From an uncultured Pseudomonadota bacterium (GTDB taxonomy: Bacteria > Vulcanimicrobiota > Vulcanimicrobiia > Eremiobacterales > Eremiobacteraceae), in assembly GCA_963736005.1 (NCBI GenBank), contig CAVTNB010000001.1, positions 704,001 to 768,000 of the forward strand: a stretch of DNA of 64,000 nucleotides, written 5' to 3'. A program made the position numbers and the translations under genes. This document shows positions 1-64,000 of the stretch, in pieces; positions within the stretch are counted from its first letter, which is position 1, and each line of letters begins with the position of its first letter. The notes under the pieces were generated by a model. It was not told the origin of the DNA. It did no database searches and saw only the letters and a list, made by a program, of their open reading frames with translations.

Positions 1-1926
1 GAAGATGAGCTCGCCACCGCGCTTCACGCTCTGGCCCGCAATCCACAAGCGGTACGTGCAGTAGATCGTCGCCAGCGCAAAAAACGCGACGAAGATCTCC
101 GGCGTCGCGATTCGAGACTGCACGTAGAAATAGCCGCTCGAGAGGAGCAGGATGACTGAGGCGACCGCGGCCGGGGTTGAGGAAAAAAGCCGCTTGGCAA
201 ACGCGTACAGCAGCGGGACCGTCAGCGTGCCGAAGAGCGCGCTCATGAGCCGAGCGCCGACCGGATCGACTTTGTAGATGAGCGCACCGATCGTAAGGAT
301 CAATTTGGACAGCGGAGGATGCGTCCACTCGAACTGCGATACGTGATGGATGTACTCTTGGGCTGAGCGTGCATAGTAAATCTCGTCAAAAATCCGCTCC
401 GCGGGGCGTCCGATGTTCGTGTACAGGAGCGCCGCCGTGATGGCCATGAGTCCGCCGACGATGAGGTAATCGGTGCGAGTGAGCCCGACAAGGCCTTCCC
501 ACGCGAGGGGCGCAAGCCGGCGCGGCTGACCTTGTCCAATGACGAATTTCTTGAGCCGCTGAGTCGCGTCGTCCAATGAGTCGCCGATTTCGGGAATCAG
601 GTAGGTAGCCGCAACGATAAACAGACACGCGACGTTGAGAATCGAAAGAGGATGAACGAGAGCGGGCGCGAGATCGGCGCTGGGATTGTACAGATAGGCA
701 AGCGCGTAGAACAAATTGATCAAGAACGTGCCGGAGAGAATCACGTAGATAACGCGATTCACGATGTTGATGTTCCAAATCAGCGGACCAAACGCAAGGG
801 CCGAGAAGAGATAGCGCTCGTGCATGCGCGTGGCGAACATGAAGAGTCCGAGCAGGGAGAGGAAAAGCGCCATATAGAGCGATCCCTCGCGCTCCGTTTG
901 CTTGTAGTCTTTCCCAAGCGTCCGCCACTCGCGCACCACCACCGCAAAGACGAACGCACAGACGATCACGATGCCCCACGCCCACTGCGGCCAACCCGCG
1001 AATCCCGGCAGATTGGGGATGAGTTTGCTGTCGGGCTGCCAGAAATCCAAGCGCGTGGAGTAGAGGTTGAACGCATTGCACGAGTTGTACGGATACAGCG
1101 CGGTGCCCGTGTGGTAACGGTCGTAGAGCCACGCGATCACGTTGATCGGGTTGGTATCTGGTGCAAAAAACACGCTGCCGCCATAGGCGACGATAAAGCC
1201 CATGACGGGAACGAGCAGGATCCGCCACCATTGCGCGTTGCTGCGGAGCTGCCAAATCAGTAACGCCGGCGCCGCAGCGAGTGGCTGTGGCTTGATGAGC
1301 ACTGCCAATGCAAATGCCAGCCAAGCAAATTCGTATCGCTGCGTCAGCATCAAATATACAGACCAAACCAAGAACACCGCCGTCACCGAATCGGCTTGCC
1401 CCCAGTATGCCGAGACGAACCAGACCGCCGGGTTGAACACAACGATCGCCATGGCCCATACGCCGGCTTTGACTGACCACGTTCGGCGCACGATCAAAAA
1501 TGATAGATAGGCAAGGCCGATGTCGGCCAACACTGCCGGTAATTTCACCATGAGACGCAGCAAATCGACCGGCAGGTTGAACTGCGAAAGAAAATGATAG
1601 ATCGCGCCAAAGAACGCGAGGATGAGCATGTAGCCGGGCGGGTAATCCACAAAGCCGGCGTGTCCGTAGAACCCCGGGATGCCGTACTTGATAACGCTCA
1701 ACATCCAGGACTCAAAGGTCCCGATGTCCGTCTCATGCCCGTGCATGGGCATGAAGATCGCTCGGACGAGCAGGCCCACCAACAAAATGACGACAACGGC
1801 CTGCACTTCGGCGAGGCTTAAGCGCCCTCTGTTCGGCTCGCCTAGAGCACCATCAGGAGACGAAGCAGCTGGCACACCAGCTACGTCCTGCTTGGATCCC
1901 TGTTTTGACTTCACGGTTTCTGCCAC
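1..1926 (-). CDS. Polytopic membrane glycosyltransferase (partial, runs off the window): N-terminal GT-C (GT87/ALG-like) domain fused to a C-terminal protein O-mannosyltransferase (PMT/GT39-like) domain
   Basis: Translated by hand from GTG 1926 (MAETVKSK...); it is absent from the ORF track because no stop falls in the window. Many TM segments; motifs DYPPGY, WGQADS, IKPQP, MHERY, then FDEIYYARSA, WTHPPLSK and VQSRIATPE typical of PMT-family proteins. Confidence 0.75.
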   Translation of the reverse strand, partial: MAETVKSKQGSKQDVAGVPAASSPDGALGEPNRGRLSLAEVQAVVVILLVGLLVRAIFMPMHGHETDIGTFESWMLSVIKYGIPGFYGHAGFVDYPPGYMLILAFFGAIYHFLSQFNLPVDLLRLMVKLPAVLADIGLAYLSFLIVRRTWSVKAGVWAMAIVVFNPAVWFVSAYWGQADSVTAVFLVWSVYLMLTQRYEFAWLAFALAVLIKPQPLAAAPALLIWQLRSNAQWWRILLVPVMGFIVAYGGSVFFAPDTNPINVIAWLYDRYHTGTALYPYNSCNAFNLYSTRLDFWQPDSKLIPNLPGFAGWPQWAWGIVIVCAFVFAVVVREWRTLGKDYKQTEREGSLYMALFLSLLGLFMFATRMHERYLFSALAFGPLIWNINIVNRVIYVILSGTFLINLFYALAYLYNPSADLAPALVHPLSILNVACLFIVAATYLIPEIGDSLDDATQRLKKFVIGQGQPRRLAPLAWEGLVGLTRTDYLIVGGLMAITAALLYTNIGRPAERIFDEIYYARSAQEYIHHVSQFEWTHPPLSKLILTIGALIYKVDPVGARLMSALFGTLTVPLLYAFAKRLFSSTPAAVASVILLLSSGYFYVQSRIATPEIFVAFFALATIYCTYRLWIAGQSVKRGGELIF

Positions 1927-1943
1927 ACGTTATGCCCGGTCCC

Positions 1944-1975
1944 AGACAATAAGACAATAAGACAATAAGACAATA
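1944..1975. repeat. Simple sequence repeat (AGACAATA)x4
   Basis: Four perfect 8-bp copies plus a partial copy, ending 17 bp upstream of the glycosyltransferase start. Confidence 0.95.
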
Positions 1976-2050
1976 AGATAGTTATCGGCAACACTGCGGC
2001 GCTTGCGCGATTGCGCGCTGCGAACCTGCCAATTCATGAAGCATGCGAGA

Positions 2051-2665
2051 TCAGTCAACAGTCAGCTGCGGCAAGGCAAGGGCGAGCACTGCTGACGCTA
2101 AGCGTGCGCACCGCGGCGCCTCGCGCCAGAGCCAGAGCGCTTGCGGCCACAACCGCGGCCGGCCGAGCACACGTGCAGGTTTGAGCCAGGCGTCGGATAG
2201 TTCTTGTTGCGGAGTGTCAAGGATGACTCGCAGCGCGGCGATCCGGCGCGCGTGCAAAAACCCGGTCTCCATGTCGACAGCGACAAAGCCGCGCTGCGCC
2301 CATTGCGTGCGAGCGCTACCGGTGATGAGCGTCCTGCTCGTCAGCAAGGGCTCCTGCAACGGCGTGCGGCCGAGTCGCATTGCTGCAGCAACTAATGACG
2401 CGCTCAAACGCTGGTCGCAGTTTATGGTCTCGCCGCTGGGTGTCGCGACTTCCTTTGGTATCACGATAGACCCGGTCGGCACGTCCTCCCTCAGACCACC
2501 TGCAAGTCCGCAGCTCACCACAATGTCGTACTCATGAGCGCTGATGCCGGCAAGGCCAACGCCTGTTTGGATCACGCGTACGTCCGGGGCGGCGCGGCGA
2601 ATGGCTGCCGCTTCGAGCCCGGTGGCCGCGATGATGGTTAAGGAAGCTTCAATTGAGGTAACCAT
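2051..2665 (-). CDS. hpnG: Hopanoid-associated nucleoside phosphorylase
   Basis: TGVG, VVSCGLAGGL, AVDMET and ALRVILD motifs of the PNP/MTAN family; last gene of the hopanoid operon; start uncertain. Confidence 0.75.
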   Translation of the reverse strand: MVTSIEASLTIIAATGLEAAAIRRAAPDVRVIQTGVGLAGISAHEYDIVVSCGLAGGLREDVPTGSIVIPKEVATPSGETINCDQRLSASLVAAAMRLGRTPLQEPLLTSRTLITGSARTQWAQRGFVAVDMETGFLHARRIAALRVILDTPQQELSDAWLKPARVLGRPRLWPQALWLWREAPRCARLASAVLALALPQLTVD

Positions 2666-3626
2666 TCGCGCGATACCATGCGACCGCGCGGGCAAGCGCA
2701 CCGCGCACGGAACCGGCACGATATGCCAGTTCTTGCTTCGCCTTACTGCAGTCCACGTACATGTGCTCGCGCGCCATGCGAACTCCCTCGAGCGGCACCG
2801 CGGGTTCTGATCTTGGCACGATGCGGCAACGCAGTTCATCGAGCACGCCGGCGGTCAGCGCCACAACGTGGGGGAGGCGTAATGTGGGTGCGCGTCGGCC
2901 CGTCACCTCGGCTAACAGGTCCCAGAGTTGATCGAACGAGAGATTTTCGCCGCCGATAAGGTATCGCTCGCGCGGCGTGCCGTGCCTCAGCGCCGCGACG
3001 TGGGCCGAAGCAACATCCTCCACTGCCACGAGATTGAGGCCTCCACCGGGGGGTCGAGCCGGTATTCGTCCGCGAGCGAAATCAAGCACGAGGCGCCCCG
3101 TCGGCGTCGGTTTCCAGTCGCCGGGCCCGACTGGAGCGCTCGGGAGGAGCAGCACCACCGGCACTCGGGCTGCGAGGGCAGCTCGCTCCTGTTCGAGCTT
3201 GGAGCGATGGTATGCAGAACCACCTGCGTGAAATGCGTGCGTTTTTTCGGTGGCGGCAATCCCATTTTTCGCCGGGCCGACGGTTGAGCCGCTCGACGTA
3301 ACGACCGCGCGCTGCACGCCAGCGATGCGCGCCGCTTCCAAAACGGCGGCCGTTCCCGCGACGTTCACGCGTTGCATCACCGACCGATCGCGGGGAGCAA
3401 ACGAGTACAGCGCTGCGCAATGGACGAGGAATTGACACCCCCGCATCGCCCGAGCGAGCTCTCCCGCGCGGGTGAGATCGCCACTGACGATTTGTGCACC
3501 CTCCACCTGCGCTCCGGCTCGACGAACGAGCGCCCGCACGCGATAACCCTCCGCCGCAAGCGCGCGAGCTACGTGGCTGCCAATGAAGCCGGTGGCCCCG
3601 GTAACAAAAACAAACTCACTTGGCAA
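2649..3626 (-). CDS. hpnA: Hopanoid-associated NAD-dependent epimerase/dehydratase
   Basis: GATGFIG Rossmann motif, YHRSK catalytic motif, PVGPGDWKPTPTG signature. Confidence 0.9.
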   Translation of the reverse strand: MPSEFVFVTGATGFIGSHVARALAAEGYRVRALVRRAGAQVEGAQIVSGDLTRAGELARAMRGCQFLVHCAALYSFAPRDRSVMQRVNVAGTAAVLEAARIAGVQRAVVTSSGSTVGPAKNGIAATEKTHAFHAGGSAYHRSKLEQERAALAARVPVVLLLPSAPVGPGDWKPTPTGRLVLDFARGRIPARPPGGGLNLVAVEDVASAHVAALRHGTPRERYLIGGENLSFDQLWDLLAEVTGRRAPTLRLPHVVALTAGVLDELRCRIVPRSEPAVPLEGVRMAREHMYVDCSKAKQELAYRAGSVRGALARAVAWYRANGYLN

Positions 3627-4623
3627 GAGCGGCCCGCAGCATTTCTTTGGGTGAGCCCATGGTCATGTTCACAGCGGTTGGCTCGTAACCGCAGTGGGCC
3701 ATGCAGTTCTCACACTTGGGATGACGGCCGCGACCATACTTCGACCAGTCAGTCTCCCCGATAAGCTCTTTGTAGCTTTTGGCATACGGCTCGGACGACA
3801 TGAGGTAGCACGGTCGCTGCCAGCCTAACACCGAGTACGACGGTATTCCCCATGCGGTGCACGCAAAGTCAACCTTGCCCTCGAGGAAATCTAAATACAT
3901 CGGGCTGTGGTTAAGGCGCCAACGCTTCCGCCGACCGTCCCCAAACGCTTCGCGGAAAATCGCTCGCGTACGCTCGACGCCGAGAAAGTGCTCTTGGTCC
4001 GGCGCTTTTTCGTAGGCGAAGCCTGGAGCGATCTGCATTTCGTCAACTTCGAGCTCGTCGTTGAGGTAATCAAGGACGTCGCGGATGGAACGCGCATCGT
4101 CTTGCCCGAAAAACGTGGAGTTCGTCGTCACGCGGAAGCCTCGCCGTTTCGCTTCACGTACGGCCTCCACAGCTTTGTCAAAAATACCTGTACGGCACAC
4201 AGACTGATCGTGACGTTCGCGCAGACCATCAAGGTGGACTGACCAAGCAAAATACTGTGAGGGCTTGAAGAGATCGAGCTTTCTTTGCATCAGAATTGCA
4301 TTCGTGCATAAGTAAACGAAGCGACGGCGCTCGATCAAAGCGCGGGCGATCTCGTGGATCTCTCGGTGAATGAGCGGCTCGCCACCAGCAATAGAGACGA
4401 TCGGCGCCTCGCACTCGAGAGCGGCCGCGACGCATTCGTCCACGCTCAAGCGGCGCGCCAAAATGTCATCTGGGTGCTGGATTTTGCCGCAGCCGGCGCA
4501 TGCGAGATTACAAAAATACAAAGGTTCGAGTTGCAGGACGAGCGCGTATCGCTCGATGCCGCGCAAGCGTTTGCCGCTTACGTACGCGGCGACGGCCAGC
4601 TTTTGAGCTAAAGGAATGCTCAC
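3616..4623 (-). CDS. hpnH: Adenosyl-hopene transferase, radical SAM
   Basis: LEPLYFCNLACAGCGKI (CxxxCxxC), SIAGGEPL, C-terminal KCENCMAHCGYEP; adjacent to shc. Confidence 0.95.
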   Translation of the reverse strand: MSIPLAQKLAVAAYVSGKRLRGIERYALVLQLEPLYFCNLACAGCGKIQHPDDILARRLSVDECVAAALECEAPIVSIAGGEPLIHREIHEIARALIERRRFVYLCTNAILMQRKLDLFKPSQYFAWSVHLDGLRERHDQSVCRTGIFDKAVEAVREAKRRGFRVTTNSTFFGQDDARSIRDVLDYLNDELEVDEMQIAPGFAYEKAPDQEHFLGVERTRAIFREAFGDGRRKRWRLNHSPMYLDFLEGKVDFACTAWGIPSYSVLGWQRPCYLMSSEPYAKSYKELIGETDWSKYGRGRHPKCENCMAHCGYEPTAVNMTMGSPKEMLRAALAK

Positions 4624-6515
4624 GTTCTCACCCTTTCGACTGGCTGTTCCCAGGTAGCGGGGCGGGGCGCCGCCATCGCGCGATCACCCGCAAGCGCCAT
4701 CATCGGGAACAGATGTCTATACATATGGTAGTTGATGTAGAAATCACCCGGAAACCCTGTTCCTGTATGTTCGAACTCGTGCCAGGTCCCCTCCACCTGA
4801 TGCTCGCGAAGAAACCCGAGTCCTTGCTGACAGGCGCCGTGCGCGCCCAGACCGGCGGATTGCAGCGCCAGCACCGCCCATGCTGTTTGCGACGGGGTGC
4901 TCGTGCCCACGCCGGCAAACGACGCGTCCTTGTACGAGTGGCATGTCTCGCCCCATCCGCCGTCGGGGTTTTGCACCGAAAGCAACCACTGCCCGGCAGT
5001 GCGCATCCGATCTCCATCGACGTGCAGCGCCTTAAGAGCATCGAGCACGCACCAGGTGCCATAGATATGGTTGACGCCCCAGCGACCGAACCACGACCCG
5101 GCTGAGGCTTGCGTTCGTCGAAGATACGCAAGGCCGCTCGCCACGTGCGGCTCATCCGTCCGGTAGTTGAGGGCCGCCAGCATCTCTAAGACGTGCGCCG
5201 TGACGTCTTCGGACGGTGGATCGATCATTGCGCCGAAGTCGGCGAATGGGATGCTGTACGCAATGCGGCGCGTGTTGTTGCGGTCGAAGGCTGCCCACGC
5301 TCCGTTTTGGGAACGCATCGCGAGCACCCAACGCGTAGCGCGGTCGACGGCGCGAGCGACGCGCTCGGGTCTGCCACCTTCAAGCAGCGCGCAGACGACC
5401 ACGGCGGTGTCATCGACATCGGGATAGAGGTCGTTGTCAAATTCAAATGCCCAGCCCCCGCATGGCACGTTCTTGCAACGCACGGTCCAGTCGCCGTCGC
5501 ATTCGATTTGCTCGCGGATGAGCCAATCGATGGCCGACGCCATCGCGTCGTGGTTTGCGCCCACACCTGCGGCATGCAGTGCTCTGACTGCCCATGCCGT
5601 ATCCCAGACCGGTGACATGCACGCCGAAAAGCGCCAACCGCGGCTATCGCAAACCGAAAAGCGCTCCATCCCTGCCAGACCCTTTTGCATCACTGGATGA
5701 TGCGAATCCATACCTTCAAGACTGAGCGCAATGAGCGAATAGACCCAGGGAGGTTGAATACCGCCCCAACTTCCATCGGCTTCTTGATGGTCGAGAATCC
5801 AGTTTGCAACGCGACGACGCGCCCGGTTGCGCCCCGGCTTGATTGGCAACTGTTCGTAGAGCTTGAGCAGCCTATCGAGCCACAAGAACGCTCCTCCACC
5901 TGCTACATGGGAGAGCCGAGGCTGCGTACCGGCAAGGACGACTTCTGTAAGCTCCACGCCGAGTGGCCGCATCGGCCGTCGCGAGATGACAATCGTTAGC
6001 GGCGCAATCGTGCCGCGTGCCCAACAGGCGAAGTCGTACAAATTGAGTGGGACTATCGATGGCAGGTAGATCAGCTCCGGTGGCATTGTCGGAATGCCCT
6101 GCCATGGGTATTGACCAAAAAGCGCGAGCCAGATTTTGGTGAAAACGCGAGCTCGTTCGACGCCACCAAGCCTGGAGATAACCCTCAGCGCTCGCTTCAT
6201 AGGCGGACTCGCCGGATCGACTCCCAGTACCTTCAGTGCCGCATACGCTTCGATCGTGGTGCTCACGTCGGCCGGACCGTCATGGTAAAGAGCCCACGAA
6301 CCGTCATCGCGTTGGGCTTGAAGAATGTGCTCCCGGGCGCCGCCGCGGATTGGATCGAGACTGAGGTCCAGGAAACGCAAGAGCAGCACGTGCTCGGCGG
6401 TCATCGTGACGTTGGTTTCCAGTTCATCGGTCCACCAACCATCGGGGTGCTGATGCTGGAGAAGCCAGTCCGTCGACGCTTTCAGCGCATCATGCGACAA
6501 CTGCGACACCTCCAA
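4620..6515 (-). CDS. shc: Squalene-hopene cyclase
   Basis: DVDDTA catalytic motif, multiple QW repeats (QxxDGSW), SPVWDTAW, GTGFPGDFYINY. Confidence 0.97.
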   Translation of the reverse strand: MEVSQLSHDALKASTDWLLQHQHPDGWWTDELETNVTMTAEHVLLLRFLDLSLDPIRGGAREHILQAQRDDGSWALYHDGPADVSTTIEAYAALKVLGVDPASPPMKRALRVISRLGGVERARVFTKIWLALFGQYPWQGIPTMPPELIYLPSIVPLNLYDFACWARGTIAPLTIVISRRPMRPLGVELTEVVLAGTQPRLSHVAGGGAFLWLDRLLKLYEQLPIKPGRNRARRRVANWILDHQEADGSWGGIQPPWVYSLIALSLEGMDSHHPVMQKGLAGMERFSVCDSRGWRFSACMSPVWDTAWAVRALHAAGVGANHDAMASAIDWLIREQIECDGDWTVRCKNVPCGGWAFEFDNDLYPDVDDTAVVVCALLEGGRPERVARAVDRATRWVLAMRSQNGAWAAFDRNNTRRIAYSIPFADFGAMIDPPSEDVTAHVLEMLAALNYRTDEPHVASGLAYLRRTQASAGSWFGRWGVNHIYGTWCVLDALKALHVDGDRMRTAGQWLLSVQNPDGGWGETCHSYKDASFAGVGTSTPSQTAWAVLALQSAGLGAHGACQQGLGFLREHQVEGTWHEFEHTGTGFPGDFYINYHMYRHLFPMMALAGDRAMAAPRPATWEQPVERVRT

Positions 6516-7785
6516 GCACGCCCGCGATGAGTCGCGCTGCGGCGCTGCCGCTGCGCACTGCAGACTCCATAGTGTCGGGCCAACCCGTATCGGTCCACGA
6601 ACCGGCGATGGCCAGATTGGGAAACGACGTTTGCGGACCCGGCCGCTTTTGCGTTGGGGACGCTAGATACGTTGCCTCTGGATTTCGCGTGACGGCACTG
6701 CGGAGCAGCGTGGCGCCGGCGAGCGTCGGAATCGCGGTCTTGATCTCATTCCAACACTCCTGGCTCACCTGTGCCGCGGGCATGGTGAGGTATTTCTCTG
6801 CCGCGCTGAGACTGCAGCATAGGTACCCGCTCCGCTTCTCAAAGATCCACTGCAACGGCGAATCGAGCACAGCCGCGAAGTCGAATCCTAAATGCCCGCG
6901 ATCGTGCCACAGATGGACGTCGACGATGGGATGCGCTATGTAACCATCGAGCGCGGGTAACCCGAGTTGCTGCCCAACACCGCCCGCGACGAGCGAGAGC
7001 TGCGGCGGAGATAGTGCCAAGACCACCGCGTCAAAAGGAACTCTTTGACCGTCGCGCAGCGTGACGCCGTCCACTCCACCATGCGTGCGAGCGAACGATA
7101 CACCAGCGACGGGGGTTGAAAGATGCACACGGGCGAGCTTCGCAGCGGCCTTGCGGGCAACGTGGGCCAGTGGAATCGTCGCATACCCAAAGCGCGCCCC
7201 GCCAGCCTCGTGGAGAAACGCTGTCGACAGGACGAACGTGGCGTCCGCAGCACTGACCTCTTCGAGCGGCGCGTTGAGCGCTGGAACAAAAAATGGCCGC
7301 CAAAACGAGCGCAGCGCGTCTTCTGTTTGGCCGTGTTGCGTTAGCCATTGCGCAAAGGTGCCATCGAACGGTGTTGTTCCCGCCGCCCTGAGCGCTCGGG
7401 CGAGGCGCAGCTTATCGGGCCACGCGAGGTGGCGATAGCCAATGAACGATCCAAGCAAGTGCCAGGGCGCCGGCAAACCGACAGCGCGGAGTCTGCTTGC
7501 GACGCCATTGCGTGACAGGACGAGCGCATCGAAGCGCTCTTGCATGCGAACGAACTTTGACATGCCAACTCGATCGACGAATCGCAAGAACTCCGTGCAG
7601 CAGCCCAAAAAGACGTGCTGTCCGTTATCCACTTCCACGCCGTCAACAAGGAACGAGGTCGCGCGTCCGCCGAGCAGGCGGCTGCGCTCGAAGACCTCGA
7701 CATGGAAGCCCGCATCGGTGAGGTCGGTGCCGGCCGCGAGGCCTGCAAGGCCTGCACCAACCACCGCTACCCGGCCTGCAGCCAC
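6490..7785 (-). CDS. hpnE: Hydroxysqualene dehydroxylase (FAD-dependent)
   Basis: GAGLAGL FAD motif, DNGQHVFLGC, TGWPDTMESAVRSG; start moved to GTG 7785 behind a GGAG. Confidence 0.9.
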   Translation of the reverse strand: MAAGRVAVVGAGLAGLAAGTDLTDAGFHVEVFERSRLLGGRATSFLVDGVEVDNGQHVFLGCCTEFLRFVDRVGMSKFVRMQERFDALVLSRNGVASRLRAVGLPAPWHLLGSFIGYRHLAWPDKLRLARALRAAGTTPFDGTFAQWLTQHGQTEDALRSFWRPFFVPALNAPLEEVSAADATFVLSTAFLHEAGGARFGYATIPLAHVARKAAAKLARVHLSTPVAGVSFARTHGGVDGVTLRDGQRVPFDAVVLALSPPQLSLVAGGVGQQLGLPALDGYIAHPIVDVHLWHDRGHLGFDFAAVLDSPLQWIFEKRSGYLCCSLSAAEKYLTMPAAQVSQECWNEIKTAIPTLAGATLLRSAVTRNPEATYLASPTQKRPGPQTSFPNLAIAGSWTDTGWPDTMESAVRSGSAAARLIAGVLGGVAVVA

Positions 7786-8630
7786 GACTCCACCACCACG
7801 TGCAACTTTTCTGCATGGTTGAGCGATGCGCGGGCGCTCAGCGGCAGCCAAGGATTGGCTTCGATCTTGCCGAGGATTCGCTCGTAGATCCCCGCCATCG
7901 TTTTGACGCACACCGCGGATCGACGAGGGATGTAATCGAGCACGCGCAGCCCCGATGCATACATGCGTGCGGCGCGCGCGGCTTCGAAGCGCACAAATTG
8001 CGGCCAGGCGGCGCCGCCGCGACTGCACAGCAGATCGGATTCAGTGATGCCGAAGCGCTCCAGCTCGTCTCCGGGGAGATAGATTCGGCCCCTAGCAGCG
8101 TCCTCACGCACGTCACGCAGAATATTGGTAAGCTGCAGCGCCAACCCGAGCTCCTCCGCGTGCTCGAGCGCCACCGCAGCCGTGTACCCGAAGATGCGCA
8201 CGCACATGCGACCGACCACCGAAGCAACTAGCCGACAGTACTCGCGTAGGTCGGACCACGTGGCATACCGGGTGCGGTGCAGATCGGTCTCAACGCCGTC
8301 GATGAGTTCTTGAAGTTCAGATTCAGGGATGTGGTAGCGCGCGATTGCCAAAGACAAGACCTGCGTCACCGGATCGGAATATTCACCGCGCATGCATGCG
8401 CGAATCCGAAGACGATGTGCCTCAAGGCGCGCGCGCAAGTCGGAGCCCACGTGCTCGTCTGCGTCATCGTCGACCTGCCGTGCAAAATCATACAACGCGT
8501 AGACGGCGGTGCGCTGCTCGTGGGGCAGCGAGATGAAACCCCAGTAGAAGTTCTTTGCATTGCGCCGTGCGAGCGCGCCGCAGCAGCGCTCCGAGTTACG
8601 CAAGTCAAGGGCCGTTTCAACTTCTCTCAC
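7767..8630 (-). CDS. hpnD: Presqualene diphosphate synthase
   Basis: KNFYWG, DDDAD, YCRLVASVVG and LQLTNILRDVRED motifs. Confidence 0.88.
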   Translation of the reverse strand: MREVETALDLRNSERCCGALARRNAKNFYWGFISLPHEQRTAVYALYDFARQVDDDADEHVGSDLRARLEAHRLRIRACMRGEYSDPVTQVLSLAIARYHIPESELQELIDGVETDLHRTRYATWSDLREYCRLVASVVGRMCVRIFGYTAAVALEHAEELGLALQLTNILRDVREDAARGRIYLPGDELERFGITESDLLCSRGGAAWPQFVRFEAARAARMYASGLRVLDYIPRRSAVCVKTMAGIYERILGKIEANPWLPLSARASLNHAEKLHVVVESWLQAG

Positions 8631-8634
8631 GCGC

Positions 8635-9483
8635 TCAAGCCGCTTCCAGTTTTTTTGCGTCGCGGTTCTCGCGCAGGCTTAAAACGCACGCACGCAGCAG
8701 CAGGAGAGCTTTTGCTGTTTTGGATACTTGGGGCCGATGCTTATCGGTTGCAAAGCCTTGATGTGCGATCGCGTCAACGATTGCCAACCCGCCGAGACGG
8801 TAGAGCATCAGCTGCACCCGATAGGCAAATGGCGCCATTGCCTCGAGCGCAACGCCGCAAGCCAACAGGTCGCGTGCGCGTTCGCACAATGAGCGGACGG
8901 CAAGCGCTGTGCCCCCAGCCCGCAGGTCTGACTGTAGCAGATAGCAGCGGCCGCGTGCGGTGTCGCGAGCGACATCCTGCGCGTGATTGGCGAGCTGCAA
9001 GCCGATGCACACTTCATCGGAAAGCGATGTCGCTTTGGGAGCCATGAGTCCAAAGACGGGCAACACCATGCGCCCAACCGGCGCCGCGGACAACTCGCAG
9101 TAGGCGCGTAACTGCTGCCATGATTCATACGCCGTGACCTGCTGATCCTGGACGTTCGCTTGGATGAGATCCAAAAACGGTTGTTGAGGAATCCGACAGC
9201 GCGCCACGGTTTCCCGAAGCGCGATGAGCACCGGATGCACTGGTTCCGCGCCAGCGAACAGGCCTGCGACCTCGTCGCGCCAGCGGTCAAGGCGTTCGAT
9301 CGCGCGGTCGCCGCTTTCATCGCCAAGATCGTCGGTCGTCCTGCAGTACGCGTAGATGCGGGTCAGGTCACGCGCCTGTTGGCCCCGCACGAGGCCGCAG
9401 ACGACGACGAAATTCTCATAGTGCCGCCGCGCGAGAAACCGGCAATATTCGTCGGCCGACGTAAGCGCAGTGAGTTCGTTCAC
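8635..9483 (-). CDS. hpnC: Hydroxysqualene synthase
   Basis: HYENF, DDLGDE, SAAPVGR and LQLANHAQDV motifs characteristic of HpnC. Confidence 0.88.
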   Translation of the reverse strand: MNELTALTSADEYCRFLARRHYENFVVVCGLVRGQQARDLTRIYAYCRTTDDLGDESGDRAIERLDRWRDEVAGLFAGAEPVHPVLIALRETVARCRIPQQPFLDLIQANVQDQQVTAYESWQQLRAYCELSAAPVGRMVLPVFGLMAPKATSLSDEVCIGLQLANHAQDVARDTARGRCYLLQSDLRAGGTALAVRSLCERARDLLACGVALEAMAPFAYRVQLMLYRLGGLAIVDAIAHQGFATDKHRPQVSKTAKALLLLRACVLSLRENRDAKKLEAA

Positions 9484-11021
9484 CGCTCAAGGACCTGAAC
9501 CACAACGCTGCGTTCGCGTGGCGAGCACAACTCGATGAGAAAGATGCGCTGCCAGCGCCCGAGCTCCAGGCGGCCGTCGATCACGGGCACGATCTCGCTT
9601 GAGGAGAGAAGCAAATGACGGCAGTGCGCGTGACCGTTGATCGGTTCATCTGGCGGCGTGTTGCGCCGTCGTGTCAGGTCATCATGTTCGTAGAGGCCGT
9701 TACCCGCCGGCACGAGACGATCGAGCAAACGCCCGAAGTCACCGAGCAGCAGTTCCTCATTTTCGTTGACGCGAATCGCGGCGGTTGTGTGAGAGGAGTA
9801 GACATGAACCACGCCCTCACGCACGCCTGACGCGGCCAAGACTCCCGCTACGTCGTCCGTAATGTCGATAAAGGATCCCGCGCGTGCCGTCTTATATTGG
9901 AGGCGGCCGACGGTGGGAAGCGCGGTCTCGGGTTCCCCTTCGCGACGCAGCCAGGGGGTGCGCCGCAAGTCTGCAATCGTGCGTGTGCCGATGGCGAACA
10001 TGCAAACGCGGAGCACTTCAATGAGTTCGCTCGCGAGCTCGTGGACCGCCGCAGTGTTTTGAGCCGCAGCGCGCAAGAAGGGTCCCGCAATGCCCACGAG
10101 GTCAGCACCTAGCGCTATCGCTTTCGCCGCATCAATGCCGTTGCGGATGCCGCCGCTTGCGAAGATCAATCCGTCGGGCACCGCGCGGCGTGCTGCTCGC
10201 AGCGACGCAGCCGTGGGAATGCCCCAGCCGGCAAACATACCGGCGACGCGAGCCCGCAGTGGATCGCTAATGCGATGACGTTCGACCTCGCTCCACGACG
10301 TGCCACCGGCGCCGGCGACGTCGACGGCGCTGACGCCCGCATCGAACAGGGCGCGCACGATATCGGGCGCAAGTCCCCAGCCGACCTCTTTAACGATGAT
10401 CGGAACTTCGAGCACGCGACACACGTCGGCGATCTTGGAGAGCAAACCCGAGAAGCTTGCATCACCGCCGGGCTGGAGCGCTTCTTGCAGCGCGTTGAGG
10501 TGAAGGACGAGCGCATCCGCGCCAAGTTGCGACACAAGCCGCCGGCAATGGTCAGCATCGTAGCCACGGTTCAGCTGCACGGCCCCAAGGTTCGCGAAGA
10601 GCAAGATGTCTGGCGCAAGCGAACGGACAGCGAAAGAATTCAGCAACTCTGGGTGTTCGAGCAGCACGCGTCCGGAACCCAAACCCAACGCTAAGCCGAG
10701 CTCCTGCGCAACGCGCGCCAGATTACGATTGATGCGTCGCGCCTCATCGGTACCACCGGTCATGCACGAGATCAAAAGCGGCGCGGCAAGCTTGCGCCCA
10801 AAAATCTCGGTCGAAGTGTTGATCTCGGCTAAATCGACATCAGGCAGGGCACGGTGGATGAAGCGGTAGTCGTCAAAGCCGTTGCTGACGCCTTTGGCCG
10901 TGACATCCGCTTCCAGGTTGATGCGGATGTGGTCCGCTTTGCGCGATGGAATTCCATCCTCGCTGGCTTTGACCGTGTACAGTTGACGGTCGGTTTGTCT
11001 ATCGACGCCGACGTGCGACAT
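9480..11021 (-). CDS. fni: Type 2 isopentenyl-diphosphate isomerase fused to a C-terminal YjbQ (UPF0047) domain
   Basis: RKADHI, ISCMTGG, LGSGR, ANLGAVQL, HLNALQE, KEVGWG and GAGGTSW (IDI-2), then DITDDV, HTTAAIRVNEN, NGHAH and LGRWQRIFLIE (YjbQ). Confidence 0.9.
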   Translation of the reverse strand: MSHVGVDRQTDRQLYTVKASEDGIPSRKADHIRINLEADVTAKGVSNGFDDYRFIHRALPDVDLAEINTSTEIFGRKLAAPLLISCMTGGTDEARRINRNLARVAQELGLALGLGSGRVLLEHPELLNSFAVRSLAPDILLFANLGAVQLNRGYDADHCRRLVSQLGADALVLHLNALQEALQPGGDASFSGLLSKIADVCRVLEVPIIVKEVGWGLAPDIVRALFDAGVSAVDVAGAGGTSWSEVERHRISDPLRARVAGMFAGWGIPTAASLRAARRAVPDGLIFASGGIRNGIDAAKAIALGADLVGIAGPFLRAAAQNTAAVHELASELIEVLRVCMFAIGTRTIADLRRTPWLRREGEPETALPTVGRLQYKTARAGSFIDITDDVAGVLAASGVREGVVHVYSSHTTAAIRVNENEELLLGDFGRLLDRLVPAGNGLYEHDDLTRRRNTPPDEPINGHAHCRHLLLSSSEIVPVIDGRLELGRWQRIFLIELCSPRERSVVVQVLER

Positions 11022-12054
11022 AATGCGCTACCTCGAGGAACTGGTCAACGTGCTGGCGCGGAAGCCGACTCGCCTCAACAATGGCGGCTGCCCGGTCAGC
11101 AAAGTGCTGAGGAGCATTGCGGGTGAGTTCGGCTCCGCCGGCCGCTTCGAGCAACGAACGGATCTCAGGCAAATGCTCGCCCGACCCCCGCGATGCGGTG
11201 AAGAGTTCTCGCAAGCGCGCGCGCCCGTGCTCGCCCATCGCTGCATAGCCCGCCACAACCGGAAAGGTCAGCTTGCAGCGGCCGAGATCGCCGCTCGAAG
11301 ATTTCCCAGTAATCGCAGAATCGCCCCATGTGCCCAACCAATCATCACGGATTTGGAAGGCGATGCCAAGCAACGTGCCCGCGTAGCCCAGACGCTCGGA
11401 AAGGTGGTCATCAGCACCCGCCATGACCGCTCCCGCCTCCAGACTTGCGCCAATGAGGGCACCTGTCTTCGCTCGAACCATTCGCAAGTAGGCTCGCAAC
11501 GTTGTGTCGGGCTTCCCTTCAAACCGCAAGTCGAGCGATTGGCCCTCGACAACGACGAGAACAGCATCCGCGATCAGTCGCGTGGCTCGCAACTGCCGTT
11601 CGGGATGCGAGGCGTTTGTGGTCAGCGTTGCAAACGCTCTGGCGAATAAGGCGTCTCCCGCGTTGATGCCTTGGGCGAGTCCCCAGATCGCCCACACCGT
11701 TTCTCGGCCGCGCCGTTCGCGATCTCCATCCTGGATGTCATCGTGCACCAACGTGAAGTTATGCACCCATTCGAGCGCCGCAGCGGCGGGTAGGGCTGTT
11801 TCAGGTGAACCGCCACACGCTTGACATGCCCACAAGCACAAGGCGGGCCGTATGAGCTTACCAGGCGATGACTGCGTCGGTTGGCCATCACGGTCCGTCC
11901 AACCCATGTGATACGCGATCATTTTGGAGCTGAAGGAGGCGTTCGCCGGCGCTGTTTCGCGCAAGTTTGCGACGATTGCATCCTTGTGCAACGTCAGGAT
12001 TGGCGGAACGTCAACACCGCCAGCCGTCTCGCTTACCAGCGTCTCGTAGGCCAC
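10999..12054 (-). CDS. Short-chain polyprenyl diphosphate synthase (FPP/GGPP)
   Basis: GKLIRP, NFTLVHDDIQD (Phe at -5 from the FARM), RRG, GQSLD, KTGAL, FQIRDD. Confidence 0.92.
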   Translation of the reverse strand: MAYETLVSETAGGVDVPPILTLHKDAIVANLRETAPANASFSSKMIAYHMGWTDRDGQPTQSSPGKLIRPALCLWACQACGGSPETALPAAAALEWVHNFTLVHDDIQDGDRERRGRETVWAIWGLAQGINAGDALFARAFATLTTNASHPERQLRATRLIADAVLVVVEGQSLDLRFEGKPDTTLRAYLRMVRAKTGALIGASLEAGAVMAGADDHLSERLGYAGTLLGIAFQIRDDWLGTWGDSAITGKSSSGDLGRCKLTFPVVAGYAAMGEHGRARLRELFTASRGSGEHLPEIRSLLEAAGGAELTRNAPQHFADRAAAIVEASRLPRQHVDQFLEVAHYVARRRR

Positions 12055-12287
12055 ATGCAGATTCTCCGGGAGTCCGGCAATCGTGCGAACGGAGAATTTA
12101 CGTACGGAAGTATAAAGACAGATGACGCACGCCTTGCCGGATTTCGTTCCGCGAGCGTTTCGTTTCTTCTATCATACCCCCATCCCTGTGTCACATTCTT
12201 ATAGAAGAAAGAGCGACGATCGACTCGACGAAATAACAAGTCGACTCTTTCGTCCACCGCGCCTGTGTGCTCGTGCTTGTGAGGGGC

Positions 12288-13145
12288 CTACGCCCAAACT
12301 GTTTCCGCTTGCGGGAACCAATCCATCAGCTTGTCGATGACTTCGTCCGCGAGAAAGCCAGGCGTCGATGCGCCAGTGGCGATGCCGACTCGCTCTTCGC
12401 CATTGAACCACTCGCGTTTGAGATCATCGGGGTTCTCGATGAGATGCGCCTTTGCGCCCTCGGCCATGGAAATCTCGGCGAGGTGCCTCGTATTGGCGGA
12501 CTTGGTGCCGCCGATGACGATCATGGTATCGACTTCGCCCGCAAGCTCGCGTGCTGATTTCTGCCGTCCCTGCGTGTCCGAGCAAATGGTGTTGTAGACG
12601 CGCACCTCGTAGTTCATCCCTGCAATCTTGCCGACAAGCTCGCGGAACTTATCGCCGTTGAGCGTGCTCTGCGAAACGATCGCAAGGCGGCGCGCGCGCC
12701 GGATTTCAGTTTCGTCCTCGGGCCACTCGTTCATGATGATGGAGCCGGGGGCGTGCCCGGCTATCCCCTTGACTTCAGGATGATTGGGATCGCCCAAAAT
12801 GACAACTGTGCGACCCTCGTCCGTGAGCTTCTTTGCGAGCCGCTGGGTGCGAGTGACCATTGGGCACGTCGCGTCAACCACGCGGAGCCCCTTAGCTTCC
12901 GCCGCTTCAATGGTCTGGGGCGGCAAACCGTGCGCGCGGACAAAAAGGGTGCCGGTCGAGATGTCGTCGAGGGATTCGACGTTACGCAAACCTTTTTCGT
13001 CGAGCTCCTTCACGATGAGCGGGTTATGCACGATGTTTCCCATCGTGTGGACATCGTCGCGTTCCGAGGTTTCGGAAAGCGCCTTCTTATACGTCAGCTC
13101 AACGCCGAAGCAGAACCCCTGAGTCCGAGCTTTTTGAATCTGCAT
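12288..13145 (-). CDS. ispH: 4-hydroxy-3-methylbut-2-enyl diphosphate reductase
   Basis: GFCFGV, HN, RAHG, DATCP, HPEV, NTICSDTQGRQ, SANT, GASTP. Confidence 0.97.
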   Translation of the reverse strand: MQIQKARTQGFCFGVELTYKKALSETSERDDVHTMGNIVHNPLIVKELDEKGLRNVESLDDISTGTLFVRAHGLPPQTIEAAEAKGLRVVDATCPMVTRTQRLAKKLTDEGRTVVILGDPNHPEVKGIAGHAPGSIIMNEWPEDETEIRRARRLAIVSQSTLNGDKFRELVGKIAGMNYEVRVYNTICSDTQGRQKSARELAGEVDTMIVIGGTKSANTRHLAEISMAEGAKAHLIENPDDLKREWFNGEERVGIATGASTPGFLADEVIDKLMDWFPQAETVWA

Positions 13146-13737
13146 TCTTCCCCATTAATTCGGCAATGCGCGCCGCAAGCAACTCAGTCCAACCTGTCAA
13201 TTCGTTTTTCGTTGGCTTTCGTTCGCTTCCCTGGAACCGTAGTGGCGCACCGATGCACACTCGGACATGGCTTGCGCGAAGCCGCCGGGCTGCGACATTT
13301 GTGCCAAGCAGGGCGACCGGCACGAGCGGACACTTTGCGGTGGCGGCAAGGAGCACGGCGCCGTTGCGCGCCTGCACATCCCCTTGCGTATTGCGCCGTC
13401 CTTCGGGAAAGATGCCGACGACTTCACCACTCTTGAGAAGGCGCAACGCTCGGCGAATCGCACCGACGTCGCCACTTTCCCGTTCGACGGGGAACGCGTG
13501 CACTCGGGTGAGGATCGAACCAAACAAAGGATTCGTAAAGAGTTCTCGCTTGGCCATGAAATGTATGGTGCGCGGAAACCACGTCCCCAAGAGAGGCGGG
13601 TCCCAATACGAGAGGTGATTCGAAGCCACAACGAGCGGCCCATCGGTGGGTACGTTTTCGACACCGCTGACGCGAGCATCGAATGCGAGCCTCGTGGCTG
13701 GGCGCAACACGACCTTGACAAAGTTGTATAGGGTCAT
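13099..13737 (-). CDS. plsC: 1-acyl-sn-glycerol-3-phosphate acyltransferase
   Basis: NHLSYWD, FMAKREL and FPEGRR motifs; cmk-plsC-ispH synteny. Confidence 0.92.
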   Translation of the reverse strand: MTLYNFVKVVLRPATRLAFDARVSGVENVPTDGPLVVASNHLSYWDPPLLGTWFPRTIHFMAKRELFTNPLFGSILTRVHAFPVERESGDVGAIRRALRLLKSGEVVGIFPEGRRNTQGDVQARNGAVLLAATAKCPLVPVALLGTNVAARRLRASHVRVCIGAPLRFQGSERKPTKNELTGWTELLAARIAELMGKNADSKSSDSGVLLRR

Positions 13738-14411
13738 GCCGGTCCGCTTTTCACCGTGCGCTCGAGTGCGTCAGCAACTTCTTCGACGGTCAAATCTGAT
13801 GTGTCGATTTCAATTGCATCAGGCGCTCTCATCAAAGGCGATACTTTGCGACTGGTATCGCGCTTGTCGCGCAGGATGATCTCGCGGCGCAATTCGTCAC
13901 GATTCATCATAATGCCGGCTTCGTGCAGTTCGCGCAAGCGACGATCAACTCGCGCGTCCACTGAAGCTGTGAGAAAAAATTTGAAGCGCGCATCGGGGAG
14001 CACGACCGTTCCGATGTCACGGCCGGCCATGACCACAGCACGCTTATCGGCAAACGCGCGCTGCGCACCGATGAGCCGCTGCCGCACCGCGGCCATGGCG
14101 GCGATAGGCGAGACAGCCTGCGAAACTTCAGGCGAAAAGAGCTCTTGCCCAAGCAGTTTGCCATCAATGCGGATGCGGTAGCTCAGCGGATCGCGTTGAT
14201 CCAGCATGACTTCGGGTGTGGCGCGCGCCACCAGTTCATCAACTCGAACTGCGTCGTCGGGCGCAATGCCTGCCTTGAGAGCAACGTAGGCGACTGCGCG
14301 GTAAAGCGCACCCGTGTCCAAGAATGCATAGCCAAGCCTTTCGGCAAGTCTTCTTGCGACGGTGCTTTTTCCCGACGCAACCGGTCCATCGATGGCGATC
14401 TGAACCTGCAT
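13734..14411 (-). CDS. cmk: Cytidylate kinase
   Basis: IAIDGPVASGKST, DTGALYR, GRDIGTVV, RDKRD. Confidence 0.97.
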   Translation of the reverse strand: MQVQIAIDGPVASGKSTVARRLAERLGYAFLDTGALYRAVAYVALKAGIAPDDAVRVDELVARATPEVMLDQRDPLSYRIRIDGKLLGQELFSPEVSQAVSPIAAMAAVRQRLIGAQRAFADKRAVVMAGRDIGTVVLPDARFKFFLTASVDARVDRRLRELHEAGIMMNRDELRREIILRDKRDTSRKVSPLMRAPDAIEIDTSDLTVEEVADALERTVKSGPA

Positions 14412-14435
14412 CCCCAGCCCATCTTCACACTGGTA

Positions 14436-14460
14436 TAGCGGGCGACTGTCAAGTCGCCCA
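14436..14460 (+). repeat. REP-like palindrome, family A
   Basis: TAGC-GGGCGACTGTCAAGTCGCCC, in the divergent cmk/hutH intergenic region. Confidence 0.9.
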
Positions 14461-14553
14461 CGGACAACGCCGCTTGGCCGCTGGATTCGGTTCTGGAAAG
14501 CCGTGACCTTGGACAGCCGGAAGCGGCCCAGGCCGGCCCGAACAAGCGTCGTG

Positions 14554-16086
14554 ATGCAGACAGCGCCTATCGTTCACATCGATGGTACAAATCTCACATT
14601 AGATCTCGTCAACCGCATCGCAACCGACCGAGTTGGCGTTGCGCTCGACGCGCGCGCCTTGCCACGCATCGCCGCCGCTCGTGAAGTTGTCGAGCGCGCG
14701 GTTGCCTCCAACGGACGAATCTACGGCGTCACGACCGGTTTCGGTAGACTCAAGAACGTCAGGATCGATCCAACCGAGGCTACCGAACTCCAGCGAAATT
14801 TGATCTTGAGCCACGCATGCGGGGTAGGCGAGCCGCTGCCGTGGGCTGCCGCTCGCGCAAGCATGCTCTTACGCGCTCATTCACTCGCGCGTGGGTATTG
14901 CGGCGTTCGCGTCGAGGTGATCGCGCTGCTCATCGAGCTGCTCAACCGCAATGTGACTCCGGTGATTCCGTCGCAGGGGTCGGTCGGCTGTTCGGGCGAT
15001 CTCGCGCCGCTCGCCCATATGGCGCTGGTTCTTATTGGCGAGGGTGAAGCGTGGGTAGGAAACGAGCGCGTCAACGGCAAGACGGCGCTCGAGCGCGCGG
15101 GTCTGTTGCCGCTCACTCTTTCATTTAAAGAGGGGCTCTCGCTCATCAATGGCACGCAAATCATGACCGGCATCGGCGCACTCGCGCTCGTGCGTGCCGA
15201 CAATGCGCTCCGGGCCGCTGACATCACCGGCGCCATGAGCCTTGAAGCCTATTTCGGAACCGATAGCGCCTTTGCAGAGCGCATTAACGCGTTGCGCCCG
15301 CATCACGGGCAAGCCCATACCGCCGCCAACATCCGCCGGTTGCTGCAAGGTTCCGGCGTTCTTGCTTCGCATCGCGATTGCGACCGCGTCCAAGATCCGT
15401 ACTCGTTCCGCTGCATGCCGGTCGTGCATGGCGCCGCCCGTGATACGCTGCGCTTCGCGCACAACACGCTCGATATCGAGATCAACTCCGTCACCGACAA
15501 CCCGATTATTTTCGCCGACGACAGCTCGCTCGTGAGCAACGGAAATTTCCATGGTGGGCCAGTCGGTCTCGCGCTCGACTATGCGAAGATCGCGCTCACG
15601 GATGCGTCCTCCATCGCCGAGCGGCGCATCGACAAACTGCTTTTTGGCGCGGAAGGACTGCCTCCGTTTCTGACCGAGCGATTTGGGTTGTGCAGCGGCT
15701 ATATGCTGGCCCAGTACACAGCCGCGGCGTTGGTGAGCGAAAATAAGACGCTGTCTACACCCGCTTCGGTGGACTCCATCCCGACGTCAGCTGGGCAAGA
15801 GGATCACAACAGCATGGGGACGATTGCGGCACGTCAGTGCGCCTCCGTTGTGGCAAACTACGAGACGGTTGTGGCGATCGAGCTGCTCGTTGCTGCTCAA
15901 GCCCTTGATTTCCGCAAACCGCACGCATTTGGTCGCGGCACCGGACGTGCGCAGCGCTTGATCCGGGAGCACGTGACGCACTTGGGCGCAGATCGCAATC
16001 TCAGCCAAGACGTCGAGGCGGCTCTCGATCTCGTGCGCAGTGGCAAGCTTGTTACAGCGGTGGAAAGTGAGATAGGAGCGCTCTGA
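14554..16086 (+). CDS. hutH: Histidine ammonia-lyase
   Basis: [16 protein letters not shown] (His-specific SH), [42 protein letters not shown]. Confidence 0.96.
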
Positions 16087-16090
16087 AGAC

Positions 16091-17752
16091 ATGAGCACTG
16101 TGTCAGCACCGCGCGTCGTGCGCGCACCGCGAGGACCTGTGCGCACGTGTCTTGGCTGGGGACAAGAAGCAGCCATGCGGATGCTCATGAACAATTTAGA
16201 TCCCGAGGTTGCGGAGCGGCCACAGGATCTGGTCGTGTACGGGGGCAGCGGTCGCGCGGCCCGCTCGTGGGAAGCATACGATGCTATCGTGCGCACGCTG
16301 CAGCGATTGCGCAATGACGAAACACTCCTCGTCCAGTCGGGCAAACCCGTCGCCGTTTTCCAAACGCACGAGGCGGCGCCTCGAGTGCTGCTTGCCAACT
16401 CCTTGCTTGTGCCCGCGTGGGCAAACTGGAAGACGTTTCGCGAGCTTGAGGCCGCAGGGTCTAACGATGTACGGGCAAATGACTGCGGGCTCATGGATCT
16501 ACATCGGCACCCAGGGCATACTTCAAGGAACGTACGAGACGTTTGCGGCGCTGGCACGCCAGCATTTCGGCGGAACGCTTCGAGGCACGATCATGCTCAC
16601 CGCTGGCCTCGGCGGCATGGGCGGGGCGCAACCGCTCGCCATTACAATGAATGGCGGCGTCGCGATCGTCGTCGAAGTCGATCCTGAGAGAATCCGCCGG
16701 CGCATCGAAGGGCGCTATTGCGACGAGTCGGCGGCAACGATCGACGAGGCGCTCGCCAAAGCGCAAGCCGCAGCAAAAGCAGGCAAGGCGCTATCAATTG
16801 GTCTGATCGGCAATGCCGCGGAAGTTTTTCCCGAGCTGTTGCCACGGAACGCCCCGATCGACATCGTGACGGATCAAACATCCGCTCACGATATGCTCAA
16901 CGGGTACGTGCCCGCTGGCGTATCCTTGGAAGGAGCGAGCCGAGCTTCGCGAGCAGGATCCGGAGCGATATGAGAAGCGAGCGTTCGAATCAATCGCAGC
17001 GCACGTCAACGCGATGACCGGCTTCATGCACGCCGGCGCCGTCGTGTTCGACTACGGCAACAACATCCGCGCGCAAGCACGCTTGCGGGCGTGGAGGACG
17101 CTTTCGCGTTCCCTGGCTTCACGCCGGCGTTCATCCGGCCACTCTTCTGCGAAGGGCAAGGGCCCGTTTCGCTGGGCGGCACTGTCCGGCGATCCCGCCG
17201 ACATCGCGGCGCTCGACGATGCACTGCTTGAGACGTTTCCGGACGACGAGTCACTTGCGGCGCTGGATCGCGCTGGCGCGCGAGCGCGTGAAGTTCCAGG
17301 GATTGCCGGCGCGCATCTGCTGGCTCGGCTACGGCGAGCGGCGCACGTTCGGGCTGCGCATCAACGAGATGGTGCGCTCCGGCGCGCTGGAAGCGCCGAT
17401 CGTCATCGGGCGCGATCACTTGACGCGGGCTCGGTCGCGTCGCCGTATCGGGAGACCGAAGCATGAAAGACGGATCCGATGCGATCGCGGACTGGCCGAT
17501 CCTCAACGCGCTGATCAACGCCGTTGGCGGAGCCCACTGGGTCAGCGTGCACCACGGTGGCGGCGTCGGCATCGGATACTCAATCCACGCCGGGCATGGT
17601 TGTCGTTGCAGACGGCTCCGAGGACGCAGCGGGAAGGTTGAACCGCGTGCTGACCACGCGATCCGGGCATAGGCATCGTCCGTCACGCAGATGCGGGATA
17701 TGCAGAGGCAAGGGCCGCCGCCGATCGCCACGGCATCGACTGGAAACTGTGA
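16091..17752 (+). pseudogene. hutU: Urocanate hydratase with multiple frameshifts (probably assembly error rather than a true pseudogene)
   Basis: Pieces in several frames: [81 protein letters not shown]. First slip is GCAGGGTCTA near 16455. Confidence 0.9.
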
Positions 17753-17764
17753 AATTGACGCGAT

Positions 17765-17789
17765 GTAGTCGCGCGAATTTATTCGCGCG
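17765..17789 (+). repeat. REP-like palindrome, family B
   Basis: GTAG-T-CGCGCGAATTTATTCGCGCG just after the hutU stop. Confidence 0.9.
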
Positions 17790-17815
17790 TCTGCGTAACT
17801 CACGGAGTTAGTGAC

Positions 17816-18553
17816 ATGGCAATCAAAGCACCCATTTTCTCGATTCAAAAAAGCAACGAGCGCTTCTGCGCTGACCATGGCTGGCTCAAGACGTGCTTCT
17901 CGTTCAGCTTTGCGGAGTACCAAGACCCTAACAATACCAATTGGGGCGCTTTGCGCGTTTTGAACGACGATCGCATTGCACCGAGCGAGGGGTTCCCGCC
18001 GCATCCGCATCGCGATATGGAAATCATCACCTACGTGCTTTCCGGAGAGCTCGAGCATAAGGACAGCATGGGCAATCACGGCGTCGTCGGTCCGGGCGGC
18101 GTCCAGTACATGAGCGCTGGCACGGGGGTGAGGCATTCCGAATTCAATCACTCGGCCACGGACGAGCTGCATATGGTGCAGATGTGGGTCGTCCCTCCGA
18201 CCGGATCCCAAGGTCCGTCGGCACAAGCGCCCCGCTACGGCCAACGGGAATTCACGACCAAAGACCGGCTCAACCAATGGCTCCTCGTCGCAAGCGGCAA
18301 GCCTGGCGTGGCTGCACCGGTCGCGCTCAGTCAAAACGCAGCCTTCCTTGTCTTGAGACTGGAAAGCGACTCGCTGACCTATGCCCTCGACCCGGCGCGA
18401 TTGGGCTTTCTCTTCCTCGCCGAAGGAGAGGTCACGGCCAATGGCCAGACGCTGAGAACGGGCGACGCGGTAAGGATGGCCGGCGTTTCCGAGCTGGAGA
18501 TTGGCGGCACAGGTGAGGTCCTGCTGTGGGACGTGCCCGATTTCCCGACGTGA
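17816..18553 (+). CDS. Pirin family protein (YhhW-like)
   Basis: HGWL, FSFAEY, LRVLNDD, HPHRDMEIITY, HKDSMGN, MSAGTGVRHSE. Confidence 0.95.
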   Translation: MAIKAPIFSIQKSNERFCADHGWLKTCFSFSFAEYQDPNNTNWGALRVLNDDRIAPSEGFPPHPHRDMEIITYVLSGELEHKDSMGNHGVVGPGGVQYMSAGTGVRHSEFNHSATDELHMVQMWVVPPTGSQGPSAQAPRYGQREFTTKDRLNQWLLVASGKPGVAAPVALSQNAAFLVLRLESDSLTYALDPARLGFLFLAEGEVTANGQTLRTGDAVRMAGVSELEIGGTGEVLLWDVPDFPT

Positions 18554-18596
18554 TGGCCAGTTGACGATGCCTCAAACCGCCGATACTTGTAATGAG

Positions 18597-19541
18597 ATGA
18601 GCGACGAACGACAACCGCAGCAATACGAGGATTTTGGTTCAGCGGCAGAAGTAGCGCTTGGCCTTTTGCGCGAGAAAGTGGGATTGCAGTTTTGGATGAT
18701 CACCCGACTTGCGGGCGACGAACTGATCGTCCTGAATTGCGTTGGCAATAATTTCGCAGTGAAAAATGGCGACAGCATGTTGTGGACGGACACGATATGC
18801 TCGCGCATGCTCGCCGGCAGCGGACCGCGCGTTGCTCCAAAGGTGGCCGAGGTTCCCGCATACGCTGGCGCGCCTCTCACACAAGCTCTGCACATCGGCG
18901 CGTACATAGGTGCTCCGCTTTCGCTCGCCGATGGCAAACTGTACGGCATTCTTGCGGGCTTGGACCGAGAGCCCAAAGGCGATGACCTCAAATCGCAGCA
19001 GTGGCTCGTCGAGATGGTGGCTGGGTTGCTCGGTGCGATCGTCTCGCGCGAGAAAAGCGCGGGTGACAGCGCGCACCAGATTGTCGCCGAAGGCGGCGAA
19101 GTGCTCGTTGATAAGCTGACGCAAACGTTCAATCGCCGGGCTTGGGATCGCATCCTCGTAGCCGAAGAGTCGCGTTGCGCGCGCCACAATCATTCAGCTT
19201 GCGTGATTTGTGTTGACATCGATGGTCTGCGCGCCGTGAACGACTCGCAAGGCCGCGATAAGGGAGACGAGATGCTCGTGCGAGCCGCGCAGATTCTCAA
19301 GCGCGCGTGTCGCGGCTACGACATCGTTGCCCGCACGGGTGAGGACGAATTCGCCATTCTCGCGGTGGAGTGCGGCCTCAAGGGCGCTAAGGGTATGTTC
19401 GACCGCATCAACGGCGGGTTTGCGAAAGATGAGATCAAAGCGTCGTTGGGCATCGCGTTACGCAATGCCAACACCGGCTTGCCCCGCACATTTGACGAGG
19501 CAACCAACACGCTGCTCAACGCGAAGCGCATTAGGACGTAG
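18597..19541 (+). CDS. GAF + GGDEF domain protein with a degenerate active site (GEDEF)
   Basis: GAF with AYIGAPL; DKLTQTFNRR, DIDGLRAVND, RGYDIVARTGEDEF. Confidence 0.88.
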   Translation: MSDERQPQQYEDFGSAAEVALGLLREKVGLQFWMITRLAGDELIVLNCVGNNFAVKNGDSMLWTDTICSRMLAGSGPRVAPKVAEVPAYAGAPLTQALHIGAYIGAPLSLADGKLYGILAGLDREPKGDDLKSQQWLVEMVAGLLGAIVSREKSAGDSAHQIVAEGGEVLVDKLTQTFNRRAWDRILVAEESRCARHNHSACVICVDIDGLRAVNDSQGRDKGDEMLVRAAQILKRACRGYDIVARTGEDEFAILAVECGLKGAKGMFDRINGGFAKDEIKASLGIALRNANTGLPRTFDEATNTLLNAKRIRT

Positions 19542-20442
19542 CAGCCTGAAAGTATTTTGACGTCAGCGGGTGGTCCAGATGCGCCGCGATGAGGAGAGAT
19601 GCCTGGACAACGCCCTCGAGATCCACGCCGGTCTGAATCCCCATCCCGTCTAACATATAAATGAGATCTTCGGTGGCGAGGTTCCCGGCCGCGCCCGGCG
19701 CGTAGGGGCAGCCGCCCAGACCACCCGCAGACGAATCAAAAATTGCGATTCCGGAAAGCAACCCGGCAACAACATTCGCCAGCGCCGTGCCGCGCGTGTC
19801 GTGGAAATGGAGCGCCAGCCGCCCCGGGTCCACGGTACGCAAGAGCAGCGCGCATACCTGAGCAACTTGTGTTGGCGTTGCAACGCCGATCGTGTCGCCG
19901 ACGCTGATCTCGTCGACGCCGAGTGCCAGCAGTTTGCCGACCACGTCAATCACCGCTTGGGGCTTGACCTCGCCTTCGTAGGGGCAACCGAAGCCCGTTG
20001 ACACGTAGCCTCTGACGCGCATGTCCATCTTTTTGGCGCGTTCCACGACCGGTGCGAATCGTTCAAGTGACTGGGCGATTGTCGCATTGATATTGTGGTT
20101 GGCAAACGACTCCGAGGCCGCCGTGAAGAGGGCAATTTCGTGCGCCCCGGCGCTAACGGCCCGGTCTAAGCCACGCTCGTTCGGAACAAGCACTGGATAA
20201 CGAACTCCAGGCTTGCGGTCGATAGACTGCATCACGTCTTCTGCATCCGCAAGTTGCGGGATCGACTCTGGGCGCACGAACGACGTCACTTCGATGGCGG
20301 GAAGTCCGGCATCCGAGAGCGCGTTGACAAAGGCTACTTTGACCGCGGTGGGGATGCTGACGGCTTCGTTTTGCAGACCGTCGCGCGGTCCCACTTCAAC
20401 GACCGTCACTCGCTTGGGAAGCGATGAGAATGCTGCACCCAT
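19531..20442 (-). CDS. liuE: Hydroxymethylglutaryl-CoA lyase
   Basis: EVGPRDGLQNE, HFHDTRG, GLGGCPYAPGAAGNLATED. Confidence 0.96.
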   Translation of the reverse strand: MGAAFSSLPKRVTVVEVGPRDGLQNEAVSIPTAVKVAFVNALSDAGLPAIEVTSFVRPESIPQLADAEDVMQSIDRKPGVRYPVLVPNERGLDRAVSAGAHEIALFTAASESFANHNINATIAQSLERFAPVVERAKKMDMRVRGYVSTGFGCPYEGEVKPQAVIDVVGKLLALGVDEISVGDTIGVATPTQVAQVCALLLRTVDPGRLALHFHDTRGTALANVVAGLLSGIAIFDSSAGGLGGCPYAPGAAGNLATEDLIYMLDGMGIQTGVDLEGVVQASLLIAAHLDHPLTSKYFQAATS

Positions 20443-20445
20443 GCG

Positions 20446-22458
20446 TTACCCTTCCGTCAGCAGGACCAGCACTTCACCTGCGCTGACCGTCTGACCGGGC
20501 TGCACCAAGACTTTGGTGACGGTGCCAGGGTAGGGGGCGACGACCGTGTGCTCCATCTTCATCGCCTCCATGACCACCAAAACCGTAAACGCGCTGACGG
20601 CGTCACTTGGTTTGACGTTTACTTTGACAATCGTGCCGCTCATCGGCGCCTGCACCGAGCCTGTCGCGGCATCGGTGCCTTGCCGGTGCACCGTCTGCGC
20701 GGATGCTGACGGCGGTTGCGCCACGACGAACTTCGCTACCTCTCCCCGCAGGCTCGAGGCAACTCCTTCGGGGGTACGCCAAGCTGCAAACTTTAATCGG
20801 CTGCCGTCCGACGTCAACGTGAAGACGCCGCCTCCGAGCGACTGGATTTGCGCTTCTCTATTCTCGGCGCTGCAATGCCACGCGCTTTCATTGTACAGCC
20901 AGCGTGCTTCAATCCGGACTGGGGGTTCGACAAAGTCGATGATGCGTGGATTGGCGGTGTGTCGCCACGCGCCAAGGCTCAGAATTGCGTTCGCCGGCTT
21001 TGCAGGCGGCGAGATTGGCAGCGCCGCAAGCGCGCCGGCTGCTGCGAGCGCCGCAAGATCACGATCCTCGCGGGGCACAAATTTATTCGCGACGCCAAGG
21101 TGTTTTTCGATAAAGTCAGTCTGGGTCTGACCCGCGACGAAATCTGGTTGATCGACAAGCCAGCGCAAGAATCCAATGTTGGTTGCGACGCCGCCAACGA
21201 TATATTCGTCTAGCGCTTGACGAAGCAAACGGATGCACTCGGTGCGAGTCTCCGCATGGGCGATGAGCTTCGCGATCATCGAGTCGTAGGCCGCCGACAC
21301 GATTGATCCCGCTTCGATCGCAACGTCGTTGCGCACGCCCGGTCGCTTTGGGGGCTCGAAGCTCGTAATGCGGCCCGTCGATGGGAGGAAACCCGCAGCG
21401 ATATCCTCGGCATAGACGCGCACTTCGATGGCGTGCCCGCGAGGTTCGATACGCGCGAATGAACTCGCGCGACTATACTCGAGTTCGCGGCCGGCGGCGA
21501 TCCACAGCTGTTCCCGAACCAAATCCATTCCGGTGACCATTTCGGTTGCCGGATGCTCCACTTGCAGCCGTGCGTTCATCTCCAAAAAATAAAAACTGCC
21601 GTTCTCATCGAGCATGAATTCAACCGTGCCCGCATTTCGATACCCGACAGCCCGGGCGATCTTGATTGCAGCGTCTTGGAGCGCGCCTCGGAGCTCCATC
21701 CCTACCGCAGACGATGGTGATTCCTCGAGAATCTTTTGATAGCGCCGTTGAATCGAGCACTCCCGCTCGACGAAGGTCACGATATGTGCAAAGCTGTCTG
21801 CAAGAACTTGAATCTCGATGTGCCGCGGTGTCGCCACGTAGCGCTCGAGAAAGACTGTTGGATCGCCGAAGGCAGCTTGTGCTTCGCGCTGTGCTCCCTC
21901 GAGAGCCGTCTCGAACTGGGTGAGGTCCTGCACGAGGCGCATGCCTCTGCCGCCGCCGCCTGCCGCAGCCTTGATGAGGAGCGGAGGCCCGATCTGCCGA
22001 GCATGCGCCGCCAGAGTCTCAATGGATTGATCTCGCTCGCTATAACCCGCAACGACGGGAACACCGCACTCCATCGCTGTTTTCTTTGCGAAGATCTTGT
22101 CACCGACTGCGGCCATCGCATCGGGTGGAGGGCCGACGAACACGATGCCAGCTTGAGCGCACGCGCCGGCGAATGACGAATTTTCCGAGAGGAATCCATA
22201 GCCCGGATGGATGGCCTGCGCGCCCGAACGCCTCGCTGCTTCGATGATCGCATCGCCGCGCAGATATGAATCCTTGGGAGAAACCCCCCCGATTGGGATG
22301 GCTTCATCGCACACTTTGGTGTGAAGCGCGCCGGCATCTGCGTCGGAGTACACGGCGATTGACCGAACGCCAAGCTCCCGGCAGGTGCGCGCGACTCGCA
22401 CGGCGATTTCGCCGCGATTCGCGATGAGAACCGACTCGAACGGCTTTACTTGAGCCAC
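20446..22458 (-). CDS. liuD: Methylcrotonyl-CoA carboxylase alpha subunit (biotin carboxylase + BCCP)
   Basis: ANRGEIA, GGGGRGMR, ECSIQRR, EMNARLQVEH, EAMKM biotin site; operon context. Confidence 0.9.
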   Translation of the reverse strand: MAQVKPFESVLIANRGEIAVRVARTCRELGVRSIAVYSDADAGALHTKVCDEAIPIGGVSPKDSYLRGDAIIEAARRSGAQAIHPGYGFLSENSSFAGACAQAGIVFVGPPPDAMAAVGDKIFAKKTAMECGVPVVAGYSERDQSIETLAAHARQIGPPLLIKAAAGGGGRGMRLVQDLTQFETALEGAQREAQAAFGDPTVFLERYVATPRHIEIQVLADSFAHIVTFVERECSIQRRYQKILEESPSSAVGMELRGALQDAAIKIARAVGYRNAGTVEFMLDENGSFYFLEMNARLQVEHPATEMVTGMDLVREQLWIAAGRELEYSRASSFARIEPRGHAIEVRVYAEDIAAGFLPSTGRITSFEPPKRPGVRNDVAIEAGSIVSAAYDSMIAKLIAHAETRTECIRLLRQALDEYIVGGVATNIGFLRWLVDQPDFVAGQTQTDFIEKHLGVANKFVPREDRDLAALAAAGALAALPISPPAKPANAILSLGAWRHTANPRIIDFVEPPVRIEARWLYNESAWHCSAENREAQIQSLGGGVFTLTSDGSRLKFAAWRTPEGVASSLRGEVAKFVVAQPPSASAQTVHRQGTDAATGSVQAPMSGTIVKVNVKPSDAVSAFTVLVVMEAMKMEHTVVAPYPGTVTKVLVQPGQTVSAGEVLVLLTEG

Positions 22459-23225
22459 GCTGGGCGGCGCTTGTCGAGAAAGGCGCGCAAGCCTTCTTGG
22501 CCCTCGGCGCTGATGCGCTGGCTTGCGATCCGTTCGGCCGTCCAGTGTCGCGCCTCCTCGGCGCTTAAGCCGCTGACCGTTCGGGCAATTTCTTTGGCAA
22601 GCCGGGCGGCGGACGGCCCACTCGTGAGCACTTCGCCGACCTTGCTTTCCGTCGAGGCGTCGAGCTGTCCGGGCGGGACGACCTCGTGCACCAATCCGAT
22701 TCGCAACGCACGCTCGGCACGAAAGCGCTCAGCGCTCGGGAAGAGCGCTCGCGCGTGACTCCGGCCAATTTTGCGCAGAACAAAAGGCGAAATAACCGCG
22801 GGCACGATGCCAAGTTTCGCTTCAGTGAACCCGAACAGGGCATCTTCTTCTGCAATCACGATGTCGCAGACTGCGATGAGCCCCGCTCCCCCGCCAAGCG
22901 CGGCGCCTTGCACTTTCGCGATGATCGGACACGGACAGTTGTCAATCGCGGCAAACATGTCGGACAATCGCAATGCGTCTTCGAAGTTTTGTGTTTCGGA
23001 GAGCGCGAGGGCGGCGCGCATGTACTTGATGTCCGCACCCCCGCAGAAGATCGCACCCTCTCCCTCGAGGACTACCGCGCGTAAAGATTCTTGACGCCCG
23101 AACTCCAAAAACATCTCGGTCAACGTGGCAATCGTCTCGATGTCCAAAGCATTGCGCACATCCGGGCGATTGAGTCGCACGTGGGTGACTTTTCCATCCT
23201 CGATCAGGCGCACTGGGTCGGGCAT
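22446..23225 (-). CDS. liuC: Methylglutaconyl-CoA hydratase (enoyl-CoA hydratase family)
   Basis: LNRPDVRNA, FCGGADI, GAALGGG, EAKLGIVPAVISP; lies between the MCC subunits. Confidence 0.88.
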   Translation of the reverse strand: MPDPVRLIEDGKVTHVRLNRPDVRNALDIETIATLTEMFLEFGRQESLRAVVLEGEGAIFCGGADIKYMRAALALSETQNFEDALRLSDMFAAIDNCPCPIIAKVQGAALGGGAGLIAVCDIVIAEEDALFGFTEAKLGIVPAVISPFVLRKIGRSHARALFPSAERFRAERALRIGLVHEVVPPGQLDASTESKVGEVLTSGPSAARLAKEIARTVSGLSAEEARHWTAERIASQRISAEGQEGLRAFLDKRRPAWLK

Positions 23226-23245
23226 TTGCAATCATCCCCTACGAT

Positions 23246-23376
23246 GGGCGACTTGACAGTCGCCCGCTACGTTTGTATTTGGGGCGATTTGCCAATCGCC
23301 CCCTACATTTCTCTGGGGCGACTTGACAGTCGCCCACTACGTTTGTGTTTGGGGCGATTTGCCAATCGCCCACTAC
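23246..23376 (-). repeat. Tandem array of four family-A REP palindromes (alternating A1-A2-A1-A2, ~70-bp period)
   Basis: GGGCGACTTGACAGTCGCCC and GGGCGATTTGCCAATCGCCC alternate, each followed by CTAC (GTAG on the minus strand). Confidence 0.95.
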
Positions 23377-23389
23377 ATTTCCGATTTCG

Positions 23390-24997
23390 TTACATGCGGA
23401 AGATGCCGAATTTGGTTGCGCGCGGTGGTGCGTTTGCGGCCGCGGAAATGCCTAGCGCCAGCACCTCACGCGTCTGTGCGGGATCGATGATGCCGTCATC
23501 CCAGAGTCTGGCAGTGCTATAATAAGGATTTCCCTCGGCCTCGTATTTGTCCAGAATCGGCTGCGTGAACTCGCGCTGCTCGTCTACGTTCATCGTCTTA
23601 CCCTGGCGCTCCATTCCTTCCATGCGCACGGTGAGCAGCACGCTTGCCGCTTGGGGTCCACCCATCACCGAGATGCGCGCATTTGGCCACATCCAAAGCT
23701 GCCGCGGCGAGTAGGCCCGCCCGCACATGCCATAGTTGCCCGCGCCGAACGAGCCGCCAATGATCACCGTGAATTTCGGCACTTGCGCGTTGGCGACCGC
23801 CATCACCATTTTTGCGCCGTCTTTAGCGATGCCGCCCTCCTCGTACTGCTTGCCCACCATAAAGCCCGTAATGTTCTGCAAGAAGACAAGCGGTATGCCT
23901 CGCTCGCAGCATAATTCTATGAAGTGGGTCGCCTTGAGCGCGCTCTGCGAGAAGAGAATTCCTTGATTGGCAATGATGCCGACTGGATAGCCTTCGATGT
24001 GCGCAAACCCGCAAACCACGGTTTGGCCGTAGAGTGCCTTAAACTCGTGAAACTCGCTTGCGTCGACAATGCGAGCGATGACCTCGTGCACGTCGTAGGG
24101 TTTGCGCCAGTCGCGCTGCACGATGCCATAGATTTCCCGTGGGTCATACGCCGGTGGTTGGGATTCTTGGATCGGCCAGGGCATCTTCTTCTCGTAAGCA
24201 AGGTTGGCCACGATCTCGCGGCAGATGCCCAGCGCTTGCTCGTCCGAGAGCGCGTAGTGGTCGGTGACGCCGGAGACGCGTGAATGCACGTCCGCGCCGC
24301 CCAACTCTTCGGCTGTGACAATCTCCCCAGTTGCGGCTTTCACCAAAGGAGGGCCGCCCAAAAAAATGGTGCCCTCGCCCTTGACGATGACGGTTTCGTC
24401 CGACATGGCCGGAACGTATGCGCCGCCTGCAGTGCACGAACCCATCACCGCCGCAATTTGCGCGATGCCCTTGCTCGACATGCGCGCTTGGTTGTAGAAA
24501 ATTCGTCCGAAGTGGTCGCGGTCGGGAAAGACCTCTGCCTGAAGCGGTAAGAATGCGCCGCCGGAATCAACCAAATACACGCACGGCAGATAGTTTTGCT
24601 CGGCGATTTCCTGCGCGCGCAGATGCTTTTTGACCGTGAGCGGAAAGTAGGTGCCGCCTTTGACCGTTGCATCGTTCGCCACGATAACGCACTCGCGCCC
24701 GCATACAACGCCAATCCCAGTGACTAAACCTGCGCTCGGCGCTTCGCCCTTGTACAGATCCCAGGCTGCGAGCGCGGAAAACTCGAGGAATGGCCTATCC
24801 GGATCGACGAGACGCGAAATCCGATCGCGCGCCGGCATTTTTTTTCGAGACACGTGCAACGCCATCGCCTCCGCGCCGCCACCCTGACTCACTCGCGCGG
24901 TGCGTGCGGAAAGTTCGCTCAGTAAATCGGTAAAGAACTGGCGATTGTGGGCGAATTCGGGCGACGAAGTATCGACGCGCGTCTGGAGAACGGCCAT
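23390..24997 (-). CDS. liuB: Methylcrotonyl-CoA carboxylase beta (carboxyltransferase) subunit
   Basis: [56 protein letters not shown]. Confidence 0.96.
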
Positions 24998-25062
24998 GAA
25001 CAGCCTGCTCCTTTCCTATCCAAAGGGACGCAGCCTGCTCGACGCCAACTCACCGGAGCTAG

Positions 25063-25941
25063 ATGCCAAAACTCTTTGAGTGCGTGCCGAACATTTCAGA
25101 GGGCAGGCGTGCAGACGTCGTTGCGAAGATCGGGCAACTGGCGGCCGATGCTCCCGGCGTGACGCTCATCGATACGCAAAGCGATCCATCACATAACCGC
25201 TCGGTGTACACGCTCGTCGGCAGTGGCGACGGCGTGGTTGAGGCGGCGTTGCGCTTGGCGGGAGGCGCCATCGAGAACATCGACTTGCGCACCCACCACG
25301 GAGAACATCCGCGCATGGGGGCAGTCGACGTCATCCCCTTCATCCCACTCGATGGCGCCAGCATGGATGAAGCCGTGCTGCTAGCGCGGCGTTGCGCTCA
25401 GGGCCTGTGGGAACGCTATCGCGTTCCCTCTTATTTTTATGAGGCGGCGGCCACGCGCCCCGAGCGACGCGATCTTGCGGCGGTTCGCAAGGGCCAGTTC
25501 GAAGGTCTGCTCACCGCCGTCAAAGAGCCCGACCGCCGTCCGGACGTGGGCGAGCCGGAGCTGCATCCCTCGGCTGGGGCGATTGCCGTTGGTGCTCGGG
25601 ACTTTTTGATCGCCTTCAACGTGAATCTGGCGACCGCGGACGTCAAAGTTGCCGAGCGTATCGCAGTTGCGGTGCGCCAGCGCAGCGGCGGTTTGGCCGG
25701 GATCAAGGCATTGGGGTTCTCGCTACCTGACAATATCGTGCAAGTCTCGATGAACGTAGTCAACGTCAACGCAATTCCACTTTACCGCGTCACCGAACTC
25801 ATTCGCCGCGAGGCGGCCGCCGCCGGCGTCAGCATCTGTGGCTGCGAACTCGTCGGCCTGGCGCCGCTCCGCGCCATCTTGGCCAGCGCCTCCTACTATC
25901 TTCACTTCGAGAACGTGGACCGCTCGCAGATAACGTGGTAG
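25063..25941 (+). CDS. ftcD: Glutamate formimidoyltransferase (transferase domain only)
   Basis: ECVPNISEGR, DPSHNRSV, GEHPRMGAVDVIPF, GARDFLIAFN, QVSMN. Confidence 0.95.
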   Translation: MPKLFECVPNISEGRRADVVAKIGQLAADAPGVTLIDTQSDPSHNRSVYTLVGSGDGVVEAALRLAGGAIENIDLRTHHGEHPRMGAVDVIPFIPLDGASMDEAVLLARRCAQGLWERYRVPSYFYEAAATRPERRDLAAVRKGQFEGLLTAVKEPDRRPDVGEPELHPSAGAIAVGARDFLIAFNVNLATADVKVAERIAVAVRQRSGGLAGIKALGFSLPDNIVQVSMNVVNVNAIPLYRVTELIRREAAAAGVSICGCELVGLAPLRAILASASYYLHFENVDRSQITW

Positions 25942-27218
25942 AGTCGCAGCGCGGAAAGAAGTTCGGGCGATTACCCTCCTATTCCATTCACAATGCAACG
26001 CTCCTTAGTCTTGCTCCGCTCGCTGCGGCTGCCGGAGCACAGGCGCAGATCCAGGCAGACGATCTTGGAGTGATCGAGCGCGGCACGCTGCTCGTTGAGA
26101 ACGGGGTCATCACGGCTGTCGGCTTGCACAAGGAGTGTGCGGCGGCCGTCGCGCACGCGCGCTCTCGATTCTCTCGTTTCGAGGAGCACGACGCGGCAGG
26201 CGACGTGGTCATGCCCGGGTTCGTCGACGCTCATACGCATGCGCTCTTTGCGGGCAATCGAATTTCGGATTTCGAAGACTTAGCGGCGGGCCGGAAGCCT
26301 TCGCTTGGCATGGCATATACGATCGAGCAAACGCGCGCCGCGGGCGAAGCAGCGCTGTTGGAGATCGGCGCGCGTCATCTGACGCTCATGCGCGATCACG
26401 GCACCACAACGGCCGAGGTCAAAAGCGGCTACGAGCTCAACGTGCAGGGGGAGTTGCTCCTTCTCTCCGTGATGGCACGTTTGGGGGCGCGGCCGGATCT
26501 GCCCCGCATCGTGCCCACGTTTTGCGGCGCTCACGCGCTTGCTCCTGAGTTTGACGACTACGACGCGTTCGTCGACGAATTGTGCGATCGCATCTTGCCG
26601 CGCGTCGCCGAGCAAGGGATAGCCTGGTTTGCCGATGCCTTTTGTGAAACCGGATTTTTTACTCCGCAACAATCCGAGCGCTTTCTGCGAGCGTGCGCCG
26701 CCACCGGACTCCGCTTGCGCATCCACGCCGACGAGCTGGCCAAAAGTGGCGGCGCCCAGGTGGCAGCCAAGCTGCGTACGATGTCCGTCGATCATCTCAA
26801 CTTCGTCGACAAAGAGGGCATCGAAGCAATTGCGGCCGCCGGATGCGTTGCCGTGCTGTGCCCTGGCACAGTCGAATACCTGGCGCTTTCAACCTATGCG
26901 CCCGCTCGCAAGCTGATCGAGGCAGGAGTACCGGTCGCCCTTGCAACCGATTTTAATCCGGGAACCTGCCCCTGCTTCTCGCTGCAGACAGTCGCGTATC
27001 TCGCGCGCAGTCGGATGGGTATGACCGCCCACGAGACCATCGTGGCGATCACCCTCAACGCCGCCTACTCGCTCGGTTTGGCGGGCGAAATCGGCACTCT
27101 CACGGCGGGCAAACGGGCCGACGTTGTCGTCCTTGGCACGAGCGATTATCGAGAGCTCGGCTACTTTTTCGGCACCAATTTGGTGACCGTCGGATTCATC
27201 GGAGCGAAAAGTGGTTAA
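25935..27218 (+). CDS. hutI: Imidazolonepropionase
   Basis: PGFVDAHTH, GTTTAEVKSGY, DAFCE, HADEL, ATDFNPG. Confidence 0.93.
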   Translation: MVESQRGKKFGRLPSYSIHNATLLSLAPLAAAAGAQAQIQADDLGVIERGTLLVENGVITAVGLHKECAAAVAHARSRFSRFEEHDAAGDVVMPGFVDAHTHALFAGNRISDFEDLAAGRKPSLGMAYTIEQTRAAGEAALLEIGARHLTLMRDHGTTTAEVKSGYELNVQGELLLLSVMARLGARPDLPRIVPTFCGAHALAPEFDDYDAFVDELCDRILPRVAEQGIAWFADAFCETGFFTPQQSERFLRACAATGLRLRIHADELAKSGGAQVAAKLRTMSVDHLNFVDKEGIEAIAAAGCVAVLCPGTVEYLALSTYAPARKLIEAGVPVALATDFNPGTCPCFSLQTVAYLARSRMGMTAHETIVAITLNAAYSLGLAGEIGTLTAGKRADVVVLGTSDYRELGYFFGTNLVTVGFIGAKSG

Positions 27219-27273
27219 GATGAGGTTTTGGTATGACGCCCGCGGGAATGCTACATAATAGTATGATCGCGTC

Positions 27274-27813
27274 ATGAAGACGTTTAGGCGTCAGTACCCG
27301 AGCAGCTACCCGTCGGTGCCAAAAGCCCGGCGCGACGTTGCCGCATTTGCCCGCAGCTGCGGGCTCTATCCAAACGACATCAATGACATTGCTTTGGCCG
27401 CTGGTGAGGCGTGCAACAACGCCGCCGAGCACGGACATGTGGCTGCGGGCCATTTTACGGTTCGTTGTGCATATGAAAACGGCGAGTTGACCATTGAAGT
27501 CATCGATCGCGGGGCCGGCTTCGATCCCACGGGAAAAGGCGAGTGCAGCGATCCTGAAAACCTGGGGATGCGCGGGCTCGGCATTTTCATCATGCGATCG
27601 CTCATGGACGACATTTGCTTCACGGTTCAGAAATCCGGCACGTCGGTGAAGCTCACCAAATATGCGCTGCGCGAGACGCCCGTCACGGTCGCCGGCTTGC
27701 TGAAAGGAAATGGCGTGGCGGGCCCGCGCTTGACCCTAGCGGCCGTTCACGACCGGCTCAAATCGCTTTTGAAACTCGCTCGGTTCCAATCGGGCGGCCG
27801 CCGCCAGCGCTAA
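27274..27813 (+). CDS. Anti-sigma factor / RsbW-like HATPase
   Basis: EACNNAAEHG N-box, DRGAGF G1 box, RGLGIFIMRSLMD. Confidence 0.88.
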   Translation: MKTFRRQYPSSYPSVPKARRDVAAFARSCGLYPNDINDIALAAGEACNNAAEHGHVAAGHFTVRCAYENGELTIEVIDRGAGFDPTGKGECSDPENLGMRGLGIFIMRSLMDDICFTVQKSGTSVKLTKYALRETPVTVAGLLKGNGVAGPRLTLAAVHDRLKSLLKLARFQSGGRRQR

Positions 27814-28986
27814 CAATCGAGGCGGCTCCAAGTCCGCCGGCTCCAGTCGAATCATGTATTTGCGACCAACCTCGTACGCTTCGGTCTGCGTGTCAACCAA
27901 GCGAACGCGTACCCGGCCGGTTGTGGGGTCGAGCATCTCCTGCAGGGTCACGGGCGTAACCTTGCCACCACGGAGAGCGACCATAGCGCCCGACCCACCG
28001 GAGAGCAAGTATCTGACGGCCCCATACCCCAGCGTTCGCGCGTACTCGACATCGAACGCGACAGGCTTTGCGCATCGCAATTCATAGCCGATGTCTTTGG
28101 CGACGATCGTCACGTCCAAGGTGAGCGCTTTGAGCGCGGCCGTCAGCGAGCGTTTCAGCAGATCTCCTAGATCAACGTCCGTGAGACGAACGTTGCCGTA
28201 GGCGTCGCGTCCGGCGCTTTCCAGCGATCCGAGCTCTGCGGGATCGAGTCGTTCGGCAAGCCCTTCCGCGATGACGGCTACTCCGTGATTGTGATCGGAA
28301 ACTCGGCGCTTGATGATGCTGCCAACGATGGTGTCGGTCACGATGCTCAGTGGCACCGTGCCCGCAGGATACTCTTCGGGTATCACAGCCAGCGTCGCGC
28401 CAGCTGCTTTGGCGATGCCGAGCGCCAAGGCGCCGGATTTTCTACCCATCGTGATGACGAGGTACCAGCGTGTGGTGGTGCGAGCATCTTCCATCAAGCT
28501 TTCGACAATGTTCGTTCCCACCGCGCGAGCCGTCTCGAAACCAAACGTCGGCATGTTGTCGGGCAAGGGCAAATCGTTGTCGATTGTCTTGGGGACAGTG
28601 GCAACGTGAATCGAGCCAGCGGCACGTTCGGCGATACGCGCAGCCCCAAAAGTCGTATCGTCGCCACCAATGCACAACAAATGCGTGATGCCAAGGGTCC
28701 GCAATGCGCGCACGGCATTATCCAGCGAGCGTTCGTCCTTGGCCGGGTTGGTGCGCGACGTTCGAAGAATCGACCCGCCCAGCCAGTGGATGCGGCTGAC
28801 CTCTTCAATGGAAACCTCTGCGCTGTGCGTTGCATCGCCTAAAACAAGCCACTGGTAGCCGTCGTAGATCCCGATGACGCGGCAACCTTCGTTGATCGCC
28901 TCGATGGTCGCCGAAGCGATAACGCCATTGATTCCGGGTGCCGGCCCGCCTCCAACAAGAATACCAAGCGTCGGCTTGTTCGTCAT
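27736..28986 (-). CDS. pfp: Pyrophosphate-dependent phosphofructokinase
   Basis: GGPAPG, GGDDT (Asp indicates PPi type), PKTIDND, MGR, GYELRC; start ATG 28986 overlaps the upstream stop. Confidence 0.9.
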   Translation of the reverse strand: MTNKPTLGILVGGGPAPGINGVIASATIEAINEGCRVIGIYDGYQWLVLGDATHSAEVSIEEVSRIHWLGGSILRTSRTNPAKDERSLDNAVRALRTLGITHLLCIGGDDTTFGAARIAERAAGSIHVATVPKTIDNDLPLPDNMPTFGFETARAVGTNIVESLMEDARTTTRWYLVITMGRKSGALALGIAKAAGATLAVIPEEYPAGTVPLSIVTDTIVGSIIKRRVSDHNHGVAVIAEGLAERLDPAELGSLESAGRDAYGNVRLTDVDLGDLLKRSLTAALKALTLDVTIVAKDIGYELRCAKPVAFDVEYARTLGYGAVRYLLSGGSGAMVALRGGKVTPVTLQEMLDPTTGRVRVRLVDTQTEAYEVGRKYMIRLEPADLEPPRLLALAAAARLEPSEFQKRFEPVVNGR

Positions 28987-29558
28987 TGCGGCTCTGGCGC
29001 GCGCACTTGCGCTGCTCTTAATTGGGCCATCCGCGGCGTGTTCGCGGGATAGTTTCCATCCGCATGCCGATCCAGCCATAACCGGGAGCGTGCTGCAGCG
29101 TATTCGAAATTCTCGAACGACGATTCACCATAGCGCTCCCGAACCGTCATGACGACCGGTTCGAGCAGATCCCAGAAACCAAGCATCTGCGGCGCTGCGA
29201 CATCGAGCCACGAGCGCTCATCGATGAGGCCATATTTTATAAACAAGCCGATTTGCTCCCAGAAGTCGGCGACCGCAAATTCGTCGTGCTGAGTCCGAGA
29301 GATCGGCCCCTTTGCGAGGTGCGCGGCAAGCTCGGCGAGGAAGCTCGGCTCCTTGAGTCGCTCTTGCAACTCACCGCGCACATAGGAAAGATGCTCTTGC
29401 AGCGGCGCTTGGTTCCATAACTCCATTAAGGTCAGCAGCGCGTTGAGCTCGTTGCTCGCGCGCAGATGACGCAGCTGAATGAGCGCCGCAATGGCAGTCG
29501 CGCCAATGACCACAAATGTGCCGCCAGCGAAAATGCTGCTCAAAACCTCTGGTGACAT
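28983..29558 (-). CDS. DUF4760-like membrane-anchored protein (paralog 3)
   Basis: N-terminal TM, AALIQLRHLRASN, FWEQIG..GLIDE, FENFEY...W...H..GNYP shared with its neighbours. Confidence 0.7.
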   Translation of the reverse strand: MSPEVLSSIFAGGTFVVIGATAIAALIQLRHLRASNELNALLTLMELWNQAPLQEHLSYVRGELQERLKEPSFLAELAAHLAKGPISRTQHDEFAVADFWEQIGLFIKYGLIDERSWLDVAAPQMLGFWDLLEPVVMTVRERYGESSFENFEYAAARSRLWLDRHADGNYPANTPRMAQLRAAQVRAPEPQ

Positions 29559-29560
29559 CG

Positions 29561-30121
29561 TCAAAGCTCTGGATCCGCCGGAAACGGATCGACGACCGGA
29601 AGGTGTGGGGTGTTTCTTGGAAACAGGCCGTCCGGGTGCTTTGATTCCCAAATCATGGCGCGCGAGACGAGATACTCAAAGTTGTCGTATGCCTGCGGGC
29701 CACGTTTGCGGCGAATGATCGCAACGACGGGCATGAGTTTCTGCCAAGCCCTGATTGCCGTCGGACCTCCCGATTCCATCACCGTCTCGTCAGCAATGTA
29801 GCCGAGTTTGAGCATGCCTCCGAGCGACTCCCAAAAATCTAGATACTGGACTTCGGGGTGCGCGAGCCTATCGATGATAGGACTGCCCAGCTCCGCTCGA
29901 TAGGTTGGGTCGATCAGCTTGCGGTCCAATTCCCCACTGAACACATAGTTTGCGTGTTCGCGAGCTTGCGGGCTCGACCACTTGTCCATGAAGCCGAGAA
30001 AACCGCTGATGGCGTTGCCTGCACGCATGTGGCGCAATTGAAAGACGGCTGCGATCGCCGATGCTGCGATAACGATCATCGTGACGAAGGTCGAAATCGC
30101 GGAGAGTTCATCCCACTTCAT
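29561..30121 (-). CDS. DUF4760-like membrane-anchored protein (paralog 2)
   Basis: Same motif set: QLRHMRAGN, FWESLG, YDNFEYL, HPDGLFP. Confidence 0.7.
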   Translation of the reverse strand: MKWDELSAISTFVTMIVIAASAIAAVFQLRHMRAGNAISGFLGFMDKWSSPQAREHANYVFSGELDRKLIDPTYRAELGSPIIDRLAHPEVQYLDFWESLGGMLKLGYIADETVMESGGPTAIRAWQKLMPVVAIIRRKRGPQAYDNFEYLVSRAMIWESKHPDGLFPRNTPHLPVVDPFPADPEL

Positions 30122-30660
30122 AGGTTGCTCTTAGCATCGACGTGCATGCGTGGAGTACCTTTTGGATAATTACCAACAGGATGTTTCCCTATCCAGACTT
30201 GCGCCCGAGCTGCGAGATATTCGAAGTTTTCGAAGACAAACGGTCGATTCCGACGCACCAGCATCACCACAGGCTCCAAGAGCCGCCAGTACAGCCTCAC
30301 ATTATACCAATGAGCGCGGAGAAACAGCTCCTCGTCGATGAGGCCACCGCGAGTATACGATCCGATCTCTTCATACATCTCGCACAGATGGAGTTCGGGG
30401 TGTTCCCGACGATCGACGGGAATTTTTTCCAAACCAGCACGAAAGCTTCCGCTTTCCAGATGAGACGGCAAATCCTGGCGCACGTAGTTGATGAGTTCGA
30501 GCACCTGGGGCTGCTGAAACAGCTGGAGGACCGAGAGGAGCCCAGGCAGTTGGTTGCTGTGACGGATGTGACGCAACTGAACGAGTGCGGCAAGAGCGCT
30601 GACCGTTACGACGACAAACGTTCCCAGCGTGCCCACGGCGATCCATGACTCAGGGGACAT
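30118..30660 (-). CDS. DUF4760-like membrane-anchored protein (paralog 1)
   Basis: Same motif set: QLRHIRHSN, YEEIG..GLIDE, FENFEYL, HPVGNYP; start ATG 30660. Confidence 0.7.
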   Translation of the reverse strand: MSPESWIAVGTLGTFVVVTVSALAALVQLRHIRHSNQLPGLLSVLQLFQQPQVLELINYVRQDLPSHLESGSFRAGLEKIPVDRREHPELHLCEMYEEIGSYTRGGLIDEELFLRAHWYNVRLYWRLLEPVVMLVRRNRPFVFENFEYLAARAQVWIGKHPVGNYPKGTPRMHVDAKSNL

Positions 30661-30665
30661 AGCGA

Positions 30666-30727
30666 GGGGCGATTTTCCAATCGCCCCATCGATAACCTTG
30701 ACGAAGGGGCGATTTTTCAATCGCCCC
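30666..30727. repeat. Two family-A REP palindromes
   Basis: GGGGCGATTTTCCAATCGCCCC (30666-30687) and GGGGCGATTTTTCAATCGCCCC (30706-30727) after the clpC stop. Confidence 0.9.
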
Positions 30728-30734
30728 GGCGGCA

Positions 30735-33229
30735 CTAGGAACCGGTCGGTTGAGGGGCCGGCGGCTTGAGCGGCTCGCCGATCTTGCGAAAAACCGACTT
30801 GCCGTCTTCGACATCCATCTGGATGTGATCGCCCACCTTGAAAGTGCCTCGCAGCAGCTCTTCGGAGAGCGGGTCCTCAACCAGACGTTGAATGGCTCGG
30901 CGCAGCGGGCGCGCGCCAAACTGGGGATCCCAGCCTTCCTTGGCGATGAACTCCTTTGCGGCTTCGGTGGCCTCGAGCGCCACGCGCTGGTTCTCCAGCT
31001 CCTTGACGACCTTGGCCAGCTCGAGAGCGACGATTTGCTTGATTTCGTCGAGGTCGAGCGAATGAAAGACAACGACTTCGTCGATGCGGTTAAGAAATTC
31101 TGGCCGGAAGAGATGCTTGACTTCCTCCAGGATTTTGTTCTTCATCCGCTCGTAACGAATGGCCGTCGAACCCTCTTCCTTGATCGAACGGAAGCCGATT
31201 TCGGCTGCCTTGACCATCCCCATGGTGCCTACGTTGCTCGTCATGATGATGAGGCTGTGCTTGAAATCGACCACGCGACCTTGCGAATCGGTCAGGCGCC
31301 CATCTTCAAGAACCTGCAGCAGCAAGTTGAAGACGTCTGGATGAGCCTTCTCGATCTCATCAAGCAGCACCACGGCGTACGGACGCCGACGGACCGCTTC
31401 TGTGAGCTGGCCACCCTCTTCGTATCCGACGTATCCTGGCGGTGCGCCGACCAGCCGCGAGACCGAATATTTCTCCATATACTCGGACATGTCGATACGA
31501 ACCATCGACGTCGACATCGTCGAAGAGAAATTCCGCGAGCGTTCGCGCGAGTTCTGTCTTGCCAACGCCCGTCGGGCCCAGAAATATGAAGGAACCGATA
31601 GGCCGCATGGGGCTCTTGAGCCCGGCACGCGCTCTTCGAATCGCCCGCGTGATGACCTTGATCGCCTCGTCTTGGCCAACGATGCGCTTGTGCAGCGCCC
31701 CCTCCATGTTGAGCAGCTTGAGGGTCTCTTCTTCTTTGAGCTTGCTCACCGGAATGCGCGTCCAGGTTGAGACGATGTGTGCGATTTCTTCCGGGCCGAC
31801 GGTATTGGTCGTGGTCGCCTTTGACGTTGCGCTTCTCGCGCCACTCTTCTTCCATCTGCGTCTTGCTGAGCGCGCAACTTTTCTTCGCGGTCGCGGATTT
31901 GCGCAGCTTTCTCGAACTCTTGCGCCTTGATAACCGCTTCTTTCTCGGTGCTGCACTTTGCGGATTTCGGTTTCGACTTCACGGATTTCCGGAGGCAGTG
32001 AGGTCGATTGCAGCCGCACGCGTGAGGCGGCTTCGTCCATGAGATCCACTGCCTTATCCGGCAAGAAGCGATCCGTGATGTAGCGATCGCTGAGACGAGC
32101 CGCTGCGTCGAGCGCCTCGTCGCTGATCTTCACCCGATGATGTGCTTCGTAGCGGTCGCGCAGACCCTTGAGGATTTCGATGGTCTCCTCGACCGATGGG
32201 CTCGCCGACCATGATCGACTGAAAGCGGCGCTCCAGCGCCGAGTCTTTTTCGATGTGCTTGCGAAACTCGTTGAGCGTGGTGGCGCCGATGCATTGCAGT
32301 TCGCCTCGCGCCAGTGCCGGCTTGATGATGTTGCTCGCGTCAATTGCGCCCTCGGCGGCGCCCGCGCCGACGAGGGTGTGCAGTTCGTCGATGAAGAGAA
32401 TGATCTCGCCGCAAGCGCCACGGATTTCATCCATGACGCGCTTCATGCGCTCCTCGAACTCGCCGCGATATTTGGTGCCCGCGACGAGGCCGGCAAGGTC
32501 GAGTGTGATGACGCGTTTGTCGCGCAAAGGCTCGGGCACATCGCCACTGATAACGCGCTGCGCCAAACCCTCTGCAATGGCGGTCTTGCCGACGCCGGGC
32601 TCGCCGATGAGTGCCGGGATTGTTCTTCGTTCGCCGCGAGAGGATCTGGATGACCCGCTCGATCTCGGTGTTGCGACCGATGACGGGATCAAGTTTGCTC
32701 TCGCGAGCAAGTTGGGTAAGATCGCGGCCGTAGGCGTCGAGCGTCGGCGTTTTGCTCTTGCCTTTGCTCGTGCTTTGTACTTGTGTTTCCGCTCCGAGCA
32801 GCGAGGTAGTCTGGACGCGTACCTTCGCAGGATCGACGCCCAGGTTCGTGAGGACGCGGGCAGCGACGCCTTCGCCTTCGCGAATGAGGCCGAGCAGCAG
32901 GTGCTCGGTGCCGATGTAGTTATGGTTGAGCTGACGCGCCTCTTCGAAAGCGAGTTCGATGACGCGCTTGGCTCGCGGGGTGAACACCATCTCCTGCTGG
33001 ACGGTCTGCCCGCCTCGACCGACGATCGCTTCAACTTCGGCGCGAACCTTCGCCAGGTTGACTCCTAGAGTTTCCAACACTTTGGCGGCCAGGCTCTCGC
33101 CTTCGCTGATGATGCCGAGCAGGATGTGTTCCGTCCCGATGTAGTTGTTACCGAGCCGCTGCGCTTCTTCTTGTGCCAGCACGATTGACTGCGGCGCGCA
33201 CGCTCGGTGAACGGTTCCCACATGGACAT
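30735..33229 (-). pseudogene. clpC: ATP-dependent Clp protease ATP-binding subunit ClpC with about 6 frameshifts (likely assembly error)
   Basis: [12 protein letters not shown] start behind AAGGAG; Clp-N repeats (YIGTEH), [29 protein letters not shown] and LLDEIEKAH spread over several frames. Confidence 0.93.
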
Positions 33230-33403
33230 TGTTACTTTGACTCCTTGGGCGCGCTACGGGACATCGTGCCCGATTGACCGCCTAGTTGGCGGCCCTTACT
33301 CCCGCTTGTATGTTCGACAGCTAGCTCTTGTTCTTCTTTTCCCTCTTTTGTGATTAACGTTGCAGGGTGCGCTTCCGGTTCACAGTTTCATTATCGGCAA
33401 AGG

Positions 33404-33583
33404 AAAAGCCTCAAGGATCACGGTCCGTGCTGTACTGGTGCCCGATATTCTCAGGATGACGTATCGGCTTTCGGTCGATTGGTAGTGCCAATCGCTACGC
33501 CCGGATTGCACAATCCGGATGCGGGTTCGTCGCTCGACCCGCTCGCCGATCAGTACGCCTTGGAGCGTGGCCGCTTGAGGCCT
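33404..33583 (-). ncRNA. Candidate ~180-nt structured non-coding RNA (family unassigned; 6S-like size)
   Basis: The two ends pair (GCCTCAAG/CTTGAGGC); nested stems GTACTG/CAGTAC, ATCGGC/GCCGAT, GGTCGA/TCGACC and CCGGATTG/CAATCCGG; begins right at a sigma70 promoter and ends in a U-run. Confidence 0.7.
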
Positions 33584-33589
33584 ACCGCG

Positions 33590-33618
33590 ATAATACTTGC
33601 GACCTCGCTGCGTGTCAA
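33590..33618 (-). promoter_or_regulatory. Sigma70-type promoter
   Basis: TTGACA (33618-33613) - 17 nt - TATTAT (33595-33590) on the minus strand. Confidence 0.8.
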
Positions 33619-33669
33619 GTCAATTGCCGGATTCGTTTCGAAACAAAACGAAGGGAGCAAGCGACGCCA

Positions 33670-35205
33670 ATGTCCTCTACACAATCTTCCCAGCCAAGGC
33701 CGCAACATCGCGTCGCAATTGCAATTGGGTCCAATCTTGGAGACCGTCAGGGCAATGTGGGCGCTGCTATCCACAGGCTGCGCTCGTACGTGACGATCGA
33801 TCGTCTTTCGTCCACGTATGAAACAAAGCCGGTCGGCTTTACGGAGCAACCTGACTTCCTCAACCTCGCGTGCACCGGATGGACGACCTTGGCGCCTCAG
33901 CGGCTGCGGGATGCAATGGCGAAGATCGAGCGCCAAATCGGGCGCCGGATCAGCGTGCCTTTGGGGCCGCGCGCGATCGATTTGGATCTTTTGCTCTATG
34001 ATGACGTCATATCGAGCGACCAAAGTTGTACAATTCCGCACCCTGGATTGGCCACGCGAGCATTTGTTCTCGTCCCCCTAGCGGAGATCGCACCCGAACT
34101 TGTCGATCCGCGATCCGGAAAAACAATCGGTGAACTTGCTGCAACCATCGACCGGTCTGGTGTGACGATTCGCGAAGGCGGTCTTTTGACTCGCACGCGA
34201 CGCGACGTCCAAGAATCCAGACCCCAAGTACCTCTGGCGCTCAATCGAGTGGGCATAACCGGCGTCAAGACGCTGATCAACCTGGAGAACGATGCTATCG
34301 GAGGGCAAGCAAGCTTCGCGACTCTCGATATCTACGCTGATTTGGACGCGGGCCACAGCGGCGTGCACATGTCGCGTTTCTCGCAGGATCTCGAGGATGC
34401 GCTCGCAGACCTGCGCCTGGAACGCTTCGGCATTGATGGGCTTGCACTGGCCCTCGCGCAACGCGTGGTGGAAAGTCAGAATGCGGAGCGGGCTGAGGTC
34501 CACTTGACCGCCCCGGTTGCCCTCGAGCGCTTCACCCCGGTGAGCGCGCTTCGCACGCGTGAGTTCTATACGGCGATCGGGCGCGCGGCAGTTACTCGTC
34601 GCTTTTCACGCCGGCTCCTTGGCGTCGAAGCCGAAGGTATGACTGCCTGTCCCTGCGCGCAGGCGATGGTTGCCGACTACTCACGCGAGCGGCTCCTCGC
34701 TGAGGGTTTCTCTGAGGAGCAAGTGGCCAAGATCTTGGCGGCCATCCCAGTTGCGACGCACAACCAGCGCGGCGTCGGAAGGCTCCTTGTTGGTTCCGAG
34801 CGGCCCGTTTCGCTCGCGCAGCTCGTTGAAATTGTCGAGCAATCGATGTCTTCAGAAACGTATGATTTGCTCAAGCGCCCGGACGAGTTGTTCGTCGTCA
34901 ACAAGGCACATCAGTCGCCGCGCTTTGTCGAAGATGTCGTGCGCGAGATGCTTCGCTATGTGAACGACGCGCTTGTCGACTTTCCCGGCGACACCTTTGT
35001 CTTCGCCCGACAGATCAATTTCGAGAGCATTCACAAGCACGATGCCGTGGCCGAGTCTTGTTGCACGCTTGACGAACTGCGCCGCGAGCTTCGCGGCCAC
35101 ACCGACGTTGGGCACACGAGCCTCGAGCAATGGATGCATGGTGACGCCAAAGGTCTTGGGGCGACTTTCCAAGCGCCCCCTACAGATTTCGAGAAATCTC
35201 TATGA
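33670..35205 (+). CDS. folK: Fusion of HPPK (FolK) and GTP cyclohydrolase of the FolE2/MptA family
   Basis: GSNLGDR, QPDFLN, GPRAIDLDLL, IPHP, RAFVLVPL (FolK); then GVHMSRF, GMTACPCAQ, THNQRG, LLKRPDE, PRFVEDVVR, ESIHKHD. Confidence 0.92.
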   Translation: MSSTQSSQPRPQHRVAIAIGSNLGDRQGNVGAAIHRLRSYVTIDRLSSTYETKPVGFTEQPDFLNLACTGWTTLAPQRLRDAMAKIERQIGRRISVPLGPRAIDLDLLLYDDVISSDQSCTIPHPGLATRAFVLVPLAEIAPELVDPRSGKTIGELAATIDRSGVTIREGGLLTRTRRDVQESRPQVPLALNRVGITGVKTLINLENDAIGGQASFATLDIYADLDAGHSGVHMSRFSQDLEDALADLRLERFGIDGLALALAQRVVESQNAERAEVHLTAPVALERFTPVSALRTREFYTAIGRAAVTRRFSRRLLGVEAEGMTACPCAQAMVADYSRERLLAEGFSEEQVAKILAAIPVATHNQRGVGRLLVGSERPVSLAQLVEIVEQSMSSETYDLLKRPDELFVVNKAHQSPRFVEDVVREMLRYVNDALVDFPGDTFVFARQINFESIHKHDAVAESCCTLDELRRELRGHTDVGHTSLEQWMHGDAKGLGATFQAPPTDFEKSL

Positions 35206-36425
35206 TGGATTTTGAAAGGGCTGCGGTTCCCTACTGGCCGATACGTCGCCGCAAGATCTTGCGGCGAAATCTCGCGATCGCTGCTGCTCTTTTCCTCATC
35301 GTGGGTACCATCGTCCTGATCCGCCACCGGCTTGCGACCGAGTCCATCGGCGAGCGGGTTTTCGATGAAGTTGCGACGACGGTCTCCGTTCGCTACTACG
35401 ATCGAGCGTTCCACGGCCTCAATTGGAATGGAATCGTTGAGCGCTACCGGCCGCTTGTGGAAAATGCACCAACCCAGGCACGCCGCTACGAGCTCTTGCA
35501 ACAGATGCTCGCACGCCTTGGCGATAGCCACACCGCGATTTTTTCGCCTGCGCAAGTGAATGACGTGGAAGCCGAGGATGCCGGAACCCTCGGAGCATTG
35601 TTCGCAACAATCGGGCAGGATCGTGTGGTCGTGCGCGTTGCGCCGCGATCCCCGGCCGCAAGCGCCGGGCTGCGCCCGGGCTACATTGTCGTAGAACGTG
35701 CCTCCGAGGGCGGGGCTGGATCCTCGGTTCGCTCGTTTGCCGTGCGCGATCCGTTAACGGGGCGTTCCTGGCGTGCACTCCTGCATCCATCGACAAGCGA
35801 TTCGTTTGACGCTGTGGTCTTACCCGATGTGGACTGGGGCACGCTCGCCCCCCACGTGGGCTATCTGCGCATGACCTCCTTTCCCAACAACATCGAGGAA
35901 GAGCTGGGATGGGCCGTTTCTGACATTGGCACGCAGCCGGCAATGGTGCTGGACTTGCGCGGGAATCCCGGCGGCCTTATCGACGCGGTCGACGCAACCG
36001 CGGGCATTTTCTTGCAGCCTGGCACTCTCGTCGTGAGCGGCGCTGGCCGCTATTCATTCTTCCGGCGGCGCTTTCTCGCGACGGGCGATGCGGACGTGCG
36101 CTACCAAGGGCGTCTTGCAGTCCTGGTTGACGGCACGAGCGAAAGCGGGGCCGAGGCGTTAGCGTCCGCGCTGCAAATCTATCGGCGGGCGGAGATCGTT
36201 GGGGAACCGACCGCCCGTCACGTGCTTGGGGTTGAGGTTGAAGAGCGACTAGCCGACGGAGGTCTGCTGCGCGTGGCGACGCTCGACATGCGCGACGCCC
36301 GCGGGAACATTCTTGAAGGCCGCGGCGTGGCACCTGACATTACGGTAGCGCGAACTCCGGCGGACATTGCCCGCGGGCGCGACCCTCAACTGCGCGCCGC
36401 CATCTCGTATCTCACTCGCCTGTAA
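35202..36425 (+). CDS. S41 family (C-terminal processing) peptidase
   Basis: LGDSHT, PDZ-like SPAASAGLRPG, LDLRGNPGG, SESGAE, GRGVAPD. Confidence 0.85.
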   Translation: MMDFERAAVPYWPIRRRKILRRNLAIAAALFLIVGTIVLIRHRLATESIGERVFDEVATTVSVRYYDRAFHGLNWNGIVERYRPLVENAPTQARRYELLQQMLARLGDSHTAIFSPAQVNDVEAEDAGTLGALFATIGQDRVVVRVAPRSPAASAGLRPGYIVVERASEGGAGSSVRSFAVRDPLTGRSWRALLHPSTSDSFDAVVLPDVDWGTLAPHVGYLRMTSFPNNIEEELGWAVSDIGTQPAMVLDLRGNPGGLIDAVDATAGIFLQPGTLVVSGAGRYSFFRRRFLATGDADVRYQGRLAVLVDGTSESGAEALASALQIYRRAEIVGEPTARHVLGVEVEERLADGGLLRVATLDMRDARGNILEGRGVAPDITVARTPADIARGRDPQLRAAISYLTRL

Positions 36426-36435
36426 TCTCTCAATC

Positions 36436-36489
36436 TCTAAAATGTAGTCTCGCGAATCTAAAATGTAGTCTCGCGAATTTATTCGCGAG
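36436..36489 (+). repeat. Family-B REP with a partial tandem duplication
   Basis: TCTAAAATGTAGTCTCGCGAA occurs twice; the second copy continues into CTCGCGAATTTATTCGCGAG; lies between convergent genes. Confidence 0.9.
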
Positions 36490-36844
36490 TATTAGCGATC
36501 GCTGCGGCCACGACATCACCCAGGGCGCTTCGCTCGACGATTTGCGCGCGCGGTGCTGACTCGTGCGCCCGTGCAAGATCCTTGGGCGCGACGTCGACGA
36601 GGAACACGGGGATGTCGCGCGTGTTAAAGCCTTCGCCCAGGTAGCGGGCCGCTTCGAAAGCATGCGAGGGTATCGTGCTCGCCGCGATGACAATAATGTC
36701 CGGACGCTGCGTGTTGACAGCCTCGAAAAACGTTGGCCATGCTGGTTCCGCCTCTGCCACCGTCACCCCCGCCTTTTGAAGCATCTCGCTTCGTTGCGCG
36801 CACGCTGGATCGGTGCTGAATTGCAACAGAAGAACCTTTATCAT
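36479..36844 (-). CDS. Hypothetical protein with a receiver-like (CheY-like) pattern
   Basis: MIKVLLL..., RPDIIVI and TRDIPVFLV resemble a receiver fold; the expected Asp is absent. Confidence 0.55.
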   Translation of the reverse strand: MIKVLLLQFSTDPACAQRSEMLQKAGVTVAEAEPAWPTFFEAVNTQRPDIIVIAASTIPSHAFEAARYLGEGFNTRDIPVFLVDVAPKDLARAHESAPRAQIVERSALGDVVAAAIANTRE

Positions 36845-36961
36845 GCCTCAACCTGATTCGACCCAGAGCGGTGTCGGTCATTCGACGCGATTTCAATGCA
36901 GCTACATTCGCCAAACGACCGAACAGAGGTCCGTGGCCTAATCAGCGGAAACGAGCGCCTC

Positions 36962-38512
36962 ATGAGCCATGAGTCAGAGATGGATTTGTTACGGACCAAA
37001 TCGCAGCAAGCAGCTGAACCGGCCGGGCACAATGCAATCAAGAAACAGCATGACCGTGGCAAGCTAACCGCCCGAGAACGGGTGGCGCGCCTGCTCGACC
37101 CCGAATCGTTCGTAGAGCTCGACGCGTTTGCGGTCCACCGCACCGACGCGTTTGGCTTAGGCGAAAAGAAATTTATGGGCGATGGCGTCGTCACTGGCTA
37201 CGGCAGTATCGACGGCCGTAGAGTATGCATTTTCTCGCAGGACTTCACCGTTTTGGGCGGCTCGCTGGGAGAAGTTTTTGCCGAGAAGATTTGCAAAGTC
37301 ATGGATCTTGCGGTAAAAATCGGATGCCCGATTATCGGCATTAATGATTCGGGAGGCGCGCGCATTCAAGAGGGCGTGGTCAGCCTTGGAGGTTACGCTG
37401 AAATCTTTTGGCGCAACGTGCAGGCCTCCGGAGTGGTACCTCAGATTTCGATCATTGCGGGTCCCTGCGCGGGCGGAGCCGTCTACAGCCCAGCGATGAC
37501 CGATTTTGTCATCATGGTTGATAAGATCTCGCAAATGTTCATTACTGGACCGGAGATTATCAAGACGGTCACCGGTGAGGAAGTGTCGTTCGAAGAGCTC
37601 GGTGGCGCAACCACCCACAACACCAAGAGCGGCGTCGCCCAATTCATCGCGGCGGACGAAAACGATGCGTTTGAGCAGACCCGTCATCTTCTCTCCTTTT
37701 TGCCCCAAAATAATGTCGATGATCCACCCATCGTGGCCTGCGATGACGACCCGCAACGGAGTGATGCCTCGTTGATCGACGTCATTCCAGCATCTTCAAA
37801 TCTTCCGTACGATATGCGCGAGGTTGTCGGCCGCATCGTTGATGACGGCGAATTTTTTGAAGTTCAAGCGCTCTACGGTGGATCGCTGCTCGTAGGGTTC
37901 GCCCGGCTTGCGGGGCGCCCGGTGGGCGTGGTTGGAAACCAGCCGAAAGTGCTCGCCGGTGTTCTCGATATCGATTCGTCAATCAAAGGCGCGCGATTTG
38001 TACGCTTTTGCGACGCGTTCAACATCCCGCTCGTCACCTTTGTGGACGTGCCCGGGTTCTTACCTGGTCTCAATCAAGAGTACGGCGGCATTATCAAGCA
38101 CGGGGCAAAACTGCTGTACGCGTTTGCCGAGGCGACCGTGCCAAAACTGACCGTCATCACGCGCAAGGCGTACGGCGGCGCCTACGACGTTATGTGCAGC
38201 AAGCACATTCGTTCCGATTTCAACGTCGCGTGGCCCACTGCCGAGGTAGCAGTCATGGGTCCGCAAGGAGCGGTGCGCATCATCTTCCGCGATGAGATCG
38301 CTCGCGCCAAAGATCCAGCCAAGCGGGCGGAAGAGCTTGTCAACGAGTATCTCGAGCGCTTCGCCAACCCGTACGTGGCTGCCGAGCGTGGCTATCTCGA
38401 CGCCGTCATCGATCCTGCCCAGACGAGGCCGGTCCTCATCCACGCCCTGGAGGCGCTGGCGACCAAACGGGTGGCACGGCCGGCGCGCAAGCACGGCAAC
38501 ATTCCGCTGTGA
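36962..38512 (+). CDS. pccB: Acyl-CoA (propionyl-CoA) carboxylase beta subunit
   Basis: [53 protein letters not shown]. Confidence 0.93.
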
Positions 38513-38757
38513 TCATCCTTTCGATTGAACCGCAACCCTCGCCGGAGGAAGCGGCGGCCATCGAATTGGCGCTGAGAAAACTCGTTCGGTCAAACGCGAT
38601 TACACCAAGCCTAGCGTCACGTTGGACGAACCGTCGGGCGACACGCGCGAATGAATTCGCGCGTCTACAACACTGGCAATCGCCCGCTGCAAATAGCCGA
38701 AAGCCAACCACCTGGGCGCGAGCAGCGCGCGGCGAGGCAATCGCACCAAGTGTTTAA
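38509..38757 (+). CDS. Putative acyl-CoA carboxylase epsilon-like small subunit
   Basis: PSPEEAAAI... and W-x-x-x-x-R C-terminal pattern; overlaps both flanking carboxylase genes. Confidence 0.6.
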
Positions 38758-40495
38758 ACGGGTCCTGATCGCGAACCGGGGAGAGATTGCGCTCCGCGTG
38801 ATTCGTGCCTGCCGCGAACTTGGGATTGCATCGGTTGCGGTGTATTCCGATGCGGATCGGCACGCGCTCCACGTCAAGGCCGCGGATGAAGCGATCCATC
38901 TCGGTGAAGCGGCGCCCTCGCAATCGTATCTCAATGTCGAACGCATTCTCGAGGTGGCCGCCCGTACGAACTGCGATGCTATCCATCCGGGGTACGGCTT
39001 CCTCGCGGAGAATGCTGCCTTTGCTCGAGCAGTTGCGCAGCGCGGACTTACCTTCATCGGTCCCTCTCCCAGTGCGATGAAACGCATGGGCGACAAACTT
39101 GCCGCCCGGACGGTCGCCAAAGAAGCAGGCGTTCCAATCGTTCCCGGCACGACGCAGCCCGTGAGATCGGTAAACGAGGTGCTCGCAATTGCAAAATCGA
39201 TCGGTTTTCCGATCGCTGTTAAGGCTTCGGCCGGCGGCGGAGGCAAGGGATTGAAAGTGGCGGCGTCGCCAGCTGAGGTGGAAGCGGCGGTATCGCTTGC
39301 TTCAAAGGAAGCATCGGCATATTTTGCCGACGACACGGTCTATGTCGAGCGATATCTAAAAAGTCCGAAGCATGTCGAAGTGCAGGTGCTCGGGGATAAA
39401 CATCGTGCCGCGGTGCAGTTGGGCGAGCGAGATTGCTCGATGCAGCGCCGACATCAAAAATTGATCGAAGAAACCCCTGCTTCCATCGGCGCCGGGCTCC
39501 GGCAGCGCATGCACGATGCGGCTCTCTCGCTTGTCCGCGCTATTGACTACGACAGCGTGGGAACCGTCGAGTGCCTGGTGGAGGGCGATAATTTCTATTT
39601 CTTGGAAATGAATGCGCGCATTCAAGTCGAGCACACGATCACCGAGGAAACGTACGGATTCGATTTGGTCAAGGCGCAAATCCGAGTTGCCGCCGGCGAG
39701 CCGCTTTGGTTTTCTCAGTCTGATTTGGAACCGCGCGGCCATGCGATCGAATGCCGCATCAACGCGGAGTCTCCCGCTGACTCGTTCGCTCCAAGCCCCG
39801 GCCGCATCACGCGCTACATCGAGCCGGGTGGTCCGGGAATTCGGGTTGACAGTGCAGCGTTTGCGGGCTGGGAGATTGGCAACGACTACGACTCGCTAGT
39901 TGCCAAGCTCGTCGCGTGGGGAAGCAATCGGGAAGAGGCAAGACAGCGCATGCTCCGGGCGCTTTCAGAATATTCTATCGAGGGGATTTTGACCACGATA
40001 CCCTTCTATCGCTCGTTGCTGTGTGGCGACGCGTTCGCGAGCGGCACGTATTCAACGTCAAGCGTGGAAGCGTTCGTTGCGCCCAACACCGTCCGTGGGA
40101 GCCAACCCTTGGGTTCGCCCGAAAAAGGCGCGCCCATGCCGACACCGCTTGACGTTACCGTGGAGGTCAACGACAAGCAGTTTCGTGTGCGCGTGACGGG
40201 CCTCAACCTCGCAGCGAACAGAGGCGCGCTGCCCCGCGCGCGCAAGTACCAAAGCTCGCGCAGCATTGCGCACGTCGGATCAAACATCGTCGCGCCCATG
40301 CACGGGATCGTCGCGGAGATCAAAGTTAAGGTTGGGGACGAGATCTCATCCGGTCAGGTCGTCGCGGTCGTTGAAGCGATGAAAATGATGAACGAAGTGT
40401 TCGCTCACAGGACGGGCAAGGTTGTCGCCATCAACGCGAAAACCGGCGAGACGATAGAGTCCGGCTCATCGCTCATTTCCCTCGCAGACCTGTAG
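38750..40495 (+). CDS. Acyl-CoA carboxylase alpha subunit (biotin carboxylase + BCCP)
   Basis: [14 protein letters not shown] (GTG start 38750), GGGGKG, DCSMQRRHQK, EMNARIQVEH, EAMKM. Confidence 0.93.
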   Translation: MFKRVLIANRGEIALRVIRACRELGIASVAVYSDADRHALHVKAADEAIHLGEAAPSQSYLNVERILEVAARTNCDAIHPGYGFLAENAAFARAVAQRGLTFIGPSPSAMKRMGDKLAARTVAKEAGVPIVPGTTQPVRSVNEVLAIAKSIGFPIAVKASAGGGGKGLKVAASPAEVEAAVSLASKEASAYFADDTVYVERYLKSPKHVEVQVLGDKHRAAVQLGERDCSMQRRHQKLIEETPASIGAGLRQRMHDAALSLVRAIDYDSVGTVECLVEGDNFYFLEMNARIQVEHTITEETYGFDLVKAQIRVAAGEPLWFSQSDLEPRGHAIECRINAESPADSFAPSPGRITRYIEPGGPGIRVDSAAFAGWEIGNDYDSLVAKLVAWGSNREEARQRMLRALSEYSIEGILTTIPFYRSLLCGDAFASGTYSTSSVEAFVAPNTVRGSQPLGSPEKGAPMPTPLDVTVEVNDKQFRVRVTGLNLAANRGALPRARKYQSSRSIAHVGSNIVAPMHGIVAEIKVKVGDEISSGQVVAVVEAMKMMNEVFAHRTGKVVAINAKTGETIESGSSLISLADL

Positions 40496-40517
40496 GGGGC
40501 GATTGGAAAATCGCCCC
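40492..40517 (+). repeat. Family-A REP palindrome
   Basis: GTAG-GGGGCGATTGGAAAATCGCCCC; its GTAG contains the TAG stop of the carboxylase. Confidence 0.9.
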
Positions 40518-40522
40518 ATGAC

Positions 40523-41440
40523 CTACGCCGATGCCGAATGGCTGTGGCGGTTCGCCGTCTTCTTTCCGTAGCGCTCCGCAATGAAATCATCAAGACGAGT
40601 CGGTTCAAAGGGGAAGCGCGCAAGCAGCGGCGCCATCTCGACGATCATAGGTTGGGTGTCCATCATGATGGCTGTCTGCACTTGCCGGCTAAACGCCGGC
40701 CGCATCGTTCCGGTGACTCCCGCCATCAGGTGCATTGCCGCGGGCGCAATATGAGTTACCTGCGCGCTGCGCCCCGTGAATCGCGCGAACGAGGCAGCGA
40801 CCTCATTCATGGTAAGTGGTTCGGGTCCGCCGATGTCCAGCGTTTCGCCGACGAGTTCTGGTGCGCGCAGCGCGAGCGATCCAAAGTATGCGACATCGCT
40901 TGCCGCAACGAATGTGATTGGATTGGACCCTCGACCGAAGATCTTCGTGCGGCCATCCTTCAAAAGAGGTTCGCCGATGAGCGCGCCCCAGGTATCCATA
41001 AATGGGCTTGGGCGAAGGATCGAAAAACTCAAGCCACTCTCCCGCAAATAGGTTTCAGTTTCGAACTTGATGCGAAAGAAATCGATTGCGTGATCGGCAC
41101 GCGCACCCGCAACGGAGGTAAAAACGAAACGATCAATGCCCGCACGCTTGGCTGCATCGATCAGGTTGCGGTTTCCCGCACCGTCAACAAGCTTAGGACT
41201 GCTTTCGCCCGCCCCCATGAATGAGTGGGCGGCAGCGAGCACCTTGTCCGTGCCGCGACAGGCCCGTGCTAGAGATTCCGGATCGCGCAGGTCGCCCACG
41301 TAAATCTGTGCGCCCATCCGGCGTAATGAATCCGCCTTTTTTGCGTCGCGAGTGAGAGCGCGGACATGCGTTCCCGAACGAAGGAGCAACGCTATGAGAG
41401 CGTTTCCCAAATGGCCCGTGGCGCCGACAACAAGAATCAT
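40523..41440 (-). CDS. Atypical SDR / NmrA-like NAD(P)-binding oxidoreductase
   Basis: VVGATGHLG, GDLRDPESL, LRESGLSFSILRP, IGGPE. Confidence 0.88.
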   Translation of the reverse strand: MILVVGATGHLGNALIALLLRSGTHVRALTRDAKKADSLRRMGAQIYVGDLRDPESLARACRGTDKVLAAAHSFMGAGESSPKLVDGAGNRNLIDAAKRAGIDRFVFTSVAGARADHAIDFFRIKFETETYLRESGLSFSILRPSPFMDTWGALIGEPLLKDGRTKIFGRGSNPITFVAASDVAYFGSLALRAPELVGETLDIGGPEPLTMNEVAASFARFTGRSAQVTHIAPAAMHLMAGVTGTMRPAFSRQVQTAIMMDTQPMIVEMAPLLARFPFEPTRLDDFIAERYGKKTANRHSHSASA

Positions 41441-41491
41441 TGCAGTGCTGCGGATTGGGTACCGGTCTGACGAGCCTGATACCTTGAGTCA

Positions 41492-41515
41492 GGGGGCCTA
41501 AAGGTCCACTGCTAC
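41492..41515 (-). repeat. Family-C REP-like palindrome
   Basis: Minus strand GTAGCAGTGGACCTTTAGGCCCCC; a related copy GCGGCAGCGGACCTTTAGGTTCGCT lies at 52174-52198. Confidence 0.6.
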
Positions 41516-41538
41516 ACTCCCGATGAACGCCCGATTGT

Positions 41539-43126
41539 ATGCGACGCCGCAAGACGGAAAGCGGGATCGAGATTAAGCCCGTCTACCAGGCTGATGACGT
41601 CTGCGACCTGGACCTGGCGCATCAGTCAAAACCAGGCGAGTTCCCATATACCCGCGGCATACAAGAGTCGATGTACCGCGGGCGGCTTTGGACCATGCGC
41701 CAGTATGCCGGCTATGCCACGGCGCGCGAGTCCAACGCACGCTATCGCTACTTGCTCTCGCAGGGCCAGACGGGATTGTCCGTCGCGTTCGACCTGCCGA
41801 CGCAAATGGGTCTTGACTCAGACGCTCCGCTGGCGGCTGGTGAAGTCGGCCGTACCGGCGTCGCCATCGATACCGTCGAGGACATGGCGGCACTCTTCGA
41901 TGGCATACCAATGGCCGACGTCAGTGTCTCCATGACGATTAACGCGCCAGCCGCCATTCTTCTTGCCATGTATCTTGCGGTTGCGCGTCGCCGCGGCATC
42001 CCTTTCCCTAAGCTCTCGGGGACTTCGCAAAACGACATTCTTAAGGAATACGCCGCTCGGGGAACCTACATCTTTCCACCCCAGCCGTCGATGCGCTTGG
42101 TCACCGACCTCATGCGCTACTGCGCAGAGCACATTCCAGGATGGAACACCATTAGCGTGAGCGGTTACCACATTCGAGAGGCTGGCGCAACCGCGGCCCA
42201 AGAGGTCGCCTTCACGTTGGCCAATGCTCGCGCCTACCTCCGTGCGGCAATCGATGCGGGCCTAGGCGTCGATACCGTTGCGCCGCGCATGTCGTTTTTC
42301 TGGAACGCTCACAACAACTTCTTTGAAGAAATCGCGAAGTTTCGAGCAGCGCGTCTGTTGTGGGCGACCATCACTCGCGACGAATTTGGAGCGCACTCAC
42401 CGAAATCGTGGCTAATGCGCTTTCACACACAGACGGGCGGATCCACGCTGACCGCGCAGGAGCCGGACAACAATGTCGTGCGCGTGGCGCTCCAGGCATT
42501 AGCCGCCGTGCTCGGTGGCACGCAGTCGTTGCACACCAACGCTTCGGATGAAGCGCTGGCACTTCCGACGCAAGTCGCAGCAAAACTCGCGCTGCGCACG
42601 CAGCAGATCATTGCCTTTGAAAGTGGCGTACCGGACACGGCGGATCCCCTCGGCGGTTCGTACTTCGTCGAACGTCTCACGGCAGAGGTCGCCGAGGCCG
42701 CTCGCAAGATCATGAACGACATTGCCGAGCGCGGCGGAGCGATTGCCGTCATCGAAGGCGGGTGGATGCAGCAACAAATCGGCGAGAGCGCCTATCGTGC
42801 CCAGCGAGCAATCGAGTCAGGCGAATCGATCATCGTTGGCGTCAACAAGTTCGTCGATCCCGGCGAAACGTCAGCGGATCCCAGCGTTCAGAAAATCGAT
42901 GCGGCGCTCGAGCGGGAGCAATGCAAACGCTTGGCCCAGGTGCGCGCGCAGCGCGACGCAGCGCGCGTTGCGGGCTGCTTGGCGTCTGTCGTTAAAGCTG
43001 CCCGATCGGGCGCCCCGCTCATGCCCGAATTTATTGAAGCAGTCGACGCCCGATGCACGCTCGGGGAGATTTGCGATGCGCTGCGGGGCGTTTTCTCCGT
43101 CTTACCGCCCGGCTCGCGCGGTCTGA
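41539..43126 (+). CDS. Methylmalonyl-CoA mutase, substrate-binding subunit (no B12-binding domain)
   Basis: [53 protein letters not shown]. As written it reads through into the epimerase; removing 1 nt near 43101 restores ...VFSVYRPARAV-stop. Confidence 0.9.
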
Positions 43127-43536
43127 TGACTTTTGGCCAGCTGGACCACGTGGCGATCGTGGTCGCGGATCTCGAGGAAAGCGAACGGGCGTATGCGGGG
43201 CTCGGCTTTTCGGTGTTGTACCGCGAGCGGCTTGCGGAGCAAGGTGTGAACATCGTGGGCATGCGCGCCGGTGAGAGCTCGATCGAGCTTCTCAAGCCGT
43301 TGCGCGACGATTCCCCACTCAATCGCTACTTGGGCGAGCAACGGTCAAAGCTGCATCATCTTGCCTATCGAGTCGAAGACCTGGTGGCGGAGCTTGCCCG
43401 ATTGAAGTCGCTCGGCGTGCCCCTCATTGACGAGCGCCCCCGCCAAGGCGCACACGGCAATAAGATCGCCTTCATTCACCCCTCGTACTCCGGCGGCACG
43501 CTGATAGAATTGTGTCAGGCCAAGCGCGCCGTGTGA
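43126..43536 (+). CDS. mce: Methylmalonyl-CoA epimerase
   Basis: DHVAIVV, EQGV, IELL, LHHLAY, GAHG, AFIHP, LIEL (VOC fold); ATG lies in a TGATG overlap. Confidence 0.9.
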
Positions 43537-43587
43537 TCTGAGTCACGCCGCCTCTGGTCACCTCGAAGAACCGATACTCTAAGGAAT

Positions 43588-46062
43588 ATGGCCATCATAG
43601 CTGACGCGATTCTGACATTCGATGAGCGCGGCACTATTCAGTCGTTCAATGCAGCAGCCGAGCGCATGTTCGGACACAGTGGGTCAGACATCGTAGATGG
43701 CAATCTGAGCAATATCATCGCAGAGTCACCGCGGCCCGGAGTCTTCGATACGACCGGACGGCACAAAGACGGATCGACGTTCCCGGTGCGCTTCACCATC
43801 CATGAGATTGCGGCAGGCAGCGGCAGGCTGTTCGTTGGCGTTGCCAGAGAATCGGCACTACGGGCACGCGCCTACGAAGAGCTGCTCAACGAACACTCCT
43901 TGCTGCTCGCTACGCTCGAAGCAACGGCGGACGGGATCCTCGTCGTCGATCGCACCGGCAAGATCGTGCGGTTCAACGATCGGTTTCGACGCCTGTGGCG
44001 CATCCCGGAAGAAATCCTCGCCTCTCGAGACGACGATCGGGCGATCGCCTATGTCCTGTCGCAGCTCAAACATCCGGACGCCTTCATCGCGAAGGTGCAA
44101 GAGCTTTACGCACATCCGGACGCCGAAAGCTTTGATGTCATCGAGTTCAAGGACGGCCGAGTTTTTGAGCGACTTTCCGTTCCGCAGCGTGTCGACGATC
44201 AGCCGGTCGGCCGGGTGTGGTCGTTCCGCGATGTTACTGAGCTTGCCGTCGAAGAACGGCGCGCGAAGCGCCGCCTTGGCCGGCTCGACGCTTTGTGGCG
44301 CCTCGTTTCGAAGTCTGAGGCAAGGCGTGAAGACTTGGTGCGGCAAGTGCTTGAGGAAGGCTCGCGCGCGCTCGCCTTTGACATCGCGCTTATCGCCCAT
44401 CGCGAGGGGTCATCCGTCATTTTGGATTACGCGAGCTCACCGGGTGATCAACGCAGCAACAAGTTGCGCGCGGGGCACGAGCACGTTGCAGGCGTGATCT
44501 TGGACGCGAAAGCCAGCTTGATGACGGCGGACATAGAAAAGGATCCGGCGCTGGCAGAGCGTCTCGCCTTGCAAGCGCCTGGTGTGCGCGGACTCATCGG
44601 CACACCCGTGAAGGTCGGCAAAAAGACGTATGCAGTCATTTTTGCCTCACCCACGCCACTGACGACGGCATTTGACGATGAGGATCGCACCTACGTCGAA
44701 CTGCTCGGCGATTACATCGGGCGCATCTTGATGATGCGCGAACAGGATCGCCAGATCTCTTACCTCGCATATCATGATGCGCTGACGGGCATCGCCAATC
44801 GAATGCAATTTGTGCTCCGGCTGGGTGAAACAATCTCGGCTGCGAAGCGACGAAACCGCCGTTTCGGCCTCGTCTACATCGACCTTGACCGATTCAAGGA
44901 AGTCAACGATACGCTCGGGCATGCCGGCGGGGATGCGATCCTCGTCGAAGCTGCTCGCCGCATCAGCCGGGCTGTGCGCGAGGAGGATCTCGTGGCGCGG
45001 CTTGGCGGTGACGAATTTGCGGTGCTGATCACCGAGATCGAAGGACCCGATGACGCCCGCGAACTCGCGCAGCGCATCTGCACGGTCTTGTCCACGCCGT
45101 TTCGCACCGGTCACCATGATTTCTATCTGTCCGCCTCGGCGGGCATTGCGCTCTTTCCTGAAGATGGAGACTCCGCGGAGACGCTCTTCACCAATGCGGA
45201 TGCGGCAATGTATCGGGCTAAAGAGGAAGGACGCGATAAGTTCACGTTTTACAGCAATGAGATCGCGCAAAGTCTGCAGCACCGCCAGCAAATTCGTGAG
45301 GGTCTGCGCCAAGCGTTGGCACAGTCCGAATTGGTTCTCTACTACCAGCCTGTGTTGAATATCCGTTCGAACGAGGTCATTGGATGCGAGGCGCTCATGC
45401 GCTGGCAGCACCCGCAGCGCGGTTTGCTGTTGCCCGGCGAGTTCATCCCGCTGGTCGAGGAAACCAACCTCATGGTGCGCATGGGAACATGGGGGCTGAC
45501 GATGGCCTTTCGCCAATCGCGGCGCTGGGCAGATCTGGGCATTGTGTTGCGGTTGGCGGTTAATTTATCTGCGCGGCAGTTCCAAGACCCGCAGTTTGTG
45601 ACGATGCTGCGCAGCGCGCTCGCCGAGAGCGGCGCCAACGCTACCAGCATCGAACTAGAAATCACTGAGAGCGTTGCGCTCCGAGATCCGAGCGTCGCCC
45701 AAACGACGATCGATGAATGCCGGCGCCTAGGCTTCCGCGTCGTTCTTGACGATTTCGGCACGTATTATTCATCCCTATCGTATCTCAAGAAACTTGGTGC
45801 CGACACCATCAAGATCGATAAGTCATTTGTCGATGGGCTGCCGGGCGATGATGGCGATGCAGCGATCGTGCGTGCTATCATCGCACTTGGCCGCAGTCTC
45901 GGGCGCGAAATCATCGCTGAAGGCGTCGAAACACTCGAGCAAGCGCGCTGGCTCGTGCGCGAGGGCTGCACAACCGCGCAGGGCTTCCTCTTTGCCCGGC
46001 CGATGACCGCCGAAGCATTTGAACGCTGGCTTGCGACACGCGATACCGTCATCGCCGTGTGA
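43588..46062 (+). CDS. PAS-PAS-GAF-GGDEF-EAL diguanylate cyclase/phosphodiesterase
   Basis: [55 protein letters not shown]. Confidence 0.95.
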
Positions 46063-46240
46063 ACTCGCTCAAGACAGCGAACAGCATGATGAACGAACTC
46101 TTAACAACGGCTTTCGAAACCCAAGAGTCATCTCTTAAGAACCTAAAGAATCGTTAACTTTTCGCAACTTTCTCGAACTTGTGTTGTATCCACAGCGATG
46201 AGACCCGGACAACACATCCCGGGGAAAGGAGCTCTTCGCC

Positions 46241-46681
46241 ATGCATCCCCTTTGGAAGTTTTTTGAATCGTTGGCGCTGGTCGCGCTTGCCGTTGCCACG
46301 CTTTCGGGCTCGGCCGCATCCGCGGCAGCAGCTACGAATGTGGCGGCCGCACAAGTCGCTTGTGGAACCGTCGATCTCGCATCTGCGAGCTCGAGAGATA
46401 CTGCAACCGCATTTGATTGCTTCACAAAAGCGTTCGCCCATTGCGATTTCGCCTCGCTCGCCACGACGCAAACGGATGGGACGGCATCCGTCAGCTCGAC
46501 GTTTGTCACCTTTGCTGGGGACAACGGCTGCAGCATTTCGGAAACAGTTTCGCGATCGAGCGGCAGCGATGGCAGCGTTGATTCGTACGTGTGCAACAAC
46601 GTGAGCGAAGCCGACGGCGCGTTGCACTTCACGGGCTGCGGCGCTCAGAGAGAGGTCTGGTTGAAGCCAGCAAAGATGTAA
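46241..46681 (+). CDS. Hypothetical secreted protein with six Cys
   Basis: Strong SD (AAAGGAG), signal-peptide-like N-terminus, Ser/Thr-rich, six cysteines. Confidence 0.7.
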   Translation: MHPLWKFFESLALVALAVATLSGSAASAAAATNVAAAQVACGTVDLASASSRDTATAFDCFTKAFAHCDFASLATTQTDGTASVSSTFVTFAGDNGCSISETVSRSSGSDGSVDSYVCNNVSEADGALHFTGCGAQREVWLKPAKM

Positions 46682-46721
46682 AAGCAAGAGACACCGCGTG
46701 CACCGAGAAGCAGCGCCGCAG

Positions 46722-47510
46722 ATGGCGCTGCATATCGGCACGTGTGGGTTCTCGTACCGCGATTGGATCGGACCATTTTACCCCCAAGGCATCAAGCCGC
46801 TCGACATGTTGCCCTTTTATGCCGAGCGCTTTGATGCCGTTGAAATCGACAGCACGTACTACGCTATTCCGAAACCCCAGCTCTTTGAGAGCATGGACCG
46901 GCGCACACCGAGTCACTTTCGCTTTGCAGTCAAAGCACCCGGAAGCATCACGCACGTCCCCCTTGAGGCGACACCACTGAATGATGACGCCGTCGCCTTC
47001 CGCGCCTGCTTAGAACCGATTCGCCAGAGTGGGAAGCTCGGCGCCGTGCTGGCGCAATTTCCCCATAGCTTCCGACCGAGTCCCGATGCCTACCGGCGCC
47101 TGCGCGATTTGGTCACATGGTGGCCCGATCTTAATCTTGTGACCGAATTTCGGCACCGCTTATGGCAGGACGATCGCACGCTCGATGCATTGCGCGAGCT
47201 GGGGATTGGCTTTTGCAATGTTGACGAACCCCGTTTCGCCTCGCTGTTGCGACCCGGCTCTGAAATAACCTCGAGTGTGGGCTACATTCGCTTTCACGGT
47301 CGCAACTACAGCAGGTGGTGGAAGCAAGAGCGCGCCTCGCACGAGCGCTACGACTATTTGTACACGAGCGAGGAGTTGACCGAGTGGATCCCACGCATCG
47401 CAGCGGTCGACGAGCAAGCCAAGCACGCGTATGTGTTCTTCAACAACCATCACCTTGGCAAAGCGGCGGCCAATGCCAAACAATTGGCGCAGATGCTTGA
47501 CAGGTTTTAA
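46722..47510 (+). CDS. DUF72 family protein
   Basis: IGTCGFSYRDW, VEIDSTYY, LAQFP, EFRH, YIRFHGRN, YDYLY, FFNN. Confidence 0.93.
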   Translation: MALHIGTCGFSYRDWIGPFYPQGIKPLDMLPFYAERFDAVEIDSTYYAIPKPQLFESMDRRTPSHFRFAVKAPGSITHVPLEATPLNDDAVAFRACLEPIRQSGKLGAVLAQFPHSFRPSPDAYRRLRDLVTWWPDLNLVTEFRHRLWQDDRTLDALRELGIGFCNVDEPRFASLLRPGSEITSSVGYIRFHGRNYSRWWKQERASHERYDYLYTSEELTEWIPRIAAVDEQAKHAYVFFNNHHLGKAAANAKQLAQMLDRF

Positions 47511-47524
47511 ACAATCGTTTAAAA
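47505..47524. promoter_or_regulatory. Putative TetR operator
   Basis: Perfect inverted repeat TTTTAAAC-AATC-GTTTAAAA 12 bp upstream of the TetR gene. Confidence 0.65.
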
Positions 47525-47536
47525 TTCACCCTTAGA

Positions 47537-48172
47537 ATGCGCTCACGTGGCTCGACCGCTCGTGATTCGACGCGCCGAGCACTGCTCGAGGCTGCGGCGA
47601 CAATCTTCGCGGAGAAAGGCTATCATGAGGCCACGGTCCGCCAGATCGCGAAGCTTGCGCGCGCGAATATCGCGGCCGTGAAATACCATTTCGGCGACAA
47701 GCTCGGGTTGTATTCCGAGGTCTTGAGGAAGACCGTTTTGAGCGCGGGCCACGAACTCGTGCCGACCATTGTCGATCAGGATGCGCCGCCAGAACGCATC
47801 CTCCAGCAGCTCATCCATACGCTCGTGGGGCGCATCGTCGGAGCGGATCGGCCCGACCTCCGCTTTCGTTTGATTGCGCACGAACTCGCGCGGCCCACCC
47901 CCGCACTCTCGCGCTTGGTTAAAGAAATTATCCAGCCGAACTACGACCGGTTGCGAAACCTGGTCGGGAAAATGCTGGATTTGGCGGCCGACGATGAACA
48001 AACATGTTTTTGTGTGCTCAGCATTGTCGGACAAGTCATCCTCTACGTTCGAGCTGGCTCCTTTTTTGGTTCGCTTCGACCTCAGTTGAAGCTCACGCCA
48101 AGACGGGTCGAGCGTCTTGCGAACCACATCGCAGCGTTTTCGCTTGCGTATCTCCAGTCGGTGACGGTATGA
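47537..48172 (+). CDS. TetR family regulator (CecR/YbiH-like)
   Basis: HTH FAEKGY..ATVRQIA..ANIAAVKYHFGDKLGLY; precedes a YbhG/F/S-like exporter. Confidence 0.9.
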   Translation: MRSRGSTARDSTRRALLEAAATIFAEKGYHEATVRQIAKLARANIAAVKYHFGDKLGLYSEVLRKTVLSAGHELVPTIVDQDAPPERILQQLIHTLVGRIVGADRPDLRFRLIAHELARPTPALSRLVKEIIQPNYDRLRNLVGKMLDLAADDEQTCFCVLSIVGQVILYVRAGSFFGSLRPQLKLTPRRVERLANHIAAFSLAYLQSVTV

Positions 48173-49197
48173 AAACCAATTGGATTGTTTTCTTGTGCTG
48201 TGCACTCTTGTGCGCCTCGTGTGCCGCCCAAGACCGGTTTGCGTACAGCGGCACGCTGCAAGCCGAATCGGCAAATGTCGGCAGCACCATTGGCGGCCGC
48301 GTCAGCCTTGTGGCTGTGAGCGACGGGCAGCTAGTCAAGCGCGGTCAAGTGCTCGTTTTTCTTGACGACAAAGAGCTGCGCGCCGATCTTGATGCGACAA
48401 TGCACCAAGAGGCGCAGGCGGCTGCCGCAGTGGGGCAGGCGCAAGCAGAGCTCACCAAGACCTCTTCCTCGCAGCCTCATCAACTTCGCGTCGCCCATGA
48501 AAACGTTCGTCAAGCGAGGGCGGCCCTTGCTGCGGCGCAGGCTCAGGCGACACAACAATCGCTGACGTACCATCGATCCCAAACACTCTTTTCGCAGGGG
48601 GCGATCGCTGCGCAAACGCTCGATGATGCTCGAGCCACCTATCAAAGCAGCCAGGCTGGGGTTGCCTCGGCGAGAGCTGGTCTGGCTTCAGCGCGCGCAC
48701 AGCTGGCACAGCTCGAAGCGTCTTCGCAGCCTCAGGATCTCGCTGTTGCGCAACAAAGCTATCAAGCCGCGGTGGCCAGCCGTGAGGCAGCCAGTGCGAA
48801 TGTCGCCGCCGCGCAAAGCCGCCTGCGCGAAATGGTCGTGCGCGCGCCCGCAGACGGAGTCATCGATGCGCTCGACTTACGACCTGGCGACATGGTTGGT
48901 CCTCGCGCGCAAATCGCCTCGGTGCGCGAGTTCCTCAATCCGTACGTTCGCATCTACGTTGCGCAACAAGATCTTGGTCGGGTGCGGGTCGGTGCGTCGG
49001 TAAGCATCCGCTCGGATGCGCTCGGCGGCCGGATCTTCAACGGTGTGGTCGAGCAAATCGATCAAGACGCGCAATTCACCCCGCAAAACACCCAAACCGC
49101 CGAAGACCGCGCAAATCTGTCATACGGCGTCAAGGTGCGCGTTCACGATCCACATCATGAGCTGCACGGCGGAACGACTGTCGAGGTTGCCTTATAA
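48169..49197 (+). CDS. HlyD family periplasmic adaptor (YbhG-like), probable lipoprotein
   Basis: LCASC lipobox-like motif, GGRV..V..G..VKRGQ, coiled coil, RAPADG, FTPQN. Confidence 0.9.
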   Translation: MKTNWIVFLCCALLCASCAAQDRFAYSGTLQAESANVGSTIGGRVSLVAVSDGQLVKRGQVLVFLDDKELRADLDATMHQEAQAAAAVGQAQAELTKTSSSQPHQLRVAHENVRQARAALAAAQAQATQQSLTYHRSQTLFSQGAIAAQTLDDARATYQSSQAGVASARAGLASARAQLAQLEASSQPQDLAVAQQSYQAAVASREAASANVAAAQSRLREMVVRAPADGVIDALDLRPGDMVGPRAQIASVREFLNPYVRIYVAQQDLGRVRVGASVSIRSDALGGRIFNGVVEQIDQDAQFTPQNTQTAEDRANLSYGVKVRVHDPHHELHGGTTVEVAL

Positions 49198-50139
49198 ATG
49201 AGCGCCGTTATCAGCGCCCATACATTAACGAAGCGCTACGGCGATCACGAGGTCGTTCGCAATCTCTCGTTCGCGGTGCCCCAAGGATCGATCTTTGGAT
49301 TTCTTGGGCCGAACGGCAGCGGCAAGTCGACGACCATCAAGATGCTGTGCGGGCTGGTCGAACCAAGTGGAGGGTCAGCCTCAGTTAATGGCTTTGACGT
49401 CGTGAAGCAGGGAGACGACGTGCGCCGGTCGATCGGCTATATGTCGCAATCGTTTTCGCTCTACACCGATCTCACCGTGGCCGAGAATCTTCAATTCTAC
49501 GGGCGCGCCTATGGACTCAACCGCGCTCGTCGCAATCAGCGCGCGCAAGACGTTGTGACCCTTACCGGATTGCAGCGGTATTCGCACCAGTTGGCAGCCA
49601 CGCTTTCGGGCGGTTGGCAGCAGCGACTGGCACTGGCCTGCGCGCTTTTGCATGAACCAAGCGTCGTTTTCTTGGACGAGCCGACCGCAGGCATCGACCC
49701 CGTCGCGCGACGAGATCTTTGGGACTTGCTCTTCAACCTCGCCGGCCAGGGTGTGACGCTCTTCGTCACGACCCATTACATGGATGAAGCCGAGCGTTGT
49801 TCGGCACTTGGCTACCTCTACGAAGGCAACCTTATCGCGCTCGGCACCATCGACGAGCTGCGTAATCTCCCAGGCGTGACGCCCGTTGGAACCATTCGGT
49901 ATCGCGTGACGGTCGAACGAGTCATGCCCGCGTTTGTACAAGCTCAACACCTCCCCTACGTCCGCGATGTCACCATTTTCGGACGCGACCTGCACTGTGT
50001 GGTCGATCAGGACGTGCCCGCGGAGCGATTGCGAGACGATCTCGCTGCGGCGGCCGGGCGCATCGAGAGTCTTGACAAAATCGAGCCTTCAATTGAAGAC
50101 GTCTTTGTGGCGCTGACTCGCGCCCGCGCTGCAGCATGA
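49198..50139 (+). CDS. ABC transporter ATP-binding protein
   Basis: GPNGSGKST, LSGGW, FLDEPTAG, TTHYMDEAE. Confidence 0.96.
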   Translation: MSAVISAHTLTKRYGDHEVVRNLSFAVPQGSIFGFLGPNGSGKSTTIKMLCGLVEPSGGSASVNGFDVVKQGDDVRRSIGYMSQSFSLYTDLTVAENLQFYGRAYGLNRARRNQRAQDVVTLTGLQRYSHQLAATLSGGWQQRLALACALLHEPSVVFLDEPTAGIDPVARRDLWDLLFNLAGQGVTLFVTTHYMDEAERCSALGYLYEGNLIALGTIDELRNLPGVTPVGTIRYRVTVERVMPAFVQAQHLPYVRDVTIFGRDLHCVVDQDVPAERLRDDLAAAAGRIESLDKIEPSIEDVFVALTRARAAA

Positions 50140-51260
50140 GATCTTCGCTTAACTTCACTGGCTTCACGGCCGTTCTGTATAAAGAACTCGTGCACATCAC
50201 GCGCGACCGGCTCACGCTCATCCTTGCGTTGATGTTGCCTATCGTCCAGCTCTTCATTTTCGGCTACGCTGTCAACATGCGCGTCGAGCATATCGGAACT
50301 GCTTTTTTCAATGAAGACCGCGGCGCACTGTCGGTTCGAGTCCTCGATGCGTTGCGCGCCTCCAATCAATTCGATCTCGTCCACGAAGCCCGATCGCGCG
50401 ACGAATTGCGCCGGCTCATTGTCGGCAACCGCGTCAAAGCTGCTTTCGACATACCCCCGAATTTTACGGCTGACGTTGCGAGCGGGCGGGGGGCTTCGCT
50501 TCAAGTGCTCATCGATGGCTCCGACAGCAATATCGCGCAGCAGGCCTATGCCGCTGCGACGGCTATCGGCGGCGTCCTCTCAAGCGAATACGGCCCGCAG
50601 GTCACAATCGCGCCGGCGATCATCGACGTGCGTCCACGCATGCTCTTCAATCCGAGCCTACGGAGCGCGAATTTCTTTGTGCCTGGTCTCATCGGCGTCA
50701 TCATGCAGTTGATCACTGTGTTCCTTATGGCGCTATCCATTGTGGGCGAGCGAGAACGAGGAACGCTCGATCAGTTGCTCGTGACGCCCATCGGGGCCAC
50801 CGGCCTCATGCTTGGAAAAATCGTGCCCTACGCGCTGATTGGTATGATCGATTTCTTCGGAGTCCTCGCAGCAATGGTTTGGGTCTTCCACGTGCCGATT
50901 GCCGGTAGCTTAGGGTTGCTCTTGACGCTCGCCGCGGGATTCCTCGTGGCCGCGCTCGGCCTCGGCTTGCTCATCTCTGCGATCGCGAGAACGCAAGTGC
51001 AAGCACTCCTCATGACGTTTGCTGCCACCTTACCGTCCATCTTGCTCTCAGGATTTGTCTTCGAGCGAGATCTCATGCCCACGATCCTGCAGTGGCTCGG
51101 CTACGCAATTCCATTGACGTACTTCTTGGAGATCTTACGCGGCATCGTGTTGCGCGGCGCTGGCATTGAAGACCTGTGGCCTTCAGTCGTCGCGATGCTC
51201 GCGCTTGGGCTCTTCCTCGTCACTTTTGCCAGCGTGCGGTTTTCCCGCCGAGTCGCTTAA
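50136..51260 (+). CDS. ABC-2 type permease
   Basis: FGYA, FNPSL, PGLIG, ERERGTL, LSGF, PLTYFL. Confidence 0.93.
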   Translation: MRSSLNFTGFTAVLYKELVHITRDRLTLILALMLPIVQLFIFGYAVNMRVEHIGTAFFNEDRGALSVRVLDALRASNQFDLVHEARSRDELRRLIVGNRVKAAFDIPPNFTADVASGRGASLQVLIDGSDSNIAQQAYAAATAIGGVLSSEYGPQVTIAPAIIDVRPRMLFNPSLRSANFFVPGLIGVIMQLITVFLMALSIVGERERGTLDQLLVTPIGATGLMLGKIVPYALIGMIDFFGVLAAMVWVFHVPIAGSLGLLLTLAAGFLVAALGLGLLISAIARTQVQALLMTFAATLPSILLSGFVFERDLMPTILQWLGYAIPLTYFLEILRGIVLRGAGIEDLWPSVVAMLALGLFLVTFASVRFSRRVA

Positions 51261-52153
51261 GCTTCGCGCAGAATTGAGCGCAGATTGCCGCCGGCACGCG
51301 AGAGCTTTGTCTTGGCTTCAGTCGCATCACAGTTGCAGAGCAACATGACAACCGCGGTTTTCACCTGATAACCCGCACGCTCGAGCGCTTGTTTGCACGC
51401 GCGCGCATCCTTCCCGCTAATTCGTTCGGTCAGCCGCTCGGCACGTCCGCGCAGTTTCGCGTTGGAGGCAATGAGGTCAACCATCAAGTTGCCATAAACT
51501 TTTCCGAGTTTCACCATGACGGCGGTGCTGATCATGGTGAGGGCCATCTTCTGCGCGGTGCCGGCTTTCATGCGGGTCGAGCCGGCGATGACTTCGGGGC
51601 CGGTGCGCAACACGATCGGGATCTGTACCGATCGGACAATGGGACTCTCGGGGTTGCTCGTGATGCAGGCGGTGAGCGCACCAGCCTGGCTTCCCGTATC
51701 CAGGGCGCCGAGCACGTAGGGCGCACCGCCCCCCGCGGAGATGCCGATCAAGGCATCCGCTCTTCCGATGCCGGCCTCACGAACCTCAGTGCCGCCAGCG
51801 CCAGCGTCATCTTCTGCTCCTTCAACCGAAGCCATGAACGCCTCGGGACCGCCGGCGATGTGCGCGACTACCAGATCGCCAGCGCTAAAGGTTGGCTGCA
51901 ATTCCGCCGCATCAAGCACGGCAATGCGGCCGCTGGAGCCGGCACCGAAGTAATGGAGCTTGCCACCTGTTCGAAGACGCTCGGTGATGGCGTCCACAGC
52001 GGCGGCAATCACGTCGATTTCGCGTTCCACCGCCCACGCCGCGCGACGGTCCTCATCGTTGATGCGATGCAGCAAGTCAGGCGTTGTCAGCAGATCGAAA
52101 TCTTCCGTCGAGGGGTTGACTTGCTCGGTCAGCGGGAGTGGAAGTTTATCCAC
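51257..52153 (-). CDS. murQ: N-acetylmuramic acid 6-phosphate etherase
   Basis: TEQVNP, GAGSSGR, EGAED, GPEVIAGSTRMKAGTAQK, GKVYGNLMVD; start taken as GTG 52153. Confidence 0.96.
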   Translation of the reverse strand: MDKLPLPLTEQVNPSTEDFDLLTTPDLLHRINDEDRRAAWAVEREIDVIAAAVDAITERLRTGGKLHYFGAGSSGRIAVLDAAELQPTFSAGDLVVAHIAGGPEAFMASVEGAEDDAGAGGTEVREAGIGRADALIGISAGGGAPYVLGALDTGSQAGALTACITSNPESPIVRSVQIPIVLRTGPEVIAGSTRMKAGTAQKMALTMISTAVMVKLGKVYGNLMVDLIASNAKLRGRAERLTERISGKDARACKQALERAGYQVKTAVVMLLCNCDATEAKTKLSRAGGNLRSILREA

Positions 52154-52173
52154 ATCGAGCGGTTTACACGAGT

Positions 52174-52246
52174 GCGGCAGCGGACCTTTAGGTTCGCTTT
52201 GTTGTAGGGGGCACAAAAATGTAGGGGGCGATTGGAAAATCGCCCC
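52174..52246 (+). repeat. Composite REP cluster (family C copy, truncated GTAG copy, family A copy)
   Basis: CGGACCTTTAGGTTCG; GTAGGGGGCACAAA; GTAG-GGGGCGATTGGAAAATCGCCCC (52221-52246). Confidence 0.85.
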
Positions 52247-52252
52247 TCGCAT

Positions 52253-52897
52253 TTAGTGAAGCGGGGCTAGTTTGACTGTCGTTGCGCCCAGGGCTTGCGC
52301 TAGGTCGTAAAATGCCTGGTTGCTAATCAAATGATAGCTGAGATCAGCGGCTTTGCCGAAGCCGGGTTCTTTGTCGATGTCGTTCATGACTTGGACGTGA
52401 ATCTTGTGTGATACCGCCTTGTCGAGAAGTAACTCGATTTGGAAAGTACCGTCGGGCGCGACGCCGGCTTTCACGAGGGTCGTTGCCAGGTCTTTGCCTG
52501 AGAGCGTGGGTGCCGGAAGTTTCACTCCAGCTGCCGTTGCAATCTTAAGCGCGTCCTTGACTGCAAAGTCGAAGGTCTTGAGCCATTGCGTCACTTTGTC
52601 GCCGCCGTACTGTTTTGTGAGCTTGGCGACTTCAGAATTGACCAGCGTCCCGCCAACCATGTTGGTCAGGGCAGTTGCCGTGGAGTAGCTGTCCGCGCCA
52701 CCGCCAGCGGCGACGAGCGAAGCTGTTACCGCTAACGCGGGCGGGCCGTTGTATATCGGGCCACCGAAACGCCCCATCATGGTTCCGCCCGACATGGTAT
52801 CTTGGCCGTTGTCCATCGGCTGGTCAGCGTACGCCACCGAGCCTGCAATCAGGCAGGCGACGACCGCGAGCGCCGAGGCCGCGAGTCTGAATTTCAT
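52253..52897 (-). CDS. Hypothetical secreted protein
   Basis: SD GAGGAGGG, signal peptide ending AYA, Met-rich N-terminus, His motifs SHKIH and YH. Confidence 0.75.
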   Translation of the reverse strand: MKFRLAASALAVVACLIAGSVAYADQPMDNGQDTMSGGTMMGRFGGPIYNGPPALAVTASLVAAGGGADSYSTATALTNMVGGTLVNSEVAKLTKQYGGDKVTQWLKTFDFAVKDALKIATAAGVKLPAPTLSGKDLATTLVKAGVAPDGTFQIELLLDKAVSHKIHVQVMNDIDKEPGFGKAADLSYHLISNQAFYDLAQALGATTVKLAPLH

Positions 52898-52951
52898 TGA
52901 ACCCTCCTCAAAGTAGTGGGCATGCGTAAATCCACCTGTGCATGCAACGAA

Positions 52952-53872
52952 TCATTGGCCGGTTTGGATGACGCCGGCCGCCTCCAATGCGAGGAAAGCA
53001 GCACCGTGTGCTGGTTCTAACGAGGGACGTTGCAGGGTACTCTTACCCGTTTCTTCGGCGCCGACACGAACGGCTTCGAACAGATCCGGAACCGCATCGA
53101 ACGCGCCGCCCGAGGCAATGACCGGAAGGATCAAAACCGTTCTCACGCTTGCCGCTACGGTGCGGACCTGCTCCCGCAGGCTTTGGCAAGCATCGCGAAC
53201 GATACGCGTGGCGGCCTCGTCGCCGGCTTCGGCGGCGTCGCCGACGAGCGCTGCGAGGGTTGCGATGGCGCCGACGTCAGGCGGCCAATGGTGGACCAGT
53301 TCGACAAGTTGCGCTACCGACGCCGCCCGCAAAGAACCCAGTACCGCATCGCTCAGCCCGCTCCTTTCTTCGAGATGGTCAAGGACGCGCGCCGCATGCT
53401 TCAGCGCGGAGACGCCGATTGAATATCCGCTCGGTGTGTCTCCGATAATGGCTCCATATCCTCCGCACCGAACGCCCTCGCCGCTCGCGCGCTCGCCATA
53501 GACAAAACTGCCGGTTCCTACGATAACCACGAGTGCTGGCCGCTCCTTTGTGCCCGCTCGAAGTGCGATCTGCGCGTCATTGCGCAGCAACACGGTTGTC
53601 TCGGGGCGCACAAGAGACCGAACGACCGATTCGAAAAATTCGCGATCCGATTCTCGCGCGAGTCCCGCCGCTCCAATGCAGACAGCACTAACCTCGCCCA
53701 CCGATAGCAATGGAACGAGCGCTTCTTTCAGACTCTCTTCTGCTTTTTCTCGCCCGACCGAGTGTATGTTAGCGCCGCCAGCACGACAGCGAGTCACTAC
53801 AAGACCTGATTCGCTGACAAGCACGGCGAGAGTTTTGCTGCCGCCTACATCGATACCGATGACGTGTTTCAA
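52952..53872 (-). CDS. BadF/BadG/BcrA/BcrD-family sugar kinase (GlcNAc/MurNAc kinase-like)
   Basis: GIDVGGSKT, GAAG, RNDA, VGTGS, GGYGAIIGD, SGG; TTG start. Confidence 0.88.
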   Translation of the reverse strand: MKHVIGIDVGGSKTLAVLVSESGLVVTRCRAGGANIHSVGREKAEESLKEALVPLLSVGEVSAVCIGAAGLARESDREFFESVVRSLVRPETTVLLRNDAQIALRAGTKERPALVVIVGTGSFVYGERASGEGVRCGGYGAIIGDTPSGYSIGVSALKHAARVLDHLEERSGLSDAVLGSLRAASVAQLVELVHHWPPDVGAIATLAALVGDAAEAGDEAATRIVRDACQSLREQVRTVAASVRTVLILPVIASGGAFDAVPDLFEAVRVGAEETGKSTLQRPSLEPAHGAAFLALEAAGVIQTGQ

Positions 53873-53885
53873 CCGCTTACCTTTC

Positions 53886-53963
53886 GGGCGATTTTCCAAT
53901 CGCCCGCTACCATGGCGATTTGACAGTCGCCCCCTACATGGCGACTTGACAGTCGCCCGCTAC
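53886..53963 (-). repeat. Three tandem family-A REP palindromes
   Basis: GGGCGATTTTCCAATCGCCC, GGCGATTTGACAGTCGCC and GGCGACTTGACAGTCGCC, each followed by CTAC. Confidence 0.93.
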
Positions 53964-53967
53964 AGGG

Positions 53968-55143
53968 CTACGAAAAAATGGAGCGCATGAGTGGCACAAA
54001 ATTTCTTCCGGGAACGATCTTCCCCATCACGACCGGCCGTCGCGCACCGGTTGCGCTTGGCAACATATTGTTCTTGCCACGCAGCGCCTCGTACGCGAGA
54101 ATGGCAAAGGTTATCGCCTCTTTGGCATCCGCAGTGAATCCGAAAGCATCTGCGCTTGCGATGCGGGGCGGACTCTCTCGCCTCGCCAGGTTTCGTTCGA
54201 TCGCGCTTATGAGCGTGAGGTTGTGGACGCCTCCACCCGACGTCACAAGCAAACGACAATCGCCCGGAATCGCATCAACGATTGTACGCGCGCTGAGCTC
54301 GGTTAATGTCGCAACGAAATCCTCACGAGGGCACGATAGCGCGCGAGCCTTTGCATAAGCGCGATCGAAAAATGTTATTCCGAACTGTTCGACGCCAGCA
54401 GTCTTCGGCGGAGATTGAGCAAAATATGGGTCCGCTAGCAGCCATTCGAGCAAAGGCGCATTCAGCTCGCCTGACGCTGCGAGCTTGCCGTCGCGATCGA
54501 ATCCCGGACCCTCCGGAAATAACGTGCGTGCCGCGCGGTCGAGGAGCATGTTTCCGGGCCCCGTATCGAAGGCTCGCACTTCTTCTGCCGCACACCCCGC
54601 CGGCATCAACGTCACGTTCGCGATGCCTCCGATGTTGAGCGCGGCGCGCGATTCGCCTTCGCTTCGAAGCAAAAGAAAATCTGCGAACGAAACCAAGGGT
54701 GCACCTTGACCTCCGGCCGCGACGTCGGTCACCCGAAAGTCGCCGACGGTTGTCAAACCGGTTTGCTCGGCTATAACCGCCGGCTCCCCCAATTGTAAGG
54801 TTGACGCGACGCGGCCGGACGACCCGTCGGGCCGAGGTTCGTGAAAGACGGTTTGACCGTGCGAGCCAACGAGCGACGCGTCAGGCACGCGTTGCAATAT
54901 CCCCACCGCCGCTTTTGCAAATGCGTCGCCAAGGGCAAAGTTTAGCGAACTGATCTCCGCCACACCCGCGGCTGCCGGGGATGTTTGGAGCTGCTCGAGT
55001 GCCGTTCGAAGCGCCTTCGGGTATGGCGTTGTGGCAAATTCCAACAACACAAAGGTGATGCGGTGATCCGTGTCGTCGAGATCGACCGCAGCCGCGTCGA
55101 TACCATCCATTGAAGTGCCGGACATGAGCCCGATGACGCGCAT
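53968..55143 (-). CDS. anmK: Anhydro-N-acetylmuramic acid kinase
   Basis: GLMSGTSMDGID, GSHGQT, GGQGAPLV, LNIGGIAN, FDTGPGN, KEA. Confidence 0.97.
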   Translation of the reverse strand: MRVIGLMSGTSMDGIDAAAVDLDDTDHRITFVLLEFATTPYPKALRTALEQLQTSPAAAGVAEISSLNFALGDAFAKAAVGILQRVPDASLVGSHGQTVFHEPRPDGSSGRVASTLQLGEPAVIAEQTGLTTVGDFRVTDVAAGGQGAPLVSFADFLLLRSEGESRAALNIGGIANVTLMPAGCAAEEVRAFDTGPGNMLLDRAARTLFPEGPGFDRDGKLAASGELNAPLLEWLLADPYFAQSPPKTAGVEQFGITFFDRAYAKARALSCPREDFVATLTELSARTIVDAIPGDCRLLVTSGGGVHNLTLISAIERNLARRESPPRIASADAFGFTADAKEAITFAILAYEALRGKNNMLPSATGARRPVVMGKIVPGRNFVPLMRSIFS

Positions 55144-56222
55144 TAGGCTAAGTCTTCGACCACCGCGTCGTGGACCGCGGCGCGAAGGCTCCGGATGGGT
55201 TCAGCTTGGCGACTGAAGAGCACGCGATTCGTGAGCAGCACGATGGTCAGCGAACGCTGCGGATCAACCCAGACCGATGTCCCCGTGTAGCCCGTGTGGC
55301 CAAACGAGCTTGACGAGAGTTTCTCTCCGCACGAGTGTCGACCCCTAGCTTTAAGCGCCCATGTCAGTCCGCGTCGCTCGTCGACGCCAACAGCTTGCTC
55401 GCGAACGGCTTCCTGCGCGGTCGGCCTCAAGAGGACGCGGCCCGCTCCAGCGGCCCCTCCGTTGCGGTACATTTCTGCCAAGCGCGCTACGTCTGTAGCG
55501 GTACCGAAGAGGCCTGCATGCCCCGCTACGCCTCCCATGGCCCAGCAGTTTTCGTCGTGGACCTCCCCGCGCAATAAGCGCTTCCGCCACTCGTCGTTTT
55601 CGGTGCACACGATGCGATCGGCCAGTTGATGTGGCGGACGATAGGTCGTTTGCCGGATTTCCAATGGTGCGCAAACGAGCTCGAGCATCGACGCATCGAG
55701 CGGTTTGCCCGTCACCCGCGCAATCGTCTCGCCCGCCAGCATGAACCCCAAATCGCTATACGTGACGGTTGTTCCGGGCGGCGCCTCAAGCGGGGTGGCG
55801 CAAACGCGGGCGATGACAGCTTTTGCCCCCAACTCGTCTCGAAAATTGACGTGCGCCGGCAGACCCGACGTATGGGTCAGGAGATGCCGGTAGGTGACGC
55901 GCAACCGGCGATTATCCAAACCAGCGAATTCGGGCAATCGGTCAACGATGGGATCGTCGAGGGAAATCCGCCGTTGGTCGAAGAGCACCAGCATCGCTGT
56001 GCCCGCAAACAATTTGGTGAGAGACGCAAGGTCAAAGAGCGAATCGGCGACGACTGGATCACCGTGCGGCATGCGCTCTCCGAATGCAGCTTCGAAAAGC
56101 ACCCTTCCATCGTGACGCACGTGCAGGACCGCACCGCCACAAATCTCGCCGATAGCGCGTTTCACGACCTTCATCGTTCGCGGCAGGGTCGATGCCTCGA
56201 GTGAGGTTTTCCGTGCGCTCAC
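55143..56222 (-). CDS. Serine hydrolase, beta-lactamase class C-like (AmiE-like)
   Basis: FDLASLTK (SxxK), LLTHTSG, YSD, GEVHDEN, GHAGLF, GHTGYTG. Confidence 0.88.
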   Translation of the reverse strand: MSARKTSLEASTLPRTMKVVKRAIGEICGGAVLHVRHDGRVLFEAAFGERMPHGDPVVADSLFDLASLTKLFAGTAMLVLFDQRRISLDDPIVDRLPEFAGLDNRRLRVTYRHLLTHTSGLPAHVNFRDELGAKAVIARVCATPLEAPPGTTVTYSDLGFMLAGETIARVTGKPLDASMLELVCAPLEIRQTTYRPPHQLADRIVCTENDEWRKRLLRGEVHDENCWAMGGVAGHAGLFGTATDVARLAEMYRNGGAAGAGRVLLRPTAQEAVREQAVGVDERRGLTWALKARGRHSCGEKLSSSSFGHTGYTGTSVWVDPQRSLTIVLLTNRVLFSRQAEPIRSLRAAVHDAVVEDLA

Positions 56223-57808
56223 GGCGCGGCTTGCACCGGCGCGCGCAGCGACACGGGCAGCTTTCCTGATGGCGAGATCTTGCCTAAAATGACATCAGCT
56301 GCAGCTTGCATTGCACCCGCATCTTCGCCGTAGCTCGCGATGACCGTCAAGGCAGCCGGCAATACCTCAGCATCGTATGGCTCGCGTCCGGCCACCGCGA
56401 TCACTCGCTTGCCAAGCATCGCTAGGTCTGCGACCCCACGCACCTGCAAGGGATGCTGTTTGGCTCGCGTGGTGATCGCGACGACCGCGTTGGCAGATCC
56501 GGACGCCATGAGCATCTGTTTGTACTCGTGACCCGCAGGATCGAGCGACCTCACTTGTTCGTGGAGGCGCGCCTCGCTTGCGCCGAGAGCGGCGCCTATA
56601 ACCGTTTTGCGATGGCGATCGACGTCTTCTACCCCGGAGGATTGTTCGTCGCCAAACTCGATGACGAGCAAGCGCTCTTCCTTGTTCAAGCGCAGCGGCA
56701 GCAGAGAGTTCGGATCGCGGACCAAGGTGATCGCGCGGCGAGCGACCTCCAGCGCAGCTTGCTTGTGCCGTTCGCTTCCGACCGTGTCGAGGGGCGGCCT
56801 TGAGATGTTGTTCGCCGCGAGACGCCGCCGAAGTTTTGCAACGCGTTGGAGGCTTTGCTGCACGCGCTCACCGGACAAGCGCCCCTCCAAAACCGCGGCG
56901 CGCAGGGCATCGCGAGCCCGGCGCACCTTATCGGGAGTATGCGAAAACAAAATGAGGTCTGCGCCCGCCGCAACGGCTTCAACCGCCGCCGCCTCGGGCG
57001 TGTGGTGCGCTTCTATCGCTTTCATTTCCATACAATCGGTGACGATGACACCCTGGTACCGCAGCTCGTCTCGCAGAAGCTCGCTCAGGATTCGGTGCGA
57101 AAGCGTCGCTGGTTTGCCTTGCTCTTCGATTGCTGGAAAGAGCGCGTGTGCGGTCATGATCGCATCCACACCTTCGGTGATGGCTGCGGAAAAAGGTACG
57201 AGTTCGACCGCCCGGACGTGAGCGAGATCGTGGGGAATCGATGGCAAATCGAAGTGGGAATCGATCGTCGTATCGCCGTGACCTGGAAAGTGCTTCGCAG
57301 TGGCAGCGACGGATGCAGCGTGCAACCCGCGAATGGCCGCCCGCACATTCAAACCCACCGCGTGCGGGTCGTCACCGAACGAGCGCAACCCAATGACCGG
57401 ATTGTCCGGATTGTTGTTGATGTCTGCGACCGGCGCAAAATCAACAGTGAAGCCGAGAGTGCCCAGCTCGTCACCGATGAGACGGTACATCGACTCGGTT
57501 GCTGCGGGATCGCGAACCGCGCCCAGCGCCATCGCGGACGGCGTGGTCGTGCCTATCTGCGCGAGCCGCGAGACGGTGCCACCCTCTTGATCCAAGGCGA
57601 TAAGCGGCGGCGCTTCGCCGTCGCGGGCGAGCGAGCGGATAGCGTCGGTCAACTCGCGCACTTGTTGCGCATCTTTGATGTTGCGGCGAAAGAGGACCAC
57701 ACCTCCAGCCTGCGCGACGAGATCGCGTGGCACGTCCGCAGCGGCTGTCCCCTGAAAACCGAACATGAGGAGCCCGGCAACCTGGTCTGCAAGCATTTTG
57801 TCGACCAC
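56219..57808 (-). CDS. nagZ: Beta-N-acetylhexosaminidase (GH3)
   Basis: DQEGG, KHFPGHGDTTIDSH signature, TDCMEM, C-terminal GH3 domain. Confidence 0.95.
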   Translation of the reverse strand: MVDKMLADQVAGLLMFGFQGTAAADVPRDLVAQAGGVVLFRRNIKDAQQVRELTDAIRSLARDGEAPPLIALDQEGGTVSRLAQIGTTTPSAMALGAVRDPAATESMYRLIGDELGTLGFTVDFAPVADINNNPDNPVIGLRSFGDDPHAVGLNVRAAIRGLHAASVAATAKHFPGHGDTTIDSHFDLPSIPHDLAHVRAVELVPFSAAITEGVDAIMTAHALFPAIEEQGKPATLSHRILSELLRDELRYQGVIVTDCMEMKAIEAHHTPEAAAVEAVAAGADLILFSHTPDKVRRARDALRAAVLEGRLSGERVQQSLQRVAKLRRRLAANNISRPPLDTVGSERHKQAALEVARRAITLVRDPNSLLPLRLNKEERLLVIEFGDEQSSGVEDVDRHRKTVIGAALGASEARLHEQVRSLDPAGHEYKQMLMASGSANAVVAITTRAKQHPLQVRGVADLAMLGKRVIAVAGREPYDAEVLPAALTVIASYGEDAGAMQAAADVILGKISPSGKLPVSLRAPVQAAP

Positions 57809-57905
57809 CTTTTTGGGCTACCTCGCTCTCGGCGCTTGCACCTGTATTTGCGTGGAGGCAGCGGTGGAGGTCAGGTGAGCGAGCTGGCGGAAAGCGCCCG
57901 TCATC

Positions 57906-60566
57906 ATGCGAGTTGCCATCTGCGCCGGCGCCGTTTTGGCGGCGGTTCTCCTCCACTCTGCCGCTCCTGCGCGATCACAGAGTTCGGACGTTGCACGTGC
58001 CACGCTCCCAAACGGCATGCGGGTTGTCGTCGTTCGCGACGCGCTCGCGCCCGTCGTGACCGTAGAATTGAATTACTTGGTCGGCTCTGCCGAAACGCCG
58101 ACGGGGTTCCCTGGCTTGGCGCACGCGCAGGAGCACATGATGTTTCGCGGCAGCACCGGTTTGTCCACCGGGCAGCTGGCAAACATTAACGCATCAATGG
58201 GCGGCGACATTGATGCCGACACGCAAGATACGGTCACGCAGTTCTTTGCCACCGTTCCCGCCGACGACTTGGACATCGTCTTGCATGTCGAGTCCATCCG
58301 TATGCGCGGCGTTCTTGACACGTCGCAAGAGTGGGCACAAGAGCGTGGCGCCATTGAACAAGAAGTGTCGCGCGATCTGTCCGCCCCATTTTATAAGTTC
58401 TTAACCGCCGCGCGGGCAAGCATGTATTCGGGGACACCGTACGAGCACGACGCGCTCGGCACACGCCCGTCGTTTGAATTGACGACGGCGGCGATGATTA
58501 AGTCTTTTTATGATGCTTGGTACCATCCCAACAACGCCATTTTGGTCATCACGGGAGACGTCGATCCTCAAGCGGCTATCACTGACGTGCAAAAATATTT
58601 CACCAGCATCCCTAGCGCTCGGCTTCCCGCTCGCAAGCCCGTCAAACTCGGGCCCCTAAAGGCAGCACGTATCGAGCTCACCTCCGACCTGCCAGTGCCC
58701 CTCGTTGTCGCGGCCTACCGGTTTCCTGGCTATCAAAGTCCCGACTATGCGGCCGGGGAAGTGTTGAGCTCCGCCCTTGCAAGCCAGCGGGGTGCTCTTG
58801 CCGACCTCGTCGTCTCTGGAAAAGCGCTCGCAGCCGGCTTTTTCCCGGGCAGCACGTTGCCGCAGTCTGCGACGGCCATGGTCTACGGCGCGTCGCAAGG
58901 CGGCGATACGCAAGCGCTGCTAAAGCTCGTCCAAGGTGTGCTGGATAGTTATGTTAAGAACGGTGTGCCGGAAGATCTTGTGGATGCATCGCGCCGCCAG
59001 CTCGTCGCGCAAGCGGAATTCAATAAGAATTCGATATCGGGCTTGGCCGATGCGTGGTCCGAGGCAGTCGCCGTCGAGGGCGTCTCCTCACCGGACGAGG
59101 ATGTAGCGCAATTGGGCAAGGTAACCACAGCTGACGTCAATCGTGTTGCACGAACGTATCTCAAGAACAATACGGCGGTGGTCGGCATTCTTACGCCCCG
59201 GCCGTCGGGCGGACCCATTGCAAGCCACGGGTACGGGGGCGCGGAGTCATTCGCTCCGACCCAAAATGCCGCCGCGGTTATGCCCGACTGGGCCAGCAGC
59301 ACCCTAAGCTCGCTCAACGTACCGCAGTCGAGCATCAATCCAAACGCAATCACCCTGCCGAACGGCATCCACCTTATCGTACAACAAGAGAGCATTACGC
59401 CGACGGTGAGTGTGGTCGGTCGGGTGAAATCAGACCCCGATCTTGAAACGACACAAGGCAAAGAGGGCGTTTCCGGCGTGCTCGATGCCCTGTTCTCGTA
59501 CGGAACGACCGACCTTGATCGGGTTGCCTTCCAGCAAGCGCTTGATCGTATTGCGGCCTCGGAAAGCGCCGGTGCTGACTTTTCGCTGTCAGTCCTTTCG
59601 TCCGATTTTGATCGTGGTGTCCAGCTTCTTGCAGACAACGAATTGCATCCAGCGCTGCCGCCGCAGAACTTTACGATCGTCCGGTCCCAAATCGCGTATG
59701 AATTGCGCGGCGAGTTGCAGACTCCGGACTACCTGACCGACCGGGCGCTGAACAACGCGCTGTATCCAAAGGATGACCCGACGCAGCGGGAGGCAACACC
59801 CGACACCGTTTCGGCGCTCTCGGTCGATGACGTCCGCAACTACTATGCGAAGGTTTTTCGGCCCGACCTGACCACCATCGTTGTCATTGGCGACGTGACG
59901 CCAGCACAGGCGCAAGCCTCGATTGGAAAATGGTTCGGCGGATGGACGGCTTCGGGCACGCCGCCCGTGACCGATCTTCCAGCCGTGCCCAACAACACAC
60001 CGGCAACCGTCACCGTTCCCAATGCGTCGCGCGTTCAGGATAATGTGACGCTTGCGGAAACCGTGGGCATCAGTCGCTCCGACGCAGATTACTACGCTCT
60101 CGTCGTCGGCGATCACGTGCTTGGCGGCGGATTCTACGCCACGCGGCTCTACCGCGACGTGCGCCAGCAAGCCGGGCTCGCCTACGAGGTGAGCAACGAG
60201 CTCAACGTCGGAAAACTGCGGTCGCTGTATTCGGTCTCGTACGGTTGCGATCCGCAAAACGTCGGGAAGGCTCGATCCATCATTGTTCGCGATCTCCACG
60301 ACATGCAAGTGAGCCAGGTAACGCCGAGCGAGTTGCAACTAGCCAAAGCGCTGCTCCTTCACGAGATTCCGCTGCGCGAGTCAAGTGAGGATGCCATTGC
60401 AGGTGGATTGTTGAGCCGCTCGGTCGCCGGCCTGCCACTCAACGACCTCGAGCTATCGGCTCAGCGCTACGTGGCAGTCACGGCGGCTCAGATCCAAGCT
60501 GCCTTCGCGAAGTGGATCCGCCCGGATGGGTTCGCGCAGATAACACAAGGCCCGCCGCCAACGTAG
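57906..60566 (+). CDS. Secreted M16 family zinc peptidase (two fused halves)
   Basis: Signal peptide, LPNG twice, HAQEH (HxxEH), YHPNNA, RLYRDVR. Confidence 0.92.
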   Translation: MRVAICAGAVLAAVLLHSAAPARSQSSDVARATLPNGMRVVVVRDALAPVVTVELNYLVGSAETPTGFPGLAHAQEHMMFRGSTGLSTGQLANINASMGGDIDADTQDTVTQFFATVPADDLDIVLHVESIRMRGVLDTSQEWAQERGAIEQEVSRDLSAPFYKFLTAARASMYSGTPYEHDALGTRPSFELTTAAMIKSFYDAWYHPNNAILVITGDVDPQAAITDVQKYFTSIPSARLPARKPVKLGPLKAARIELTSDLPVPLVVAAYRFPGYQSPDYAAGEVLSSALASQRGALADLVVSGKALAAGFFPGSTLPQSATAMVYGASQGGDTQALLKLVQGVLDSYVKNGVPEDLVDASRRQLVAQAEFNKNSISGLADAWSEAVAVEGVSSPDEDVAQLGKVTTADVNRVARTYLKNNTAVVGILTPRPSGGPIASHGYGGAESFAPTQNAAAVMPDWASSTLSSLNVPQSSINPNAITLPNGIHLIVQQESITPTVSVVGRVKSDPDLETTQGKEGVSGVLDALFSYGTTDLDRVAFQQALDRIAASESAGADFSLSVLSSDFDRGVQLLADNELHPALPPQNFTIVRSQIAYELRGELQTPDYLTDRALNNALYPKDDPTQREATPDTVSALSVDDVRNYYAKVFRPDLTTIVVIGDVTPAQAQASIGKWFGGWTASGTPPVTDLPAVPNNTPATVTVPNASRVQDNVTLAETVGISRSDADYYALVVGDHVLGGGFYATRLYRDVRQQAGLAYEVSNELNVGKLRSLYSVSYGCDPQNVGKARSIIVRDLHDMQVSQVTPSELQLAKALLLHEIPLRESSEDAIAGGLLSRSVAGLPLNDLELSAQRYVAVTAAQIQAAFAKWIRPDGFAQITQGPPPT

Positions 60567-60645
60567 TCGCGCGTGTATTGAGATGTAGTCGCGCGAATTT
60601 ATTCGCGCGTATATGCAGATGTAGTCGCGCGAATTTATTCGCGCG
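60563..60645 (+). repeat. Family-B REP array (one partial and two full copies)
   Basis: GTAGTCGCGCG at 60563, then GTAGTCGCGCGAATTTATTCGCGCG at 60585 and 60621; between convergent genes. Confidence 0.95.
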
Positions 60646-61834
60646 GGCGCTCGATTGCCAGCGCGGTACCCCCGCCCGTTCCGTGACAGAGTGCGGCGAT
60701 GCCGCGAGTGCCGTTGCGTTCCACGAGTGCGTTGAGCAATGTGACGACGAGCCGTGCGCCGGTCGCGCCGAGCGGATGCCCAAGTGCTATCGCGCCGCCA
60801 TGCACGTTGAGCTGGTCGCGCGAAACGTCCAGTTGGCGCTCGAAGAGCAGCGTGCTTAACGCGAACGCCTCATTGTTTTCAAAAAGATCGAAGTCGCTCA
60901 GCTGCATGCCAAGCTTCGTGAGCAGTTTGCGGACCGCGGGAATGGGTGCCTCTGCGAAGCGCCAGGTGGGTCCCGCAGACCAGCTCCCACCCAGGATTTT
61001 CCCGATGGGTTTGAGCTGGTGACGCTCGACCGCGCCTTGACTTGCGAGCAGAACTGCCGCCGCCCCATCGGAGATTTGGCTCGAGTTGCCTGCCGAGAGT
61101 AGCCCTGCACCGCCTGCGAACGACGGACGCAGTTTACTCAAGATCTCAAGGGTGGTTTCAGGCCTAATCCCTTCATCCCGGTCGACCATCTCAACGCCCT
61201 TTTTCGTTTTGACTTCGACTGGAACGATTTCTCGCGCAAAGACGCCGGATTGTGTTGCACGTGCGGCGCGCTGATGCGAGGTCGCCGCGACGGTGTCGAG
61301 TTCGGCGCGGCTGACGCCGTACTCGCGGGCTAAGCGCTCTGTTTCTTCACCCATGCCTTCACCTGTGATTGGGTCAGTGAGCCCGTCGTAGGTGAGAACG
61401 TCAATCAATTGTTCCGGAGCGCCGGCGAGCGACTTGTATCCCCAGCGTGCGCGCGGCGAGAGCATGAAGCCAGTTTGCGTCATGGATTCAAAGCCACCGG
61501 CCAGCACGAGGTCTGCATCGCCGGTCGCGATGGCGTGCGAGGCGCTCATGAGACTCATCATCGCCGACGAACACACCATGTCGATGGCGTAACCATCCAC
61601 CGTGTCGGGGATGCCCGCAGCAAGCGCGGCTTGGCGCGGCAAGAGCTGTCCCCATCCTGCCCGCAGCACGTTCCCAAAAACGTACAAGTCCAAGTCTTTG
61701 CCGGGGATATGAGCTCGCGCCAACGCCGCGCGCATAGCGTGAGATCCAAGCACGATGGGAGAGAGGTCGCGCAAAACGCCGCCGAACTTGCCGATTGGCG
61801 TGCGCGCGCCGGAAACGATAAAAACGTCGTGCAT
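60635..61834 (-). CDS. Acetyl-CoA C-acyltransferase (thiolase)
   Basis: RTPIGKFGG, VCSS, GNSSQISDGAAA, NEAFA, GGAIALGHPLGATG, LCHG. Confidence 0.96.
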   Translation of the reverse strand: MHDVFIVSGARTPIGKFGGVLRDLSPIVLGSHAMRAALARAHIPGKDLDLYVFGNVLRAGWGQLLPRQAALAAGIPDTVDGYAIDMVCSSAMMSLMSASHAIATGDADLVLAGGFESMTQTGFMLSPRARWGYKSLAGAPEQLIDVLTYDGLTDPITGEGMGEETERLAREYGVSRAELDTVAATSHQRAARATQSGVFAREIVPVEVKTKKGVEMVDRDEGIRPETTLEILSKLRPSFAGGAGLLSAGNSSQISDGAAAVLLASQGAVERHQLKPIGKILGGSWSAGPTWRFAEAPIPAVRKLLTKLGMQLSDFDLFENNEAFALSTLLFERQLDVSRDQLNVHGGAIALGHPLGATGARLVVTLLNALVERNGTRGIAALCHGTGGGTALAIERPRE

Positions 61835-61847
61835 GCGGTCGAGCTGC

Positions 61848-62216
61848 TTAATGAACCACGACCGAATTGGCGATCCACTCGCCGCCGCGGATGACGCCCG
61901 AGGCGGTGATTTTGCTGCCGTGCCGGATATCCGAAATGCTGCCTGCCTCACCTCGGAGTTCGATCGCCGTCGTCGGCGTAATCTCAATTTCGAGATGCCG
62001 TCCGCCCGCATTGAGGATCACGCTGTTGCTGACGTAACTTACCGACTCCACCACGCCCGACACGTTGAAGCGCTTATTCGCGTCAGCAAGAAGCCATATG
62101 CTTTGCGCCGTGGCTTGCGGTGATGCCGAAATCGGCTGTATCGCGCTAGCGCACATCACGCTCGCCGCAACAGCGATCGCCCATATCCAGTTGCACGCTC
62201 TCCATGGATGCTTCAT
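61848..62216 (-). CDS. Hypothetical secreted small beta protein (DUF5666-like)
   Basis: Signal-peptide-like N-terminus; G.V..V, I.I...T.I and DI..G.KI.A.G pattern. Confidence 0.55.
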   Translation of the reverse strand: MKHPWRACNWIWAIAVAASVMCASAIQPISASPQATAQSIWLLADANKRFNVSGVVESVSYVSNSVILNAGGRHLEIEITPTTAIELRGEAGSISDIRHGSKITASGVIRGGEWIANSVVVH

Positions 62217-62277
62217 ACCGGTTCGATAACGCTTTTACTCCCCGTTTTGTTTCGCCTGCACGGCGCGCAGACACACT

Positions 62278-63162
62278 GTGATGCGAGGCGCATTGCCTCG
62301 CAAGCTCGAAGGCGGCTGCGTGAGCGTGACACTTTTGCCCGAGCGGAATCTCGGCGCGACAAACGTCAAGGCAACGGTCTTGGGGCTCGGCGGCGAGGGT
62401 GTCTTGCGAACGTTTGGGTATGAGTCGCAGGCGCGCGAGGTTATCGAAGCCGCGTTGGAAGAAAAGATCACCTATTTTGACTCCGCGCGCGCATATGCTG
62501 GGAGCGAGCAATACTACGGCGCAACCTTGGGACGAAGGCGAGACCAAATCTTCCTCACCTCAAAGGCCCACGATCGCACGCGGCGCGGCGCATTGGCGAT
62601 GCTCGACCAGACGCTCGCCAACATGCGCGTAACGCACCTGGACCTGTGGCAATTGCACGACCTGCGCACGTGGGAAGAGCTCGATGCGATTACAGCTCCG
62701 GGCGGGGCCTACGAGGCATTCGTGGAGGCCAAGCAATCCGGCAAGACGCGCTTTATCGGTGTCACGGGCCACTACGACCAAGATGTTTTGCTGGCGGCAA
62801 TCGAGCGCCTCAAATTTGACACCCTCTTGATCCCCGTGAATCCATGCGAAGCGCAAGCGACTGCCTTTGCGACAAGAGTTGGAAGGCGAGCCATAGGGTT
62901 GGGCATGGGGGTCATCGGCATGAAGGTTCTCTCTCGCGGACTGCTCACGAGCTTGCCAGATGCGCCCGGCCTGCAAGAACTTATTGATTACGCGCTCAGC
63001 CAACCCGTGCATGTGATCATCATTGGATGCGATTCGGTGCAGCAGGTTCGGGAGAACGCCACAGCCGCACGAAGATTCACCCCAATGGCGCCCGCGGCGC
63101 AGCAGGAGCTCGAGCAACGGCTGAGCCCTTATTCCACAGAGATGCTTTATTATAGAAAATAA
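62278..63162 (+). CDS. Aldo/keto reductase
   Basis: LPERNLG, YFDSARAY, IFLTSK, DLWQLH, RFIGVTGH, GMKV; the start may be GTG 62320. Confidence 0.92.
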   Translation: MMRGALPRKLEGGCVSVTLLPERNLGATNVKATVLGLGGEGVLRTFGYESQAREVIEAALEEKITYFDSARAYAGSEQYYGATLGRRRDQIFLTSKAHDRTRRGALAMLDQTLANMRVTHLDLWQLHDLRTWEELDAITAPGGAYEAFVEAKQSGKTRFIGVTGHYDQDVLLAAIERLKFDTLLIPVNPCEAQATAFATRVGRRAIGLGMGVIGMKVLSRGLLTSLPDAPGLQELIDYALSQPVHVIIIGCDSVQQVRENATAARRFTPMAPAAQQELEQRLSPYSTEMLYYRK

Positions 63163-63184
63163 CCGCGCCGCGCGGGGTCTCCTT

Positions 63185-63209
63185 GGGCGATTCGACAATC
63201 GCCCGTTAC
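63185..63209 (-). repeat. Family-A REP variant
   Basis: Minus strand GTAA-C-GGGCGATTGTCGAATCGCCC; GTAA holds the mqnD stop. Confidence 0.85.
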
Positions 63210-64000
63210 ATGACGAAATCGATGGTGGGAAGAGCAGGGATCAGCGCCGCGTCTTCCGCTCGCTGCAAGAAGTGTTCAATGCTCGCGCGACCATCCGGAC
63301 CAAGATCCACCGTGCGCTCATTGACGTACATGCCAACGAACGTGTCGGCGGTTTCCTTTTTCATCCCGCGAGAATATTGCAGTGCCCAATCCAATGCTTC
63401 CGCTCGATGTGCTAATCCGTACTCAATGCTCTCGCGCAAGTGACGCGATGCCAGCGTCTTGACGACCTCGGGCAGCGATCGTCGGATCGCATTCACGCCC
63501 AGCGGCAGCGGCAACCCAGTTTCCTCGTACCACCACGCCCCAAGATTCACAATCGAGCTCAACCCGTGCGCTTCGTGCGTCAGCTGACCCTCGTGGATCA
63601 AAAGGCCGTACTCTATCTTGCCGCCTGCAACGGCTTCCATGATCGTGTCGAACGGCATGACGACCGGCGTGAAGTCTCCAATACAGAGACGCAGACCAAG
63701 ATACGCGCTCGTCATGAGGCCGGGAACCGCGATTGGAACTCCGCGCAGCTCGTGGGGGTTCACCTTTCGTCGCGCGACGACCATTGGCCCGTAATCGCGA
63801 TCTCCCATTGAGGCGCCGTGATTGAGAATCGCGTACTTGTCGGCAACGTACGCGTAGGCGTGTACGGAGATCGCCGTCGCGTCCAAGCGCCCCTCCGTTG
63901 CCCACTCGTTCAGTGTTTGAATGTCTTTGAGAACATGTTCGTACGACAAATCATCCGTGGAAATTTTGCCGCTCGCGAGGGCATAAAACATGAACGCGTC
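63206..64000 (-). CDS. mqnD: 1,4-dihydroxy-6-naphthoate synthase, futalosine menaquinone pathway (5' end outside the window)
   Basis: DAFMFYAL, DIQTLN, GASMG..YGP, GLLIHEGQ, LPLPLG, MYVN. Confidence 0.92.
   Translation of the reverse strand, partial: DAFMFYALASGKISTDDLSYEHVLKDIQTLNEWATEGRLDATAISVHAYAYVADKYAILNHGASMGDRDYGPMVVARRKVNPHELRGVPIAVPGLMTSAYLGLRLCIGDFTPVVMPFDTIMEAVAGGKIEYGLLIHEGQLTHEAHGLSSIVNLGAWWYEETGLPLPLGVNAIRRSLPEVVKTLASRHLRESIEYGLAHRAEALDWALQYSRGMKKETADTFVGMYVNERTVDLGPDGRASIEHFLQRAEDAALIPALPTIDFVM

Follow-up and report, generated by a model that had tools for sequence, protein, structure and literature searches.

The window, by which we mean the whole 64,000-nt stretch of DNA analyzed here, comes from an uncultured member of the Eremiobacteraceae. 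Within it, a gene for a ClpC-type ATPase (domains Clp_N twice, AAA, UVR, AAA_2, and ClpB_D2-small) and a divergent gene for an HPPK(folK)-FolE2 fusion flank an intergenic region (Table 1) in which an earlier note had proposed an unannotated structured RNA of ~180 nt. Our analysis confirms this proposal. A conserved block of ~180 nt lies on the minus strand, from 33583 to about 33400, and reads A33583 G G-CCUCAAG at its 5′ start. The limits of the predicted transcript are also the limits of conservation: BLAST matches of relatives cover positions 57 to 245 of a query of 411, an alignment of 25 homologous sequences (A1) is concordant, and in relatives alignment fails for the promoter spacer, the region upstream, and most of the stretch between the RNA and clpC. 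The RNA is single copy in its own genome and scores 199.5 bits on the minus strand with its covariance model, R1. Protein coding was rejected on both strands. The best frame is open in only 24 of 47 sequences, and the homologous RNAs are 178 to 190 nt long, with differences in length that are not multiples of three.

Table 1 Features of the clpC-folK intergenic region, in positions of the window
Feature	Position	Strand	Remarks
HPPK(folK)-FolE2 fusion gene	33670-35205	+	Divergent neighbor
-35 hexamer TTGACA	33613..33618	-	TTGACN in 44/44 distinct homolog upstream regions
-10 hexamer TATTAT	33590..33595	-	TATNAT or TATTCT in 44/44 distinct upstream regions
Predicted transcript	33399..33583	-	+1 at A33583 or G33582; 3′ end in U-run 33407-33399
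P1, 5′ strand GCCUCAAG	33574..33581	-	Pairs with 33415-33408; 100% of cells paired in 47 sequences
5′ strands of P2 (33569-33562) and P3 (33558-33551)	33551..33569	-	
P4, 5′ strand AUCGGC	33545..33550	-	Followed by invariant joining GA (33544-33543)
P5 hairpin GCGGGU...ACCCGC	33521..33542	-	Followed by invariant joining AU (33520-33519)
P6 hairpin CCGGAUU GUGC AAUCCGG	33501..33518	-	2 pairs with compensatory changes
Joining strand GCGUAG between P6 and P7	33495..33500	-	Invariant in 25/25
P7 hairpin CGAUUGG CACUA CCAAUCG	33476..33494	-	3 pairs with compensatory changes; loop variable
Joining ACCGAAA (33475-33469) and P4, 3′ strand GCCGAU (33468-33463)	33463..33475	-	
P8 side hairpin CCUGA GAAUA UCGGG	33441..33455	-	Hairpin at the same place in all clades
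3′ strands of P3 (33437-33429) and P2 (33426-33419)	33419..33437	-	A33431 bulged
P1, 3′ strand CUUGAGGC	33408..33415	-	
U-run UUUUCCUUU	33399..33407	-	Adjoins P1; presumed termination site
Bipartite promoter-like motif for clpC, AAAAGA-N16-GUCGAA	33313..33340	-	Between terminator and clpC, outside the RNA
clpC Shine-Dalgarno AAGGAG	33246-33241	-	
clpC start codon	33227..33229	-	Context, outside the RNA
ClpC-type ATPase gene	181 nt 3′ of the RNA	-	Same strand as the RNA

Promoter and 3′ end

On the minus strand, the RNA has a near-consensus promoter of the sigma70 type to itself, from which transcription is predicted to start (+1) near 33583. The hexamers TTGACA and TATTAT, which the earlier note had already singled out, are separated by 17 nt (33618 to 33590) and agree with the consensus at 11 of 12 positions. 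They form the sole promoter match between 32900 and 34000, an interval in which shuffled sequences lead one to expect 0.4. Retention of both hexamers in the homologs is accompanied by constant geometry: in all 44 distinct upstream regions, the spacer measures 17 to 18 nt and the -10 element ends 5 to 6 nt before the first position of the model.

The two ends of the RNA pair with each other, and a U-run follows, as had been read from the letters: GCCUCAAG is complementary to CUUGAGGC, directly behind which comes UUUUCCUUU. Such a U-run, placed behind a helix closing about 165 nt, departs from the canonical intrinsic terminator, and a simple terminator scan calls none at the RNA of the window. 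Right behind P1, a U-run stands in 26 of 46 distinct downstream tails. Fourteen have no such U-run and carry a separate, perfect, G+C-rich hairpin with its own U-run 19 to 45 nt past P1; the two arrangements occur together in none of the 46. A terminator of one kind or the other is found at the end of the conserved block in 40 tails, and the remaining six have neither in its strict form, three of them showing imperfect hairpins by eye. This either-or pattern across clades suggests that ending transcription here is a selected feature. In the clade to which the window belongs, the arrangement suggests that P1 itself may be the terminator stem, which would be unusual.

Predicted fold and covariation

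The 191-nt stretch folds at -79.9 kcal/mol, compared with -63.0 ± 4.7 kcal/mol for dinucleotide shuffles (z = -3.59), and none of 200 shuffles folded as stably. RNAalifold, applied to the 25 sequences, predicted 48 pairs, nine of them with compensatory changes; refinement by hand led to a structure of 52 pairs in eight helices. In A1, 95.3% of the cells of this structure are paired and 13 pairs show compensatory changes, versus 7.3 ± 1.4 when shuffled and three to six when partners were slid by one to three columns. The corresponding values for a larger alignment of 47 distinct sequences (A3), which was fitted to the covariance model, are 95.7% and 15 pairs, versus 9.4 ± 1.3 when shuffled and two to seven with slid partners. 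The covariation events are concentrated in a few clades of nonindependent kin.

The consensus fold predicted in this way is a rod, P1 to P3, which bears a side hairpin, P8, and is capped by a four-way junction, P4 to P7. The rod consists of P1 (8 bp), P2, and P3 and contains a bulged A as well as internal loops that are conserved. P3 is stacked directly on P4, and P8 branches off on the 3′ side; P4 closes the four-way junction with hairpins P5, P6, and P7, so that the consensus contains three branch points. G-U pairs and the scores of the reverse strand of homologous loci, at most 34 bits with R1 versus 148 to 200 bits for the forward strand, fix the RNA on the minus strand.

The helices differ in how they vary. 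P1 changes only from U-A to U-G and from A-U to G-U, and in A3 the columns that flank it (1 and 193) also pair with each other in 96% of the sequences. P4, with 100% of its cells paired, is nearly invariant, the sole change being C-G to U-G in 3 of 47 sequences. Since P1 and P4 never covary, it is complementarity that supports their pairing. Compensatory changes occur at three pairs of P2 (94.8% of cells paired), five pairs of P3 (97.6%), and two pairs of P5, the loop of which is variable in length and sequence. The 3′ strands of P3 and P2 contain a conserved stretch, CAGUACAGCA.GGACCG. In P6, A-C mismatches are common at two positions, and the U-U-G...A-A close to the loop is conserved. P8 is only 80% paired in the alignment because its sequence, length, and register vary.

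The junction that these helices enclose is constant: 25/25 sequences agree throughout the joining strands GA, AU, GCGUAG, and (A)CCGAAA, as they do over CGAAAGCCGAU in the region of the P7-P4 joining strand and the P4 3′ strand, whereas the hairpin loops vary. Mutual information suggests that the fifth pair of P5 may form a base triple with a base of the P7-P4 joining strand, with G-C facing G in 35 sequences, A-A facing A in 7, and U-A facing A in 3. We regard this triple as a lead, not a finding, because it reflects two or three events.

The earlier note had drawn a long rod and a four-hairpin alternative as mutually exclusive folds, and most of the helices of both survive comparison. Relatives retain CACG/CGUG, UCC/GGA, and GUACUG/CAGUAC of the rod as well as AUCGGC/GCCGAU, which corresponds to P4, and show compensatory changes at places of variation. 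GCGGGU/ACCCGC, CCGGAUU/AAUCCGG, and GAUUGG/CCAAUC are likewise kept, with compensatory changes. Two helices fail: not one compensatory change was seen in GGUCGA/UCGACC or CCGAUA/UAUCGG, and 82.5% of their cells are paired, versus 81.3% in shuffles. What had been taken for a 25-nt one-sided bulge is in fact the conserved hairpin P8, so the true fold would join both proposed alternatives, with no switching between them. The idea of two exclusive states is unsupported, the alternative helices being without covariation.

Presence in RNA libraries

The body of the RNA is present in RNA libraries of several soils. Of 24 sequencing runs that contain part of the stretch, 15 are recorded as RNA libraries, mostly from soil. 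All four soil metatranscriptome runs that were compared, each from a different study, hold contigs of 156 to 171 nt that lie wholly within 33410-33580 and differ from the window at no or one position; they are placed at 33412-33580, 33410-33567, 33413-33568, and 33424-33572. The last of these, at a mean word depth of 279, extends into adapter sequence. Contig ends that agree across four studies, compared among RNA runs, are at most a weak hint of discrete ends; Logan contigs carry no strand, end, or level information. In these four runs, contigs cover neither 33188-33396 nor 33587-33700 and none bridges to clpC; missing cover of this kind is not evidence.

Distribution

A DNA search of 40 relatives recovered the RNA in all 24 genomes of the same family, at 73 to 98% identity. 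With R1, it was found in 32/32 Eremiobacteraceae genomes of a sample of the class (31/31 besides the genome of the window) and in 9/9 of a sample of the phylum. Outside the family, R1 found none in 119 genomes of two other families of the class (0/116 and 0/3) or in 141 genomes of 20 other families of the phylum; these genome sets are samples, and absence means that the RNA was not found among those searched. With looser filters, the best R1 score in five complete or near-complete sister genomes was 16.7 bits (E = 0.27), and no related RNA was seen in the sister-family regions 5′ of clpC and of folK-folE2.

Scanning one genome per species for the pattern gave 40 loci, 25 of them full length, with scores of 152.8 to 199.9 bits; most of their titles refer to metagenome-assembled genomes of Eremiobacterota, Vulcanimicrobiota, or Eremiobacteraceae, with other labels on a few. 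The other 15, including Streptomyces, score at most 12 bits or have no match at E ≤ 1 and were set aside as chance. A scan of metagenomes returned 31 loci, 28 of them full length, and the full-length loci of both scans together span 148 to 200 bits. Three of the metagenome loci are not the RNA; one of these matches in the junction part only, with a score of 15.3 bits, and was put down to chance. Three unpublished genomes are included in our counts, and the conclusions are unchanged without them. As far as we have searched, the RNA family appears confined to the Eremiobacteraceae (phylum Eremiobacterota/Vulcanimicrobiota). Eremiobacterota (WPS-2) are a widespread soil phylum that is largely uncultured, and we know of no cultured member of the Eremiobacteraceae.

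Comparison with Rfam

The earlier note had suggested a scan against Rfam. Comparison with its 4,227 families gave no match at gathering score over the window and none at E ≤ 10 in the locus (33150-33750). At eight divergent homologous loci, no match fell on the RNA, and two matches with E values of 0.6 to 0.9 fell in the clpC coding sequence. SRP RNA, RNase P RNA, and tmRNA, whose signatures the earlier note had found missing here, have no Rfam match at the locus; the canonical forms of the three are encoded elsewhere in the genome, at 72.3, 260.7, and 166.7 bits, respectively. The literature that we searched held no description of noncoding RNAs of Eremiobacterota and nothing on an RNA motif upstream of clpC or a riboswitch-controlled clpC.

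Relation to clpC

The gene downstream is constant. At all 58 loci (25/25 and 33/33), clpC follows the RNA in the same orientation, across a spacer of 124 to 284 nt that is otherwise unconserved. What this spacer does hold is a bipartite, promoter-like motif before clpC (Table 1), which in most of 25 genomes examined takes the form GGAAGC-N15-16-GTCGAA. The GTCGAA box was found in 24 of the 25, 29 to 92 nt (mostly 81 to 92 nt) before the clpC start, and a looser search found GGCGAA at the same place in the remaining genome. We take the motif to resemble promoters of ECF-type sigma factors and consider it a candidate promoter. CtsR was considered as the reader of the GTCGAA box and rejected, as CtsR was found in 0/41 genomes. 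A further motif, GAACC-N15-17-CGTT, occurs in three genera (10 of the 25 genomes).

Interpretation

We favor, with moderate confidence, the reading that the locus holds a stand-alone gene of ~180 nt that represents a new structured-RNA family and probably serves as a binding platform in trans. That the gene stands alone is argued by the promoter, kept in 44/44 upstream regions, by the terminators in 40/46 tails, and by the separate motif of clpC. The main rival, to which we assign a rather low probability, makes the RNA a leader that acts on clpC in cis, as a riboswitch or as an attenuator sensing a protein or an RNA: the junction would bind a signal, P1 would form, and transcription would terminate at the U-run or the downstream hairpin, read-through feeding clpC. 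The unvarying clpC synteny and orientation speak for such a leader, but the spacer to clpC is variable in length and otherwise unconserved, clpC has its own conserved promoter-like motif 3′ of the terminator, and clpC of the sister families is without such an element. An invariant multihelix junction enclosed by covarying helices looks like an aptamer, and highly conserved junctions are typical of riboswitch aptamers; the alternative helices, however, have no compensatory changes, and no conserved expression platform was found. Where the U-run directly follows P1, as in 26 of the 46 tails, stabilization of P1 could in principle decide termination, but in 14 tails a separate terminator hairpin lies beyond sequence that varies, and inspection by eye found neither a conserved pairing between the RNA and the terminator hairpin nor an antiterminator. 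Terminated leaders, like free RNAs, accumulate in RNA libraries, and clpC is not a typical riboswitch-controlled gene. Less probable still, in our judgment, is a trans-acting sRNA that would pair through its invariant P1 or a joining strand with target mRNAs. Classical sRNAs likewise have their own promoter, a terminator, and a 3′ U-run, and the invariance of P1 and P4 without covariation could reflect a second pairing partner; however, the invariant bases are nearly all buried in helices and junctions, and the loops, the usual seeds, are variable. By eye, UCCUUGAG is complementary to CUCAAGGA of the clpC ribosome-binding region in some genera and has lost this complementarity in others, and we dropped the idea that the P1 3′ strand pairs with the Shine-Dalgarno region of clpC because such pairing is seen in some genera only.

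Two further readings, both offered in the earlier note, would assign the RNA to known classes, and we judge each to have very little chance of being right. If the RNA were a divergent or second RNA of the 6S type, sequestering RNA polymerase, its length of ~180 nt, the stem that joins its two ends, and a strong promoter that looks constitutive would fit. Against this, RF00013 is not matched even at E ≤ 10, the consensus fold branches at three points and has no large central bubble, and the alternative rod helix does not covary. Moreover, a canonical 6S RNA is encoded elsewhere in the same genome (G000:C1:1843467-1843652; 83.8 bits), and one is present in 24/24 family relatives. A Y-RNA-like or YrlA-like tRNA mimic working with a Ro-type protein is suggested by an end stem carrying a four-way junction with three hairpins, a topology that resembles YrlA. 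Its partner is nearly absent: TROVE/Ro was detected in 2 of 32 family genomes and in none of the 18 of high quality, versus 32/32 for the RNA, and no Ro/TROVE domain was matched in the genome of the window, which is 84% complete. The loops of P5 and P7 are variable and thus bear no T-loop or D-loop signatures, and ARAGORN reports no gene and no tRNA-like reading at the RNA. Of the remaining suggestion of the earlier note, a new two-state sRNA or attenuator, one part holds: conservation, covariation, promoter and terminators, and the RNA libraries bear out a new sRNA, two states find no support, and the attenuator is weakened.

If the RNA is the product of a stand-alone gene, transcription would end behind P1 and yield a discrete, probably abundant particle that acts in trans. 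The invariant junction, together with the conserved internal loops of the rod, would then offer a surface to which a protein or, less likely, a small ligand binds; RNAs with such conserved multihelix junctions have usually proved to bind a specific ligand or protein. The invariant P1 may protect both ends and, in the clades with the U-run, double as a terminator stem. This binding-platform mechanism in trans is wholly conjectural, and the fixed place beside clpC gives only a hint of a role in proteostasis or stress. A bolder version strikes us as unlikely: the RNA would be the founding member of a new functional class, an autonomous, abundant particle whose junction binds a stress-related small molecule or a Clp or other proteostasis protein, which tunes proteostasis of the Eremiobacteraceae in trans, and whose closing helix is an unconventional intrinsic terminator.

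The RNA marks an unexplained piece of physiology in the Eremiobacteraceae lineage. It is a clean case of a complex RNA, with its own promoter and terminator, covariation, and presence in the RNA libraries of several soils, that lies outside the 4,227 curated families. Immediate tests are hampered by its narrow distribution and by the lack of cultures. The exchange of P1 plus U-run for a separate hairpin across genera is a natural experiment on whether a helix that closes ~165 nt can terminate transcription intrinsically.

Comparison with known systems

Resemblances to known RNAs are partial. Like 6S RNA (RF00013), the new RNA is ~180 nt long, ends in a long closing stem, has a strong promoter, and occurs in one copy per genome; unlike 6S RNA, which has a central bubble, it has a branched top and does not match the model. 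With Y RNA and YrlA it shares an end stem that carries a multihelix junction with three hairpins, but it has no general Ro/TROVE partner and no conserved loops of the T- or D-loop kind. It also differs from tRNA in its long, conserved joining strands of 6 to 8 nt, which tRNA lacks. Riboswitch aptamers with a four-way junction, such as those of the SAM-I type, similarly have a closing P1, an invariant junction core, and variable hairpin loops, and they too lie upstream of a gene in the same orientation, with termination just behind P1. In contrast to these aptamers, the new RNA is without a conserved expression platform, its terminator is detached in many clades, and the gene 3′ of it has its own promoter-like motif. 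The new RNA belongs with abundant, structured orphan RNAs of bacteria that have come to light chiefly in environmental sequence, such as the IMES RNAs and the raiA motif RNA. It is like them in its complex, covarying fold, conserved junctions, presence in metatranscriptomes, and own transcription unit, as well as in a narrow or environmental distribution and the absence of an assigned function. It is set apart from them by its predicted architecture of rod, side hairpin, and four-way junction, by its occurrence in one family, and by its invariable place beside clpC.

Conserved elements between the RNA and clpC

Several elements occupy the stretch between the ~180-nt RNA and the clpC start codon on the minus strand (see table). 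The bipartite motif, about GGAAGC-N15-16-GTCGAA, is conserved in every genus of the family, lying 29 to 92 nt upstream of the clpC start codon. It probably serves as the promoter of clpC, read by an alternative sigma factor of the ECF-like type. No CtsR was found in any of the 41 genomes searched. A second element, GAACC...CGTT, is present in 10 of the 25 genomes examined, representing three genera, and may be a second promoter; GCCGATR is found in 15 of the 25. The GCCGAU at this position is the same sequence as the 3' strand of P4, the AUCGGC/GCCGAU helix of the RNA. Closer to clpC, the hairpin is conserved in relatives from several genera in the form GUGCG-N11-CGCAC; an effect on translation or on the stability of the mRNA is possible.

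Features of the clpC-folK locus (window positions)
Feature	Positions	Strand	Remarks
Three tandem, overlapping ORFs (222, 186, and 205 aa)	28983-30735	minus	Directly downstream of clpC
clpC, broken frame	30735-33229	minus	Compared with intact same-genus orthologue
Hairpin (G)GGCACGAUGUCCCGUAGCGCGCCC	33251-33285	minus	Directly 5' of clpC Shine-Dalgarno sequence
Bipartite motif, ~GGAAGC-N15-16-GTCGAA	33313-33340	minus	Same place in 24 relatives
GCCGAUAAU, then AUGAACC-N16/17-CGUUA	33356-33398	minus	Directly behind U-run of the RNA
folK fused to type-2 GTP cyclohydrolase I	33670-35205	plus	HPPK and FolE2 in a single 511-aa protein

In the sister-family genome G030, short tandem or inverted repeats occupy the clpC upstream region (locus L109), with units resembling GAGCCUGUCGAAGGAU and CCUUCGACAAGCUCAGG.

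Pattern matches in Streptomyces

The scan of one genome per species also returned Streptomyces records, six of which (L070, L081, L083, L087, L096, and L102) have a 53-nt exact-pattern match in common. Their scores against the covariance model of the RNA were only 7.7 to 12 bits; a seventh record, L103, has a pattern match of 64 nt and gave no match to the model at an E value of ≤1. We regard the Streptomyces loci as chance matches; the matched stretch is probably conserved coding sequence that happens to fit the search pattern.

Genes flanking the RNA

The clpC gene of the window is split into at least four reading frames. Comparison with an unbroken orthologue from another genome of the genus shows one insertion of 2 nt (33191-33190) and five of 1 nt (32619, 32196, 31952, 31867, and 31816) in the window's copy. 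Protein identity is 97 to 98% for fragments 1 and 2 and 72% for fragment 3. The adjoining genes are intact, and the assembly consists of 6 contigs and is 84% complete. The frame breaks are probably errors in the consensus sequence, the gene being highly conserved, rather than the mark of a pseudogene. A Clp ATPase paralogue, 51% identical, is located elsewhere in the same genome (G000:C1:545912-547321).

Each of the three ORFs downstream of clpC has a hydrophobic N-terminal segment and the motifs LRH(L/M/I)R and ...FENFEY..., and they look like mutual paralogues. On the other side of the RNA, the HPPK-FolE2 fusion has full-length matches in sister families, with 46 to 51% identity; by eye, the gene upstream of the sister-family fusion is apparently on the same strand, not divergent, in two of five cases.
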